Shown here in pieces: positions 1 to 64,000 of a stretch of 64,000 nucleotides of DNA; positions within the stretch are counted from its first letter, which is position 1, and every line of letters begins with the position of its first letter. The notes beneath the pieces were generated by a model. That model searched no databases and was not told the origin of the DNA. It saw nothing but the letters and a program-made list of their open reading frames with translations. Origin of the DNA: Geosiphon pyriformis uo1 (Eukaryota > Fungi > Glomeromycota); assembly GCA_016748015.1 (NCBI GenBank), contig JAAOMT010000299.1, forward strand, positions 1,101,924-1,165,923, in the 5' to 3' direction. The position numbers and the translations under genes are program-made.

Positions 1-283
1 GCGATAGCTTCGAAAATTACCAATCGCTCATTCTTGAAGTAAGTAATTTTGATTTTTTAAAATGAAAATGATTTGCAGTATACTTTTTTAGTGTTAAATA
101 TTAAGTTTAAGAAATATAATAGGTGAGAAATTAATACAAAATTTTTTAAATATTTCTAAGCCAATTTTTTGATTCGATATTCAAAGTTAAAAAAGAAAAC
201 TATAAAAATTAAGTTAAATCTTTTATAGAAGATCCTAAAAAAATTATTTACAAAATAAGATAGGAACTAATTTGTTATATGCT

Positions 284-1093
284 TTAAGTAAAAATTCCAC
301 CACCTTGCTGCATAAATTTCTCAGAGCTGAATTCTTGGCTAACGTTGCAAATAAGTCTTCTCTTCAGCTTTCTGTTCTTTTTGAGCCAACTGATCTTTTT
401 TTTTGCTGCTATTTGCACATTATTCACCGATGATAGCGCCTCATTTGAATCTTTTATGGATTCAGAGGTTCCCAAGACTTGTGGTCTTTTTAATTTTTTA
501 ACTGGTTGAGAAGTTCGTGAGTTTGAGTTTAGATTGGTCAAATTCGGAAAAATAATTGAAGCTGGAGCCTTAACTGCTGAGCTTGGTCGAGTCTTTATGA
601 GTTAAGTATTATTTTGTAATGATACTAGCCTTGAGTTAGTCGAAATTGGCTGGATTTTCTTTATGGGTGGAAATTTTGGGAATGTCAATCGATTATTAAG
701 CACTGATGAATCAAATATTCTTGGAGTTGGTTGTTCACCATCAGGTGAAATTAAATTATCTCGAGGAGAATTCTGATTGTATTTACTTTTGATCATTAAA
801 TTAAGAGCGAGTTTCTGAGAGGGTTGAAGCATTGTTGCCTGTGTTTCAACATTTTCAGTTGAATCCAATGAATTTAAATTATTTGATACTAATTGAATCG
901 CGTTATTTGAAGCCACGGCGGTGTTCAAATCTGATTCTTCAATGGTTGATAAAAGAATTGAGGGTGAATTTAGGCTTCGAGTGTTTAATCTTATTAATGG
1001 TAAATTTGGAAATGTGTAGGCAGGAGATAAAAGTGTCATAATAAGTATTAATAAGACATGGATGGATCGAATAAGGCGAAGAGTACATTTCAT
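284..1093 (-). pseudogene. Putative secreted protein with S/P/N-rich body and basic C-terminus, interrupted by one in-frame TAA (or a 163-aa truncated allele)
   Basis: ORFs 602-1093 and 284-541 share a frame. Only the TAA at 602-604 separates them, and the linker reads LIKTRPSSAVKAPASIIFPN. N-terminus MKCTLRLIRSIHVLLILIMTLLSPAYT looks like a signal peptide. Confidence 0.55.
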
Positions 1094-1165
1094 GTTTTTT
1101 TTTGAGATTTGTTTTATTTATTTTTATTATTTTTTTGGGCTCTTGAAATTTTATTCTACAGATTA

Positions 1166-1167
<2 letters not shown>

Positions 1168-1238
<71 letters not shown>
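1168..1238. repeat. (ATT)n microsatellite
   Basis: Direct inspection; it produces the spurious poly-N and poly-I ORFs. Confidence 0.95.
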
Positions 1239-1240
<2 letters not shown>

Positions 1241-2738
1241 GATTATACTTTGAAATCTTAGCCTTGGAAGCCATTTATTTATATTTAGACAAGAATTTGT
1301 TCATTCAGAAAACTTTTGATCTATCATCAATAAATAATGAAATTATGATCTTGAATATTTTTAAAGAAAAATCTTTTCAAAAATGATTGAAACTTTTGAT
1401 GTGATGATTTTATAAAAATTGAAAAATTAGTTTATGACCACCAAGAACATGTACAATTCAATAAATAAATAAATAAATGGTTTTCATTACTTTTTCTATT
1501 TTATTTGAAAGTATAAACAAACAAACAAACAAACAAACAAAAATAAAATAAAAAAGTTTATAAACTGTGGTATGTTGTTAAATAAATAAAAAAAGAATTT
1601 TAAAATATTAAATCGGTCATATTCTTTTATTCAACAGATAACGATAAGAAACTATAAAAAATTCTCTTATTAAAATTTAATAAATATTAATCCTTTTTCG
1701 AATATCAAAACCTAGATTTTTCATTAGAGTTCAAATTTTCAAACAATCAATACTGTACTCATGACTTTTATTCCAAGAAGATACTGACCTATGGTGTTTA
1801 CTTGCTTTTGATTTCAAAAGTTTTTAACAGAATGACTGGTAATTATATATTCATACTTTGATAGCTAATTTTTTAGCATGTAAAAACTCTAGTAATATTT
1901 GGATTTTTTGACATGCTAGAAAGAAGAGATGTTTCAATTTCCACGTTTCATGTCCTACTCACTTTTCAACCTTTATAATACATTAAATTTAAGCAAAAAT
2001 TATGTCAAAAGTTTTACTTTCTCAACATTCAGATTATAAGTTAGAAATTCTTTTAAAACTAAGTTCTCAAAAGAATTGTATCAATCTATTGTTCAGATTT
2101 TGTTTAATATAAGGTAATTTATACTTTTATTTTAGGTCAATTTTTTAAGGAAACTTTACAAATTCTAAAAATTAAATCTGAAGCAGTTAATTTTGTGACA
2201 TTCTAACCAATTTTAGATAGACTATATTTTCATTTCTAAATTACAAGATCAAATTTCTTTTAAAAAGTATTTGTGTTTTTAAAAGTAATTTTTTTCTATT
2301 TCAATTAAGTAACTTATTATTTTATTTTTGTATGGATTTGGGTTTCACAAGAATAAAAAATGTACACTATTTTTTTTAAATACAAGAATTAACATATATA
2401 CATATTATCTCTAAATAATGGCAAAAGACTATTTGATAAGTTAAATTGGGTGTTTTTTCTTACATGAAAAATTTATGCAAGGTTGATTTTACTAAAAAAA
2501 TAACCTTGCCTCGTCCCAAAAAAATGACAAATTTCTTTCCGTAATGACGCCATATAAGTGATATCCCAAAATAATCATGAATGGGATAAATTTTTGAATT
2601 ATGCAGAAAGTTTTTGACAATGTGATGAATCTTTTAAATATTTTCACCTAACTCAGCTGACATTTTGTAGAAATTATAGAAACAGCTGTTTAGAATTCTC
2701 TTCGTGTGTGGGAAAGGAGAGGTGCTAATGAATAATAA

Positions 2739-2740
<2 letters not shown>

Positions 2741-2803
<63 letters not shown>

Positions 2804-2820
2804 TAATAATAAATAATAAT
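2741..2820. repeat. (AAT)n microsatellite
   Basis: Direct inspection. Confidence 0.95.
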
Positions 2821-3744
2821 AGTTGGCAATCATTCCCGAATGTAAATAGCTCCTGATAAAAAAAAATTTTCAACTTTATACTTACGAAAAGAATAGATTT
2901 GAAATATTTTTTATCAAAAAGAATAGAAATTTGATGAAAATTAATAAATTTCTAAAAAATTTCAACAAATTATTTATTTGTTTTCAGAGTTTTGAAATAT
3001 TCTTTCTTGTCTTCATACCAGATTTTGAAAATTCTAAAATTGTGTGGTTCAAACTCTCAGTTCAAAGATTTAGTCTTTAAAAAATTTTTAAATTTACATT
3101 CCAGTAAAACGGTCTCAAAGCCCCTTTTTCACTGGATGTTAATTAAGAGGCGTATCATTATGGATATGAGATCTAATGCAAATAAATCTGAATACGAAAG
3201 CAATCAAAGGCTATTTTCCAACCAACCTTAAAAACGAAAAAAAAAGTGTTCCTTTATATCAAGGAATTTTTTTTTATTTCTGCAAGTTTAATTTGTATCG
3301 GATGGCTTTTTCCTCGTGTAATGCAAAATTGGTTTCATAAATTTTTTGAACCAATTTTTGATTATCTGTTGAAATAAAGTAATTATTTCATATGGTTTGA
3401 TATAAGAATATTATTATCCTCTCAATTCAAAAATAATTCAATTCAAAAATGCTTTTAATAAAAAACTCTCTATAGAAAGAAAAAAGTGCTTGATACTGAT
3501 TAAAAGATAGTAAATATTAGTATTACAATCTCAAGTTAATAAATCAATGGTTTTTGGGTTCTATATTGCTGGAAATATTTCAATTTTAACTTTCGAAAGT
3601 AAATATTATCCAGTATACTAAAGACTTTTCCTCCTGAGATTTTAATAAATCTTTTAGATTGCTGACGTCTTCATTCAATAAAATTCTCATAAATTTTGTC
3701 TAGAAAAATTTAAAGAAAAGCAGAATTTTTTTTTTTGAAATCTA

Positions 3745-4250
3745 TCTGTTAAGCAAAGCAAAACCTCTTAAACTCAGAAACATCAACATTATCAATTTCT
3801 TCCTCAAGAGAACTCGTTCTTATCTTTAAGGCCTCAATTTCTCGCCGCAACATTTTACTCTTTTCACCAAGTTAATGAGCAGAGTTTACAATAATTTTAA
3901 TGTTTCGAACTGTTAATTCGATACTTTGGATCTGTTTAATAACTCGGTCTGAAAATTCCATCTTTTCTTTTTCCAAAGATCGATTTGGAGTATCACCGAG
4001 ATTTAAAACGGAGGGAAATTTTTTAAACATCGCATATTCCTTTTTACGTAAACTCTTTTTAGATATTTTTCCCAGAGATAATTTTGATATTTCTTCAGTT
4101 ATCACTCCAGGATTTCCTTCTTTCTCAAATTATTCTTTCTTTACATGATTGAATGAAGCTTCAGACCACCAAAATTTATTCGTGGAGCCTTTACATTGAC
4201 AATAAATGGAATTTGAGTTCAAATTCCATTTATTAAGAGAGTTCTTGTTA
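3745..4250 (-). pseudogene. Decayed small coiled-coil protein gene
   Basis: The frame of ORF 3872-4105 continues past TAA 3872-3874 as LGEKSKMLRREIEALKIRTSSLEEEIDNVD (heptad pattern) and upstream past TAA 4130-4132. Boundaries are approximate. Confidence 0.45.
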
Positions 4251-4477
4251 AGGAACTTCAAATTTAATTTTTTTTTTGACAAAGAAAGTAGGGAAAACCT
4301 TTTTTTAAAGAAAAAATAAAATTAGTGTCATTTGATATCTTTCAAAAATTAAAACTTTTATAAATGAATGAATGAGGCAATGGCAAGAAAAATTTTCGAA
4401 TATTTTTTAAAGGAATAATTAATCAAGCTCAGAATATTTATAAAGAATTCGTAAATATGTTATTTTTGATATATAAA

Positions 4478-4582
<105 letters not shown>

Positions 4583-4877
4583 TAAGTCAATCTATTAATT
4601 ACACGTTTAATCATTTATCTTTTTAAAAAAAACTATAAAATTAAAGAAAATGCTTTTTAAACAAATCTATTATACTACAATATAGTTCTATCTATTTAGA
4701 ATGGTAATGTATAAATATTTTTTCAAGACATAAAATCTACAATCTAAGAATTATTTTATAAAAAAAATTAATATTTCAAAATATCTATTTACCCTTTTTT
4801 AACCAATATAATCAAATATTTGTTTGAAATAAAGGAATAATATTTAATACAGTAGTAAAATTTCCACTTCAAACTAA

Positions 4878-4878
4878 A

Positions 4879-4922
<44 letters not shown>

Positions 4923-4950
4923 TTACTACTACTATTACTACTACTACTAC
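4878..4950. repeat. (ACT)n microsatellite just 3' of the 4981-5487 gene
   Basis: Direct inspection. Confidence 0.95.
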
Positions 4951-4980
4951 AGGAGTCTATCATTGATATTTGAATATATA

Positions 4981-5487
4981 TTAAATTTTATCACAAGATC
5001 CTTCAAATGTTTCTAATCGCTTCCTCAAATGTCGTCTTTCTTGTTTCAACACTTGCACTTCGTTCTCTAGAACCAAAACTTTTTGTTCCAAAACATCGCT
5101 CATATTTGCTAAAAGTTGGTTTTCTTCTATTAACTTGACGAATATTTCATTTGTCAATTTTAAATTCTCATGCATCGTTTCAGCAAAACTTCGAAGTTGT
5201 TTGGCATTTTCAAGACATTTTGTAAACGGAGTATTGGCATCTTGTTTTTTGTATATGTGTGATATATTCGAAATAGAAGAGACGTATGGAAAATAATTGT
5301 CATCTATCATTTCTTTTTCTATTGATGGAACTTCTTCTGAAGTTAAACTTTTAGAACTTATAGATGAGGGTGATGACAAAGTAATACAATTAGTTGGTAA
5401 ATATGAGGATCGTGAGCGGAATGTATCCTGAAGGGTTGGAAAAATTTTTTTAGGGTTTTCCATCAACAAATCATTGTTGTGAGACAT
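4981..5487 (-). CDS. Hypothetical 168-aa protein, Ser-rich N-half and C-terminal coiled coil
   Basis: Intact ATG-to-TAA ORF, more GC-rich than its flanks. Heptad Leu pattern in LANMSDVLEQKVLVLENEVQVLKQERRHLRKRLETF. Confidence 0.7.
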   Translation of the reverse strand: MSHNNDLLMENPKKIFPTLQDTFRSRSSYLPTNCITLSSPSSISSKSLTSEEVPSIEKEMIDDNYFPYVSSISNISHIYKKQDANTPFTKCLENAKQLRSFAETMHENLKLTNEIFVKLIEENQLLANMSDVLEQKVLVLENEVQVLKQERRHLRKRLETFEGSCDKI

Positions 5488-6261
5488 AATTTAATTAAAA
5501 ATGAGATTTTTATTTTTGTCCTTTAATCCTTTGCTGGGATAGCCTCAAAAACTTTAATTTTAATTTAAGCCTATGAGGGTTGAATTTTATAGGGCAAATT
5601 TTATTTAAGTTGAATCAATCAATCGAATGGAAAAATTGAAAAAGGCGTTGTTTTCGAAAACTGATTTTTTAAGATTGTTACAAGTTAATTACTGCAAGCT
5701 GCATGTATTAACGTGATTTTTGGATGTTATGGTTTTGATTCATTGATCGATTGATTGATTGATTGATTGATTAATTGGGTATGAGGCAAAGATTTGATTT
5801 CCCAAATTTTTGAAACATGTTTAAGATTTTAAAGTAGGATTTGAAACTCAACAATATTTGAAATATTTGCATGTAAAACATTCTAAAAATCTCTTTAAAA
5901 GAGCATAGCTCAAAGTAACTTCTTTTTCGGAATGAGTCGATTTCCAATTATTGTGTGTGTCAAAAAATTAATAGCTGATCAACATCAAACATGGGATTAC
6001 TCGAATGTTTTTTTTTTCTTTCTACAAGCTCCATTTTTAATAATAATAATCCATATATTTTTATTGGTTTTTTAGTATCCGTTTCTTTTATATTTTTATT
6101 GATCAAGTTATTTCTTTTAGAGATTATACATTTCCAGGAATAATCAAATTTTTTTTTTGAAACGCGATTTAGCCCAATTTTTTTTTTAAGCACATGAATT
6201 TCACGATAAATACCTTTATATATATATATGTAAAAAAAATTTGCTCGTTTTTTTTTAGGTC

Positions 6262-6330
6262 CAATCAAGTCTAATCTAATCCAATCCAATCCAATCCAAT
6301 CCAATTCAATTCAATTCAATTCAATTCAAT
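6262..6330. repeat. Compound pentanucleotide repeat (CAATC)n/(CAATT)n
   Basis: Direct inspection. Confidence 0.85.
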
Positions 6331-7973
6331 TGTTTATAGGTATTTATTAAATCATAATTTGAGATATAAAACTGCAAAAGATTTATCATATCACATAAAT
6401 ATGTACTTTTAATCAAAAAAATTTTGATGAAACCATATAGACATAATAATTCTAAAAAAAATCATTTTTATATAAAAATATGAAAATTTTTTTAAATGAA
6501 ATAAATCAAACAATCATAAAAAAAAAAAAATTTGAAAAAAAAATATATATATTTTTAATTTTATTTGTGAATTCCTTTTATTATTATTATTATTATTATT
6601 ATTTTCATTTATTATTTTCATTTATTATTTTGTTTTACATAAATAATTAATAAAAAATATTAATTTACATAATATAATCTCGATGCGCTTAATAATAATA
6701 ATAAAATTTTCCAATTGATTGTAATTTAATATTTAATTTTATCATATCATATCATATACATATAAATTGATTTCTTATTCAATTTAATCATTTGACTAAT
6801 ATTGTTAAAAGAATAATTTTTTCATTATTATTATTTTATTATTATTTTCTACTCTTTTTTATTTTTATTTTTATTTTTATTTTACTTATCCAATAAAAAT
6901 TATTTAAAAAAATTATTTAGATTAAATCTTTTTAAATGCCTTATTTTCGTTTTTTAAACCCCTGTTACTATACATGTAATAATAATAATAACAATAATAA
7001 TATTGAAAATAATAAATTTTTATTTAAATATAAAAAAAATGATTTTCATTTATTTTATCTATTTGTTTTGTTTTAAATTTATGCTTAAAACTTGCTATCT
7101 ATTTTTTTTTATAATTATTGTCAAATTGGTATAAACACAACAAGTAAAAGCATAAAAAATGTGTGAACTAATATGTCATAATTTGCCCGTTCTAACGAAA
7201 ACCATGTTTTAAAGTTTAATTTAAAATATGGTAACAAATACGATGAATAAGGCATCATTCGTGTATGTATTTGATGTACCAAGTTTGTAAGACAATTAAA
7301 TTGTTAATTCAATATATGAAAAGCTAAGAAACGTAAACTCCTTCGTAAATTTAAACAAACATAATCTTACAAACAGGAATTCTCCCATCTATAATATATT
7401 TTATAAGGCAATATATGGACGAAAACATTAGTTTCTCATTCACTGGTATTTTTGAGGTCATGAAATTGAAAATTAGTTTCATCTCAAGTAACATCTCATT
7501 CGAATCAAGAAAATTGAATATTATTCCAATCAGTTGAAAAACTTAATTGATGATTCACTATTTTATCATATTTTGGCAGGCGAAAGGTTGTTTCTTCTCA
7601 CAAAAGACTAGGATAACTCAAAAATTCTCAAGTTTTACAGATAAAAAGGAAAAACTATAATCCAAACTTATCTTGAAACTGCTCCCTGAGTTGATCTTTT
7701 ATTACTGACAAAAAGTTACCTGGCTGATTTTTAACACAAATATCCAACAACATTAGACTGAACAGTATTTAGAATTTCTCTTTTTTATTGGTTTTTCTTT
7801 TTTCAATGCCTTCTCACAAGAAGGATGCAAAAGAACCTAAAAGATCTGACTATATACAAGTGGAGATTTTGTTGATATTATACTTACAATCCTATTGCTA
7901 ATCGAAGACCCCTACAAGCTAAAGAGAAATGCTAGAATCTTTGATATTATTTTATTATTCATGAAAAAGGTGT

Positions 7974-9218
7974 TCACGTCTTACGGTTGCTTTTGGTGCT
8001 TCGCTTGTCCAACGCGTCGATCAAAGGAAGCAAAATTTGTGATGACAGTTTGATGTTGATAAAGGTAAAGATAGGACCGTCTTTTTGGTCGTCGTCGTCA
8101 TCTTCGTCATCATCATAGTATTGAAACCTATCATCTTCGTCAGAGTCCATTGGCACAGGCCATGAACGTTGACAGGTGATAATTGGTAGATTTTCTTTTT
8201 CAAAATTATTCTTGCGGCCGTTAGACATGATGACACTTGGCAATAGATGGACTCGTGTTGACACGGTCTCGTGACTAATATTATCTAATAGCCTTCTTAT
8301 ATATGGGATATCAAACCAGACAACACCGTTTGAAGAAATGGTGGAATTTTTATCGGTTTCGTTGATATTACGTAAATGAATTTTAAAGTGTCCCCATAAT
8401 TTACGACTCTGTCGGTGCATCATCATACAAACAGCAGAATTTGTTAAATTGAGATCGAATTTGAAGGAATATGGTATGGTAGTTGTGCCATTTTTTCGAT
8501 TAAAATGGGTGATGTTCATTGATTTTGTGAATGTAGAAGGCGTAGCATGAGACCACGACGAAGCCGTTAAAAGTGTAGCATCATAATTGCTGACTTCTTG
8601 AGGTAGTCGAGTCTGTATCTAAGCAAAGGAGATGAGGCAAGCGGTTTGTGAGATTTCGAGTGGGAGACAGTCAGCTGTCGACTGAAGACTCCAAGAATCG
8701 CTCATAGAAAGACACGTGAATGTGTATTTCCGAAGAAAGGGTCAAGTTTTGTCGAAAACTGTGCAATATATGTCAATAAAATGACACACGAAACCCAATA
8801 AAATATTCAGATTTATTAATATTTATAATAATAATACTTACAATTAATTTTAAGTCGTTTTTAAATCGTTCTTCCACATAGTCCTCAATCGCCACGGTTA
8901 TTAAAAGATTCCATTTACGACATGTATGGCGTAGCACCGTTGCCGACTTTAAACTGTTTGTGTTGTTTGTGTGTGTGTGTGTGTTTGTTGAGGTAATAAT
9001 CAAATGTTTTAATTCAGTAACATGTGCATGAATGATCTATTATGTGATTCATATGTAGCACTGATGTCGATCCTCCTCTCACTCGAGATTTCACGATAGA
9101 TGAAAGACAGACTTTGAACTAGTAAAGTAGCAAAAAATAAAGATTAAATTTACCTTGAACTATATAACAGCTGGTTGAAAATATCTAACAATATTTCATT
9201 ACAGAGATAACCTGCCAT
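7974..9218 (-). CDS. F-box domain protein, 3 exons (9218-9154, 8953-8842, 8618-7974), ~273 aa
   Basis: Exons 1+2 splice (GTAAAT...CAG) to MAGYLCNEILLDIFNQLLYSSSLKSATVLRHTCRKWNLLI, matching the F-box pattern LPxEILxxIFxxL...LxxVCKxW. Donor GTAAGT at 8841 and acceptor TAG at 8619 join in phase 0 to the frame of ORF 7974-8519. An alternative in-frame CAG lies 6 nt further on. Confidence 0.75.
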
Positions 9219-9310
9219 TATAAGTGTTGGTTTTGTGCTTATTAGTGTGAGAGGAGAGTTGGGAAGAGTTGGAAAATTGAGAGTTTGGAGGGAAGGTCGA
9301 GTTAGAAGGG

Positions 9311-9346
9311 TATTTATAGAGGATTTGATCTTCACGTTGATTGGTC
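9311..9346 (-). promoter_or_regulatory. TATA box (TATAAATA, 9318-9311) and CCAAT box upstream of the F-box gene
   Basis: TATAAATA ~95 nt upstream of the ATG on the minus strand; GACCAATC ~25 nt further upstream. Confidence 0.55.
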
Positions 9347-12300
9347 TATGTTAAACGATGCTGTACGCGATCTGTATGTGTCTGTGTTGATCAACTTTCT
9401 TTAGTAGGAGTCAGGTCGGAGACTAAAATCACAAGATCGGTGAAGGTCGTATGACCAATCACAATTTAGATTATTAGAACGCGTGAAGAGACCGGGAAAA
9501 CGAAGATAATGTGTTTTGAGGAAAGGTTTATATGATTTGGAAGCCTTTTTGGTTTCGTAAATAAGATGAGATAAAAGATTGAAGAGTGATAAAAGTGTAG
9601 GAGTTTAAAACGATTGTTTTGTATCGTGATATGTTGCAATCATTATAATGATATATTTTTTGCAGGTTAGAAGCATTTAAATTCGAGCTTTACACTTAAA
9701 AAAAAAAGGGAGACTTGAGTTCGTTTAAGAATTTTTCCCAAGATCTAGATTACACTGAAAAATATTGACATAATTGGGCAAATTTTTGAGGCTTGAAGAA
9801 GATTGAAAAATGTATAGAGTGCAAAGCTGCTGCTAGGGACAGTGTGTTATCCTTCAACTTTTCAATTCCCTCGAATGCGATCCCATGATTTTATACAACT
9901 AAAAGGTCAGCTACTGGAATTTGAGATTCAAAGGGCAACTGGATTATGAGAACATTTCAATTGACGCTATTAAGATAATTCTACCATTCCTAAATTACAT
10001 TTCAACACCCCAGCTTTCTTTCACTAATACTGACAGCAGTTGAAATGTTTATAGTTTTTAATTTTCCAAACCAAATTATATTTATAAATGAAAAAGAGGT
10101 TGCCGACGGGTCAATATTCCTCTCGTGTGACCAGTCACCAATGTACGACCGACGCACAAGACCTTCTCGGAGTTTTATAACCGATCCAATTCTCGAAAAT
10201 AATCATAAAAGAGCCTTTTTTAACTATGAACTAATTGCCAGCCTAGATTGCTAGTCTTTTGAGTTAATTGATTGGAAGACTATGGAAAATTTGGTGCTTC
10301 ATGCTTTAGACAATCGATCAAAATCAAATTTTGTGGTTCAACTAGTTATGAATCTCGGAGATCCCTGGGTCCGAGCCAACTAGCCCAAAAGAGTACGACT
10401 CCGGGGCGGGATCAGCGATGGGTCGAAAAAGTCAAAGACATTTTTGTAATTTTGAATGGGGCGCAATACTGTTTTAATGTTATATGTTACCGAATCTTTG
10501 GAATTGCTAAATTCTGTTTAAGCCTTAGATAAATCTCGACTGTCGAGATTAATATTTTACCATTTCTATCTATAATTTAGTATGGGAATCAGTTGGCGTT
10601 GTTTGAATAATTTCCCAACTCTTCATAATTGCTCAAGGGGGAATTTATTGGGGATAATTTTCAGGTGGACATATTTTATCTCGACCTCAAATTGGTAATT
10701 TTGTTATTAGAAATATTTAATTTGTGAAATTTGGAATTAAATATGAATTGGAATTATTTTCAAGGGTTTTATAGAAGTATATTTTTTAATCTATATAGTA
10801 TATTACAATATTGATCTTAAAATGTCAGGTCACAAATATATCGAAATTATTAAAAGATTTTGACGGGTTAACTTTAATCTTAATTATGTATTTCGGAAGA
10901 CTTTTCATATTTATTTGTTCTTTAATAAACTTGGGAAACTCCAATTGAAGTTATTTCAGTCATGACTTTAATATTATATTACGCATTGAGAAATCTGCAA
11001 ATTTAAGAATGTAAAAAATAAGTTTTGAAGCATTCCAAGGATATGAATCATCCTTTATATAAAAGACATATTTTGATTAGTATGAATCATGTGATTTATC
11101 ATAAAATCTTCCAAAACAGGATATTTTATGTTTTTTCCACATATTTAGGGTTTGCATCACCTCAAACTCTACAGTTAAAAAAGGCTCAACCAATTAGAAC
11201 GCCCTAAATCAGGATTGACTTAATTTTTCGAATCAACATTACCCGTTAAAAAAGGATCCCCTCAAAAAAAATCATGCACCATTTAATAAATATTATAAAA
11301 CATTAACGATAAATTTTAAATCTAAAGATAATAAAGGGACAATATAATAACTCAAAACTTTATTCTACCATTTATTAAAAATAGCCCTACTTATATCTTG
11401 AAAGCAAAATCAGGCAAAAAATTGAGACCTGACTTCATTTTTTTATCCTTTTGCTCGTGGTCGCAATTAAAAAAAATCTTAATCAATCAGAGGTTTTAAA
11501 AGGTCAACCAAGCAATTGGTTTTTTCTTAAATTTCAAAAATTAATAATATTAATTATCAAAAAAATATTATGATTGTCAAAATATTTTTTTTAATCTTTT
11601 TAAAAAGATAATTCACACTTTAAGATTACTATTTTAAGTTTTATCTCATATATATAAATTTAGGAATTAATGAAATCATGTCATTTTCACATTATAACAT
11701 AAAATGATTGTGAACTTTGAATTTTTTTCAATCGAAATATGGCGTCATACACAATTTAGGTATATAATTATATACTGCAGATGTTTGTCTTAAAGTCATT
11801 TTAGTAAAATTTTAATATTTTCAATGTTTGAGGCAATTAAATTGAAATTAATAATAATAATGCTTGGTGAAAAAAAAAAAAAAAGCGTGTCTCGAAATTC
11901 ACATATAGGTATGAGAGATTTTGAGCAAGATAAATATTAATTAAATAAAATTGACATTTTGCTCATTAGCCATTTTCAATTTATTATTTGAATCCTTGAC
12001 CAATTATTCATCTTTTTTCCAGATAATCTCACCAAAAACTCCCAGAGTTCATAAGCGAATTAAAAAAATAATTTAATTTTAAGGCAAGCTAAATCTTTAA
12101 AGGTTTGCTTTGCCAAATTAAAGATAAATTGTAGAAAAGTTTTAAATTTTTACAGGTGAAACTCAATTTTTTTTTTCCTTTTTGTGATTACAGGGATTAT
12201 ATTGTCTTAATTCTTTGGAGCTTTAAATTTCTTGATTCTTCCCTCGGTTACTCTTTGAAAAATTTTTATATTTAAAGAGCTGGCTTGATAGATACATATT

Positions 12301-14908
12301 GACGGCTTCTTTTAAGATTGTTTAACTGTAAAAATGAACTTGGAATTTAATCAATTTGGAAATTTATCCTACAAAGATTTACCTTCCACTCTCACTTGGA
12401 CGTAACCAAAATTTTTGACCAGTGTTTTATCTTGTTAAATGTTTTCTTGATATTGTATCTCCTGTGGCTTCCATCTTCATAATATAATCTTTGTGATTAT
12501 TTTCTCAACTCGAATATATCAAGGAGATTCTTTCAAAGGATAATTTTTTTTAGAAAATTAAAAACTTTGGCTTCCAAAAATAGCCAATATTGAATGATCA
12601 AATAGTTACAAATTAAAGATTTCAGAAGAAATTTTCTTCAAATAATTTGGTCTTCTTTAAAAGTTCTATCTTGTTATTTTGGAAAGATTTAATTGAAATA
12701 TATCATCAAAGGGTAACTAAAACAAATTGCTTTAAAAAAAATGATGATGGTACAGGCAAAATTCTTTTTTGCATGCAAATAAGTTAAAAAATCTATACTT
12801 AAATCACACCTCAACTTGTAAATTAAGGGCAAATTCAACATAAGAGTTAAAACCTGGGCACATATTTTGCTTAATTTATAAAAAGATTGTTTTAATTTAT
12901 GGGTGTTATAATGCAAGTGGAATGTTTTTATTTAGTATAAAGAAAATTTAAAAAAGATTTTTAAAATTTGGTTCTTTTTTTTTTAAATTATTCTGCATTT
13001 TTTAAATATTAATAATAATCATATTTTCGGTCTTGTTTATTTGGAAAAATTTTATTAATTTTTTGATTTGTGATTTTAATATCTGATATTTTTGAATACT
13101 TTAACTAAATTATATCGATCAATTATTGAATCTCTTTAATATTTTTTGTATTAAAAGCTAAATTTAAATTTATTAAATTTATGACAAAATTTTTAACAGA
13201 TCAAATATCATTAAATTTTGTGAGATTTATTTTTTTTTGATGCTATTTATTTATTTTAAAAATATTTTATTGATCACTTTTGAAAAAGAAAATAAATTAT
13301 CCAAAATATAAGTTAAATAACAATTAACCATAAAAATAAAGTTATATTCCATGTTATTTTTCAATTAAATTTTAATTAATATAATTTTATACATAAAAAT
13401 AATAATAATATTTATTAAAAATTGAGCAAAAAAAAAAAAAGAAAACTTTTTTGTTACTGTTGTAAAAAAAATATGAATATATTATATGTGCAATTATTTA
13501 ATTTATGAAAAACTTAATGTAATAATAATGAAAAAAAACGCAGATAAATTTTATAAAGCAGTAGAAAAATCTGTTTGATAATATTTTTAATAAAAAAAAA
13601 TTTATGGAATTTTTCAATATTTAAATTAATTTAATTATATAATTGTATATTTGAAAATTTGAAAATTTTTTTAAATAAAATATTCTGAAAAATATAATTA
13701 TTATAGGTTGATTTAAATTAAAAGAAATAAAAATTCGATTATTAAATCCTCTTTTCATGGTTTTATTTTATTAATATTAAATATAAGATAAACTTGGTTT
13801 TAAATAAATTGGATCTATTATTTTTAAATTCTCATAATGAATTTTTTTTTCCCAAATAACCAAAATAGCGCAAGACTTTATACTTTAATTTCTTTCTTCA
13901 TTTTTTAATAGATTAATATAAACCATGATAAATTTTTAATAGCAGTGAAAATTAGTAAAAGGGTTGATATTTGTTAAAAATATGATCAAAAAATATATTA
14001 AAATGTAATTTGCTTCATGTACCCTAAAAATATAATTATTAATATTTATATATAGCTGATTTTTAAAATTCCTAAAACATAAAAATAGCAATAGTAACAA
14101 AACTTCTCAAGAATAACCAAAGCCTTAAGAGGAGAATATGATTATTTGACTTAAATATTATAGTAAAAAAAAAGTAAAAGATTAATAATTACCAACAAAG
14201 CAAAGCTTTATACATCTTTTATAGAATTTTGGGAGGGTGAAAAAACCATTAATAGAATAAACGTTTGAGAAAAATAGTCGTAGTCACCTTAGTCAAAATA
14301 TAAAATATTTTTTGGAATTTTGAGGCTACAGTTGTTGGTCGTGATATAAGGTATCTTAATAACGACAGCTTGAATAATAAAAAGAGTAAAAGAATTGTAT
14401 ATTAATGGCATCCTATGGCTTATCTAAATTTTTAATAGGCTTTCTGAAGGGCTCTTTGAATTTCTAGATAAAAACCAGGAATTCCAATTTTAACTATAAA
14501 TAATTATTTGAAAAGATTTTTAGTAATCAAGCTTCATTATTTTCTTGACTTTTGTTTATTTTCTTGATTTTTTATAAAAAAATTTAATTTTACGCCAATA
14601 AATGATCTAGCAAATTCTTTTTTTAAAATAACATCCTAATTTTTAAGTACCGTAACTAAATATTATAATTTTTTTCTGATCTTAAAACATGAGATAAGTG
14701 CACACAGAAGTATGTCAATATGATGTTAGAAAATTATCTGTCATTCGGTCCCATTGCTTGATTTAAATAATAATATATGAATTACTGTAAAGGTTTTTTG
14801 ATCATCTGAACTTGTTTAAATATGGTTAAAAAAGATTTAAAAAATAGTTTGTTTTGAATTTGTTTGTCAAATAAGACTATTTTTCAGAGAGGTGATAAAG
14901 TCTTGAAT

Positions 14909-14944
<36 letters not shown>

Positions 14945-15029
14945 GTTAGTTTCTTGAGAGAGAGAAGATGGAATTATTTTTGTTTTGAAAAATTATGTTT
15001 ATAATTACAATTTTATCTAAAAAAATTTA

Positions 15030-15092
15030 AATCAAATCAAAATCAAATCAAATCAAATCAAATCAAATCAAATCAAATCAAATCAAATCAAA
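15030..15092. repeat. (ATCAA)n pentanucleotide repeat
   Basis: Direct inspection. Confidence 0.9.
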
Positions 15093-15741
15093 TGTCGACA
15101 GCCTGTCCATTCCTAATAATTTCCTTTGAGCACGGAATTTCGTGCTACTATTTCAATTATTATATATAATCCATGTATTACTTATAAATTTTTGAAAATG
15201 ATTCCTATCTATCCAGATGAAAATTTATACATAGCTTTCAAAGTTTGTAAGATTGCGAAGTAAATATCTTTTATGTTTGGAAAGATATCAAGAATATTAA
15301 AAATTATATCAATATTTCATAATTTTAAAAATGTTCTAGAACCGTCTTAAAAGTTTAAATATATCCTATCATAAGAGTTCTAATGAATTTTTTCGCCAAA
15401 AAAAAAAAATTTCGTGATAACCCAAATTTTTCTTCAATAAAAAGTTTGCCAAACATTCAAGCATCACCCATCATTTTAAAAATCTTTAAAATTCAAAACT
15501 TCAAAATCTTGCAACATATCCCTTTACTGTTTATCGCAAAACCAAAAATCGCCAAAATCAATCTCTATCACCATCTCTGTCAAGTCTAAAATTTTAATGT
15601 TAAATCCTGATATAATTATTTTTCCCATAGTCAATTTCTAAATCTTTCTAATTATAAATACACTCATCCCTCTACATAGAAAAAATTTTATTTTTATTTG
15701 TTATATAATAATAATTCTAATTTAATTTTATAATAATTAGA

Positions 15742-16365
15742 ATGAATTCAAAATGATCTTGAATTTTCATCAATCAAACTTCTTCATTCACCTAGCCCCA
15801 AAATAAATCCTTTACCAATCGAAGCAATAGTCGAAATAGTGATGTTAGTAATACAAGTGAAAATAGAATCATTATCATCATCAATACTACTTATATTCCA
15901 ATCAATTTTAATCATGAAACAGAGCTTGATCTTAAAAACGATAATCAATAAAATTGGGATGATATCATTGATTTATATTATAGCTCTGAGATTCCAGTCC
16001 AAGAGGCTAAGGTTTTATCATCTAAAAATTCTAAAAAGGCAGAATTTAGCCTCCAGAACAGTGAAAATCACTCCAAGCCAGAGACAGTTGAAAATGATGT
16101 AACAAATCTTTGGCTCTCGGCATCGGATCTCGCGAATTTTATTGCACAAAATCTGTTGACCTCGGAAATCAAAAGAAAATGGACTGAAATTGATTACAGC
16201 TCATTGAAAAATAATTTGGAGCATTTAAGAGAAATCAATAATGATTTTAGAAATAGAGTTGAAATTTTAGGTAGCGAGATTGAATCCCTAAAAAGAATAA
16301 AGAATGTGATTTTAAAAAAAAATGTTGAAAAGAAAGAAGAGATGAGGAAAATTTTGAGAAGATAG
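15742..16365 (+). pseudogene. Decayed S/N-rich protein with C-terminal coiled coil
   Basis: ATG 15742 is in frame with ORF 16156-16365. The frame has no frameshift but four stops (TGA, TGA, TAG, TAA), each one C>T step from CGA/CAG/CAA. C-terminus LKNNLEHLREINNDFRNRVEILGSEIESLKRIK. Confidence 0.55.
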
Positions 16366-16671
16366 TGATAACGTTATTAGGGGAATATTTTTAAAGCCAC
16401 ATGGCTAATTAAAATTAAATTTTTAAACAAAAGGTAGAGAAATTGTTAATTAGAATTATGTTAATAAGGAAAAAATTTTTCAAAAATAGAAATTTTTTTT
16501 TCTAATAAAAAATATACATATATATATATATAAAATTAAAACAATTACTAAAATCTTGGGAATTTAGATGAATTGTCATATTTGAAATTTAAAGAAATTT
16601 CTATCATTTTTTTTTTTTTTTTAAAAAAAATGATTAATAGTTTTAATTAGAATCATAATTTGAATCATAAT

Positions 16672-16710
16672 AAGAATTAGAATTAGAATTAGAATTAGAA
16701 TTAGAATTAG
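16672..16710. repeat. (AGAATT)n hexanucleotide repeat
   Basis: Direct inspection. Confidence 0.85.
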
Positions 16711-17265
16711 AGTTTCACTATACCTTTGTATTTTTTTTCTTTAAAATGCTTATAAAAATCGAAAAAATTATGAATATTTAAATTATTATTATAAATTTGG
16801 TTAGTATTTGTAAAATGTAAATAAATAAACTTTATATCCAAAAAAAAATTACCCCCCCCCCCCCCTCCTCCCCTATTTACATTCATAAATAATCAAATAA
16901 TTAAATGTTTATAAACAATATGACTTATTAAATTCATATGAATTAAAGGATAAATCAAATTTTTTCAACGAGAAAAACAAATTATATTAAATGTTTTTAA
17001 GAATGTAGTAGTAAAAAAAAAAACTAAAAATTAATTTTTCTAAATTTTCAATTTTACTTTGTTAAAAGTTTAATAAATAAAAATTAAAAAATTTACGTTT
17101 AAAATATTATCAAATTATAATTTTTATAAATTTTTATTATTTTTTTAAATTTAGTTTCGTTAATTCATCAAGAGAGTATTAATTTAAAATTAAAAATATA
17201 AACTAAAAATATTTATATAAAACTCAGATTTTGAATAAACTAAATGAAAGTTTTAATTTAAATCA

Positions 17266-17298
<33 letters not shown>

Positions 17299-17818
17299 TT
17301 ATTAATATAAAATTAAGGTAATAAAAATTCTTTGCGGATTTATTAGTGTTTCACTTCAAATATACATTTCCGGTGAAAAGTAATGGCAAGAACATTATTA
17401 GTATAAGTTGTCGCGTTACCAAACCTCCTTGCAGAAAAATAAAAAGAATAACACGTAAACGTTATTTTTACTTACACCTAATGTCACCTAACCTCTCATT
17501 TAATCTTATTAACCACCTTTCACAAAAATGACAAAGTTTCGGATATTCATAGTTCCGACAGCTCACAAGCTTACTATCAAATCCTGTACAGAAATCATTT
17601 CTTTATGACAGCCTCAACCGGATTGAAAGAAAAAAGTATAAGAAATGGGGACAAAAAAAAGAAGAAGCAGTGTCTCAAAAGGAGATTGTGCTTATTAATA
17701 TTTGTAACATGTTTACTTTGTTAAATTTTAATATATATATATTATATTATTGATATCAAGATATTTTGAAAAAAATATTTTTTTAGGTTTGTATTTAAAA
17801 AAAAAAAAAAAAAAAAAA

Positions 17819-17879
17819 NNNNNNNNNNNNNNNNNNNNNNNNNNNNNNNNNNNNNNNNNNNNNNNNNNNNNNNNNNNNN
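17819..17879. other. Assembly gap (61 N) between poly-A and poly-T runs
   Basis: Run of N. Confidence 0.99.
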
Positions 17880-17941
17880 TTTTTTTTGTTAATTTTTTTT
17901 TTCCATTACAAATTAAATGGCAGGAAATTTTTTTTCAAATA

Positions 17942-18017
<76 letters not shown>

Positions 18018-19029
18018 TAATAAAAAGAAATTATTCTTTGTATGTTGTTCGAAAATATTCTAAATATTGAATTCAAGATTAAATTCAAAACCAAAAAAAA
18101 ATTAGTTAAAAATAATAGTTTTATAAAATTTTAATAAAAATTTATTCTAATTAATTAATTATTTATTTTTATAAATTTATAAAAAATATAATTAATAAAT
18201 TTTTTTTAAATAAAATCTTCAATAACTTATAAATATATAAATAATTTTATATATTAAAAATTATTATTATAAAAATCAATTAAAAAAATAATTTTTATAA
18301 ATAAACAAAAATTATTTAAAATGCTTAAATTAAATAAAAATAAAAATAAAAATATTAAGCAATATATTCAAGTTTTTATTTCAAATTTTTATATTATTTA
18401 TATAAAATTAAAAACAAATAAAAAATATCTTTAATTTAATTTAATTTTTTTATTTAATTACAATTTTTTTTTTGTTTAATTATAAATTAATTTTAATCTA
18501 AAATAACTGTCAAATAACAAATAACAAATAACAATATAGATATATATGTATGTATATTTTTTCTAAATCTAATTTATTTTAAAAATCTAATTGTAAAATT
18601 AAATCATCTTTACTCATTTCATGAAATGATTTATTTAAATTTTGATTTCGAAATCTTTTATTAATTTTATATGTTTTTGAACTTTCTTTTCGTACATAAA
18701 AATAAATCAAAGTTCTTCATATAAGAAAAAAAAAATTTAAGTAAAAGACTTTCTTTTACTTTAATAAAAATGAAATTTAAGAAATTCAACATTTTTACAA
18801 TTTGAAATAAATTGTCATTAATATTATATTTAAAATTTAATATGAAAATTAAATGTAAATAATTGTTGAATTTATATAAATAAATAAATAAATAAAATAA
18901 CTACTAATATACACTTTTAAATTGACTTTCCAAATACTCTAATATTATTTTTTTAAACTATTGTAATATCACTTTTTGACAATTGAAAATTTTAAGAAAT
19001 CTTTAATTTTAAAATTATCAAAATCAATT

Positions 19030-19180
19030 TTAAAATTTTACCTTTTTTTTAAAAAAATTCCTTTTCAAATTGTACCTTTTTTTTAAAAAAATTCCTTTTA
19101 AAATTGTTCCTTTTTTTTAAAAAAATTCCTTTTCAAATTGTACCTTTTTTTTTAAAATCCCTTTTCAAATTGTACTTTTT
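19030..19180. repeat. Minisatellite, ~34-bp unit (TACCTTTTTTTTAAAAAAATTCCTTTTCAAATTG) x ~4
   Basis: Four imperfect head-to-tail copies with no spacers. Confidence 0.85.
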
Positions 19181-19771
19181 GCAAGGAAAAAGAACGTTTC
19201 AAAATTATTACCTTTTTAAGACACATTGGTTGTACTCATTTCTAAAAGTAGATTATATACATTAAACGCCTAATTTTTTGATTCAAATTGGAAATTGGGA
19301 ACGCCAAATAATAATTATTTTTAATTAAAATTAAAATTTTCTACCCAGTTTTGATTTTTAATTTTTAATCTATTTTTATTTTATTTTATTTTTTTTTTTC
19401 TTTTTTTTCTTTTTTTCATCAGACGACCGCACGTGCAAAAATTAAAATTCCGATTGGATAAAACATGACTCAATTTATTTATTCTCAAACATCAAGACAC
19501 ACGTTTTTATTTAAAATAGCGCCAAAGGCGGAACTTTTGGTCGTGCAAACGTTGCCTTTTAATCTTTTATATGCAATGCACAGATATCTTTAAAAACGTG
19601 TTATCAGTACCGTTCAAGATAGGCCCCATCGTCGATTAATCGGGTCAAATTTTGCTATTCACTGATTGCTTATATACTCCTCATACATGCATTGTTAAAA
19701 ATTATGTCATATTAAATATTTATGCAAACCTGTTTTTTTTTTTTTTTAATTCATTTGCGTTCAATCATACA

Positions 19772-19833
<62 letters not shown>
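19772..19833. repeat. (ATG)n microsatellite
   Basis: Direct inspection; it explains the poly-Met ORF 19652-19867. Confidence 0.95.
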
Positions 19834-19835
<2 letters not shown>

Positions 19836-19979
19836 GATTGCCTTTTGAACAAGTTTTTGTATCATAACTAGTAGAATGGAGGCTGTTTCGAAAAAAAACT
19901 TTTTGAATAAAAGGTTTAATTTAAAGTATAATGATAATGTTTACGAATTTCAAGTTTCAAGTTTCACAATTCTTTTTAA

Positions 19980-20610
19980 TTCTCATTGGCTAAAAAAATT
20001 CGAATTCAGCCTTTTAGTCCTTTAATTTGTCAAATTTAAAGTTACTACCCCATGTGGGGTCAGACTCATTATTCTATTGGCTAAATTTTTTAAATTCTTC
20101 AAGTATTTTAAAACCCTACTGAAACTGTTGCAATTTAGTGGCTTTTTTGTGAGATTTCATTTCTCAAAAGTTTGCATGCATATATGCATATATGCATGAA
20201 TTAATTTATAATTATTGGCTAGATTCATAATGTTTACCACTTTCCGCAAAAAAAAATAATATATATGTATAATGAGGATCATGTCCTAAAATTGAATTTA
20301 AGAGGAGAATCTTTCATCGGACAAACATTCTCAGAAATTCACTCATTAGTAATATAATTGGTCAATCTATATTGACACGTGAAATTATGATTTTCAAACT
20401 TATTTAATTGACCCCTATAAATAAATGATGATCAAAAAGTTTTTTTATGTCACTGAGCCTTAAAATTTTTGTACGTTTCCATCTACAATTATATAATAAA
20501 CTATAAAAAAATTGGCCAATTAATTTAGAGGTTTGACCCCATGTGGGGTTATTACTCGCCAATCAGATAGTATATTGAGACCGGTTTAATTTAAATCATC
20601 CAATCAAAAT
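19980..20610. promoter_or_regulatory. Putative cis-regulatory module: two identical ACCCCATGTGGGGT dyads plus a cluster of CCAAT/ATTGG boxes
   Basis: ACCCCATGTGGGGT at 20047-20060 and 20536-20549. About 8 CCAAT/ATTGG in ~620 bp; CACGTG at ~20376. Confidence 0.45.
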
Positions 20611-22406
20611 TAATCAATTTTAATTAAAGTATGACAATTTCACTTTTTTTTTTTTTTTTTTTTATTTATTTTACTGTGACAGACTAAACAAAGGGTTTTA
20701 TAAAGTTTTTCGAGGAATTTTTAATAATACATTAAATGAAAATAAAATTTTATTCTAAAAAGACTTGTAACATTTAAAATTTGTGGTATTTCCGAAGAGA
20801 GTAAATAAAGAAAAATATATCTACCTTTAATAACCACTCTCTCTCAAGTGTATTATAAAAAAATTGCCGAATCAATTATTTCGATTAATTTTAAATAAAA
20901 AGTTGACTTTTTGGTGTTTATCAAAAATCCAATTTAATTATAAAATTGAGACATAAGAATTCGAATATAAAGAATTGGATCATCCAAGAAAAAAAACGTC
21001 ATCATTACCCGAAATTAGCGAAATTTCTTACTTGTCACAAGCCTGGAAAAAAAAAAACAAAAAAAAATTTTTTTAACAAGGAATTTAAATTGAAATTTAA
21101 CTAATTCCAAAAACGTGGTCACTATCCACATTCTGATTCATGATTTTGATCTATGTGGTACTAGTGTTTGCATTTAATCCTGCATGACCCTTGCATATGA
21201 TGATCATTGAATCAATTTTGATAAATTTCGCACGTGTCTATGAATAGAATTTTAAAACGTCAGATTTTAATAGTTCATCATCTAAAGAAGTAAATTTTTA
21301 TCGCATATAGTTCATATTTTTGCCATAGAAATTTCATTGGTGAAACTAAATTCCTATGACAGCCAACAATTGGATGAAATGCAAAGCGATAACAATAACA
21401 ATAACAATAACAATAACAATAACAATAACAACAACACATTTTAATTGTTTTCCAAAATTAATCAAAACCGCATTCCGAGAGATTGTTGGATGTAAAAAGT
21501 TTTTGACTTTTCTAGCGGTAAAAGAATGAATTTTAAAATTTAATAATAATATCTTTAGTCACAAACATAAATTTTATATTTAAAAAAAAAAAACAAAAAA
21601 AACTGATCCAACTAAAGGAATATAAAAATGATTGACAGTGAAAAAGATCTTTTTTGTTTGTTTGTTTTTTTTTTGGATAATTGGCGCCAGAAATTGTTTA
21701 AAATTTTTATTTTTGAGAAAATATTAATTAAAAAAATCTAGTGTTTTTTAAAAAAAAAAAGGAATCATGAAATGGAAATTTTTCTATAGTCCTGACTATT
21801 AGAAGACCAAAAGTAAAATGGGAGGAGGGAAAAAAGGTTAAAATATCACCCAGATCTTAAAAATGTTGAAATAACGATGATACAGCGATGATAAACCAAA
21901 ATCTAGTTACGGATTATTTTTTTTTTTTTTTACGAAAAAAGTTTTAAAAACAAACGAAAAAATTATTCTAATCTATTTTTTAATAAAAATTGCTCCTTTG
22001 GAGCCGAAATCTATATTTTTAATCGTTGCCATGATTTGAAATTCGATTAATGGGTTCTCAAGGGGGTTCATTTCGCCTATTTAAAAATAAATTACATATT
22101 TATATATATATATATATATATAGAATCTATATAGCTTACATAAAAAGTGATGATGATGATAATGAAAAGTTTAGAAGCAGCTTAGTGAACAGTAAACAGA
22201 TAAAAGAGGGTGGTGGCCTACACAATTTTAGAATTTAGACATAGGATTGATTCTGAACAGAATTTTAATAAGGGAGTATTTTTAAATCGCAAAAAAGAAA
22301 ATGAATCCAAGATAGGGCTTGAATAAAGTTCGATTTTACCAACGAAAGGCTTATGAATTAAAAATAAAATAAAATAAAATAAAATAATAATAATAATAAA
22401 AATATT

Positions 22407-23119
22407 TTAAACCAGTCGAGCAATGGACATCTTTACACGAATTCGTACGCGTTCGTCCATGTTATACCAAAAATTTTTCACCATTAACGCACTTCGGCCA
22501 GGAAGATTACTTGCAATTAAAGTCCAGCTCGGGCCGTAACGATGGTACATTGTGATAATTGCACGTTTTTCGTTTAAACTAAATGGTTGCTTCTTAACTT
22601 TTAATTGAAAATTAGGAAGGTTATTTAGATGAAGAAGAAAATTTTTGAAATCAAATTTTTTAATATATAATCTTTCGTGATTGACTTACTATTTGGACGA
22701 AGGTGAGACATCCATCTAAAGAAGAAATTGAAAAAATAAAATAAAAAAAAATTAATTCACGTTATTAAAATAAAAAAAATATAGGATCATTATTTTCATT
22801 ATTTTCATTAAAATATCCAAACGAAACGAAACGAAACGAAATTAAATTTTAATATTATTTACTTGTCTCGACATTGCTTAGGATTCCTCGTATCAAAACG
22901 ACGAGCTAGTTCAGCCCACTGGTGTGGAAATTCGTCATATAGCTCATAAAGTCTTGAAATTTCCTAAAAAAAAAAAAAAAAAAAATTCCAAAAAGATTGA
23001 ATGATTAAGTTTTTCATCCAAGCTTTAAAAAAAAGAATATTTCAAAACTATATTGTTTTATAATTTACCTGATCAGACCATGCACCTTGAGTTGTGCCTG
23101 TGTTAGTGATCACGACCAT
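22407..23119 (-). CDS. Small two-repeat (R2R3-type) MYB/SANT transcription factor, 122 aa, 4 exons (23119-23069, 22963-22863, 22715-22690, 22597-22407)
   Basis: Three GT-AG introns (105, 147, 92 nt) with consistent phases give MVVITNTGTTQGAWSDQEISRLYELYDEFPHQWAELARRFDTRNPKQCRDKWMSHLRPNIKKQPFSLNEKRAIITMYHRYGPSWTLIASNLPGRSALMVKNFWYNMDERVRIRVKMSIARLV. Classic MYB motifs: GxW, W..LA, R..KQCR.KW..HLRP.IKK.PF, W..IA..LPGRS...VKNFW. Confidence 0.93.
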
Positions 23120-23889
23120 CTTGGAAATATCAAACGAAAGAAAAAAACAGAGCTCGAGTGCTATGTAAAAGGGAATATATATGTATTACCCTATTTGTAA
23201 AAAAGTATTAAAGATTCTTATATTATGAAATTACGCCAAATTAAAAGTTTTTAATGAATGATGTATGATGATTGTGATGAGGATGGAGGTAAAGGATGAA
23301 TAAGGCGATAAACTCTTGTTTTTTTTTTTAACGGGAAACTCTCGTCTAACGAGCAATCAAAGTGACTTTATGCCACTCAATCACTTTTCATTTCTTATAG
23401 AAAAAAAAAAAAGAAAAAAGGAAAGGTAGAAGCGTAAATAACGCAAAAATGGCTTACATTTATATAATCAATTTCAAAATAGCCAATTTGTTTATTATTT
23501 TTCAATGAAACCTTTTTGTAAATTCAAAAATAATCAAGAGTGTATATTTTTTTAGTATAATACTTCACAAATTATAATTGGTGTTTTCAAGCTTTGGTGA
23601 CTCACAAAGTGGGTAAGATTAAAAAAAAAATACAGGAAAAATTTTTCGAACGTGATCCGTCGTAAAGTAAAATTGTTACAATAATTTTTAAAGCCAGTGG
23701 GGGTCAGGTTCTAAGTGCAGGGGGGTACTTTAATTGATAATTAAAAAATGAAATTTAGAGTTTTGTTTTTGTTTTTATTTTTATTTTTATTTTTGTTTTA
23801 TTTTAATTTTTTTTGAAACATAAACTTTTTATTTATGTTTTAATCATTGTTATTAAAGGTTTGATTGATTAAAAGTATATAAAATATTT

Positions 23890-23985
23890 TTTTCTTTCTT
23901 TCTTACTTTCTTTCTTTTTTTCTTTCTTTCTTACTTTCTTTCTTTCTTTCTTTCTTACTTATTTACTTATTTACTTATTTACTTA

Positions 23986-24060
<75 letters not shown>
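23890..24060. repeat. Compound tetranucleotide repeat (TTTC)n-(TTAT/TTAC)n
   Basis: Direct inspection. Confidence 0.9.
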
Positions 24061-26503
24061 TTAGTCATTGTTGATTTTATCGGAATTTCCAATACGATTG
24101 ATGACCATGTAGTGGCATTTGTTGCGGGTACCCTAAAAAAAAAGTTTACATTGGCTGTTTCCAAAGAAAAAGTTTATAGCTTCGGTTTGTTTATTTTCAT
24201 GGCTTAATGTGATATATTAATTTCTTTGAATTATTGAAATAAAGTAAGTAAATAATGAATGAATGAATGAATGAATGAATGAATGAATTAATAAATAAAT
24301 AAATAAATTAATTAATAAATGATCATATATTAAAATTGTTGTTAACCTTTTAATTTTTATTAATATATATATTTTTTTTTGTAAAGAGTATTTTATTAAT
24401 GCATTATTCTATGCTCTATGCAGGTAATATATTAAATCAGGAATTTCAATTTATTCGAATTTTAAATTTATTACATACAAAGAGTTAGGGGATACAAAAT
24501 TAGCCATTTTTTTTATTTTATTTTTTTGATAATCCTGATCAATGTTCTCTCCAGTTTTTTCTCTTATATGTGTACAAAAAGTCAAACCAATAATCACTAA
24601 ATTTTATAATGGCACATGATGCCACAAGACTAACACGCACGCCGAAAATGGGAGACCAATTTATTGTGCGCGAATCAAAATCTTTTGTCAAACGATGAAA
24701 GATTTTTTTTAACGATGCTTACAATGGGATTGCGAAACTTTTCACAATTGATGTGAATTTGTGTGTACATTATTGAAAGATTTACAAAAGTTTGTTAAAA
24801 AAAATAAAAATAAAAAAATAAAAAAAAATGGATTATCATTTAAGTTTAATCAAGTTATTATTCGAATTCTTGTCGAAACCAGGATATTAAAATTTTGTGA
24901 TATTTTTCCTCAGGTATTGGGAGATGTAATGCATCAATAAATTTCGAAACTATAATTAGTTTTTCAATATTTAAAGTAACTTGATCCCACGTTTTTTTTT
25001 TTTTTTTTTTTTTTTTGAACTATATACTAATTTTTTTGACAAGTTTCCATGTACCAAAAAAAAAAAATTGCGTTACAAAGATTTTAGATGGTTTTTCTGC
25101 AGTGATATTTCACAAAGTACAAAAGTACCAATTTGGATCAAACATTTTTTAAAGATTGATTTCGAATCTCGAGAAAAAAAAACCTCTCCCCCCCCCCCCC
25201 ATTTTCAAGTCATCCCTGAAAAATTAAAATGAACAGGTTTTTTATTGTTTTATAATTTTGTTCCCAAGTTTTACTTGAATGGGCTAAAAAAAATTATCAA
25301 TGTGAAACTATCTAAAACTTTTACAGGAACAATAGAATGGAATTCAAAATTTTTTCCTTAGGAGAATCGCCTGGAAAGAATAAAATTTTTTAGAAAAAAT
25401 TTTTCAAATTAGATTGAATAATATTAAATTTTTTTTTTCTTCAATGAACTCAATTTAATTTATTTATTTTTCTTCAATGAACTTAATTTAATTTTTTCAT
25501 TTACATTATAAAAAACTTTTAACGTGATTTTCTTAATTTTATTCAAGGTAACTAACCAAAAGATATATTATATGTATTTTATTACTTATATCTTAAACAA
25601 TAAAATTATTCTATTTGTTATTGAAAGAAAGAAATAACCCTTAAATTTATGAAATCTGTTTGACAAAATAATTTTGTTTTTTTCAAAATATTCAAAAAAA
25701 AATAAAGCTTTCAAAAATTTCTTAATTTTTACCATTTATTAAAAATTAACTATTTATTATAAAAACTTTTTCATGTAATAGTTAATGTCAAATTTAATTT
25801 ATTTCTTTATTTTTTGTTTCAAAATTGGGTTATTTCTATTCGCTCATAAAATAAAATAAAAAAATTCTTTTCATTTTAAATGTATAAAAATAAAATCTGA
25901 ATGTTCAATTCATTATTATGTAATACATTGTTAAAATAGAAAAAGTTTTAAAATCTTTTCAATATTCATACTTAATTTCGAAAAACATATTAATAATAAT
26001 AATAATAATCTCGTAATATTGAATTCTGATTCTTTTCAAAAAATTAATTTTATTCTTTTATATTCTATGAAAAAATTTTTACATGCAATTTTGATTTTTA
26101 GAAAAAAATTAATCAAAAAATTTTTTTTTTAATTGAAATAAAATTTGACAAATAAAAAATTTTTATAAAAATCAGATTTATTCATATATTTAATTCTGAT
26201 TTAAAGTTTTGAAAAATGTTAAAAAAATTGAAATAGAAAATTTTACAAAGAAATTCAAGATTTTCCTTTCTATCAACAAGATCCTTGGCAACAAAGTTAT
26301 CAAATATGGGACTATAGGACAATTGGAAGGCATTTAGTTGAATGTGAATATTCAGAAAGCCTTCCAAGAGCAACACCGATGCTTTGCCAAAGTCCATAAA
26401 CTAGCATGTGTAGAGAGGGCCTAAAAACATTTGAATCACACGGTGTTTACAGATGAAACAGCTTTTCAGCTGTTACAAAATATAAAGAAATGGATGCCCA
26501 AAA

Positions 26504-26629
26504 ATTAGAGCAAATTATCGTGAAGGAGTGGCATGATATTCCCCGATCTATTCTAATCAGGTTAGCGGGATCAATGAAGTCGCGTTGTGAACTAATTATA
26601 GAAGGAAATGGTAATCGAATTTCCTTATA
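26504..26629 (+). mobile_element. Tc1/mariner transposase C-terminal fragment
   Basis: LEQIIVKEWHDIPRSILIRLAGSMKSRCELIIEGNGNRISL* fits the Tc1 C-terminal pattern and resembles the end of the 42661-43932 transposase. Confidence 0.75.
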
Positions 26630-26726
26630 AAAAAGATTTAGTTTTTTAGCTTTAATTTAATTTGTTAGTGTTTTTGATGTAAATTATGTTTTCTTATCAA
26701 GTTTTGATTTTTGGATCTAAACTTTT

Positions 26727-26979
26727 GGTTTCCAAAAAGTTTTTAATGAAAATATAGACTTTAAAGACGAATTAAGTGATGGTATTAAAGAAGTTAGTCA
26801 GGGTGTTTGGGGAGCTACCAAAAAATTTGGGCAAGTTCGCTATCAAAACAGAAACAGTGGTGGGAACGGGAGCAGCAATCGTTTCCATGGGGGTTTAAGC
26901 TGTTGCTTACCATGGTTCCCATAAAGAAAGAGGAAGGAGTTATGATAGTGAGTGCCCTATTTGTCGAGGAGATATCTAA
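26727..26979 (+). pseudogene. Bacterial-type Gly/Ala-rich small protein ending in a CxxC motif (frameshifted)
   Basis: GFQKVFNENIDFKDELSDGIKEVSQGVWGATKK / LGKFAIKTETVVGTGAAIVSMGV*AVAYHGSHKERGRSYDSECPICRGDI*; intronless. Confidence 0.4.
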
Positions 26980-27179
26980 AAAAAATTTTATGGCAAATAA
27001 ACAACCACTTCTTTTATTTCTTCACTCGAGTCAGTCTTATGTATTATCCACATTTTTTTTTCATTATAAACTTTTTCTTTTTTGATTTCTCTTATACTCT
27101 TTCTTATCTTATATTTTTTGGCCTTCTCTAATTATTCACATTGTTTGTAAAATAATTAGGAAAAGAAAGAATTAGTTAT

Positions 27180-27600
27180 TTATCAGCAAAAAAATCTTTG
27201 TCGGACATACTTATTAAATGTCTTCCACTTACTAGCAATAAACACCCCATAAAACTGCTTACTTAGGCATTTAAAGTATAATATCATTTAGGCACTCTCC
27301 ACCCCCCCCCCAAAAAAAAAAAACTGAGATTATTTTGATTTTTGATCTGACCAGTCTTCCCAGCTTCTTTTAGTTCTTGACCATAGAGATAACAAGCACA
27401 CAGGTCATAAGAATGATTAGGCTTAACTGGTCTTTTCTGGTGATCTGGTTGTGGGAATCTTTTTTGATATGACTAACAACCTCATATATACAAGCAGACT
27501 TTGTAACAGAATTCTCAACAAACTAGATACTCCGCTTCATGCAAGCAACAGAAAAACTTACCAAATGGCTTTAAGTTATTATTGGTGACATAGTATTTTT
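27180..27600 (-). pseudogene. Bacterial-type Cys-motif hypothetical protein (decayed)
   Basis: KPNHSYDLCACYLYGQELKEAGKTGQIKNQNNLSF / WGVESA*MILYFKCLSKQFYGVFIASKWKTFNKYVRQRF, joined across an expanded poly-T/poly-G run at ~27302-27322. Confidence 0.45.
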
Positions 27601-27627
27601 ATTGCAAATTTTAATCGTTTTCTCTCT

Positions 27628-27924
27628 ATTGTCTTCACCTTTGAAAAAGCTACCACTGGGGTCTAAAAGGGTAAAAGGTTAAGAAAAGAAATGCACAATT
27701 GTAAAAGAGAATTAACCAAAAGGAGTAGACCAATCTTAGCCTTACAGAAACTTATTTTACTTGAACAAAGCCAAAAAATTTAAGAGAATTAAACCAATTA
27801 CTCGGCAATCGTTTAGAAAATTAAAAAAGGGCCGAAATAATTTATGGTATCATAATTAACGACTAATATCGTATTATTTTTGATTAAATAGGTACTAATG
27901 CTTACAATGTATTAGATAAAAGTT
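27628..27924 (+). pseudogene. higB: HigB-like (RelE/ParE superfamily) toxin, frameshifted
   Basis: IVFTFEKATTGV*KGKRLRK...LALQKLILLEQ / KNLRELNQLLGNRLEN*KRAEIIYGIIIND*YRIIF* / GTNAYNVLD aligns by eye with the HigB pattern ...ARRKLxxLxxAxxLxDL...PGNRLEKLKG...YSIRINDQWRIxF...GxAYxV. Confidence 0.8.
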
Positions 27925-28229
27925 ATGGTAAGGAATCAAAAAAACCAAAAAACAAGAGAAAAAGATAGAATTAAAGCTTATTTACCCAGGGAAAATGTTA
28001 AGGGAAGAATTATTAATACTCTTAAAGATATCAGTCGACCAATTTACCAAAAGTATTCAGATAAAGAAGAAATAATTAAGGAAATATTAGCGGAAAAGCA
28101 AGATATTAGTTCTAATATTGATTGAGTTTGCAAAAGGGTTATAAATTAGATTGCTGAAAAGATAAAGAAGAGGAAAAAAAAATTAGCAAAAATTTAAGGC
28201 TTTTTTCACAAACAAGAAAAAGACTATGA
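27925..28229 (+). pseudogene. higA: HigA-like HTH (XRE) antitoxin, frameshifted with an internal deletion
   Basis: Immediately downstream of higB. ELKLIYPGKMLREELLILLKISVDQFTKSIQI / EEIIKEILAEKQDISSNI / *LSLQKGYKLD parallels HigA PIHPGEILxEEFLxPLxISxxxLAxxIxV...IxEIxxxKRxIT...WLNLQxxYxL. Confidence 0.8.
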
Positions 28230-28337
28230 ATGAAATGGTGAATAACAAGCTTTTTTCCACTATATAAAAATTTTAAAAACATCCTAATCAGTTCTTTGTC
28301 TTTGATTACTATAAAAAATTCGCTTGGTTCCTCTTCG

Positions 28338-28550
28338 CTAAATGGTTATTTCTTTGGCATTGCTATCTGAACAAAAAGATTTGGTCTGTTTTCCCCTTTT
28401 AGCTTTTTCGCGTTTTTTGGCTAATTTTTTTGCATACATATCCAAGGCTCTTTCTAAAATCTCAACTGCAAAACATTGTTCTTTCCAGACTAACTTTTTA
28501 TAAAACTCAGGCTTTACCCGCAGTCCTAGAGGCTTAGTTATTTCTTTTTT
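28338..28550 (-). pseudogene. Ribbon-helix-helix (CopG/ParG-like) DNA-binding protein, 5' end frameshifted
   Basis: KKEITKPLGLRVKPEFYKKLVWKEQCFAVEILERALDMYAKK: alternating beta strand (LGLRV), then P-E helix A and helix B (VEILERALDMY). Confidence 0.55.
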
Positions 28551-29497
28551 CTAGCATAAATTTAGATTTCAATTATTTTTAATTTTATAGTTTTTCTATC
28601 TGCTAGCAAAAATTATTTATTAGGCGTTCTGTGGGAAAAAATAAATCAAAAAGGAGAGGTTTTTGGATAAAAAGTAAGAGTTAAAAAGGAAAATTAATTG
28701 TAGTGTTAAAAACAGTTAATCAGTATTAAGTGTGTGTGCGAAAACTAAATTTTTAGTCTAATTTATTTGGTGTGAGAAATACATTATCAAACAAAATTTT
28801 TGGTAAAAAACAAATTGAAAAAAAAATTTTACATTTTAAATATTAATGGACTATTCTAAACAAAATGAGTTGAATATTAACAGAATTTTTAAAAATATTT
28901 AATTTTTCAAGATTTAAAATAATAATTGAGTTGTGATAGCTAGAATGTAATTTAGAAATTTATTTATTTTTTTTCAATAATAAAAAATAATTTACTAATT
29001 TTTAATAATATCTAATACGAGATATAATTTTCCAATTTTAATTCTTTATAATTTTATTTGATGATTTCAAAAATTTCAAAGAATTAAAATTTGCATTTTG
29101 TCAATTTTTGGGTATTAAATCTGACTTAAAGCCATTAAATAATTTCTATATTATATTTTTTTAGTATAAGTTAATTATTTATGAATTTAAAATACAAAGA
29201 CTTATTTAAATCAAGATAATATTTATGATCAAATTGATTGACTGATTAATAATCAAAAAAAAATCATAATTTCTGATTAAAATCGTGTAAAAAGTTTTAA
29301 ATCTGTTGATTTGTTTAATCTATTAAAATGAAAAAATAATAATTTTATTTTTTATAAATTTTTTCATTTACATTTTAAATTTATTTATTATATTATTAAA
29401 TGAATATTTATAATTTTGGGTTTTGTTGGTGTAATCTCCACGAAAATTTTTTTTTCAATTAAAAACACAATTTCATTAAAATAAATTTTATTTTTAA

Positions 29498-29533
<36 letters not shown>

Positions 29534-30648
29534 ATTAATAAATAATTCAAAGATAAACAAAGTTATAATTTAAAAAATTTTAATTTTAATGTTATTTAAG
29601 AAAAAAATTAACTTTCAATCGGTTTTTAAAAAAGTTCAAAACTAAAATCAAGTTTTTAAATATTTTTGATCAATGAAATTTTTAAAAAATGAGATAATTT
29701 TGTTTTAGCTTATATCTTTGAAAACAGTTTCAAAATGAAATAAAATTAAAAGGTCCATTCCAATATGTTTTTTGTTAATTTCAAAATTTTAAATACTATT
29801 TTATTTGATACCCTGAAAATGTAATTCCCTAAAAAATTTAAAATCTAATTTTAAATGTTAACCAAAAATCTTGTTTCGTTAAACAAAGCCTACTTGCCGA
29901 TCTCTTTATTTTGGTCATTTGATGATTATCTTTAGTTCATCTCTGTAAAAGCCACTAACAGATTTATCTTAAAAATAACAAGGGAGAATACGAAGAAAAA
30001 ATGTTTCGATAATTTGAATTATATAAACCAGGGCAGCTTAGTATTTCTTAATCAAAGGTTAATAAAAATTTAGAAAATTGGAAACACATCAACATTGTCA
30101 TGAAAATGTCCATAATTCCCATTTACAATGTTCATGGTTCACACAATTCACCCCTGTCATCGTATTTGACATCAGTCAACCAATCATTGATAGTTGCAAT
30201 GAATGAAGCCAATGATAATTTTTTTATTTTAAATTTTTGATTTATGTGACATCTAATACGGTCGATTTCTGCACATCACCCCTCCTCGCAACAACAAACT
30301 TTCATTGCTGCCAAAATACAATATTATCGTTGCTTTTTCGTGTAAAATATTAAAAATATTTTGGTAAGTTTATTGTTTTTGACAAAATTTAATTGAAAAA
30401 GAATATTTTAGATGTAAATCAAACCACTATAATCCATTTAAAAGTCACCTTATCGTTTGTTTATTTTTGGCACGCTCTATCTGTTATCTGTGGGCAATTT
30501 TGTAGGCCGTTATTTTGATTCTCATCATTTTACAAATAATGCATGCAATTTTCCATTTTAAAGAAAATACTAGCCTCCAAGATTATTTTTTAACTAGGTG
30601 TAAAAATTTGAACAACTCAAAAATAAGAAAACTTCAGTTTTGATCAAA

Positions 30649-31858
30649 ATGAGTAACATATCTTCACCCACACCGTTCGTGGCTGAACATACTGGTGAAA
30701 TAATGATGAAGACACTGGAGGTTCGTCGTAAAATTTTTAAAATAATTTCAAGCTTTAATAAAATTTTGCAAATCCCCTAAAAAATTAAATTAAATCATTT
30801 TCAATTAATTTTAATTTTTAATTATTCAATTTCTTAATATTTTTCTAATTGCTTTGTTATTGAATGACCAATCATAGGTTATTCAGGCCTACAAAGAAGC
30901 CGGTCAAAAATTACGGAAAGTTCAGCAGATTGTAAACGAATTGCGAGCCATCCTTCCACCTGATAGGTGTCTCAGATTCCCACCAGGGGTACTTGAAAGC
31001 CTATCCACATTCCCAATTGAATCCATGGTCAATTTCCCTCTCAATGCAAATATATCATTACCACCTTTTTTTTCACAAATTCCCCAAGAATCGATTGACA
31101 AAACAGAAAAATCTGGTATAGATGAAAAACAAAAATTAGGTTTTAATCGGCAGCAAGAATTCGAAAAGTCTCCAAAGGATGAAGAAACTGAAGAGGATGA
31201 GCTTTTTCCACCTCCAATATCACGTGACCAAACGCCTGAACCATCGAGACCTATTAATATGATTGCAAAAAAGAAAAATATTCGCCATGAACCATACGAA
31301 AAACCACGATATTCAACCACTGAAGAAAATTCAGAAACTTCCGATGAATTCACGGTTACCAAAATCTCAACAACTGAAAGAAAAGCCCCAACTCTTCCAA
31401 ATGAAGCCACCCTAAGAATGAAATCCAAATTCCTTGGAAATATCTCCCTTAAAACAAATTTTCATCATCTTAGAAGTACTACTCCACGCTCAGAAAGGAA
31501 GGTTACCACCACGAGAGATTATTCACCACCAAAAAGTCCATCATCACCTTCACCTACAAAATTTCGATTTTCAGAATCATCTAATACAAAAATTTATAGT
31601 GCTGAACAAAAAATGCTCGTTGATGAATTTATCAAATATTTGACCCCTCGTCTCTCTACCACATCACAAAAAGCAATCGCTGAGGAAATTCGTCAAATTT
31701 CAGGAAACACTACAAGAATTGCTCAAGGAACGATCTCAAAGATGATTCGACGTGTTGAGATACCCCGGGACAACAATACGGTTGACGCCATTCGCAAATG
31801 GATTATTATCGAACAGTCCAAACCTGGATGTCCTGGAATTAAGGAAGAGGCAGATTAA
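30649..31858 (+). CDS. 350-aa putative nuclear protein with a C-terminal lambda-repressor-like HTH; 2 exons (30649-30720, 30878-31858)
   Basis: ATG 30649, donor GTTCGT at 30721 and acceptor TAG at 30877 join in phase 0 to ORF 30941-31858. The middle is P/S/E-rich and disordered, with a PY-NLS-like KKKNIRHEPY. The C-terminal SQKAIAEEIRQISGNTTRIAQGTISKMIR resembles an XRE/POU-type HTH. Confidence 0.75.
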
Positions 31859-34800
31859 AAGATCCTTGACCTCATATCCAATGAAAAAAACTAGCGATCA
31901 CGGAAAAATTTTTGATTTTGCACTGGACTTAAATTTCATAAAAAGCTTTTTTCTTCCACAATTTTTGATGCCCAACTTTCAAAGGTTTGCTAAAATGGAA
32001 ATATCAATCACGCTTTCAACATACTTCAATCTCAGCGTAAACAAGATCAACCTATTTGAAATCATTAAAAGATGATAATCGACAGTTTCTAAAACATTAC
32101 TCTTTCGAGATTTTTCTGTATATTGCCATTTTTAGTAATTTTGAGTTTACTCTTATCTTTGTTTAACCAATCATTTTAGTTAAGAAAATTCTTGCTCATC
32201 GGATCATCCACAAGCTTAGTAAGAAAGCCTTACTTTTGGAATCTTAAACTCCGAAGTTATCGCTGCAAAAAAAATTCAATTCAATTTGTAATATTAGTGC
32301 CTAAAATATTTGGAAATTTTTACAGAAAACTCTTTGTAAACTTTGCCAAAACATAAAATATTAAAAATCGTTCTCCCAACAATAACTGCTAGATTCCCCA
32401 ATGCAAAAATAAACAATTCGCTAATTTATAAAAGAATCAAATCACAAAGTTTTGAATTAAGAATAATCCAAAGCAAATTCTAAATTGTAATCTCTATTTA
32501 AAATAAATAATTCAATAAATTATAATATATGAGTATTTCAAATCAAAGATTTTTTTTCTATGAAATTAGTTTAATATCCAAATTCTCATTTTTTGAACAA
32601 TCAAAGTTTTTTATCAATATATATTTGATTTATTAGATAGATTATTTTGCAACAAAATAAGTTTTGCAAAAGCCTTTTATGATATTCTGGAAAAAACACA
32701 ACAATTTGGATTGAGAAAGAGATAAATTTTAAGTCAAAATTAACTTCAAGTAAACTTATTTCTCATTTTAAAGCTTAGAACAGTTTTTCAAGTATATTAC
32801 TATTCAAATAAAAGATTATAAGTTTATATTGCCAATTAATTTCAAAAATTAAAATAATTTATAAGTTAACATATTGTGGTTTATTCCACGCACAAAGTTT
32901 GTAATATTCAATAAATTTTTTTAACAAGTCAAAATAATAACAGGTTTATGATTCTGGATAAAAATTGTTATTTAATGAAAAAAGTGACAAATTTTGTAAT
33001 GTATAATTATATTAATTTTGAACTTTAAATTCTAAACAATGTATTGCCGAATAATATCATAAAATTGAAATTTTATTTTTATTTATTTTTCTATTGTTAT
33101 TTTGTTTATCTGATAAGGAATGTTTTGCAACCTATTTATATTTATACAAAACAAATTTGTGACATGTTTAAACAATTAAAAAATATATCTTTTTTTAAAA
33201 TGTATGTTATAGTTTTTGAATAACTATTATATTATTGATTAATTTGCAAATAAATAACAATATTTAGATAAAACTCGAGCACAAATTAATGAAAATTTAA
33301 TTTATATTTCATATTTGGTTAATTAAAATCTTATTCTATTACAAATTTAATTTCGGCAATAATTAACATATTATAAACAAGAATTTATTTTTTTGCATTA
33401 TTTTATAATTTTCAAGTTAATTATTTGATAATAAAATCTTAAAAGTTTTTGACCTTTAAACTAAAATAGAACTGCAATTAAAAAAATTCTAACCTAAAAA
33501 TTTTTGCATTTGTTTGCTTTTCTTAGCTAAAATTATATTATCCCTTAATTTTTTGTTGATTATTCCATTATTAATTATTTAATTCATCCAATTATTTTTA
33601 CTATTAAAAAGTATAATTAGATGTAATAATTACATATGTAATGTTTTAAATTTGGTAAAAATTAAAATTTAGCCAAGATTTGAGATATTTTGAATAAGTT
33701 GATCAAAATATTGTAATTAATTTAAATTTTGAATGATGTGTCAAAATTTTTGCAAAATTAAAAATACTTAAAATAATAATATTTAAATGATACAAAAAAG
33801 CCTATCTCTTTAAAGAAATATTTATTTAATAGCTTAAAAAGTTAAATACTTGAAATAAATACAATTTATTGAAACAAAAATTAAAACTTAATAGATCCAA
33901 AATTGGCTTTTTTAAAATTATTATACTTAAATTAAATTTTAGACTCCAAAAAATAATTATTTTTAAATTGTTTACTATTTGTTTTTATAAAATGATAATT
34001 TTTTAAGCAATTGCAAATACAATAATTATAATAAATAATTAGATATTAGTTAGTAATTAAATTAAATACAATTATTTTTAAATATTATAGTTTCAAAGCT
34101 TTGAAAAATATTGAAATCAATTAAAAAATATTAAAAATAAACAAATAAGATATTTTCTGATAATAATATAATTATTTTAATTACAGTATATAATATTTAA
34201 AATAAGAAATCTTTAAATTAACAGAATTATTGGTTTTGTTAAATGTATATTATAAAAATCATAAATAAAAATTTATATACTTATTAAACTAACAAAAATA
34301 AAATTCAAAAAATAATAAATTTAACTATTAAAAATATGTAATTTAAAATATTTATTTATTTATTTCAACTTATTCATCTTTGGATTAAATAAATTCAGTA
34401 TTCAAACCAATAATTATATGATTTTTTATTATATTTAACAGATAAAGTTTTATTAATTAGAAGTTAATTAAAAATATCATGTATTTTTTTCATATAACTT
34501 TGATAATTATTTATAGTATTATTAAGAAATAATAAAATGTTGAATAATACAAGATAATGCAAAATTATTGTTTGTACAAATTAAAATTAAATTCAACAAA
34601 ATTCCAAATTTGTATAGTAAATTGAATTATATTTATAATAATAATAAAGCTTATAGATGTCTTATTTTTATAACTTTATAATAAGAATTTGATATTGTTT
34701 ATTAACAATTTTTATATTGATACTTAAATATATATTTGATAAAAATTAAAAACATTTGCTTTGAATAAATAAATAATTTAGCATTATATAGTTACAAATA

Positions 34801-36539
34801 GTTTATTCCATTTAAAAAAAGATAATAAAGTATGATGCCAATAAAAAAGTTATTTTTCAAGTATATAAAATGTAAAATTATTCAAAAATAATAAAACAGT
34901 TTTTATAACCAATAAAAAAACGCATAGCGGCATTTATGCATTATGTTTTAAATAATAATTACAAGTAAAGTATTTTATTGGATTTTTTTATACATTTCAG
35001 ATTTTTATTTTGTGAATAAAAAAATGTAATTTCAAAGTTTTTGTAATATTATGAGACAAAAACTGTAATTCTGTTTTTTTAAAACTAAATATTTTCAAAA
35101 TTTTAAAAATTTGTATTATTTGCTTGGTCAAGCTGTAAAATTAATAAATATTTAAAAAATTTGAAATGAATAATTTTTTACGACTATTTAGATAAATGTA
35201 ATAAAAAATTAATTATTGATTTATTTTAAATCAGAAATTAATATAATAAATAATAATAAGGAACTTTATTTTTAGAATTAGCAAACTCAAATAAAAAAAT
35301 ATTAATTTTATGATCACTTTGGATTAATAAAAATAGCTATATATTCAATGAAGTAACTTATATTTTGCACATTTTAATTATTATAATATATATTATATTT
35401 CAACTAAACAACTTTATTAGTAAAAAATACTTTAAAAAAATTTAATTAATTTTGCACAACTTTAAATCATTGATTAATAAAAAGTAAACATAGCTTATAT
35501 ATTTTCTATATATAACTAGCAATTTAAACTTAAGTAAATAAGTAATCGTCTCTTTTTTTAAACCAAAAGCAATATTTCTATTCTACCAAAGTAATTTACA
35601 AATACTTCTTTATTATAAGTATATTTATGCATCTATTTTTCTGTTGCTTTTTTGTAGAATTTTACTATATTTTCTTGCAAACTTTATATTTAATACTATT
35701 ACAGTTTGATTTTTTAACTTGATTAATTATTCTTGTAGAAAATATATAAGCAAAATTTTTCAAAGTTGTAAAAAGGCATTTTTACTTAATCAATTAAAAA
35801 TCTATTTTTTTTTATTTTTTGATTACTATATATAATATTGAAAAACAACAGTTTTAACATAATATACCAAATCAGTAAACTAATTTACAAAAACTTTAAA
35901 TATAATAAAAGGCTTAAAAAAAGCTTAAGTGAACAAGAAAAAACAGTTTTACAATTAAAAGCCAGATAATTCAAACTTTATTTTTTATAACAATAATAAT
36001 ATGTAAAAGTTTTTTCTCAAATATAATATTTTTATAAAATTTTAGTCTTAACTATAGTATTATTAAAGACTTTTTTAAACTTAAAAGTAACAATAATAAA
36101 TCTTTAATAATAACTAATATTAAAAGTCTAAGAAATAAAACAAGTCTAATTATATTTTCAAAAAACCAAATTACTGATTTCGAAAATGGTATGCCAAAAA
36201 AAAGATTAATTAATTTGAAAAAAAGAATTCAAATACTAGCAGTAGTTAATAAACAAGAACTTAAAATAAATAACAGCACATTGCTACAACCAATAAGTTT
36301 CAAAAATTTTACCAAAAAGTTATAACAACGAAAGCAAAACCAGAAAAACCAGTTTCAAATTAATAAAACCATGTAAAAATTAAAATATATGTTATTTTGA
36401 TTTTTACAATAACGTTAGGTGCCAAAGTAAAAACTATTGTTACCAGAAATTTTTATATTTTTGGTAACATTTATTTTGTTGAAAATAACTTTAAATCTAT
36501 TGTTTATATATTGCTTTACTTAAAAAACTTTTAATAATT

Positions 36540-37250
36540 AATAATTGTTTTTAAACACTATTAAAACCAATAGTGCTTTCAGAAAAAAGAAAGCTTTAGT
36601 TTTTATTTTATTAATTTAATCTTTGTAATAAAATAATACAACAGTGTCATTACAAAAGATTATGTACTAAAACATAATTTGCTTTGCTTCTAAAACTGAT
36701 AATAATCGATTAAAATTTATTATATTAAGTAATATAAGCAAATACCAAATCAAATTAGCTTTAGCAAAATATGCTGTTGTTATTAGTATTGATTAATATA
36801 GAAAAACTTAATACCATATTTTCAAAAAAAACAGGCTTTAATATAATAAAAATACTTTAAAAAACATCAAGAGAAACTATTATCTTAGGTATTTTAAAAA
36901 AACAGTTTCTTTTACTGTTTTGGTTTTCTAATTATTTGAGTAGTAGTACTAATTTTTGGTTGAATTTTTAATAGTTTAATAGTAATATTTAAACTATTTT
37001 TAATAAACTGTTTTAAAAGAACTTTGAAAAAAAAACTTCTAACCAAAAAAAAAAGTGTTTTTTAGCAGTTAAAAAAAAATGTTTTAACAGAATTGTTTTT
37101 ATACTTAAAAAGATTTTTTGAATATTGTTGTTAAAATTCCAAAAAAATAAGAATTGCTTTTTTACTTTTTGCTTTAAATTTAATTATAAAAATATATAAG
37201 AAAAGATATAAATTTGTGTTTAAAATAACAAGATTTGTTAATTTTTTTTT
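36540..37250 (-). mobile_element. Heavily AT-eroded retroelement ORF1-like remnant, same family as 41760-42420
   Basis: Shared collinear segments, e.g. TTTGCTTCTAAAA...TAAT...ATTATATT...GTAA at ~36682 versus ~41780. Confidence 0.4.
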
Positions 37251-37259
37251 ATTTAACAA

Positions 37260-37830
37260 GTGAGGCCTAAATGCCACCTAGCACAATGCATCAAACTAAG
37301 TAATCTAAACTAGGCACAAATCATGTATTTTTTACACGTGACCAGCTACTCAGACCAATCAGAGCAATACTATAAATCTATCTTAACAGAAACCACACAA
37401 TCAGTACCAGAAAAAAACCTGCAAAGCTTACAAGAACCAAAACTGATGCTGTATGCCTCCACAATCCCAAGCAACTTAAAAACACCATCAGAAAGCAAAG
37501 ACACAGGACCACGAATCTCAGGAGACACAGACCCATCATGTGCAATTAAACCTTTCTTCTTTATCAATGCTCTATACTTAGCCTTCACCAACTATACATC
37601 AACCCAATGAGCCATTCCCAAATCTTGTACCAACTCGACAACCTTCTTGCTGGCAGTCTTGGCACAGCCAAAAACAGAGACAGCCTCCAAATACCATTCT
37701 CTGAATACAAAACTTTTGCATAATGCATTATACATAGTATTGTTAAAAGCACACAAGGAAAGCAATTGTGAAATACAGGACGATGACAAATTTAAGCCTG
37801 ACACAGAACCCTACTGGGCCATGTTATTTA
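37260..37830 (-). mobile_element. 3' fragment of a non-LTR retrotransposon ORF2
   Basis: GC-richer, CpG-poor, strand-biased block. ALCKSFVFREWYLEAVSVFG...VVELV / MVKAKYRALIKKKGLI has the same compositional signature as the element at 58.4-64 kb; the family assignment is by recollection. Confidence 0.55.
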
Positions 37831-38417
37831 TTATGTTAAAATTTTTAAATCAGATAAAAATTTATATTTTTAAAAAACATAATTTTTAAATTGCAAAAAA
37901 TATTGTTTTTATAATTAAATATGTGTTTTTTATATTTTGATAGATTAAAGTACCACATTAATAAATAGTAAGAAAAAACCAATATTGCATAACAAAAATT
38001 ATCAAAAAAACTCAATGTGCAAGATTAGTTTCACAAATATTTTATTTGCTATTTTTTTCAAAAAATAACAAAAAAATCTGAAAGTAGCGATATTATTAAC
38101 AAAAATAACACAATTGCTTTAAATATATGTTTTATATTGACACTTTTATAATTTAATAACAGATGTTATTTATACTTTTTAGTAAATATTTATTTAATAC
38201 AATTCATAAAAGCTAAAAAAAAATAGTAATTAAAAGTATAAGAAAATTAAAATTATTGTATTAATTTGTAATTAATTAGCTGATTTAAGTAAATATACTT
38301 TTCTACAACTTTGAAAAGTCTTGTTTATATATTCATAATAAAATTAATAATTAAGTTAGTAATTACATTAATAATTTAGTTCATTTTTTGCTGCAAATGT
38401 CTTTGTGGATAATTTTA

Positions 38418-39699
38418 CAGTCCTCCCGAAAAGTAATGGTGGGGTATTTTTTTTAAACATAATAATTTCTGTTTAAATTTTAAGATTTAATAGATATATA
38501 AGTAAAGAATATATATGCAAAAAATAAATATTTAGTATGTCCTCTTTTTACACTAATACAATCTTGAATTCGATTTTGCATATTAGTAATACAGTTAAGA
38601 ATGGCCTCATTAGATTGATTATTCCATTCTTCTACTATTGTAATAAAAATCGCTTAAGAGATATTTTTTTGTGTGCTATTATTGTCTTGACTTTTTTTTC
38701 AACATTTCGTTTAAGAATAGCCCAAATATTCTCAATTGGATTGAGATCTGAACTATATGATGGCCAAGACAAAATGCAATTTGGCAGTTGCATCTCAAGA
38801 TCTGCGCGAACATCTTTTGAAGTATGCTTTGGATTGTTATTATGCTAGAAAATCCAACGTTGTCGTCCATATATGCTAGTTGCATTGTAATATAAATTCT
38901 CATTAAGAATTTTACGATAAAGATGTCGGTCCATATTTTCGGTAAAGATGCACATTCCAACTTTTCTATATCCACAAATTGCTCCCCACATATGAAGTTT
39001 AAATATATGTTTTACCATTGGTGCAATAGGTTTACCTGAATGAGACCAAGCCAAGCAAGTATTTCGAAACATTTGTAAAGTTGTTTCATCTGAAAATACT
39101 ACTTTGTGCCAATTATAATTAGAATGTTCTTGAACGTACTAATCGGTTTTGTTTGGCTTGTTCAGTAAGTAGAGATATACATCTTGATAAAACATCTGTA
39201 TAACCAAGCTTAGAAAGTTCATCGCGAATAATCTGTTCACTTATTTTAATCTCAGAATATGTTTTTGCAAGTTGTGCCATGATTTCAATTGCTGTAGTAA
39301 AGTGATTTCGGTTTACAATTATTCCAATCTGGTGACTCATTTTTAGTAAAGTTTTTTGTGGATGACCTGAACAATAAATTGCTCGAATTTGACCATTTTA
39401 CGAAGTTGTCTTATATATTATTCACAAGAGTGAAGAAGAACATTGGTTTTTCGAGATATTTTGGTTGGACTTCAATAACCTTGTTGCCAAAATCTCTTAA
39501 CGGCTTCACAATTGAATTTTACAGGTTTATTTTTCATTACAAGAAATAAAACACATTATTGATCAAAACAATTTTGTTTTAAAAAATAAAAATAGTAGCA
39601 TGGAATGTATACACGTACAAATTATTACTTTACAATAGCTGATCAGACCAAGAATTACGCGCCGCAAGAGTTATCCCACCATTACTTTTTGGGGTACTG
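38418..39699 (-). mobile_element. Tc1/mariner (DD34E-type) DNA transposon, full-length but degenerate
   Basis: TIRs CAGTCCTCCCGAAAAGTAATGGTGGGGTA and (rc) CAGTACCCCAAAAAGTAATGGTGGGATA, with TA on both sides (38416-17, 39700-01). Motifs WHKVVFSDETT, WGAI, F*HNNNPKHTS, WPSYSSDLNPIENIW. Confidence 0.92.
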
Positions 39700-41759
39700 T
39701 ATTTGAATAAGCAATTCTTAGACTGCTTTACAATAGATATTGGATATAATCAGTAAGTTTATAATTAAGTTTATAATTAAATTAATTAAAAATCATATTA
39801 ATAAGTAATTTTAAAAATAGAATTAATATAAATAATATTAATAATTAGTACATATAAATTAAATAAGATTAAATAATTAAATAACTAAAAAATTTAACTA
39901 TAATAATATAAATTATTTTTAAAAACTGTTTATTAAATTATATATGAATATTATAAAGTTTATACAATATAAAAAATATTGTATAAATTTTATTTTTTTT
40001 ATATATTTTAATAAGTAAGCTCTATATACAACTTAATACAATTTATTAAACTATGTGATCTAAACTAGATATGAATTACACACTTTCTACATGTGACCAG
40101 CCACTCAAACCAATCAAGACAACACTATATTAAATTTATGAAAAGAAATCTATTCTAAAGAAACATCTTACTTATAATAACAACAGTATACTATTTTTGA
40201 TAAAACCATTCAACTAAATAGCAGTTGTATTTACATTAAATTTGACAGAGTTGAGTTAATGTTTTTAAAAAGTAATTAACTAAGTATAAAGTTTATTATT
40301 AAGTGAATTGATTTTATATTCATTCACAAAATTAGTATTAAAACCAATGTTACCAGAGGTTTTTGGTCTCTTTTCTTGAATGTTGTTAGTTCTTATTTGC
40401 TGCCAACTCACGTTTTCTGGAAGCTAGAGAACCTCTGATAACTGAATTTATCTTCAAATTATCTTCTATAATTTGAACCACTGGGCTTATAAGTAGAATG
40501 GCCAATTCTGTGCCAGTTACTTTATGCAGTTACATTGTAGTAAACATCAACTCTTTCCCTAAAATTGCTCATCTAGAAGCTCACTAAAAATGTGTAATTA
40601 CTTTGCTGTGAAAGTCAACTCTTCTACAGAAATCTCGTCTGTAGACTACTCTAATGATTATAATAAGAAAAGAAAAGAAAAGAAAAGAAAAAAAGAAAAA
40701 AATTGCAAAGAAAATGAAATGTTGTCAAGGGAATCGTTTTCTATCCAGGCCTGGGGTTACTAACAGATTACTGAAATTGGTAGCTAATCAATTTCAAAAT
40801 GTTAGTTGTGTTGAGGGAATTTCAAGTGTAATAATTAAGGATTTGGATTTTTGAATGTTTTAATTTTTATTTGATTTGTAAAAATGATTCTAAGAAAAGT
40901 AAATCTAAAGTAAGATATCTATGGTAAGATATATTTTCTTGAAAAAAGAAGCTCTTCTTTTATACAACTTGTTGTAGTACTAGTCTTTGAACTTGCACTT
41001 TTCTTTTTGCTATCATTTTGATGAACTAAAGATACATTTCGATGAACTACAAGTTATTTCTGTAAACTATTGATTATTTCGGAGAATTATCCATTATTTC
41101 GGCGAATTCTTGAATGTTAAATGGTTCGGGGTATTGTGTTATTTGATCATCTTAATTTTTATAATACAAATCAGGTTATTAATTGAATGATGATATTTGA
41201 TAATTTGATTAAATAATAAGTAATAATTGAAATGATAATAATTTATGCTGATTAATGATAGGAATTATAAGGGTAATTTCATGTTAATTACTAGCTAAAA
41301 TTCTACTGATAACACCATATTTAGTTTTGATCAATACTATATTCATAAAAAGCTAACTTACAGCTTTACTAAGAACAAACATTTTATTTTAAATAGCACA
41401 AACTAAATTTTTAAGTTCTATATATAGCAAAAAAAGTGTTCAAAAAAGTGTTCAAAGAACTAATAAACTTTATAACAGTCTTAATCAAGACAATTAAACT
41501 CAAGATTTAAGAATTCAGAGAATTTAATTTAAACATAATAACAGAATTAACAACAAAAACAATCAAAAAAATAGCATAAAAGACCAAAGAAACAAAAACC
41601 ATAGATTAAGTTTTATTACTAATAAAAAATAACACAAAAGATTTAAAGCCAATAACAGACTAAAGAAACAATTTAGAAAAAAAAAATAAGAATACCTTAT
41701 AATTAACAAACAAATAATTTAAATTTTAACATCTATTTGTTTAACCCAATCTTTGAAAT

Positions 41760-42420
41760 TAATTAACTTAATAAATTGTTTTGCTTCTAAAATCAGTAAT
41801 GATTTGCTAAAAAACATTATATTTGGTAACATAGTCAATGATTAATCTTGGTTTATCTTGAAAAAAATATTATTGTTGTTAATGTTTATATTAAAAAGAG
41901 AACTGGTTGCTGTTAAAAAGATTTTTTTTAAGATCTTATTTAAAACTACAAAAAAATTCAATGTAACAGTAATAAATACAAGTAACTGCTGCTGTTTTTT
42001 GAAGTCTTTGGTCTTTTTGGCTATTTGCAAAATAGTAATAATATTAATAGTAATAAAAACAAAAAAGACCAGCTTTTTAACTAATCTGTTGTTAAAAACT
42101 TTGGGGCTTTTAAAAGAAATAGAAACCAGATTGAAATTAACTTGAATGTGTTTCTTGAAAAAAACTTTGACTAAAAAAAAACCACCAGTCAAAGATAAAA
42201 AAAATGCTTTAGAAGCTGTTAAAGACAGCTTTTTACTATCAATATTTAAGAAAGATATGATCAAGATCTTTTGTTTAGCTGTTTTAATAATAAAAAGATT
42301 CTTTTTTGTTAAAACCTTATTAGTTACTACAAGAAAAGTAATGTTTGAAACTTTTTTACTTTTTGTTCTGGTCATGATCATAAAATTAGAAGAGAAATAA
42401 ATAACTTTCACAAATAAAAA
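41760..42420 (-). mobile_element. AT-eroded retroelement ORF1-like N-terminal remnant
   Basis: ORF 41842-42411 (MTRTKSKKVSNITFLVVTNKV...) is biased to AT-rich codons (K/I/F/N) and has a paralogue at 36.5-37.2 kb. Family identity is recollection only. Confidence 0.45.
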
Positions 42421-42660
42421 ATTTTAAATGTAATATTTCAAAAAAGCTTTATTATTATTTTGTATATTTTATGAATAATTATTATGTTTTTTACATATAA
42501 CTAATCATCTAAATTAATCAAAATTACATTAACCAGTTATACAATATAAAAAATCATAATTAAAGCCACCAAAGCTTTGTAACTTTGAAAATTCTATATT
42601 AGATACTATGTGCACAAATTTTTTAAACTTTTAGAACTTAATTAAATTACAATACAGCTA

Positions 42661-44135
42661 CAGTCTAATAAGAAAAAAATTGGAAATATAAAAATAATTA
42701 CTATGTCTTAACTAATGTACCAAATTACATAAAACAACTATTATTAGAAAATCAAATACCATATAATTTTATTAAAAAATAAGAAATTCTTTCACCATTT
42801 ATCTCAATTATCATTTTACAAAGCCGCCTCATTAATTCTACTAACCCAATTAAGGTAGATTTAGGAATATCTTGTCACTCTTTCCCCATAAATCTCTCTA
42901 ATTCACTACGATTTTGAGGCATTCTTTTTTCTATATTCTTTTTAACAATAACTCAAAGGTTTTCTAGTAGGTTTAAGTCGGAATTATTAGATAGTTATCC
43001 CAACAATTCAGTTGTATTCTCAGCAATAAATTCTTTGGCAAGTTTGCTAGTATGCTTGGGGTCATTTTCTTGTTGGAATCGCCAATTATTCTCCAGCATT
43101 GCTCTAATTTCAGGTAAGTGGTTATGAAGAATATCTATATAAAATTGAGAATTCATTTTTTGAACAAAACAGAATAAACTAGTCTTTTCTTTTTTGTAAA
43201 AACCCCTCCACGCGAGAATTTTTGTTTGATCTTTAGGCATAGGACAAATTGGTCAAGTATCTTTATGCCAATATTTTACCGTTTTTTGAAAAAGTTGAAA
43301 AGATGTTTCGTTAGTAAAAACTGTTCTTTTCCAATCATTATTCAGGTGTTTTTTGGCCTATTCTATACGTTTTCGCTTATTCTCTTTGGTCAGCATTGGA
43401 GTTGCTCTAGGAAAACTTTTTTATAATTAAGATTGAATAAATGGTTTTGAATAGTAACATGAGAAACATTTATTCTCTTCTTAGCCAACTTTATTGCTAA
43501 ATATCTAGACAAAACTGAGGAATCTCTACAAATAATCTGCTTTAATACTTTTAAAGCATTTTCCATAATCTTTCTTGGCCAAACATTACCACTCGCATGC
43601 TTTATTGTTCCTTTTTTTTGAGTTTTTCGAGGATATTATAGATTGTAGAAAGGGGTATATTTGTTTTATTCTGTATTTCTTTCGTCTTTCGTATTCCTTG
43701 CTTCCAAAAATGTAATATGACTTGCCGTTGCATTTCTTGCTTTGAAGTCGGCATTTCAAAGACAAGTTTTAAAAAAAACTATTAGTTAATATGCGAGAAA
43801 ATGTTTTTAGAGCTCAGCCACTTACCTAATATTCTGTTTCCATTTTTACCATCACAAAACTTACTAAAAATGGTTAAACCAAACACAATCTTAGTAGATT
43901 CATATTTTTCCAATTTTTTTCTTATCAGACTGTACCTTAATTGGGTTAGTAGGATTAAAGAGGCGGCATTGTGAAATGATAATTGAGACAAATGGTAAAA
44001 GAATTTCTTACTAATTTTTTTTAATAAAATTATATGATATTTGATTTTCTAATAATAGTTGTTATATGTAATTTGGTACATTAGCTAAGACATAGTAATT
44101 ATTTTTATATTTCCAATTTTTTTCTTACCAGACTG
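42661..44135 (-). mobile_element. Tc1/mariner element (42661-43932) fused to an inverted ~200-bp copy of its own 3' end (43933-44135)
   Basis: TIR CAGTCTRRTAAGAAAAAAATTGGAAA occurs three times (42661 forward; ending 43932 and 44135 reverse), with TA at 42659-60, 43933-34 and 44136-37. Transposase from ATG 43754: MPTSKQEMQRQVILHFWKQG..NIPLSTIYNIL, WRFQQENDPKHTSK, SDLNLLENL. Confidence 0.92.
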
Positions 44136-47100
44136 TACATATTTTTTAAAATTATATAATATCATATATTATGATAATTAAACAAACAAATTAAAAAAGA
44201 ATTAATAAACAGTAATAATTTATTTTTTCAGTCAGAGCTGTCAAAATATTAGTTTTTTATTATTAGAATCATTTAAATAATTCTTAATTTTAGTTCAAAT
44301 TACTTTAAAAAAAAATTTCTTATTAATAATCTAATATAATTTTTTTCTACCAATAAAGTTTATGGCAATCCAAAATCGTTTACATTAATTCTAATTTGTA
44401 TATCTCAATTATAGACTTGCTATTAGTAAAAATTTTATATAAAATTTAAACACAAATTTTTAATTATTTTATTTGTGCAAATGTTTATAGTAATATAAGC
44501 TTGCTTAACAGATTAATTTAAAGTAATTTTTTAATTTATAAAGCCAAACTTTATGTTTAAGCATAAATTTAACTATACTAAGTTTACTTTTAGTTTGTAT
44601 TTGTTTAAATATTTTCAAATTGTACACATAAAAATAATAAACAGCTTTATTAAAAACTTTTTAATAAATTTGCTTTAAATTTAAACTTTTTTTTTAATAA
44701 TACTTCTATTTTTTTAGTTTTGAGAAGTTTTGCGTATATACTTTCAAAAAGAAATCAATAATTAGGTTAATGATTACATTAACAACTTATTTTAAAAATA
44801 GAATGACTAATATAAATAACATTAGTGATTAATATATATAATAGAATATAATTAAATAATTGATATAATTAAAAGCTAAAAAATTCAACTGTAACAATAT
44901 TAAAATTATGAATCTTTATTTAAGAAATTATTAGCATAATTAAATAAAAACAACTGAATTTAATTAATATTAAGAAAATGAAAATTTAGCAATAAAGATC
45001 AATAAACATGTTTAATTAAAAACTTGAATTGAATGCAAAGGATTATTTACAACTAAGAAACATTAAATAAAATAAATATTAGACTTATTTAATTTAATAA
45101 CAATCAGCTTTGTTATATTTAAAATTTCAATATAATTATATTAGTACAATACAATATTTTATATTTAAATTAAGACTTAAAAATAATTTACTAAAGACTT
45201 GGCAAAATAAAAAATAGGTTTAAAAATTTAATAAAACAAATATTAACAAGATAAAAGTCAAGTCTAAAAATTTAACACAACAAAATATTTATTTAAAATA
45301 TATTTTAAAAAAAATATATAATATTTTTTTGTTTATTATTTGTATATATATATATATAAAAATTTAAAACTTTTTATTTTAAAAAGCTTGATAATTATAA
45401 AAATAGGTTTTATTTACAGTATTAACTTAATATTTAACTTTTTTATTGGTTAAATTGTTAAATTAATTTTTAATTTATTTTTTGTTTTATATTAATTATA
45501 TAAACAAAATTTTTTTATCTGTAAAAAAATTTTAAAAAATAATTAAATTACAACTTGATTAATTAGCACTTTAAAGTTAATTAATATTTAATTATAAATT
45601 TTTGGGAATTTGTATTTGTCAAAATTAGCTTGAAAATAAGAAACTTGTTTTTTTAATCCTAAAGAAATAATTCCTGAAAATGATTAAAACTGGTTATTGA
45701 ATTTTAAAAATACTATTTAAAATATAAAATAATATAAGTGTATTATTTTTTTATTAACAATTTTAAAAAACTTAGCAGCCGTAATTTTGAGACTAATTGC
45801 ACAAATTGGATTGCTTATACTTGAATTTACTTTTTCTTGATAAATTTTAATTAATTTTATGTTGTTTTTAATGATTTTTTATTTTATTATCCCAATTTGT
45901 AACAATATTTTACCTAAATAAATACTTTTATTAATCATTAATTTCTTTTTAATATTTTATATGTTGCTTTTTTCTAAACTTTACTTATTTATTAAGTTTT
46001 TATTTAATTATTTTATATAAATATTATTATTATAAAATTCTTTCTTATTTTTTTCATTAATAAACTTATTATTTTGTTAATTTTCATTTAATATTCTGTA
46101 CTAATCAAAACTGAATAGCTTTGTCTAATTTATTTTTTGGTATCAAAATTTTACAGGACTAAAATAAATACTTAACTAATTTAAGATTAAAAGTTTTTTA
46201 TATAATTTTTTTTATTTATTAAATGAAAAATATGCTGTTTCTTAATTATCTTAAAAAAGATAAGGTCATAAATTTTTTTGATATTCATTAAGTATTGTAT
46301 ATAAATTTTAAAATGATAATAAAAAATTTAAATGCATAAAAATAATAATATTTCACTTTCAAATATTATGAATAAAAATGTCAATTTTCAAAAATAATTC
46401 ACTAATTAAAGATTAACCAAAATAATTAAATAAGTGCTATAAAAACAAAACTCAAAAAGAACATGAAGTAAGAAATGAATATTTTGGCATATAGAGATAT
46501 TATGGCGAGTAGAGTATTGTGATAAAATTGGCAAAATAAATTTTGCATGCAAAAATTAAAGATATGAAAGTATGACTTTTTTTTTATTGAACATGTGGTA
46601 TTTTTTATCATAATTCACAAATTACTTAATTTCCACAATATTTTTATTTGCCAAAATACTTTTTTTTATCCAAATATTTTTAATTTATGTCCCATTTTTT
46701 CGTTGCTTTATTAAGTATAACCCTTTCACAATCAACTAATATAGTACATGTACATATCAAAGCAAATAGGAATCGCATACGTGACTGTATTTTTCAATTT
46801 GTAGTATTTTGAGTCAATTTAACAGTTATGTTTAAAATTACAAAATCTCTAAAATATAAAACTTGTTTTTCAAATTAAATAAATAAATAATTTTTTTATT
46901 GATTCAAATTTAGTAATTGATTTTGATTTTTTAGATAACAAATTAAAACAAATAATATTAATAATGAAAATTAAAACTGTTATATATATATATGTATTTT
47001 TAAAAATGAGTATTCATAATACCTAGTTTTATTATTTCTTGAAGGAAAATTACTTTATATTTTTAAGTCAGAATTTTTTAAATAATCAAATATTGGAAAA

Positions 47101-47449
47101 TTCTCTATTTCATCGTATGTGATAAGGATACAGTAAAATTCTCGTGTTTTTGTTTGCCCAGTAAAATATTTACGTTCATGATTTCCCTAATATCGATCTC
47201 TTCAAAACGGAAAATTATCATTGGGGATAGTTGAAACACTTTTTATTTGTTGTGATGAAATCAAATATTTGATATATGAGCTCGAAACTCCATATTAGGG
47301 AGGCATTTAGTATCTCAATATTAAGAGTTCATCGAAAATTTTTCACTTTGAATAAATAGAACATAAAATTTGAGTTATACTCTGAAAAATGTTTTAAACA
47401 TCATATTTTATGAAAGCTTTCTTCAAAATAATTTTCTATTTTTGAAAAG

Positions 47450-48610
47450 AATGTTATCAAAAATTATGAAAATTTTATAAAGAAAGTTTTTAAATCATTA
47501 ATATTTATTACAATAATCGAGTTCTCCTTTCTTTTTGTTTATTTCCCTAGTAATTTTTATTCCAATCTTCAAATTACTGCAACAATTCATCAATCACAAA
47601 GCTAACATTGGATGATGCCTATAATCCACCTATAAAAATACGCATTCCATCTTTAAATTCTACCTCAAGTTTGAGTAAAGCACATCTATTAAACGAACAG
47701 GGTCTGGCAAACTCCAAAATTCGTCTCCTTCGAAAATACTGGTCACTGATTTAGCCTTAATTGATTTCTTAACAGAAATGCCTCGAGTAGCAAATACTCC
47801 TTATTGTTTTCCACAAAACAATATGTGGGGTGAGTAATAGGTTGTAAATGAAATTTCAATTTTCGAAAGAAGTTGTCCAAATTGCTGGAATTTTTCAATA
47901 TTTTCCTACCAAAATCAAGTGAAGTATTCTTGGATGAAAAAAAAGAACATATTATTGGGCATTTTAGAGGAAGGTATTTTTAGACGTTATTTTAAAATTT
48001 AGATTCAAGGATTTTTATTTCTATTATTCTTAATATTTTTAATCGACTCATAGGCCCAGAGATGACAAGATCTCAATGGGAAAAACGTAAAAACATTTTA
48101 AGCAAAGAGGAATCTAAATATGGAGGAATAGTGGACCCTAAACTTTTTACAGCAGTTGCAGATCCTAAGCTTCAGTATGTGATATTAAAGGTTATGACAT
48201 TAGCTAAAACAGTGTTTGGCTCTAAAATGAAATTAATTTTCACTGGACATGGAATTGGAGGAGGTAAAAAATTATAATATTCAAATTTCAAATATTTTGT
48301 TTATCCAGTTCCTGTAAAATATCTCTCGGCTAATAAAATAATTTTGCTTAAATATTTCAAGCATATGCTTTAAACGCGGCCTTAACCATATTGACACTTG
48401 AAAAGGCTGGTTTATTAACTACTTCTCAATTTAACCGAAAATTTGAGATGCAGGTTATTACGTTCGGTCAACCACGCCTAAGTAATAATAAATTGGCTGA
48501 AATGATTCATAAATAAAAGGACCAACTAAAAATTTACAGAGTGACCAATGGAAACGACTACGTCTCCCAATTTCCAAAAAAAACTAAAGATGATAAACAA
48601 TATTGGCTTG
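47450..48610 (+). pseudogene. Class-3 lipase-like (alpha/beta hydrolase) pseudogene, 3'-truncated
   Basis: Spliced LIFTGHGIGG|AYA (intron 48264-48361), QVITFGQPRL and IYRVTNGNDYVSQFP correspond to Lipase_3 motifs TGHSLGG, TFGxPR and RVxxxxDxVP. In-frame TAA at ~48513; upstream exons are disrupted. Confidence 0.82.
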
Positions 48611-49658
48611 TTTTGTTTTTTAGGCTCTAAATCAGCCAAATATTAGATACATGTAAACATTTATTCCAAATAATTTTGTAAAAGGTTTGTGTTTTCTAAA
48701 TGCACTTGAATGTTAAGTATTTTGATTATTTTATAATAATTAAAGCAATTTTATTAATAACTGTTTTCAGGTTGGAATTAAATGTACTAATCTCAACAAA
48801 GTTGACAAATAGTCAATTTTTCAGTTATTAGATTTTTTAAAGAGATATAAAATTTAAAGATGATATTAGGTTTTTGTTAATTATTATTTTAAATAAAGAA
48901 AAAATCTTTTAGTAAATTGTATTTATTTTAAGCATTAAAACTTTTAAGCTAATAATTAATATGTTTCTTGGAAAAATAAACTTTTTTATACATTGTTAAG
49001 TTTTATCATTTTCAATTTTAGTAATTTTGTTTTTGTAATAATTTTGACAAAATTTTCATTCTTATAAAGTTTGAATATTGTATAATTTCAATATTGCAAT
49101 TCATTATAATTGTGGGTTATTACAAAATTTTTTTGAATTTTATTAATAATTGTAATTTATTATTTATTATAACATAGTTTTTTAATTAATAATCATAAAA
49201 AGTATAAAGTATTTTGATTCAAAAAATAATTTTTATCTCAATTAAAATATTTTGTTTATGATTTTAATAAATTGTTATATAGTAATCTAAAAATTAATGA
49301 CTAATTATTTGAATATAATGTTTTTTAATTTATGTTTTATAAATTAATTAAATATATAAAATTGTTCTATTTTTTTTAAAAGCAATTGTTTCGATTTTTA
49401 TTAATAAGTCAAAAAAAATGTCAAGTTTTTACTATAAAATAGTTTGCATTTTTTTATTTTTGTGAAAAATACTGTTTTAACGTCGGTTTTATTGGTAATT
49501 TAAGAATATTTTCTAAAATATTAAAGAAGCTACTTTAGCACAATTGATTAATCTATTTACATATTTTTTCAATGAAATAAATTAATGTTTTTTACAACAT
49601 GTCTTTTGACTATTATTATTCACTTACTCCCTACTCTTTACATATTTACTTATATATA

Positions 49659-51819
49659 CAGTCAGACCTCCATAAAAGAACCCTCGATAAAAGAACAACC
49701 TCTTACAAAGAACATTTTTTTTTAGAACCAATTGATTAATTAACAATTTTCTCTTTATATAAGAACAATCTATAAAGGAACAAGAACATTCATATAAGAA
49801 CAAATATCACTTGCTAGATGTTAATTGGTAATTGGGAAAAGAGTTAGAACGTATTGAATTGATTTCATCCTAACTTTCTTTTAAATCGATTTACATTGGA
49901 CTTACACTTTTTGATCTTGTCTGTTTTCACGTACAGCCACTTAGCCCCTATTGTATTCCAATTCAGGCTTGCTAAAACCAAATCTAATATTATCATTATA
50001 GGCACATTTTCTAACAGACTTGCTAAATTATCACAATGTCGGAACCTTTATTCAAAAAACAAAAACGAGCAGCAGTTAATGATGCTCTTCGTAAAGAAAT
50101 TTGTCATATTCCAAAAATCACTATGGCATGAAACATGATGATATTGTAGCTTACTTCAAACATAAATATCCAGAACTTCATATTTCTCGTCCAACTGTCT
50201 CCAAGAAAATCAAAGAGCATGCAAAGTAGTTGAATATTGAAATTGATGAAATCTCAGAAAGATCTATTTGACACAAAAGCATTAAATTTCCATTATTAGA
50301 CCAAGCTTTAAGTTATTGGGTAGAAGAAGTAACTGCAGCCACTATCGAATTCAATTATCAACTAATTAAAGAGAAAGGAAAAGAATTTGCCAAACTTCTT
50401 GTTATGCACGAAAATGAAATGCAATTCTCAAATGGATGGATTCAAAAATTCAAAAACAAAACCAGTTACGTTTTTACCGATTTCATGGTGAAGCAGGAAG
50501 TGTATCAACTGAAAGTTTACCAGAAGAACGAAGAAAATTAAAAACCATTATATCCGAATTTGATCCTGCTAACATATGTAATGCTGATGAAACAGGATTA
50601 TTTTTTCGTATGGGACCAAATCAAACACTTGCAAAACATCGAAATGCAGGAAAAAAATTGGCATATTATATTTACCAATTGTTATCGATATATAATTGTT
50701 ATATTAAATTAATTGGGTTTTTTATAGGATAAATCTTGGATTCCAATTCTTCTTGCTACAAATTCAACTGGATCTCACAAATTGCAACCTTTAGTAATTG
50801 GACATGCAAAAAATCCAAGATGCTTTAAAGGAATTAATACTTCCAACCTATCTGTAATTTACAAATTCAATTCCAAAGTATGAATACACTCAGATATATG
50901 GAAAACATGGCTCAAATATATAAATGAAGCCTTTTAAATTCAAAATCGGCATATATTACTTTTGGTTAATAATGTAACTTCTCATCATACTCAAATCGGA
51001 AAAGATTCATTTCAATTAACTAATATAACTTTGCACTATTTTTCTTCATTACTACATTACATATTCAACCAATAGATGCTGACATTATTAAATCTTTCAA
51101 AGGCAAATATAAGCACTTATATTGTCAACATATTTTACATCAATTTGAACAAAAAATTAATATTAAACAGTTAAGTAATATAATATATATAGTATTATTA
51201 TCATTATATTATATAATTTTATCTAATATTAATTTATTTTTTAGAAATAAATTAAACATAAAACAAGCAATTGATTATGTTGTTCAATCATGGTTTCAAG
51301 TAATATCTGTTACAATTCAAAACTGTTGGCAAAAAACGGATATTCTTTTCTAAAATCAAGAATTAGAAATTCAAGAATCCGAAACATCAATTGCTATGGA
51401 TATATTCAACAATTTACCATCAAATGCACAACAATTGGTCAAAAATCTCGAAGATTATACTGTAGCAGTTGATGAATTATTGGCAACTGAAAATATTCTT
51501 GATGATAATGAAATTGTAGATATGGTTTTAGCCGATGCTCAAATTGAAACCAATACAATTAATAACTCGGAAGAAGAATTAGAAGAATCTCCACCTGCTA
51601 TAATTACAATTACAGAAGCATATGAAGCATTAAAAAAGGTAATTAAATTTGAAGAGCAATTAGCAGAAGAAAATTTTAGTATAGAAAACCAAGAAAAAAA
51701 TTATATGAATACGAAATATAGTTTATTTGATAATAATTATAAAACTCTATGATAGAACATCTCTAAAATAGAACATAATTTGCATGTCCCAACTGTGTTT
51801 TTTTATAGAGGTTTGACTA
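49659..51819 (+). mobile_element. pogo/Tigger-like DNA transposon with degenerate, intron-containing transposase (CENP-B HTH + DDE_1)
   Basis: TIRs CAGTCAGACCTCCATAAAAGAAC and (rc) TAGTCAAACCTCTATAAAAAAAC, flanked by TA repeats. Motifs FSNGWIQKFK, HGEAGSV, NADETGLFFR, KLQPLVIGHAKNPRCFK, LLLVNNVTSH, IQPIDADIIKSFK. Confidence 0.92.
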
Positions 51820-54800
51820 TATATATATATTAGAGATTCTTTTATATATCAATCTTATTAGCTAAATTAAACACAAATTATATGAAAATATATATAAAAA
51901 ACCTAAAGACATAAGTAGTTTTAAGTCATATAAAAAGCTAAAGTTTTTGTCTTATGTCAAATTTATATATTTAATAAAGCTTAAAAAGTAGAAAAAACGA
52001 TTGAGAATTTTGTTTATTAGTATTTACAACAGACTTGTAAAAAAAATATAATTTATTTTATATGATTGTTTTATTTTTAAAGACAAAAAAAATGCATGTT
52101 TTATTATTGTTATAAAGTAGTAATTATTAATATAGAATATAAAAAAATGGTTTTTTAATTTGTATAATACAAAAAGTTTATTATGTTTCAATTAAACAAC
52201 AAAAACAAAATATTTATTGAAATTACTCATTTGATTAGTAATTTTTTTTAAGAGTATATTAGTAAGATCGTCTAAAAACTATAAAAATTCATTTATAATT
52301 AGATTGTTTGATTTAAACAAAGATTAATATAATTATATTAACTTCTTTTTTTACACTATTTTTTTTTGTTTTGTATAATTGTTAGTATTTGTAAAGTATA
52401 TTAAATAAAAATTTACTAAAAAATACAATTAATATTTGTTATTAAATTCTAAAAATGTTAACATAGAGTATAAAATTATAACAATATACTATTTTTAGTA
52501 AACTATTTTTCTACTTTTAAATTATCTTGCTATCTTTTAAAAAAAATAGCAATAAAGATATTTATAAAGCCCATTTTGGATATTGAATCTACTAATCAAT
52601 TTGCTTATTGAAGTTAAATTTACTTTTAATTAATTTTTGTTATATAATACTTTTCTTTTTTGCTATTTATTAATATATTATATATTATTATTAGTAATTT
52701 TTTGAATTTATATAATTTCTTATATTATAAAATAAAATAAAAACATAAATAATTTTTAAAGTAACAAAAAAACATATTTAGAATTAATAAAAAAATTTAG
52801 AAAAAGTATTTAAAAAATACTGCTTATTATAAATTATAGTAAAAAATAGATTTAATATAAACTAATATTTATTTTAAGCTATAAAAAACAAATTATATTG
52901 AATTTATATGCTATGTTAATATTATTTTAAATATATTAATTGAATTATTAGCTTATATAGCATATTATTTTTCAAAAGTTAGTAATTTAATTTAAAACAT
53001 TAATTATAAATTAATTAATTATATTTTTTAACTTAAATATAATAATATTTTGAATATATAAATTTTTGATATTTTTTTTTAACTTTTATTTTAATATGCT
53101 TAAAAAAATTATAAACAAAAACAACAGATTTTGATTATTATTACTTAATTATAAAATAATAGCTAATTTTTTTAAAAAAACATTAAAATTTAATAAAAAT
53201 AAAACAAACTTTTATTTTTAGATTATACATTATTCTAGACTGAAGTTAACTTATTTTTCAATAAATTTATCTTAATCTGAGGCAGCTTAATCTTAGTCTT
53301 AGAGTCTGCAAAAGAAATATTGTTCTGAGAATTTCTAGCCTGGAAGTGCCTAACTTCATCAACAAGTTCTAAATTATGAATGCATAATTTTTGGATCTTA
53401 ATATTGGCACTTACTAGATTCTGTCACCATTTTTTTTTCTTTTGATTCCACTCCTCTATCTTCCAATTAAAATCTTTTTCTCACTCCCCATACTTATTTT
53501 GCAAATTACTATTATAGCCAAATATCTCTGAAGAATCTTAGAGGATATTATATAATACTTAAGATCTTTTATATTATCCATAATAAATAATAATAAATAT
53601 TATGGGAAATAACAGTGACATACTTATTGATATATTTAAAAAATATAAGATAAGTAACAAAATTATTAATATTAAATATTATATATAATTACTTATAATT
53701 ACCCAATTACAAAATAAAATAAAATACATAACAGCTAAATATTATTGTGCAAATACATCTTATTTATCTCCAGAAACATTTGAGAAAATCAAACAATCCC
53801 AAAAAAGAGTTAAAAATATGACTATAACAATGACCAATAGATATTACACTTCAACTCATTAAATATATGAAATCTGAAACATATATGCCTAAAAATTGCT
53901 CTTACACAAATAACAAATAATGTCTATATCCAAAAATAATGTTTTGAATCAACTATCAGAAAAAAAATTTAAAAATAAAATCTATTTGAATATCTGACTT
54001 GCTAAATATATTAATGAGACCAGCTCAATTAATCATTTAATAAAAGAGACAAATAGATATAATAACTTGCATGCTAAACTCAAACAGTTTTGTAAAGAAA
54101 AAAGAAGCTAAATATGGAATGGAAAGAATCTTAAAGAAGATACCACATTCAAGTTCTAGTTAATTTATTTTTGTTTTTTTAGATATATAGATCCATATTT
54201 ATAGGTTTTTATTAAGCTCAATTAATTTAGTATTAGACTTGGGTATCTCATAACATTTTTTTCAGTTCCTTATAAGTCATGTGTTTTTTTGACTTTTTAA
54301 GCAATTTTTCAACAATATTTACATAAAACCAGTATTATTTAAATTTTTTAAGAGTTCTTTTACTGAAAGAGATATAAATAATAGTATATTAAGTTCTTAA
54401 TAAATATTTACTGATTTATTATTAATTGTATTTAGTTTTAAGGCATTTTAATTAAATGCTCTTAATTGTTTGTGCAATCTTGAGACATTAGAGAAATCTT
54501 ATCTAAATTGTTTTGTGTTTCTAATGATTAATGCAGCACTTTGGATATTTGGGAGAAAAAACTATATTTAATAGTTCTATTTATTTGATTTTTAATATTA
54601 TAAAAAGCATTTCTAATCATAATAATCAATATATTTATATGATTTCCATAGTGGTAAAATTTATTTACAAACAGAAAAATTATGTATTTATGTAGATGGA
54701 ATAGATTATATAAATGATGTTACCAATTATCTCTTAATTTATGATGAAAAAGCAAAACCTAAGACTTTTAAAAAGAAGTAAGATAAAGATAATATAAAAA

Positions 54801-57539
54801 ATACCATCAATATGGTTTGTCTTTACAATAATATTATTATTGGAAAAGCAAATGCTTGACATTAATTGTTTGCTAATTTGCAAATTTATAGATTTATAAC
54901 AACATTAAAGTATTATTAATGATGCTTGACTTTTATGATATAATTTGTGATATAATGCTTTAAATTAAGTGTAGGTATAATTTCTTAATATATTTAAATA
55001 TTTTTTTTAGATGCATATAAATTATTCAAAATTGATTACTATTCTTTACCAAAAGACTAATTAGATATGCTTAAATTTGTGTACATGTATAAGGTAGTTA
55101 TAAAGTAGATAGTAAGTATATAATTTTATATATTTATTGCTAAATAATAATATTTGCATCAATCTAATTACAAAATATTTTGCTAACAGTTATATGTCTG
55201 CTTAACAAAAGCTGGTTTGATTGCAAATAGAAAAAAGAGGCATATTATACATTACTCTAAAGTGCAAATTACTAAAAAATTGGCACAAATTAGAGAGTCA
55301 GAAATTTGGCTTAATAATTAACTTAATAAACATTTTAGTATTCTATTGTAAAATAAGTGTGTTTATTTTGAAAATTTTTCTTTAAACTCTATTATTTAGA
55401 TATTAAATTTTTTAAAAAATAAAATATTTCCACATTAACATCAATATTCAAGCACAAAGTGACAAATCTATTTTAGTCCTCCTTTTTTTTGTTTTCTTAT
55501 TTCTATTAAGCCTATCAAAAGACCCTTTAATTTCAGTTATTTCAAATCCTACTGTCATTACAAATAAGAGTAGTGGGAATGAAAATGGGTTTGGCAATAG
55601 AAATGTTGGAAGTGACATTGGAAACAATAATGATAGTAAGATTAGAAATAATAATAATGATAAAGTTTGAAGCAAAAATAATAATACAATTGGGAATAAC
55701 AATCATAATAAAATTGACAAAAAGCACTAAGAAACTATCATTCACACTAAGTAGTGTTTAATCTAAAATATACCTATACAATCTTCTTCAATTACTTATT
55801 TCATGTCAAATCACCTTTTTTCTTAATTAAACTCTTTACTGTTTAAGAAATAAAATTATATTTGAGTCTGGAATTAGAAGATTTTTTTTAGTCAGTGATG
55901 AATATCATGTTAATTAAATAGATTAAAAAAAAATACATAACATTATTTTATAAAATAGAATTAATTTTTAATATTTATTTAAAAAAAAATTTCAATAAAA
56001 ATTTACAGGCATTTGTATTATTTTATTTATTTTGCCAAAAGGCTTTTAATTTTGACAATATAGAACATAGTATGATCAATTGTTGTCACTAGTGGTTATA
56101 ACTGAGAGTTTTATAATTTATTAAATTTGAAAAACTTCTAATTTTTCATTATCTTTTTAGATAACACTAAATTTTAAAAGAATAGCATCATCATCATAAT
56201 TTTTGGTTATTCTGTTTAATCATCTCTAAACTATTTGCATATCTTTTAAAAACAAAAGAAAAAAAAGGTTTCAATGTTTTTTTTTTTCATTAAAATTTTA
56301 TGTTTTCTTGTTTAAATAAATAACAATCTTCAAATTGTTAAAAGAAACAGAACTTAAAAGGGAATCTGATTAGAAAAAGAAAGATTAAGATTTGAATCTT
56401 ATTTAGAAAAATGGTTATTATATTTCAACTAATAAAAAAAATTTGTACACTATTATTTACTCACACAAAGTTATTTTCATAAATAGTATTAATTAGTTTA
56501 GATCTTCTGACATCTCTTTTTTTAACAATAGCCCATAAGTTTTTAGTTGAATTTAAGTTAAGTAAATTGGCAAGCTAATCAATAACATTGTGAATATTTC
56601 TAGCAATAAATGCCTAAACAATTTTACATTTGTGCTTTGAATTATTATCTTACTGAAACCATCATTTACATTCTAGTATTTTTTTTAATTTTAGAGAAAT
56701 AAATGTGAAAAATTTCAATGTAAAATTTACTATTTATTATACTAGTAAATAAAATAAATTAGGTTTTTTTCCTCTATAAAAATTACCAAACAAAATTTTT
56801 TTTTCAGTCTTTTGATAATTACAAACTTTTATACCAATGTTTTAATGTGTTCTTAAATAAACAAAATACTGTTTTATTTGTAAATACAGCTCAGTTTTTA
56901 TTGTTATTTAAACATTAGTAAGTCTATTCTATACAGTTTTTTTTTATGCTTATTTGTAAGTATCAGTATTGCTAAAAAAAAGTTTTTTTAATATCTAAAA
57001 AATTTTAAATATCTTTTTGTTGTTTTGTAAAATATATTTATATTAGTTTTTGACAAATTTGTTGTCAAAGTTTTTGTTTTCTGTTGTTTTCTGTTGTATT
57101 TTACTTGTATTTTATATGCTCTTATTTCAGAAATATAAGACAATTTATTGCTGCATTTTTTGTTTAAATAGAAGCAACATTGCTCTTCTGGGCTGGCTTC
57201 TTTACCAGCAGTATACATATATGGTTAGGGTGGCTGGAACCTTTAACATCATAAAGAATTTTTCCTAATAACATCACTCTTTTAGGCCAGCTTTCCTAAT
57301 CAGCAATATACTTATATTGTAGTATTTGCTGTAAAATTATCACTAGATATAGGTTATAAAAAAGACTAAATATAAAATGTACTAACTTGTGGTAAAACTT
57401 CCAACACTCTCATTTTTATTCAAAATCAGTTATTTTTGTTAATAAGAAATTTATTGCACATTTTGCTAGGTTTTTAATAAGAAGTAGTGGTTGTAAAGCT
57501 GTTTCTTTTCTTTTCAGATAAATGACAATAGCAGAACAT

Positions 57540-58030
57540 ATAGTGTCAAAAGAGCTTTCTAAAAAAAGTTTGACATATTAACAATAAATAATTTGTCAAA
57601 ATAATACAAGTAAAAATGAAGCAACAAATATACATAATATAGATATACTGTTCTTTTAAAACATTTTTTTCCACTCATTTCAAATATGAGAGCTTGACCC
57701 AATTCAGCAAACTTTATTATAGCCTTTTGCCACAACCCATTCAATTAATACAATATTACTGAACTTAAACAAAGCTAAGACAATCACTTTCTTAAAAGCA
57801 TTTATGGAAATTTTTTTGATGATTACCATTCAATCTAAATGTACTTTTTGTTTTTTAAAATTACTGTTTACCAAAATTCTTTTATCTGCAGCCAATAATA
57901 ATTTCTTAAAATTTTAAAAAAGTGATAACTCTTCTAAAACTATACACAATTGAAAATAACTTTCTAATTATCTATGACATTTTTTCTTTTAATAGCTAAA
58001 AAATTAATATCCAAAGCAAAATATTTTTTT
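57540..58030 (-). mobile_element. Eroded inverted ORF1 fragment related to the adjacent LINE
   Basis: RILVNSNFKKQKVHLD*MVIIKKIS...GLWQKAIIKF versus KIVVNGDFKKANIHSNREVIIKKIP...GLWQKALIEF in ORF 59118-59645. Confidence 0.75.
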
Positions 58031-58299
58031 CAATTTTTTTTAATTACTTCAAGAACAAACTGTTTTTATTATTAATATTAAATTTTTATGTTTTTATTTT
58101 ATTTTTTATTTAATATAATATAATAAATTAAATATTTATTACATATAATTAATTATTTAAACCAATTAAAACTATATTATATATTTATATATATTAATAT
58201 ATTACAATCTAAATCAAAAAAAACAAATATAATATATACTTTAAAAATATTAAATAAATATATTATACTATTAAAATATTTTTTTCTCTCATCGATCTT

Positions 58300-61200
58300 C
58301 TAACCACAATGAGAGCAAAAGATAATTTTAAAGAAATTGCTTTTTCTTTTCCCTCTTTCCTCAATTCCTGTTAACTATTTCTTTTAACTTATCCTTATTT
58401 GTTGTGATGGAACTGGTGGGCTCGTCTGCTGATAGTTCTGGTTTGGGTTCGGCTGGTTTGGACCTGCCAGAGTGCTAAAAACAAGCGTGTTAATACAGTC
58501 TATTCCTATGGTGTATTTTACAAGAAGTCTAAGAAGCCTGCAGTTGGCATTTTGGTTGAGTTGTCCACTGATCCTCTATGTTTGGAAGATTTGGGTGGTG
58601 ACAATGGTAAGCTGGTCGCATCCTGGGGAAGCAGAGTAGATAGCATTTCTGGCAGTATAAGTGGTCTTTCGGATGTCAAGAATTTGGAGAACATGGTTGC
58701 TGAGAAGACAAGCTACATTGATTCAGATGAGGACAATGAAATGAACAAAATTATGCTGCGAAGAACTTGCACTTGGACGTATATGTTGGAACAACCTCTT
58801 AAGGCACTTCTATTTGCTACTATGAATGACAATGACGACAATTCTGTGTTGCCGCCTCCTAAAATCAGTAAGTCTAATCAGCTGCCTTCTTCTAAATCAT
58901 ATGTTCTAAAGAGTCATAGTTTCAGGCCAATGAAATTGTTTGCTCTAGATGTAAATTTGTCAGCTGTTCCTGGCAAAACTAATAGTGATAAGCTCATTTT
59001 AATCAAAAAAATTTTTTACAAAATTGATGGTTTTGGGGGAGCTTCAACTCCCTTAAAATTTCTTGGTATTATTTATTCAACTTTCACAAATGAGTCTAGT
59101 TTGATTAAGGCAGGGAAATGGCAGTTCATGAGAAAATTGTTGTCAATGGTGATTTTAAAAAAGCAAACATTCATTCGAATCGGGAAGTGATCATTAAGAA
59201 GATCCCAGTTGATCTTTCAAAGTTGGCTGTAAAATCTGTTTTTTCTAAATTTGGCAAGATTGTTTTCATTAGAATGCAATTGATTGGTCTTTGGCAAAAG
59301 GCCCTGATTGAATTTGAGTCATCAGAAATTGCCAGTTTGGTTGCTTCTAAGTGGTCTGTTCTTGTGGGAAAAAATTTGGTTTGTGTAGTACTGGCTGTCA
59401 ATAATAAACAAATATGGATGTCAAGAGATTGTCATCAGGCTTTGCTCTATACTCTTCCAGTTAGTACTTCAGCCCATGATCTGTCAGAATTGTTGGTATC
59501 ATATGGTGGGAGAACTTGTTTCATTGGCTGCAATCCTGGTTCATATGTCCGCGATTGGTGTACAATCATTTGTTTTGAGAATGAGAATGCCAAATTGGCT
59601 GCTGTTAGTACCGTTCTAATTTTCAAGGGTGTTAGTTTGCATTGAACTAGTCTTGTTTTGGCTAGCTGTACCAAGTGTGAACAGTTTGGTCATATTACTA
59701 CCAGCTGTCCTGTGGGTGGAAGTTCTGGTGTTTATGGGAAGAGGATAGTTTCTGATCAGGATCAGGTTTGTTTAGCTAGTATATATAAGAAAAAGTCGGC
59801 TCTTATTGCTCGTCCAGTTTTGTTTGGTGGCAAAACATGGACCCAAGTTGCTAGTGGCATCTCTTTTCATATGTCTCCTTCTGGTTCTCTTGGGTCTGGT
59901 TTGTGTGCTGGTTTGGTTCTCCCTTCAGCAGTCTCTGATTATCTTGTTGTTTTCCATTTGAATGATTATTTGGCGGTTTTGGAACACTCTTTGGAGCTTC
60001 TGGCTGACCATGTTTCTGGCATCCTGGTCAAGTTGGATTCCTTTGGTGTGATTCCTTTGGTTCTTTCTTCCCTGGCCACCTCTTTTGTTATTTCTGCAGC
60101 TTTGAGTTTTGAAGTGAATTCAGATATAATTGTGGACAATGCTTTGAGTTCTTTTGATATTACTTCTCCTGTCACTATTGATGCTGTTGTCGACCTCAGC
60201 ACTAGTAGTTCCAAGGTTCTTACTGCCAAAGTGGGTGGTTTGGAGACGAAATTGGTCACTTTGGAGGCTTTGGTTGGTTCAGTTTTAGATAAGTTGAATC
60301 TTCTGTGGTCTGGTTCAGGTCTGTTAGCTCTTATGTCATCTTAATGACTCACTTTATTTGGAAGATTGCCACATGCAATGTCAGAGGTATGAACATTTGT
60401 GTGAAGCAGACAGACATTGTTTATTGGCATAAAGGCATGAACAATATGGTTTCTATTGTCACTGAAACAAAGTTGAAGGGAAAGATTTGCCCTTGGATCA
60501 CTAATAAATTTGATGGTGTTCGTGTTTTTACTTCTGGACTGGATTCTGGTCACATGGAATTTGGTGTTGCAATCATTTTGAACTCTTTTTTGATAAGACA
60601 TGTGTGTAAAGTTTCAGAGGTGTCTGGTCGGCTTCTGTTGGTTAGATTGCTTTTTAAGAAGAAACTCTCTGTGTTTATTCTGGGGCTGTATGCTGGTGCG
60701 TCTTCAGCAGTTCGTTTTTCTCAGGCTGGCAAGGTTAACTCTCTTATTGCTAAGGCTGTGAATGAGTCCTTTTTTGTTGTTTTTGGTGGTGATTTTAATG
60801 AGAATGGTTCTCACAAGTGTGCAAGTTTCAAAAAATGTTTTAAGTTGGGTTTGATTAACTCTCTGGAAGGAAGCTCTTTCGTAAAGTCACCCACTTGGTG
60901 CAATTCTTGTGGCATCACTAAAATGATTAACTATGTGCTTATTTCTTCTAATTTGGTTGGTGCGGTGGTGGATTGTGGTGTGGATGGTGTTGAAAACTAT
61001 TTTAATACTAATTACAAGGCTGTGTTTGTGTCAATGGGACTAGGAGGCCTGCTTAATGTCAAGTTGAAATTACTGCACAAACAAGCAAATAAAGATTATT
61101 GGAAGTATGATATCAAAAATACCAATGAGATTAAGTGGTCTGAGTTCAGGGATGCTATGGCTGCTAATGCTGTTATGTTCTCGGATAAGTTTGTTGCAGC

Positions 61201-64000
61201 TAAGCAGTTTTCTAATTTGGATGCGATGTAGAACATTGTTTGTAAGATTATAGTTCTTTCAGCTAGTGGAACGTTCAAGAAAAAGTGGTTTAAGAGTTTT
61301 GATTGTGTTTTTAATAAGATGTCTTCCCAGTTTCATAAACTGGAGCTACTAGTGTCTAAACTGGTGAAGGCTTCTTAGTTGGTTTCTGGTGGAGATTTTG
61401 CTTTGTTGTTGGATACTTGGAACAGGCTTGATTCTGTGGGCACTTTGCTGATGAGATCTCTGTTTCTTTTTGGCTCTAGTTTTAATGTGATCCATTCAGG
61501 GCTGGCTAAGATGAACAAGTCTTACCGCTCTTTTAAGTTGTTGGAATCTAAGCATGCTGAAAAATTTCATATGAGACAAGCTATTGAGAGGAGGATAGAA
61601 AGTTTTAAGATGGATAAAAGTCATATCATTAGGAGTGTTTTGGAGCATTCTTTTCATAAAGTGGTGTTGAATCATTTGGTGGATGATAGGGAGTTGGTCT
61701 TGGAGCCTGAGTTGGTTAAATCTAAGATGGATGGAATCATGGAGGGTTGGACCAGGAAGCATGTAGTGGCTTCTGATATCTCTAATAATTGGGCGAGGCA
61801 ATTTCAGTCTTTGAATTATGTCTTCGATAGTGCCTTCTCTAATGTGATGTATTCAATTGGTTTTAATGAAATATTTGATGTTATTTCAAATTTGCCTGAT
61901 GGGAAAGCAGCTGGTCTTTCTAGTATTACTAATAAACTTTAGAAACACTGTGACAAGTCAGTCTTGGATATGCTTTTGGTGCTTTTAAATTTTTGTTTGG
62001 GTTGTGAATCAGTGCCTAGACCTTGGAGAGAAGCCTAGGTCTTGATGATTCCTAAACCTTAAGAGTGAGAAGGGGTTCTTACTAATACCTGCCCTATTGC
62101 TTTGATTGAGACAGCTTGCAAAATTCTTTCTAAGATTCTTTCAGATCGGATCTTTCTGGCTTGTAGCACTTTTAATGTCCTCCATGGGGACAATTTCTCT
62201 GTCCTGAAAGGTATGTCTACTTAATCACCTATTTTCGCTATTGGTTCAGTGATCAAAGATGCTTTGGAAAAAAACTGAGAGTTGTGACTGGTTTTATAAG
62301 ATATATACAAAGCTTATAATTCTGTTGGTTGGGAGCATCTTGAGAAGAGTTTGGTTAGGATCAAAATGTGTGACAAATTTATCAGATTTTTTGGTAGTAT
62401 TCATAATGGTTGCACTGACAGATTTTGGTTTGACTGATGAATATCATGTTCACAATGGATTGGATCAGGGGGAGGTTTTTTTGCCACTTTTCTGACACAT
62501 ATTTTATGACTCATTTTTGTGTAAAATTAAGAGACAGGAGAGCATTTGTGGTTACAGGTTGATTTCTCATTTTGTTTCTAAAACTAGCCAGATGGAATCT
62601 CAAGCTGAACTGACATCATTTCTGGCCACCGGTGCTTTTGTTGATGATACTATCTGGGTCAGTAGCAGCCAGACTGCTACACAACATATTCTCAATGTTG
62701 TTAGTGATTTCTTTCATTTAAATGACATTTCGATAAATAATGACAAGACTGTGGTTATTTTTTTCAACTGTCAGGTTGCTGCTTCTTATCTAACTATCAG
62801 TGGTATGCCAATTTCCATTACTAAAAGAGGTGAATCTCATCATTATCTAGGGATTTTTTTTATCTTCTGAAGGTCTTTTGAAGCCCAACTTGGTTAAGGT
62901 GCATTCAGATGTTCGGTTTTTTGTCAATTGCATTCTAAAAAAAGTTATTTCAGATAAACAGTTTGCTTATTTGGTGTCTTCAGTTCTCTTTTCTATCATC
63001 AGCTACAGAACTCAGTTCAGTTTTATTCCTTTCAGTGTGTGTAATAAGTGGAACGCTTTGATTCGCAAGGGCCTGAAGTCCAAATCTGGGCTGCCTCTGG
63101 ACTTTTCCAATGATACGCTTTATCATCCTTCCTTGTACAATTTAAAAACTTTTGAGCAGATTCAGGCTAAGAGCAAGTCAGCTTCTGTTATTGCTTTTGC
63201 AAATTCGGTTAGTATTTCAGGTCACTTGTTTTCTCATAGGTCTCACAATCTCCAGGTTCTTAGCTGGTGTCCTCATCACTCTTTGTTGTTTCCTGTTCGT
63301 GTTAGAATTAGCCCTTCAAACAACTTTTTGGCAGGTGTAGTTCATATTTTTTCTGGGTGTAATTTGTCTTTGGGTGGCTTTCTGGCCAGTGTTTTTCATC
63401 TTCAGAGCAGTATTTCTATGTCTCTAGTTCTTGGCAAGACAATTTTCTTCAAATGTGTCTCTTCCCTTAAGCATTATGATATTGCTTTTGTAGAACAGCT
63501 TTGTAACTGGAATGGCATTGTTTTTGATTGGAAGACTTTCAAGCATTGGAAAAGACTAGACTCCCATGGCCCAGTCTCCTTCTGGTTTGATCTCTGTTTG
63601 TTTTCTTGGTGGTGTAGCTTCTCCTTCTAGTCGTTCTCTTTATGAGGGTGTTTGTGGCTCTTCTGACATCTATCAGTCTCTTGGTTTTGGTGTTGTTTGT
63701 AATAATCTGTTGAATGTTGGTGCCGCCCACCTCTCTGTGTACACAGATAGATCTTTGAGTAACTTGGGCAGTGTTGACATGTTGGCTGGTCCTATGGTTT
63801 TCTTTAAAAACATTGATTCAGGTCTGGATGTGGGGGTTTCTGGTTTGGTTTTTTCTACTTTGGCAGAGTTGCAGGCCATTGCTTTAGCTCTTGAGTGTGT
63901 TTCTTCTTTTCATTTGGTTGACTTGTTTTCGGACAGCCAGGTGGCTATAGATGCTTACAGGTTGGAGTTTTTATCAGCTGGCCCTGATTTCAGGAATTGT
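58300..64000 (+). mobile_element. Degenerate non-LTR retrotransposon (LINE) with ORF1 and APE-RT-RNase H ORF2, truncated by the window end
   Basis: ORF1 from ATG 58407, with an RRM-like region and zinc knuckle CTKCEQFGHITTSC. ORF2: APE motifs ATCNVRG, TETKL, GGDFNE; RT motifs PIALIET, LDQGEV, FVDDT; RNase H motifs VYTDRSL, AELQAIALAL, SDSQ. Many stops and frameshifts; 5' boundary approximate. Confidence 0.93.

What the first reader, a model, noticed from the sequence alone, without database searches (positions are those of the whole stretch)
26720..28780. ~2 kb endosymbiont-derived (MRE-like) island: probable bacterium-to-fungus transfer of a plasmid-like cassette
Seen: five tightly packed, intronless, decayed ORFs on both strands (Gly-rich CxxC ORF, Cys-motif ORF, higB, higA, RHH gene). 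They sit between a Tc1 fragment and AT-rich fungal spacer, and between two spliced fungal genes (MYB, HTH). Established: Glomeromycotina host Mollicutes-related endobacteria, and TA plus RHH genes are typical plasmid or mobile-element maintenance cargo. Inference: the Lys/Glu-rich style and motifs such as KNxNNxxFWG recall MRE hypothetical proteins from memory. The stops and homopolymer slips argue for real nuclear residence rather than contamination, since live symbiont DNA should be intact.
Basis: partly seen in the sequence, partly recalled or inferred. Interest (0 to 1): 0.85.

Follow-up and report, generated by a model that had tools for sequence, protein, structure and literature searches.

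The report
Dead endobacterial gene island in fungus
About 2 kb of DNA from the mycoplasma-like bacteria that live inside mycorrhiza-type fungi, including a broken toxin-antitoxin pair, sits as a decayed fossil between two genes in a Geosiphon pyriformis chromosome, which is a real but already known kind of symbiont-to-host DNA transfer.

Summary
Observation confirmed. The host is Geosiphon pyriformis (the flanking gene is 100% identical to G9A89_020456). Five broken bacterial genes lie at 26745-28550: an ORF with an MRE-type C-terminal His/Cys motif, a Cys-rich ORF (45% to an MRE-like soil-metagenome homolog; found only in two MRE genomes among 401 of their order), higB, higA and an RHH-like ParA-partner gene. 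Nothing else in the 64 kb window matches MRE proteins. Three TGA codons fall on tryptophans of homologs, so the donor used the Mollicutes code. The island is single-copy, on a gap-free stretch of a 1.19 Mb scaffold, and may split the 3' end of a host Tc1 remnant. Eight TAA/TAG stops and six frameshifts in four genes suggest about 0.1 substitutions per site of neutral decay. 'Plasmid-like cassette' is overstated: no rep, ParA or recombinase is present and no syntenic donor cassette was found; these are modules of MRE accessory islands. MRE-to-fungus transfer is published for Diversispora, and this scan has noted similar dead inserts elsewhere in this genome. A new member of a known kind.

The parts
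22410..22963 (-). Host spliced MYB gene (last two exons), left neighbour
   Evidence: Pfam Myb_DNA-binding E 1.3e-10 and 1.7e-5, searched exon by exon
26319..26669 (+). Host Tc1/mariner transposase remnant (internally deleted), 3' part up to the point where its match to sister copies stops
   Evidence: 13 other matches in the genome; sister L012 is DDE_3 and reads in the standard code; match ends at 26669
26745..26979 (+). ORF1 pseudogene: Gly-rich stretch ending in the C-terminal His/Cys motif of an MRE hypothetical family; TAA at 26896 and at least one frame change
   Evidence: E 1.2e-5 in G004. N-terminal part unsupported
26980..27191 (.). Unassigned island sequence, no homolog found
   Evidence: blastn and blastx blank
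27192..27664 (-). MRE Cys-rich hypothetical gene (about 157 aa family), pseudogene: 6 TAA/TAG stops, one frameshift at the C/A homopolymer run near 27300-27328; TGA at 27517 and 27484 fall on Trp of homologs
   Evidence: 45% over 148 aa; E 9e-21; DhMRE and G004 homologs; 2 of 401 genomes of the order; codons
27703..27926 (+). higB (bacterial RelE-family toxin) pseudogene: about 3 frameshifts and 2 TAA stops
27938..28226 (+). higA antitoxin pseudogene: 2 frameshifts and an internal deletion of about 14 codons; TGA at 28119 on the conserved Trp
   Evidence: 7 of 7 MRE-like homologs scored use TGA there
28278..28550 (-). RHH-like gene of the MRE ParA-partner family, pseudogene: no in-frame start, N-terminal part missing, 3-codon deletion, decayed C-terminal extension; no ParA upstream
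28551..29122 (.). Unassigned: purine-rich stretch to about 28780, then AT-rich (14% GC) sequence; the right boundary of the foreign DNA lies somewhere here
   Evidence: composition; 28693-28747 has one 85% match on another contig
29123..29170 (+). Possible displaced 3' end of the Tc1 remnant (18-mer core at 29130, 2 edits)
   Evidence: only such hit in the window on either strand, 0/300 shuffles of the flank; background 3 hits in 1.1 Mb of MRE DNA; noticed by eye; nhmmer E only 1.5
30649..31858 (+). Host gene G9A89_020456 (two exons, 350 aa), right neighbour
   Evidence: residues 215-305 of the exon-2 ORF are 100% identical to the Geosiphon pyriformis protein; predicted exons 30649-30720 and 30878-31858 add up to 350 codons plus stop (sequence)

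Best explanation
A fragment of about 2 kb from an accessory (mobile-element) island of a Mollicutes-related endobacterium (MRE, Ca. Moeniiplasma) was captured by accident into a Geosiphon pyriformis chromosome, most likely during repair of a DNA break at or inside a Tc1 remnant in the spacer between a MYB gene and G9A89_020456. It works like a NUMT or a Wolbachia nuclear insert. It was probably dead on arrival: TGA reads as stop in the fungal cytosol and the genes have no eukaryotic expression signals. It has since decayed neutrally and does nothing today. Shown: MRE homology, donor code, single copy, fungal flanks, lesions. Inferred: nuclear residence (no reads seen), break-repair route, neutrality, insertion into the Tc1 end.
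For: Homologs of all five ORFs in MRE genomes or code-4 MRE-like contigs. Cys family in 2 of 401 genomes of the order, both MRE; RHH family in 4 of 401, three of them in the MRE family. RHH piece scores 108-111 against the nearest MRE-type copies and 45-64 against proteobacterial ones and sits in a 97/100 set with MRE-like rows. TGA on homolog Trp at three sites; TAA, one change from TGA, at the higB Trp where 5 of 5 homologs use TGA. Single copy. No N gap from 17880 to 64000. Flanked by host genes and a host Tc1. Eight TAA/TAG stops in about 350 aligned codons fit about 0.1 substitutions per site, range roughly 0.05-0.2. CpG o/e 0.49, at or below which lie only about 2% of MRE tiles. 4-mer context score +36, against 86 +/- 36 for held-out MRE tiles and mostly negative host tiles. 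The assembly has no phage-integrase match, although such genes are abundant in MRE, so it holds no sizeable live MRE DNA. A second, diverged decayed island on C717 points to recurrent events.
Against: The Geosiphon MRE genome was not available and the closest DNA is only 68-73% identical. MRE genomes carry many pseudogenes (PMC4916391), and MRE contamination of Mucoromycota assemblies is common (PMC11423566, PMC10507103). The AU test on the short RHH alignment does not reject grouping with proteobacterial homologs (p 0.26). The composition signal is weak: a host exon tile scores +9. No microhomology or target-site duplication could be defined. The split-Tc1 motif is post hoc.
Confidence: 0.76

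Rival explanations
1. The DNA came in on a vehicle: as cargo of the Tc1 element whose end it may split, on one of the code-4 transposons that earlier scan notes describe in this genome, or as an excised XerC-type MRE element that integrated actively.
For: Apparent position inside a Tc1 3' end. All genes belong to MRE mobile-island families that lie beside Xer and ParA genes. Earlier notes on code-4 transposons (not tested here).
Against: Single copy. No transposase, recombinase or terminal repeats in the island. The Tc1 copy is internally deleted, and its sister copies read in the standard code and carry no such cargo at their 3' end.
Confidence: 0.12
2. Assembly chimera: a pseudogene-rich piece of the living symbiont's chromosome was joined into a fungal scaffold.
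For: Geosiphon hosts an MRE population (PMC13315312). MRE sequence in fungal assemblies is documented (PMC11423566). 21-30% of MRE ORFs are putative pseudogenes (PMC4916391). No reads were checked.
Against: It needs two mis-joins 2 kb apart in unique, gap-free sequence. All five genes are broken, several many times, whereas 16/18 higB and 22/24 higA copies in MRE-like DNA are whole. CpG and 4-mer profiles are shifted from MRE. No integrase match anywhere in the assembly. Host Tc1 sequence may continue on both sides.
Confidence: 0.07
3. The donor was another bacterium or plasmid (a proteobacterial plasmid, Nostoc, a soil bacterium), not MRE.
For: HigBA is widespread. The RHH family has distant members on proteobacterial plasmids and contigs. 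AU test not significant.
Against: The Cys-rich and ORF1 families were found only in MRE or MRE-like DNA. TGA falls on Trp. Scores are far higher to MRE-type copies. No DNA-level plasmid match beyond 43 bp.
Confidence: 0.03
4. The island is domesticated and functional (a protein, an RNA or a regulatory element).
For: It lies 1.9 kb upstream of an annotated host gene. The RHH piece is 70 codons without a stop.
Against: No intact gene in either code, no in-frame start for the RHH core, and lesions fit neutral decay. Expression was not tested.
Confidence: 0.02

Closest known systems
MRE-to-host gene transfer in Diversispora epigaea (Sun et al. 2019, as summarised in PMC8227670; the paper itself was not held)
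   Same: Same direction, same donor group, Glomeromycotina host.
   Different: There the reported genes are RNase III, Uma2 and HNH endonucleases and a methyltransferase, suggested to aid the symbiosis. Here it is a multi-gene block that is entirely dead and invisible to searches of annotated proteins.
NUMTs and Wolbachia-type nuclear inserts (own knowledge)
   Same: Endosymbiont DNA captured in host chromosomes with gene spacing kept, mostly non-functional and decaying, often near repeats.
   Different: Donor is a fungal Mollicute with UGA=Trp; the piece is small and old enough to be only about 70% identical to available relatives.
MRE accessory islands (ParA + RHH partner, XerC/D, HigBA, MazEF, Cys-rich ORFs), e.g. 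L046, L025, L098, DhMRE contig 3
   Same: Same gene families, tight packing and code; higB before higA; Cys ORF and RHH gene are frequent neighbours (17 of 85 RHH loci).
   Different: No ParA or Xer in the island, and a gene order not matched by any locus examined.
HigBA type II toxin-antitoxin system (PF05015, TIGR02607)
   Same: Toxin gene upstream of antitoxin gene, same strand, adjacent; both homologous to MRE HigB and HigA.
   Different: Both genes are broken and below the curated cut-offs; a fossil, not a working module.

Membership tests
Nuclear insertion of MRE DNA | Genes homologous to, and closest to, MRE genes | tested here: met
   the RHH tree agrees but its AU test is not significant
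Nuclear insertion of MRE DNA | Donor genetic code UGA=Trp | tested here: met
   TGA at 27517, 27484 and 28119 on homolog Trp; homologs mostly use TGA there. TGG-to-TGA mutation is not excluded site by site.
Nuclear insertion of MRE DNA | Contiguous with host nuclear genes in the assembly | tested here: met
   MYB, Tc1 and G9A89_020456 on a gap-free stretch of a 1.19 Mb scaffold
Nuclear insertion of MRE DNA | Physical linkage shown by reads, nuclear coverage or PCR | not testable with these tools
Nuclear insertion of MRE DNA | Empty orthologous site in another isolate or species | not testable with these tools
   the genome has no relatives in the collection; a possible split Tc1 end is an indirect substitute
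Plasmid cassette | Replication, partition ATPase, relaxase or recombinase gene | tested here: not met
   ParA and Xer HMMs give nothing in the window; plasmid DNA search blank apart from 43 bp; rep and relaxase not searched by family, but no unassigned stretch exceeds about 230 bp of island-like sequence
Plasmid cassette | Intact syntenic cassette in a donor replicon | tested here: not met
   not found in G004, most of G001 or about 85 MRE-like loci; the Geosiphon MRE genome was not available
HigBA toxin-antitoxin | RelE-like toxin gene followed by an HTH antitoxin gene | tested here: met
   order and homology
HigBA toxin-antitoxin | Intact frames above family cut-offs | tested here: not met
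Transposon cargo (Tc1 or code-4 element) | Multiple copies between element ends with target-site duplication | tested here: not met
   single copy, no terminal repeats

The most novel reading that the evidence does not exclude
MRE accessory islands are a preferred source of DNA reaching the fungal nucleus, for example as excised Xer-type circles, and host transposon sites are their landing places. This island, nested in a Tc1 end, and the diverged sister island on C717 would then be the first relatively datable records of a recurring symbiont-to-nucleus route that gene-based transfer screens miss.
Probability: 0.2. Interest if true: 0.65.

Novelty: new member of a known kind. Interest (0 to 1): 0.36.

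Why it matters
It adds a well-supported case that MRE DNA reaches Glomeromycotina nuclei as raw, non-adaptive multi-gene pieces, the raw material behind the few retained transfers already published. Such fossils are missed by screens of annotated proteins and may be dismissed as contamination. A genome-wide census could give the rate, source bias and relative age of transfer, and could record past symbiont strains. The single locus has no evident function, so its own importance is modest.

Tried and rejected
Pfam on ten window pieces: nothing meaningful. PF05015 over the own genome: no candidate. First homolog search with the single RHH piece: blank; the HMMER search of representatives gave the seed, and its other hit, a repetitive Closterium protein, was set aside as chance. 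Viral contigs: three blank scans. First genome and metagenome scans with the 3-row alignment: blank. ESM Atlas: no usable hit for ORF1, only an unnamed cluster at 0.90 for the Cys family. No terminal repeats or target-site duplication. Malar 2021, Sorwar 2024, Sun 2019, Torres-Cortes 2015 and the Naito mobile-element paper were not held, so I cannot say whether this locus is mentioned there. No structure prediction was run, as it would not bear on the verdict.

Full report
Host and context. The window is G000:C722:1101924-1165923 of a 128.3 Mb, 792-contig assembly. The ORF at 30941-31858 is 100% identical over the searched part to Geosiphon pyriformis G9A89_020456, 350 aa, on a 1,191,207 bp contig. 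Exons predicted at 30649-30720 and 30878-31858 add up to exactly 350 codons. The published assembly is 129 Mb in 795 scaffolds (PMC9453076). A spliced MYB gene lies on the left. The only N run in the window is 17819-17879, so MYB gene, island and G9A89_020456 are on one gap-free stretch. Geosiphon carries an MRE population of about 721 kb (PMC13315312).

The five genes. Pfam does not recognise the pieces. The RHH-like piece found a soil-metagenome relative at 56%, on a contig that reads in code 4 between what I read as a ParA end and a tyrosine recombinase. A profile then gave 141 proteins. The named ones are from RvMRE, GvMRE, Ca. Moeniiplasma glomeromycotorum, other Mollicutes bins, and short contigs of mycorrhizal fungal assemblies. 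Loci fetched with that family held homologs of the other genes: a Cys-rich ORF in L098, DhMRE and G004, and a tandem higB-higA in L046. G004 is a 615,212 bp MRE-family chromosome, the same length as the contig of the 'mread185' protein. Frameshift-aware alignments gave 45% over 148 aa (Cys ORF), 48% over 73 (HigB), 41% over 87 (HigA), 58% over 38 (RHH core) and 57% over 21 (ORF1 C-terminal motif), all above 20 shuffles each. Family HMMs confirm the first four. ORF1 is supported only at its C-terminal motif. As a control, no other part of the 64 kb window matched the MRE-like ORF set at E<0.01.

Donor. The Cys family was found in 2 of 401 genomes of the MRE order, both MRE; the RHH family in 4 of 401. 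Distant RHH relatives exist in Proteobacteria but score about half as well as the nearest MRE-type copies. The tree places the window copy with MRE-like rows (97/100), though on 80 columns, with a long branch, and the AU test does not reject the alternative (p 0.26). TGA codons at 27517, 27484 and 28119 fall on Trp in homologs; all seven MRE-like higA homologs scored use TGA at the third site. The higB Trp, TGA in 5 of 5 homologs, reads TAA here. In MRE, 71-86% of Trp codons are TGA. The donor was thus almost surely an MRE. The exact strain is unknown; the best DNA identity is 68-73%.

Not a plasmid cassette as such. In MRE the RHH gene usually follows ParA (42 of 92 copies), and these families mix with Xer, MazEF and HigBA genes in variable order on chromosomes and small contigs. 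The island has no ParA or Xer, and no locus examined has its gene order. It is best called a piece of an MRE accessory island.

Decay. The Cys ORF has six TAA/TAG stops and one frameshift at a C/A run. higB has two stops and about three frameshifts. higA has two frameshifts and a deletion of about 14 codons. The RHH gene lacks an in-frame start and its N-terminal part. ORF1 has a stop and a frame change. A rough neutral simulation gives eight stops at about 0.1 substitutions per site, with 0.05-0.2 compatible. CpG o/e is 0.49 against 0.82-0.92 for MRE genomes, although one MRE-like locus, L098, is at 0.55. A 4-mer context model scores the island between MRE and host. MRE do hold 21-30% putative pseudogenes (PMC4916391), so decay alone is not proof. 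But 16/18 higB, 22/24 higA and 14/22 Cys-family copies in MRE-like DNA carry at least 80% of the core in one frame (overlapping loci counted more than once), and five of five broken genes is far from that.

Insertion site. The island is single-copy. It abuts a host Tc1 remnant whose sisters are standard-code DDE_3 transposases. The match to sister 3' ends stops at 26669. The next 18-base core of those ends recurs, with two edits, once in the whole window: at 29130, on the same strand. The background is three hits in 1.1 Mb of MRE DNA and none in 52 kb of host loci outside true Tc1 ends. This suggests an insertion of about 2.45 kb inside the Tc1 end, including about 340 bp of unexplained AT-rich DNA. 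I found it by eye and a profile search gave only E 1.5, so it is suggestive, not shown.

Nuclear or chimeric. MRE sequence in Mucoromycota assemblies is a documented artefact (PMC11423566; PMC10507103). Against it here: two joins in unique gap-free sequence would be needed, the decay exceeds that of MRE copies, and the assembly has no phage-integrase match although one MRE chromosome has more than a dozen such ORFs. I put nuclear residence of MRE-derived DNA at about 0.9.

How it works. Most likely symbiont DNA entered the nucleus and was patched into a break at a dead transposon (inference from NUMT biology). TGA would end the Cys ORF and higA early in the fungal code and no eukaryotic signals are present, so the block was inert from the start and has drifted since. 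The route is inferred; carriage by an element is a minor rival because the island is single-copy and has no ends or transposase.

Recurrence and novelty. A second decayed island on C717 has Cys-family and RHH-family genes only about 70% identical to these, so it is probably a separate event; fainter remnants lie on C376 and C4. Earlier scan notes report other dead MRE pieces and code-4 transposons in this genome; I checked only the host name. MRE-to-fungus transfer is published for Diversispora epigaea (via PMC8227670). The primary Geosiphon papers could not be read, so prior mention of this locus is unknown. Verdict: real, probably nuclear, dead; a new member of a known kind; interest 0.36.

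Noticed in passing
L022:250-2200 (G000:C717, about 466750-468700): Second decayed MRE-like island: Cys-family ORF (+, i-E 5.7e-7), RHH-family ORF (+, i-E 7e-6) and a Gly/Ala-rich membrane-like ORF (-); only 70% identical over 102 bp to the window island.
   Followed up: partly
G000:C376:164891-164992 (-) and L023:1520-1640 (G000:C4, about 106821-106943): Short remnants of the Cys family (53% over 34 aa, one TGA) and of the RHH family (in 18% GC sequence); possibly older inserts.
   Followed up: no
G000:C788:343986-344291 (+): CbiA/ParA-family match with 1 TGA and 3 TAA inside; could be another MRE remnant or a spliced host gene.
   Followed up: no
window 28693-28747: 55 bp with one 85% match in AT-rich DNA on C575 (L002:1501-1553); nature unknown; lies at the island's right edge.
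   Followed up: partly
window 58552-64000 (+): G/T-rich block (36-41% GC) with ORFs that look like a decayed LINE: an ORF1-like part and an endonuclease-like ORF at 60305-61231; not searched.
   Followed up: no
window 56409-56443 (-): Weak match (E 0.002, strong composition bias) to the Tc1 3'-end profile; perhaps another remnant.
   Followed up: no
L025:953-6814: A Ca. Moeniiplasma chromosome region with a 1261-aa HNH/RuvC_III protein, Cas1 and Cas2 (type II CRISPR-like) directly beside a PemK, methylase, ParA, RHH and integrase island.
   Followed up: no
P0027, P0066, P0074: MRE RHH-family proteins annotated as fungal genes on short contigs (3-9 kb) of Racocetra, Gigaspora and Funneliformis assemblies; probably symbiont contamination.
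   Followed up: no
L027-L031: The MRE ParA-partner family has relatives in Acidithiobacillus and Ferrovum contigs that branch next to one MRE subfamily (84/99), hinting at exchange of this module between MRE and Proteobacteria.
   Followed up: no

What the first reader, a model, noticed from the sequence alone, without database searches (positions are those of the whole stretch)
27628..28229. Fossil bacterial higB-higA toxin-antitoxin operon embedded in a fungal chromosome
Seen: across frameshifts the + strand gives LALQKLILLEQ/KNLRELNQLLGNRLEN*KRAEIIYGIIIND*YRIIF*/GTNAYNV. From ATG 27925 directly after it, the strand gives IYPGKMLREELLILLKISVDQFTKSIQI/EEIIKEILAEKQDIS/*LSLQKGY. Established: GNRLE...INDQ(W/Y)RI marks HigB (RelE superfamily) mRNA interferases, HPGE.L.EE..L...WL.LQ..Y marks HigA antitoxins, and toxin-before-antitoxin order is diagnostic of higBA. 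Inference: a whole bacterial addiction module was inserted into the fungal nucleus and then decayed. The ORF track hides it.
Basis: partly seen in the sequence, partly recalled or inferred. Interest (0 to 1): 0.9.

Follow-up and report, generated by a model that had tools for sequence, protein, structure and literature searches.

The report
Dead endosymbiont toxin-antitoxin genes in fungus
A roughly 1 kb piece of DNA from a mycoplasma-like bacterium that lives inside fungi (MRE), carrying a higB-higA toxin-antitoxin pair and part of a neighbouring gene, sits broken and functionless in this AT-rich eukaryotic chromosome, showing that endosymbiont DNA has entered the host nucleus.

Summary
Window 27737-28229 (+) is 76-87% identical in DNA (blastn E 2e-79) to intact higB-higA modules on six metagenome contigs that need genetic code 4 (UGA = Trp).

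Those contigs tie to one small GTDB family of tiny Mycoplasmatales genomes. [quoted passage not shown] Four of the five family members carry HigB-like genes, against 1 of 396 other Mycoplasmatales sampled.

The window copy is dead:
- three in-frame TAA stops in higB
- at least seven frame-shifting indels, including a 43-nt deletion in higA
- the first ~27 higB codons missing
- TGA still standing at three conserved Trp positions, which the host would read as stops

The fossil is larger than reported. The minus strand 27192-27589 is a remnant of the Cys-rich gene that lies beside higBA in contig L153.

A contig rebuilt from raw reads spans 26596-29469 without a difference, at the depth of its neighbour, so a chimeric join is unlikely. 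That run is probably the source sample. Two further decayed copies lie on another contig next to a P450 gene.

I found no report of MRE-to-fungus transfer in the papers searched. The fossil has no function. That the host is a fungus is inferred, not shown.

The parts
27737..27930 (+). higB (HigB-like, PF05015-type RelE-superfamily toxin) pseudogene, corresponding to codons ~28-96 of the intact relative. It has in-frame TAA at 27822 (Leu TTA in L128), 27864 (Gln CAA) and 27885 (Trp TGA), +1 insertions at 27764 and 27773, and a 12-nt deletion at 27914. The stop codon is lost. 27691-27736 may be a further remnant, but no homology is detectable there.
27925..28229 (+). higA (HigA antitoxin, TIGR02607 type) pseudogene. 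The ATG at 27925 overlaps the higB end as in L128. Indels: +6 at 27940, -2 at 27965, -1 at 28065, -43 at 28118, +4 at 28174, and further small ones. TGA at 28119 and 28155 stand at the Trp (TGA) codons of the intact gene.
27192..27589 (-). Remnant of an MRE Cys-rich protein gene, the divergently oriented neighbour of higBA in contig L153. It has in-frame TGA (27515), TGA at a conserved Trp (27482-27484) and TAG (27473). About 750 nt present in L153 between this gene and higB are missing here.
26833..27061 (+). Fragment of the 3' part of a 159-aa ORF family ('X'). It is colinear with the same ORF upstream of the two other higBA fossils on contig C692, and X has a 41%-identical relative in MRE genome G030. 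Whether this fragment belongs to the insert is not settled.
26431..26630 (+). Context: the C-terminal remnant of a Tc1/mariner-type transposase. This reading is by eye: Pfam gave no transposase hit. It is repeated in the genome (k-mer depth 477 against ~80), and read-based contigs break here.

Best explanation
This is a nuclear fossil of endosymbiont DNA.

Shown: a fragment of at least ~1.04 kb (27192-28229) is homologous to the genome, or a mobile island, of a Mollicutes-related endobacterium (MRE). It carries a Cys-rich gene, higB and higA. All three genes are broken, and the piece is single copy at this locus.

Inferred: the fragment was released in the hyphal cytoplasm, entered a nucleus and was joined into a transposon-rich, gene-poor region by end joining, as happens with organelle DNA and with Wolbachia DNA in insects.

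Inferred: the genes were dead on arrival. They encode Trp with UGA, which the host would read as stop if it uses the standard nuclear code. That would cut HigB at codon 77 of 96 and HigA at codon 79 of 121.

Inferred: since then the piece has drifted neutrally, with transition-rich, slightly AT-biased substitutions, 13 indels and deletions of 12, 43 and ~750 nt.

It has no toxin-antitoxin activity and no expected function today. Its value is as a historical record.
For: Homology:
- blastn to L128 gives E 2e-79. Five further contigs, L151-L155, give 73-78%.
- The intact relative P0002 is a true HigA (TIGR02607, 79.9 bits against a cut-off of 47.7). Its upstream gene is on record as PF05015.

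Donor:
- The contigs need code 4.
- The neighbour gene of L128 is 71% identical in DNA to G039. The Cys-rich gene of L153 is 72% identical to G030.
- G020 and G030 have exactly the lengths of the published circular MRE genomes (PMC10507103).
- PF05015 occurs in 4 of 5 genomes of that family, against 1 of 396 other Mycoplasmatales.
- 25 of 26 Trp codons in those modules are TGA.
- The fossil keeps TGA at three conserved Trp positions and has TAA at a fourth.

Synteny: Cys-rich gene (-) then higB then higA (+), as in L153.

Decay.

Integration:
- A read-based contig of 2924 nt spans 26596-29469 with no difference, at depth 76 against 82 for its neighbour.
- AT deserts and eukaryotic transposons flank the block.
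- Two more copies lie beside a P450 gene on C692.
Against: - The only run holding the sequence is probably the sample the assembly came from, so read support is not independent.
- No read-based contig crosses the repeat at 26596-26612 or the simple repeat at 29470.
- The host's name and nuclear genetic code were not verified here.
- With GTDB representatives alone the donor was unresolved: in the tree the fossil is sister to a G039 module at 84/29 support, and an AU test does not reject other placements (p 0.357).
- Third codon positions differ twice as often as first and second (28.7% against 14.5-15.0%). Part of the divergence is therefore bacterial, and the true donor is not among the contigs found.
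Confidence: 0.88

Rival explanations
1. Assembly chimera or contamination: the block is pseudogene-rich DNA of a living MRE in the sample, wrongly joined into a fungal contig.
For: MRE genomes are rich in pseudogenes, and MRE contigs do contaminate Mucoromycota assemblies (PMC11423566; PMC10507103). Read-based contigs break at both ends of 26596-29469.
Against: - Depth is 76 against 82 in the neighbour.
- The same 2924-nt read-based contig also holds the end of the window's Tc1/mariner-like remnant and 700 nt of 13-15% GC desert typical of this genome.
- TAA and TAG stops and many frameshifts are present.
- The window lies 1.1 Mb inside its contig.
- Separate copies sit next to a P450 gene.
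Confidence: 0.04
2. The donor was another bacterium, a plasmid or a phage, not an MRE. The similarity to MRE modules only reflects the mobility of higBA.
For: TA modules are mobile. HMM scores, percent identity and the ML tree with GTDB representatives did not discriminate between donors. The MRE-type contigs hold several TA pairs side by side (PemK/MazF next to higBA), which suggests a mobile island.
Against: - DNA-level identity of 73-87% is seen only to code-4 contigs.
- TGA stands at Trp positions.
- A second, unrelated neighbouring gene is shared in the same order.
- The contigs match MRE genomes at 71-72% DNA identity outside higBA.
A mobile element of an MRE remains possible, and is included in the main reading.
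Confidence: 0.05
3. Reverse direction: the module is fungal and was passed to MRE, as is known for several host genes.
For: Host-to-MRE transfer is the documented direction (PMC10507103).
Against: HigB and HigA are bacterial families; all 80 IMG/VR loci are bacterial or phage-like. The bacterial copies are intact while the fungal ones are broken. The fungal copies carry TGA where Trp is needed.
Confidence: 0.01
4. Chance resemblance of AT-rich junk to HigB and HigA motifs.
For: Pfam gave nothing on the short open pieces. The genome search with PF05015 or my alignments found nothing in the genome.
Against: blastn E 2e-79, the HMM and simulation results, and phmmer E 1.9e-4 against 1.84 billion proteins for a 36-aa piece.
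Confidence: 0

Closest known systems
Intact higB-higA modules of MRE-type metagenome contigs (L128 = ENA ERZ27257215 NODE_796; L151-L155) and of MRE genomes G008, G020, G030 and G039
   Same: Same genes, order and 11-nt overlap. DNA identity is 73-87%. TGA is used for Trp. The same Cys-rich neighbour is present in L153.
   Different: Those are open reading frames in 30-33% GC bacterial contigs. The window copy is truncated, frameshifted, stop-laden and embedded in eukaryotic DNA.
Prototype HigBA of plasmid Rts1 (Proteus vulgaris) and PF05015/TIGR02607 pairs in general
   Same: Toxin-first operon. The toxin has the conserved GNRLE / IND-Q-(W/Y)-R core, and the antitoxin has the HPGE and HTH regions. 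This comes from my own knowledge of the family, and is consistent with the 75 HigB / 63 HigA sequences.
   Different: About 40-48% protein identity only. The window copy cannot make either protein.
Wolbachia-to-arthropod/nematode nuclear insertions, and organelle-derived numts/nupts
   Same: Endosymbiont DNA integrated in host chromosomes, mostly as non-functional, decaying fragments (PMC3798261, listed; the rest is my own knowledge).
   Different: The host here is apparently a Mucoromycota fungus and the donor a Mollicute with a different genetic code, which makes the genes untranslatable on arrival.
Host-to-MRE gene transfer (MGMT, PknD/LRR genes)
   Same: The same partners exchange DNA (PMC10507103).
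   Different: Opposite direction. Those genes are kept intact in the bacterium; this one is a fossil in the host.

Membership tests
HigB-like toxin (Pfam PF05015) | Significant match to the family profile | tested here: inconclusive
   Pfam on the open pieces found nothing, and the genome search with PF05015 on the own genome produced no candidates. My own HMM of HigB sequences (two spot-checked against PF05015) gives 20-23 bits, E 1.7e-5 per window, below Pfam's 27-bit cut-off.
HigB-like toxin (Pfam PF05015) | Homology to a bona fide member | tested here: met
   76% DNA identity (E 2e-79) to the L128 gene at 43-333, whose product is on record as PF05015.
HigB-like toxin (Pfam PF05015) | Complete open reading frame including the C-terminal catalytic region | tested here: not met
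   The first ~27 codons are missing. There are three in-frame TAA stops and two +1 insertions. A 12-nt deletion at 27914 removes four C-terminal codons, and the stop codon is lost.
higBA operon | Toxin gene upstream of the antitoxin gene, adjacent or overlapping, on the same strand | tested here: met
   The higA ATG at 27925 lies inside the higB end, as in L128 (323 against 333).
HigA antitoxin (NCBIfam TIGR02607) | Score at or above the curated cut-off (47.7 bits) | tested here: not met
   18.8 bits on the 47-aa open piece. The intact relative P0002 scores 79.9.
HigA antitoxin (NCBIfam TIGR02607) | Intact helix-turn-helix DNA-binding domain | tested here: not met
   Frameshifts at 27965 and 28065 and a 43-nt deletion at 28118 remove profile positions ~56-69.
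Endosymbiont-derived nuclear insertion (nuwt/numt-like) | Sequence derived from the endosymbiont lineage | tested here: met
   TGA at Trp positions.
Endosymbiont-derived nuclear insertion (nuwt/numt-like) | Physically continuous with host chromosomal DNA at host copy number | tested here: inconclusive
   The assembly contig, plus a read-based contig over 26596-29469 at depth 76 against 82. This comes from the probable source sample only, and no single read-based contig crosses the flanking repeats.
Endosymbiont-derived nuclear insertion (nuwt/numt-like) | Host identified as a known host group of the donor | not testable with these tools
   Organism names are coded. Eukaryotic features: LINE, Tc1/mariner remnant, a gag with CCHC knuckle and a P450 gene.

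The most novel reading that the evidence does not exclude
The fossil is one item of a scattered archive of MRE DNA in this fungal genome. Two more higBA copies are confirmed here. Other first-stage notes, which I did not check, list PemK/MazF, relBE and a thyA-folA operon with UGA-Trp. That would mean recurrent endosymbiont-to-nucleus DNA flow in Mucoromycota. Orthologous fossils across species could then date when MRE entered each host lineage, giving a direct test of the early- versus late-invasion debate.
Probability: 0.5. Interest if true: 0.7.

Novelty: new member of a known kind. Interest (0 to 1): 0.6.

Why it matters
The published work I could search documents gene flow from fungal hosts into MRE. 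It treats MRE-like hits in Glomeromycotina assemblies as contamination (PMC10507103). An HGT survey of Rhizophagus irregularis found no MRE donors (PMC5982333). A 2026 review mentions transfer to the host genome only as a hypothetical late stage (PMC13315312).

A verified, decayed MRE fragment inside a host chromosome shows three things:
- The reverse flow happens.
- There is a simple reason why it rarely yields working genes: UGA means Trp in the donor but would be read as stop by a host with the standard nuclear code.
- Such fossils are markers for the history of the symbiosis.

It is also a practical warning. MRE-like hits in fungal assemblies are not always contamination, and filters that remove them may delete real nuclear sequence.

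Tried and rejected
- **The genome search on the own genome** with PF05015 and with my HigB and HigA alignments found nothing. This is a failure of the tool's first look, not evidence of absence.
- **Short open pieces:** Pfam found no family and tblastn against plasmids found no match.
- **L002**, the second TIGR02607 hit, is a retrotransposon gag.
- **L106**, the second GNRLE..IND pattern hit, is a LINE fragment.
- **A second pattern** for Mollicute-type HigB found nothing.
- **Minus-strand ORF 28341-28550:** my guess that it is an RHH antitoxin got no support. The right flank 28230-29500 has no relative in the MRE contigs.
- **Donor inference from percent identity:** not discriminating.
- **Donor inference from Mycoplasmatales versus IMG/VR HMMs:** the score rises by 7 bits, but so does the noise.
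- **Donor inference from an ML tree plus AU test:** p 0.357. DNA-level relatives superseded all three.
- **Atlas search of the LINE ORF** gave no useful taxonomy.
- **P0001**, the top phmmer hit, is a repetitive protein and not a relative.
- **SUMO-protease (PF02902) test for MRE identity** rang only in G039. The exact genome lengths replaced it.
- **ORF X** was not found in the six metagenome contigs.

Full report
**1. What is in the sequence**

The window is about 25% GC. It carries a non-LTR retrotransposon at 58.5-64 kb and what reads by eye as a Tc1/mariner transposase remnant at 26431-26630 (Pfam gave no transposase hit). It lies 1.10-1.17 Mb into contig C722 of a 128.3 Mb, 792-contig assembly.

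**2. Is it more than chance?**

I collected real HigB-HigA pairs by scanning IMG/VR for the back-translated INDQWRI motif. I extracted 75 HigB and 63 downstream HigA sequences. Spot checks showed they are PF05015 (66-67 bits) and HTH_3 proteins.
- HMMs built from them hit the window only here. HigB scores 20-23 bits on 27765-27911 with stops read as X (E 1.7e-5 per window).
- HigA scores 14.5-16.5 bits on 27965-28081.
- Two further HigA pieces in the other two frames are colinear on the model (positions 4-42, 40-55 and 70-90).
- The next-best scores in the window are 10.8 and 4.6 bits.
- In 150 second-order Markov copies of the window, no HigB hit passed HMMER's default filters, and the best HigA score was 12.4 bits.
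- NCBIfam names HigA (TIGR02607) as the only family for the 47-aa open piece. That piece is the best TIGR02607 hit in the whole genome. PHROGs gives 'plasmid antitoxin with HTH domain'.

**3. The decisive relatives**

A phmmer search of the 36-aa piece window:27965-28072 against 1.84 billion representatives returned P0002 (121 aa, 68% identical, E 1.9e-4). P0002 is a full HigA (TIGR02607, 79.9 bits).

It is encoded on a 2.5 kb ENA metagenome contig (L128), directly after a 96-aa gene on record as PF05015, with an 11-nt overlap. Both genes are open only if TGA is read as Trp.

Window 27737-28118 is 76% identical in DNA to L128 125-513 (E 2e-79), and 28119-28174 is 87.5% identical to 557-612. 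A global alignment gives 393/487 identical positions. Five more metagenome contigs (L151-L155, 30-33% GC, code 4) carry the same module and match the window at 73-78%.

**4. Who is the donor?**

With a Metamycoplasma handle I searched 401 Mycoplasmatales genomes for PF05015. Five are over the cut-off, all of them tiny genomes, and all matches hold TGA codons. Four of the five belong to one GTDB family that has only five members.

Two members have contigs of exactly 326,911 and 615,212 bp. These are the published sizes of the circular MRE genomes of Linnemannia elongata AD073 and Benniella sp. AD185 (PMC10507103). The family is therefore the Mollicutes-related endobacteria of Mucoromycota.

In their higBA modules 25 of 26 Trp codons are TGA. 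The metagenome contigs belong to the same group:
- The neighbour gene of L128 is 71% identical in DNA to G039.
- The Cys-rich gene of L153 is 72% identical to G030.

The fossil still has TGA at the two Trp codons of higA (28119, 28155). It has TAA, one transition away from TGA, at the Trp codon of higB (27885).

Identity, HMM comparison and a tree using only the GTDB representatives could not resolve the donor. The DNA-level relatives do.

**5. The fossil is larger than reported**

On the minus strand, 27192-27589 is homologous to the Cys-rich gene that lies upstream of higBA, divergently oriented, in L153. tblastx segments are colinear, with 35-61% identity and a summed E of 2e-32. This remnant has in-frame TGA, TGA and TAG. 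One of the TGA codons is at a conserved Trp. About 750 nt present in L153 between the two genes are absent from the window, including the 5' ends of both.

Further left, 26833-27061 is a fragment of a 159-aa ORF, which I call X. X also precedes the other higBA fossils of this genome and has a 41%-identical relative in MRE genome G030. Its origin is not settled. The right flank has no relative in the MRE contigs.

Taken together, this stretch (26200-28750) forms a 26-37% GC block between 13-15% GC deserts.

**6. State of decay**

higB:
- Codons 1-27 are missing.
- TAA stands at 27822, 27864 and 27885.
- There are +1 insertions at 27764 and 27773.
- There is a 12-nt deletion at 27914.
- The stop codon is lost.

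higA:
- Indels of +6, -2, -1, -43 and +4, plus smaller ones.

Substitutions:
- They are transition-rich and slightly AT-biased (42 GC-to-AT against 32 AT-to-GC).
- Differences per codon position are 14.5%, 15.0% and 28.7%. Part of the divergence therefore arose under selection in bacteria, and at most ~15% is neutral decay in the host.

**7. Is it really in the chromosome?**

Only one public run holds the sequence, and it is probably the source sample. Its independently built contigs include one of 2924 nt covering 26596-29469 with no difference, at depth 76. The left neighbour has depth 82. The breaks fall at the repeated transposon-like stretch and at a simple repeat. That contig also contains the end of the Tc1/mariner-like remnant and 700 nt of AT desert.

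The block is single copy at this locus. Two more decayed copies of the same module lie 20 kb apart on contig C692:
- They are 99.8% alike.
- Their deletions differ from the window copy's.
- They lie next to a P450 gene.
- Each is closer to L128 than to the window copy, and the window copy has the longer branch.

This hints at separate insertions but does not prove them. These may be the fossil that an earlier first-stage note described.

**8. How it works**

It does not work. The reading I commit to is an MRE fragment, possibly part of a TA-rich mobile island. In L151 a PemK/MazF pair sits directly upstream of higBA, and one also lies on L152. Under this reading the fragment integrated by end joining. 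It was untranslatable on arrival because of UGA-Trp, and it has decayed neutrally since. Integration mechanism, timing and host identity are inferred.

**9. Comparison and novelty**

The genes are ordinary members of the HigB and HigA families by descent, but they fail every test of intactness. The phenomenon is of the Wolbachia/numt kind.

In the papers I could search, only host-to-MRE transfer is described (PMC10507103). An HGT survey of Rhizophagus irregularis found no MRE donors (PMC5982333). A 2026 review treats transfer to the host genome as hypothetical (PMC13315312). I therefore rate this as a new member of a known kind, with moderate interest.

Noticed in passing
G000:C692:1588458-1588690 and 1608720-1608952 (L140, L139, locus coordinates ~1395-1660): Two further fossils of the same MRE higBA module, 99.8% alike (a ~20 kb segmental duplication). 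HigB is fused to HigA by a ~230-nt deletion, and they lie next to a P450 gene. Each is closer to the intact L128 than to the window copy.
   Followed up: partly
L140:612-1088 (+), L139:182-664 (+); window 26833-27061: A 159-161 aa ORF ('X') with a Gly/Ala/Val-rich N-terminus and a conserved C-terminal motif (GRSYDSDC..C). It is intact on C692 (one copy is frameshifted near the end), fragmentary in the window and divergent on contig C3. It has relatives in MRE genomes G030 (41%, E 3e-10) and, more weakly, G008. The direction of transfer is unknown.
   Followed up: partly
L151:205-865, L152:127-799: MRE-type contigs carry an RHH-like gene plus a PemK/MazF toxin (PF02452, 77-79 bits). In L151 the pair lies directly upstream of higBA; in L152 it lies about 3 kb away on the same contig. 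The L151 arrangement suggests TA modules cluster on a mobile island. An unchecked first-stage note reports a PemK/MazF fossil elsewhere in this fungal genome.
   Followed up: partly
L129 (JGI metagenome 3300060273, 1077 nt), 563-890: Another truncated copy: the 3' end of higB plus higA with a 10-nt deletion, preceded by unrelated T-rich sequence. It shares some states with the window copy. It could be a fossil in another host genome or an MRE pseudogene.
   Followed up: no
GTDB Mycoplasmatales (G001-G401): HigB-like PF05015 genes are almost confined to the MRE family: 4 of 5 genomes, against 1 of 396 others sampled and 3 of 401 across the phylum sample.
   Followed up: yes
window 25184-25201 and 27295-27312: An 18-nt C-run motif (CTCTCC..CCCCA) occurs twice, 2.1 kb apart. 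The second copy lies inside the Cys-rich gene remnant and is followed by an A-run. Unexplained.
   Followed up: no
window 58500-64000 (+): Non-LTR retrotransposon. One ORF (60305-61231) was confirmed as endonuclease/exonuclease/phosphatase type; reverse-transcriptase-like ORFs follow it by eye. At 38-41% GC this is the GC-richest part of the window.
   Followed up: partly
L128:967-1824, L153:471-938 (-), L154:1360-1893: A family of Cys-rich (CxxC-repeat) proteins with no Pfam family recurs next to higBA in MRE-type contigs and in G030 and G039. Function unknown.
   Followed up: no
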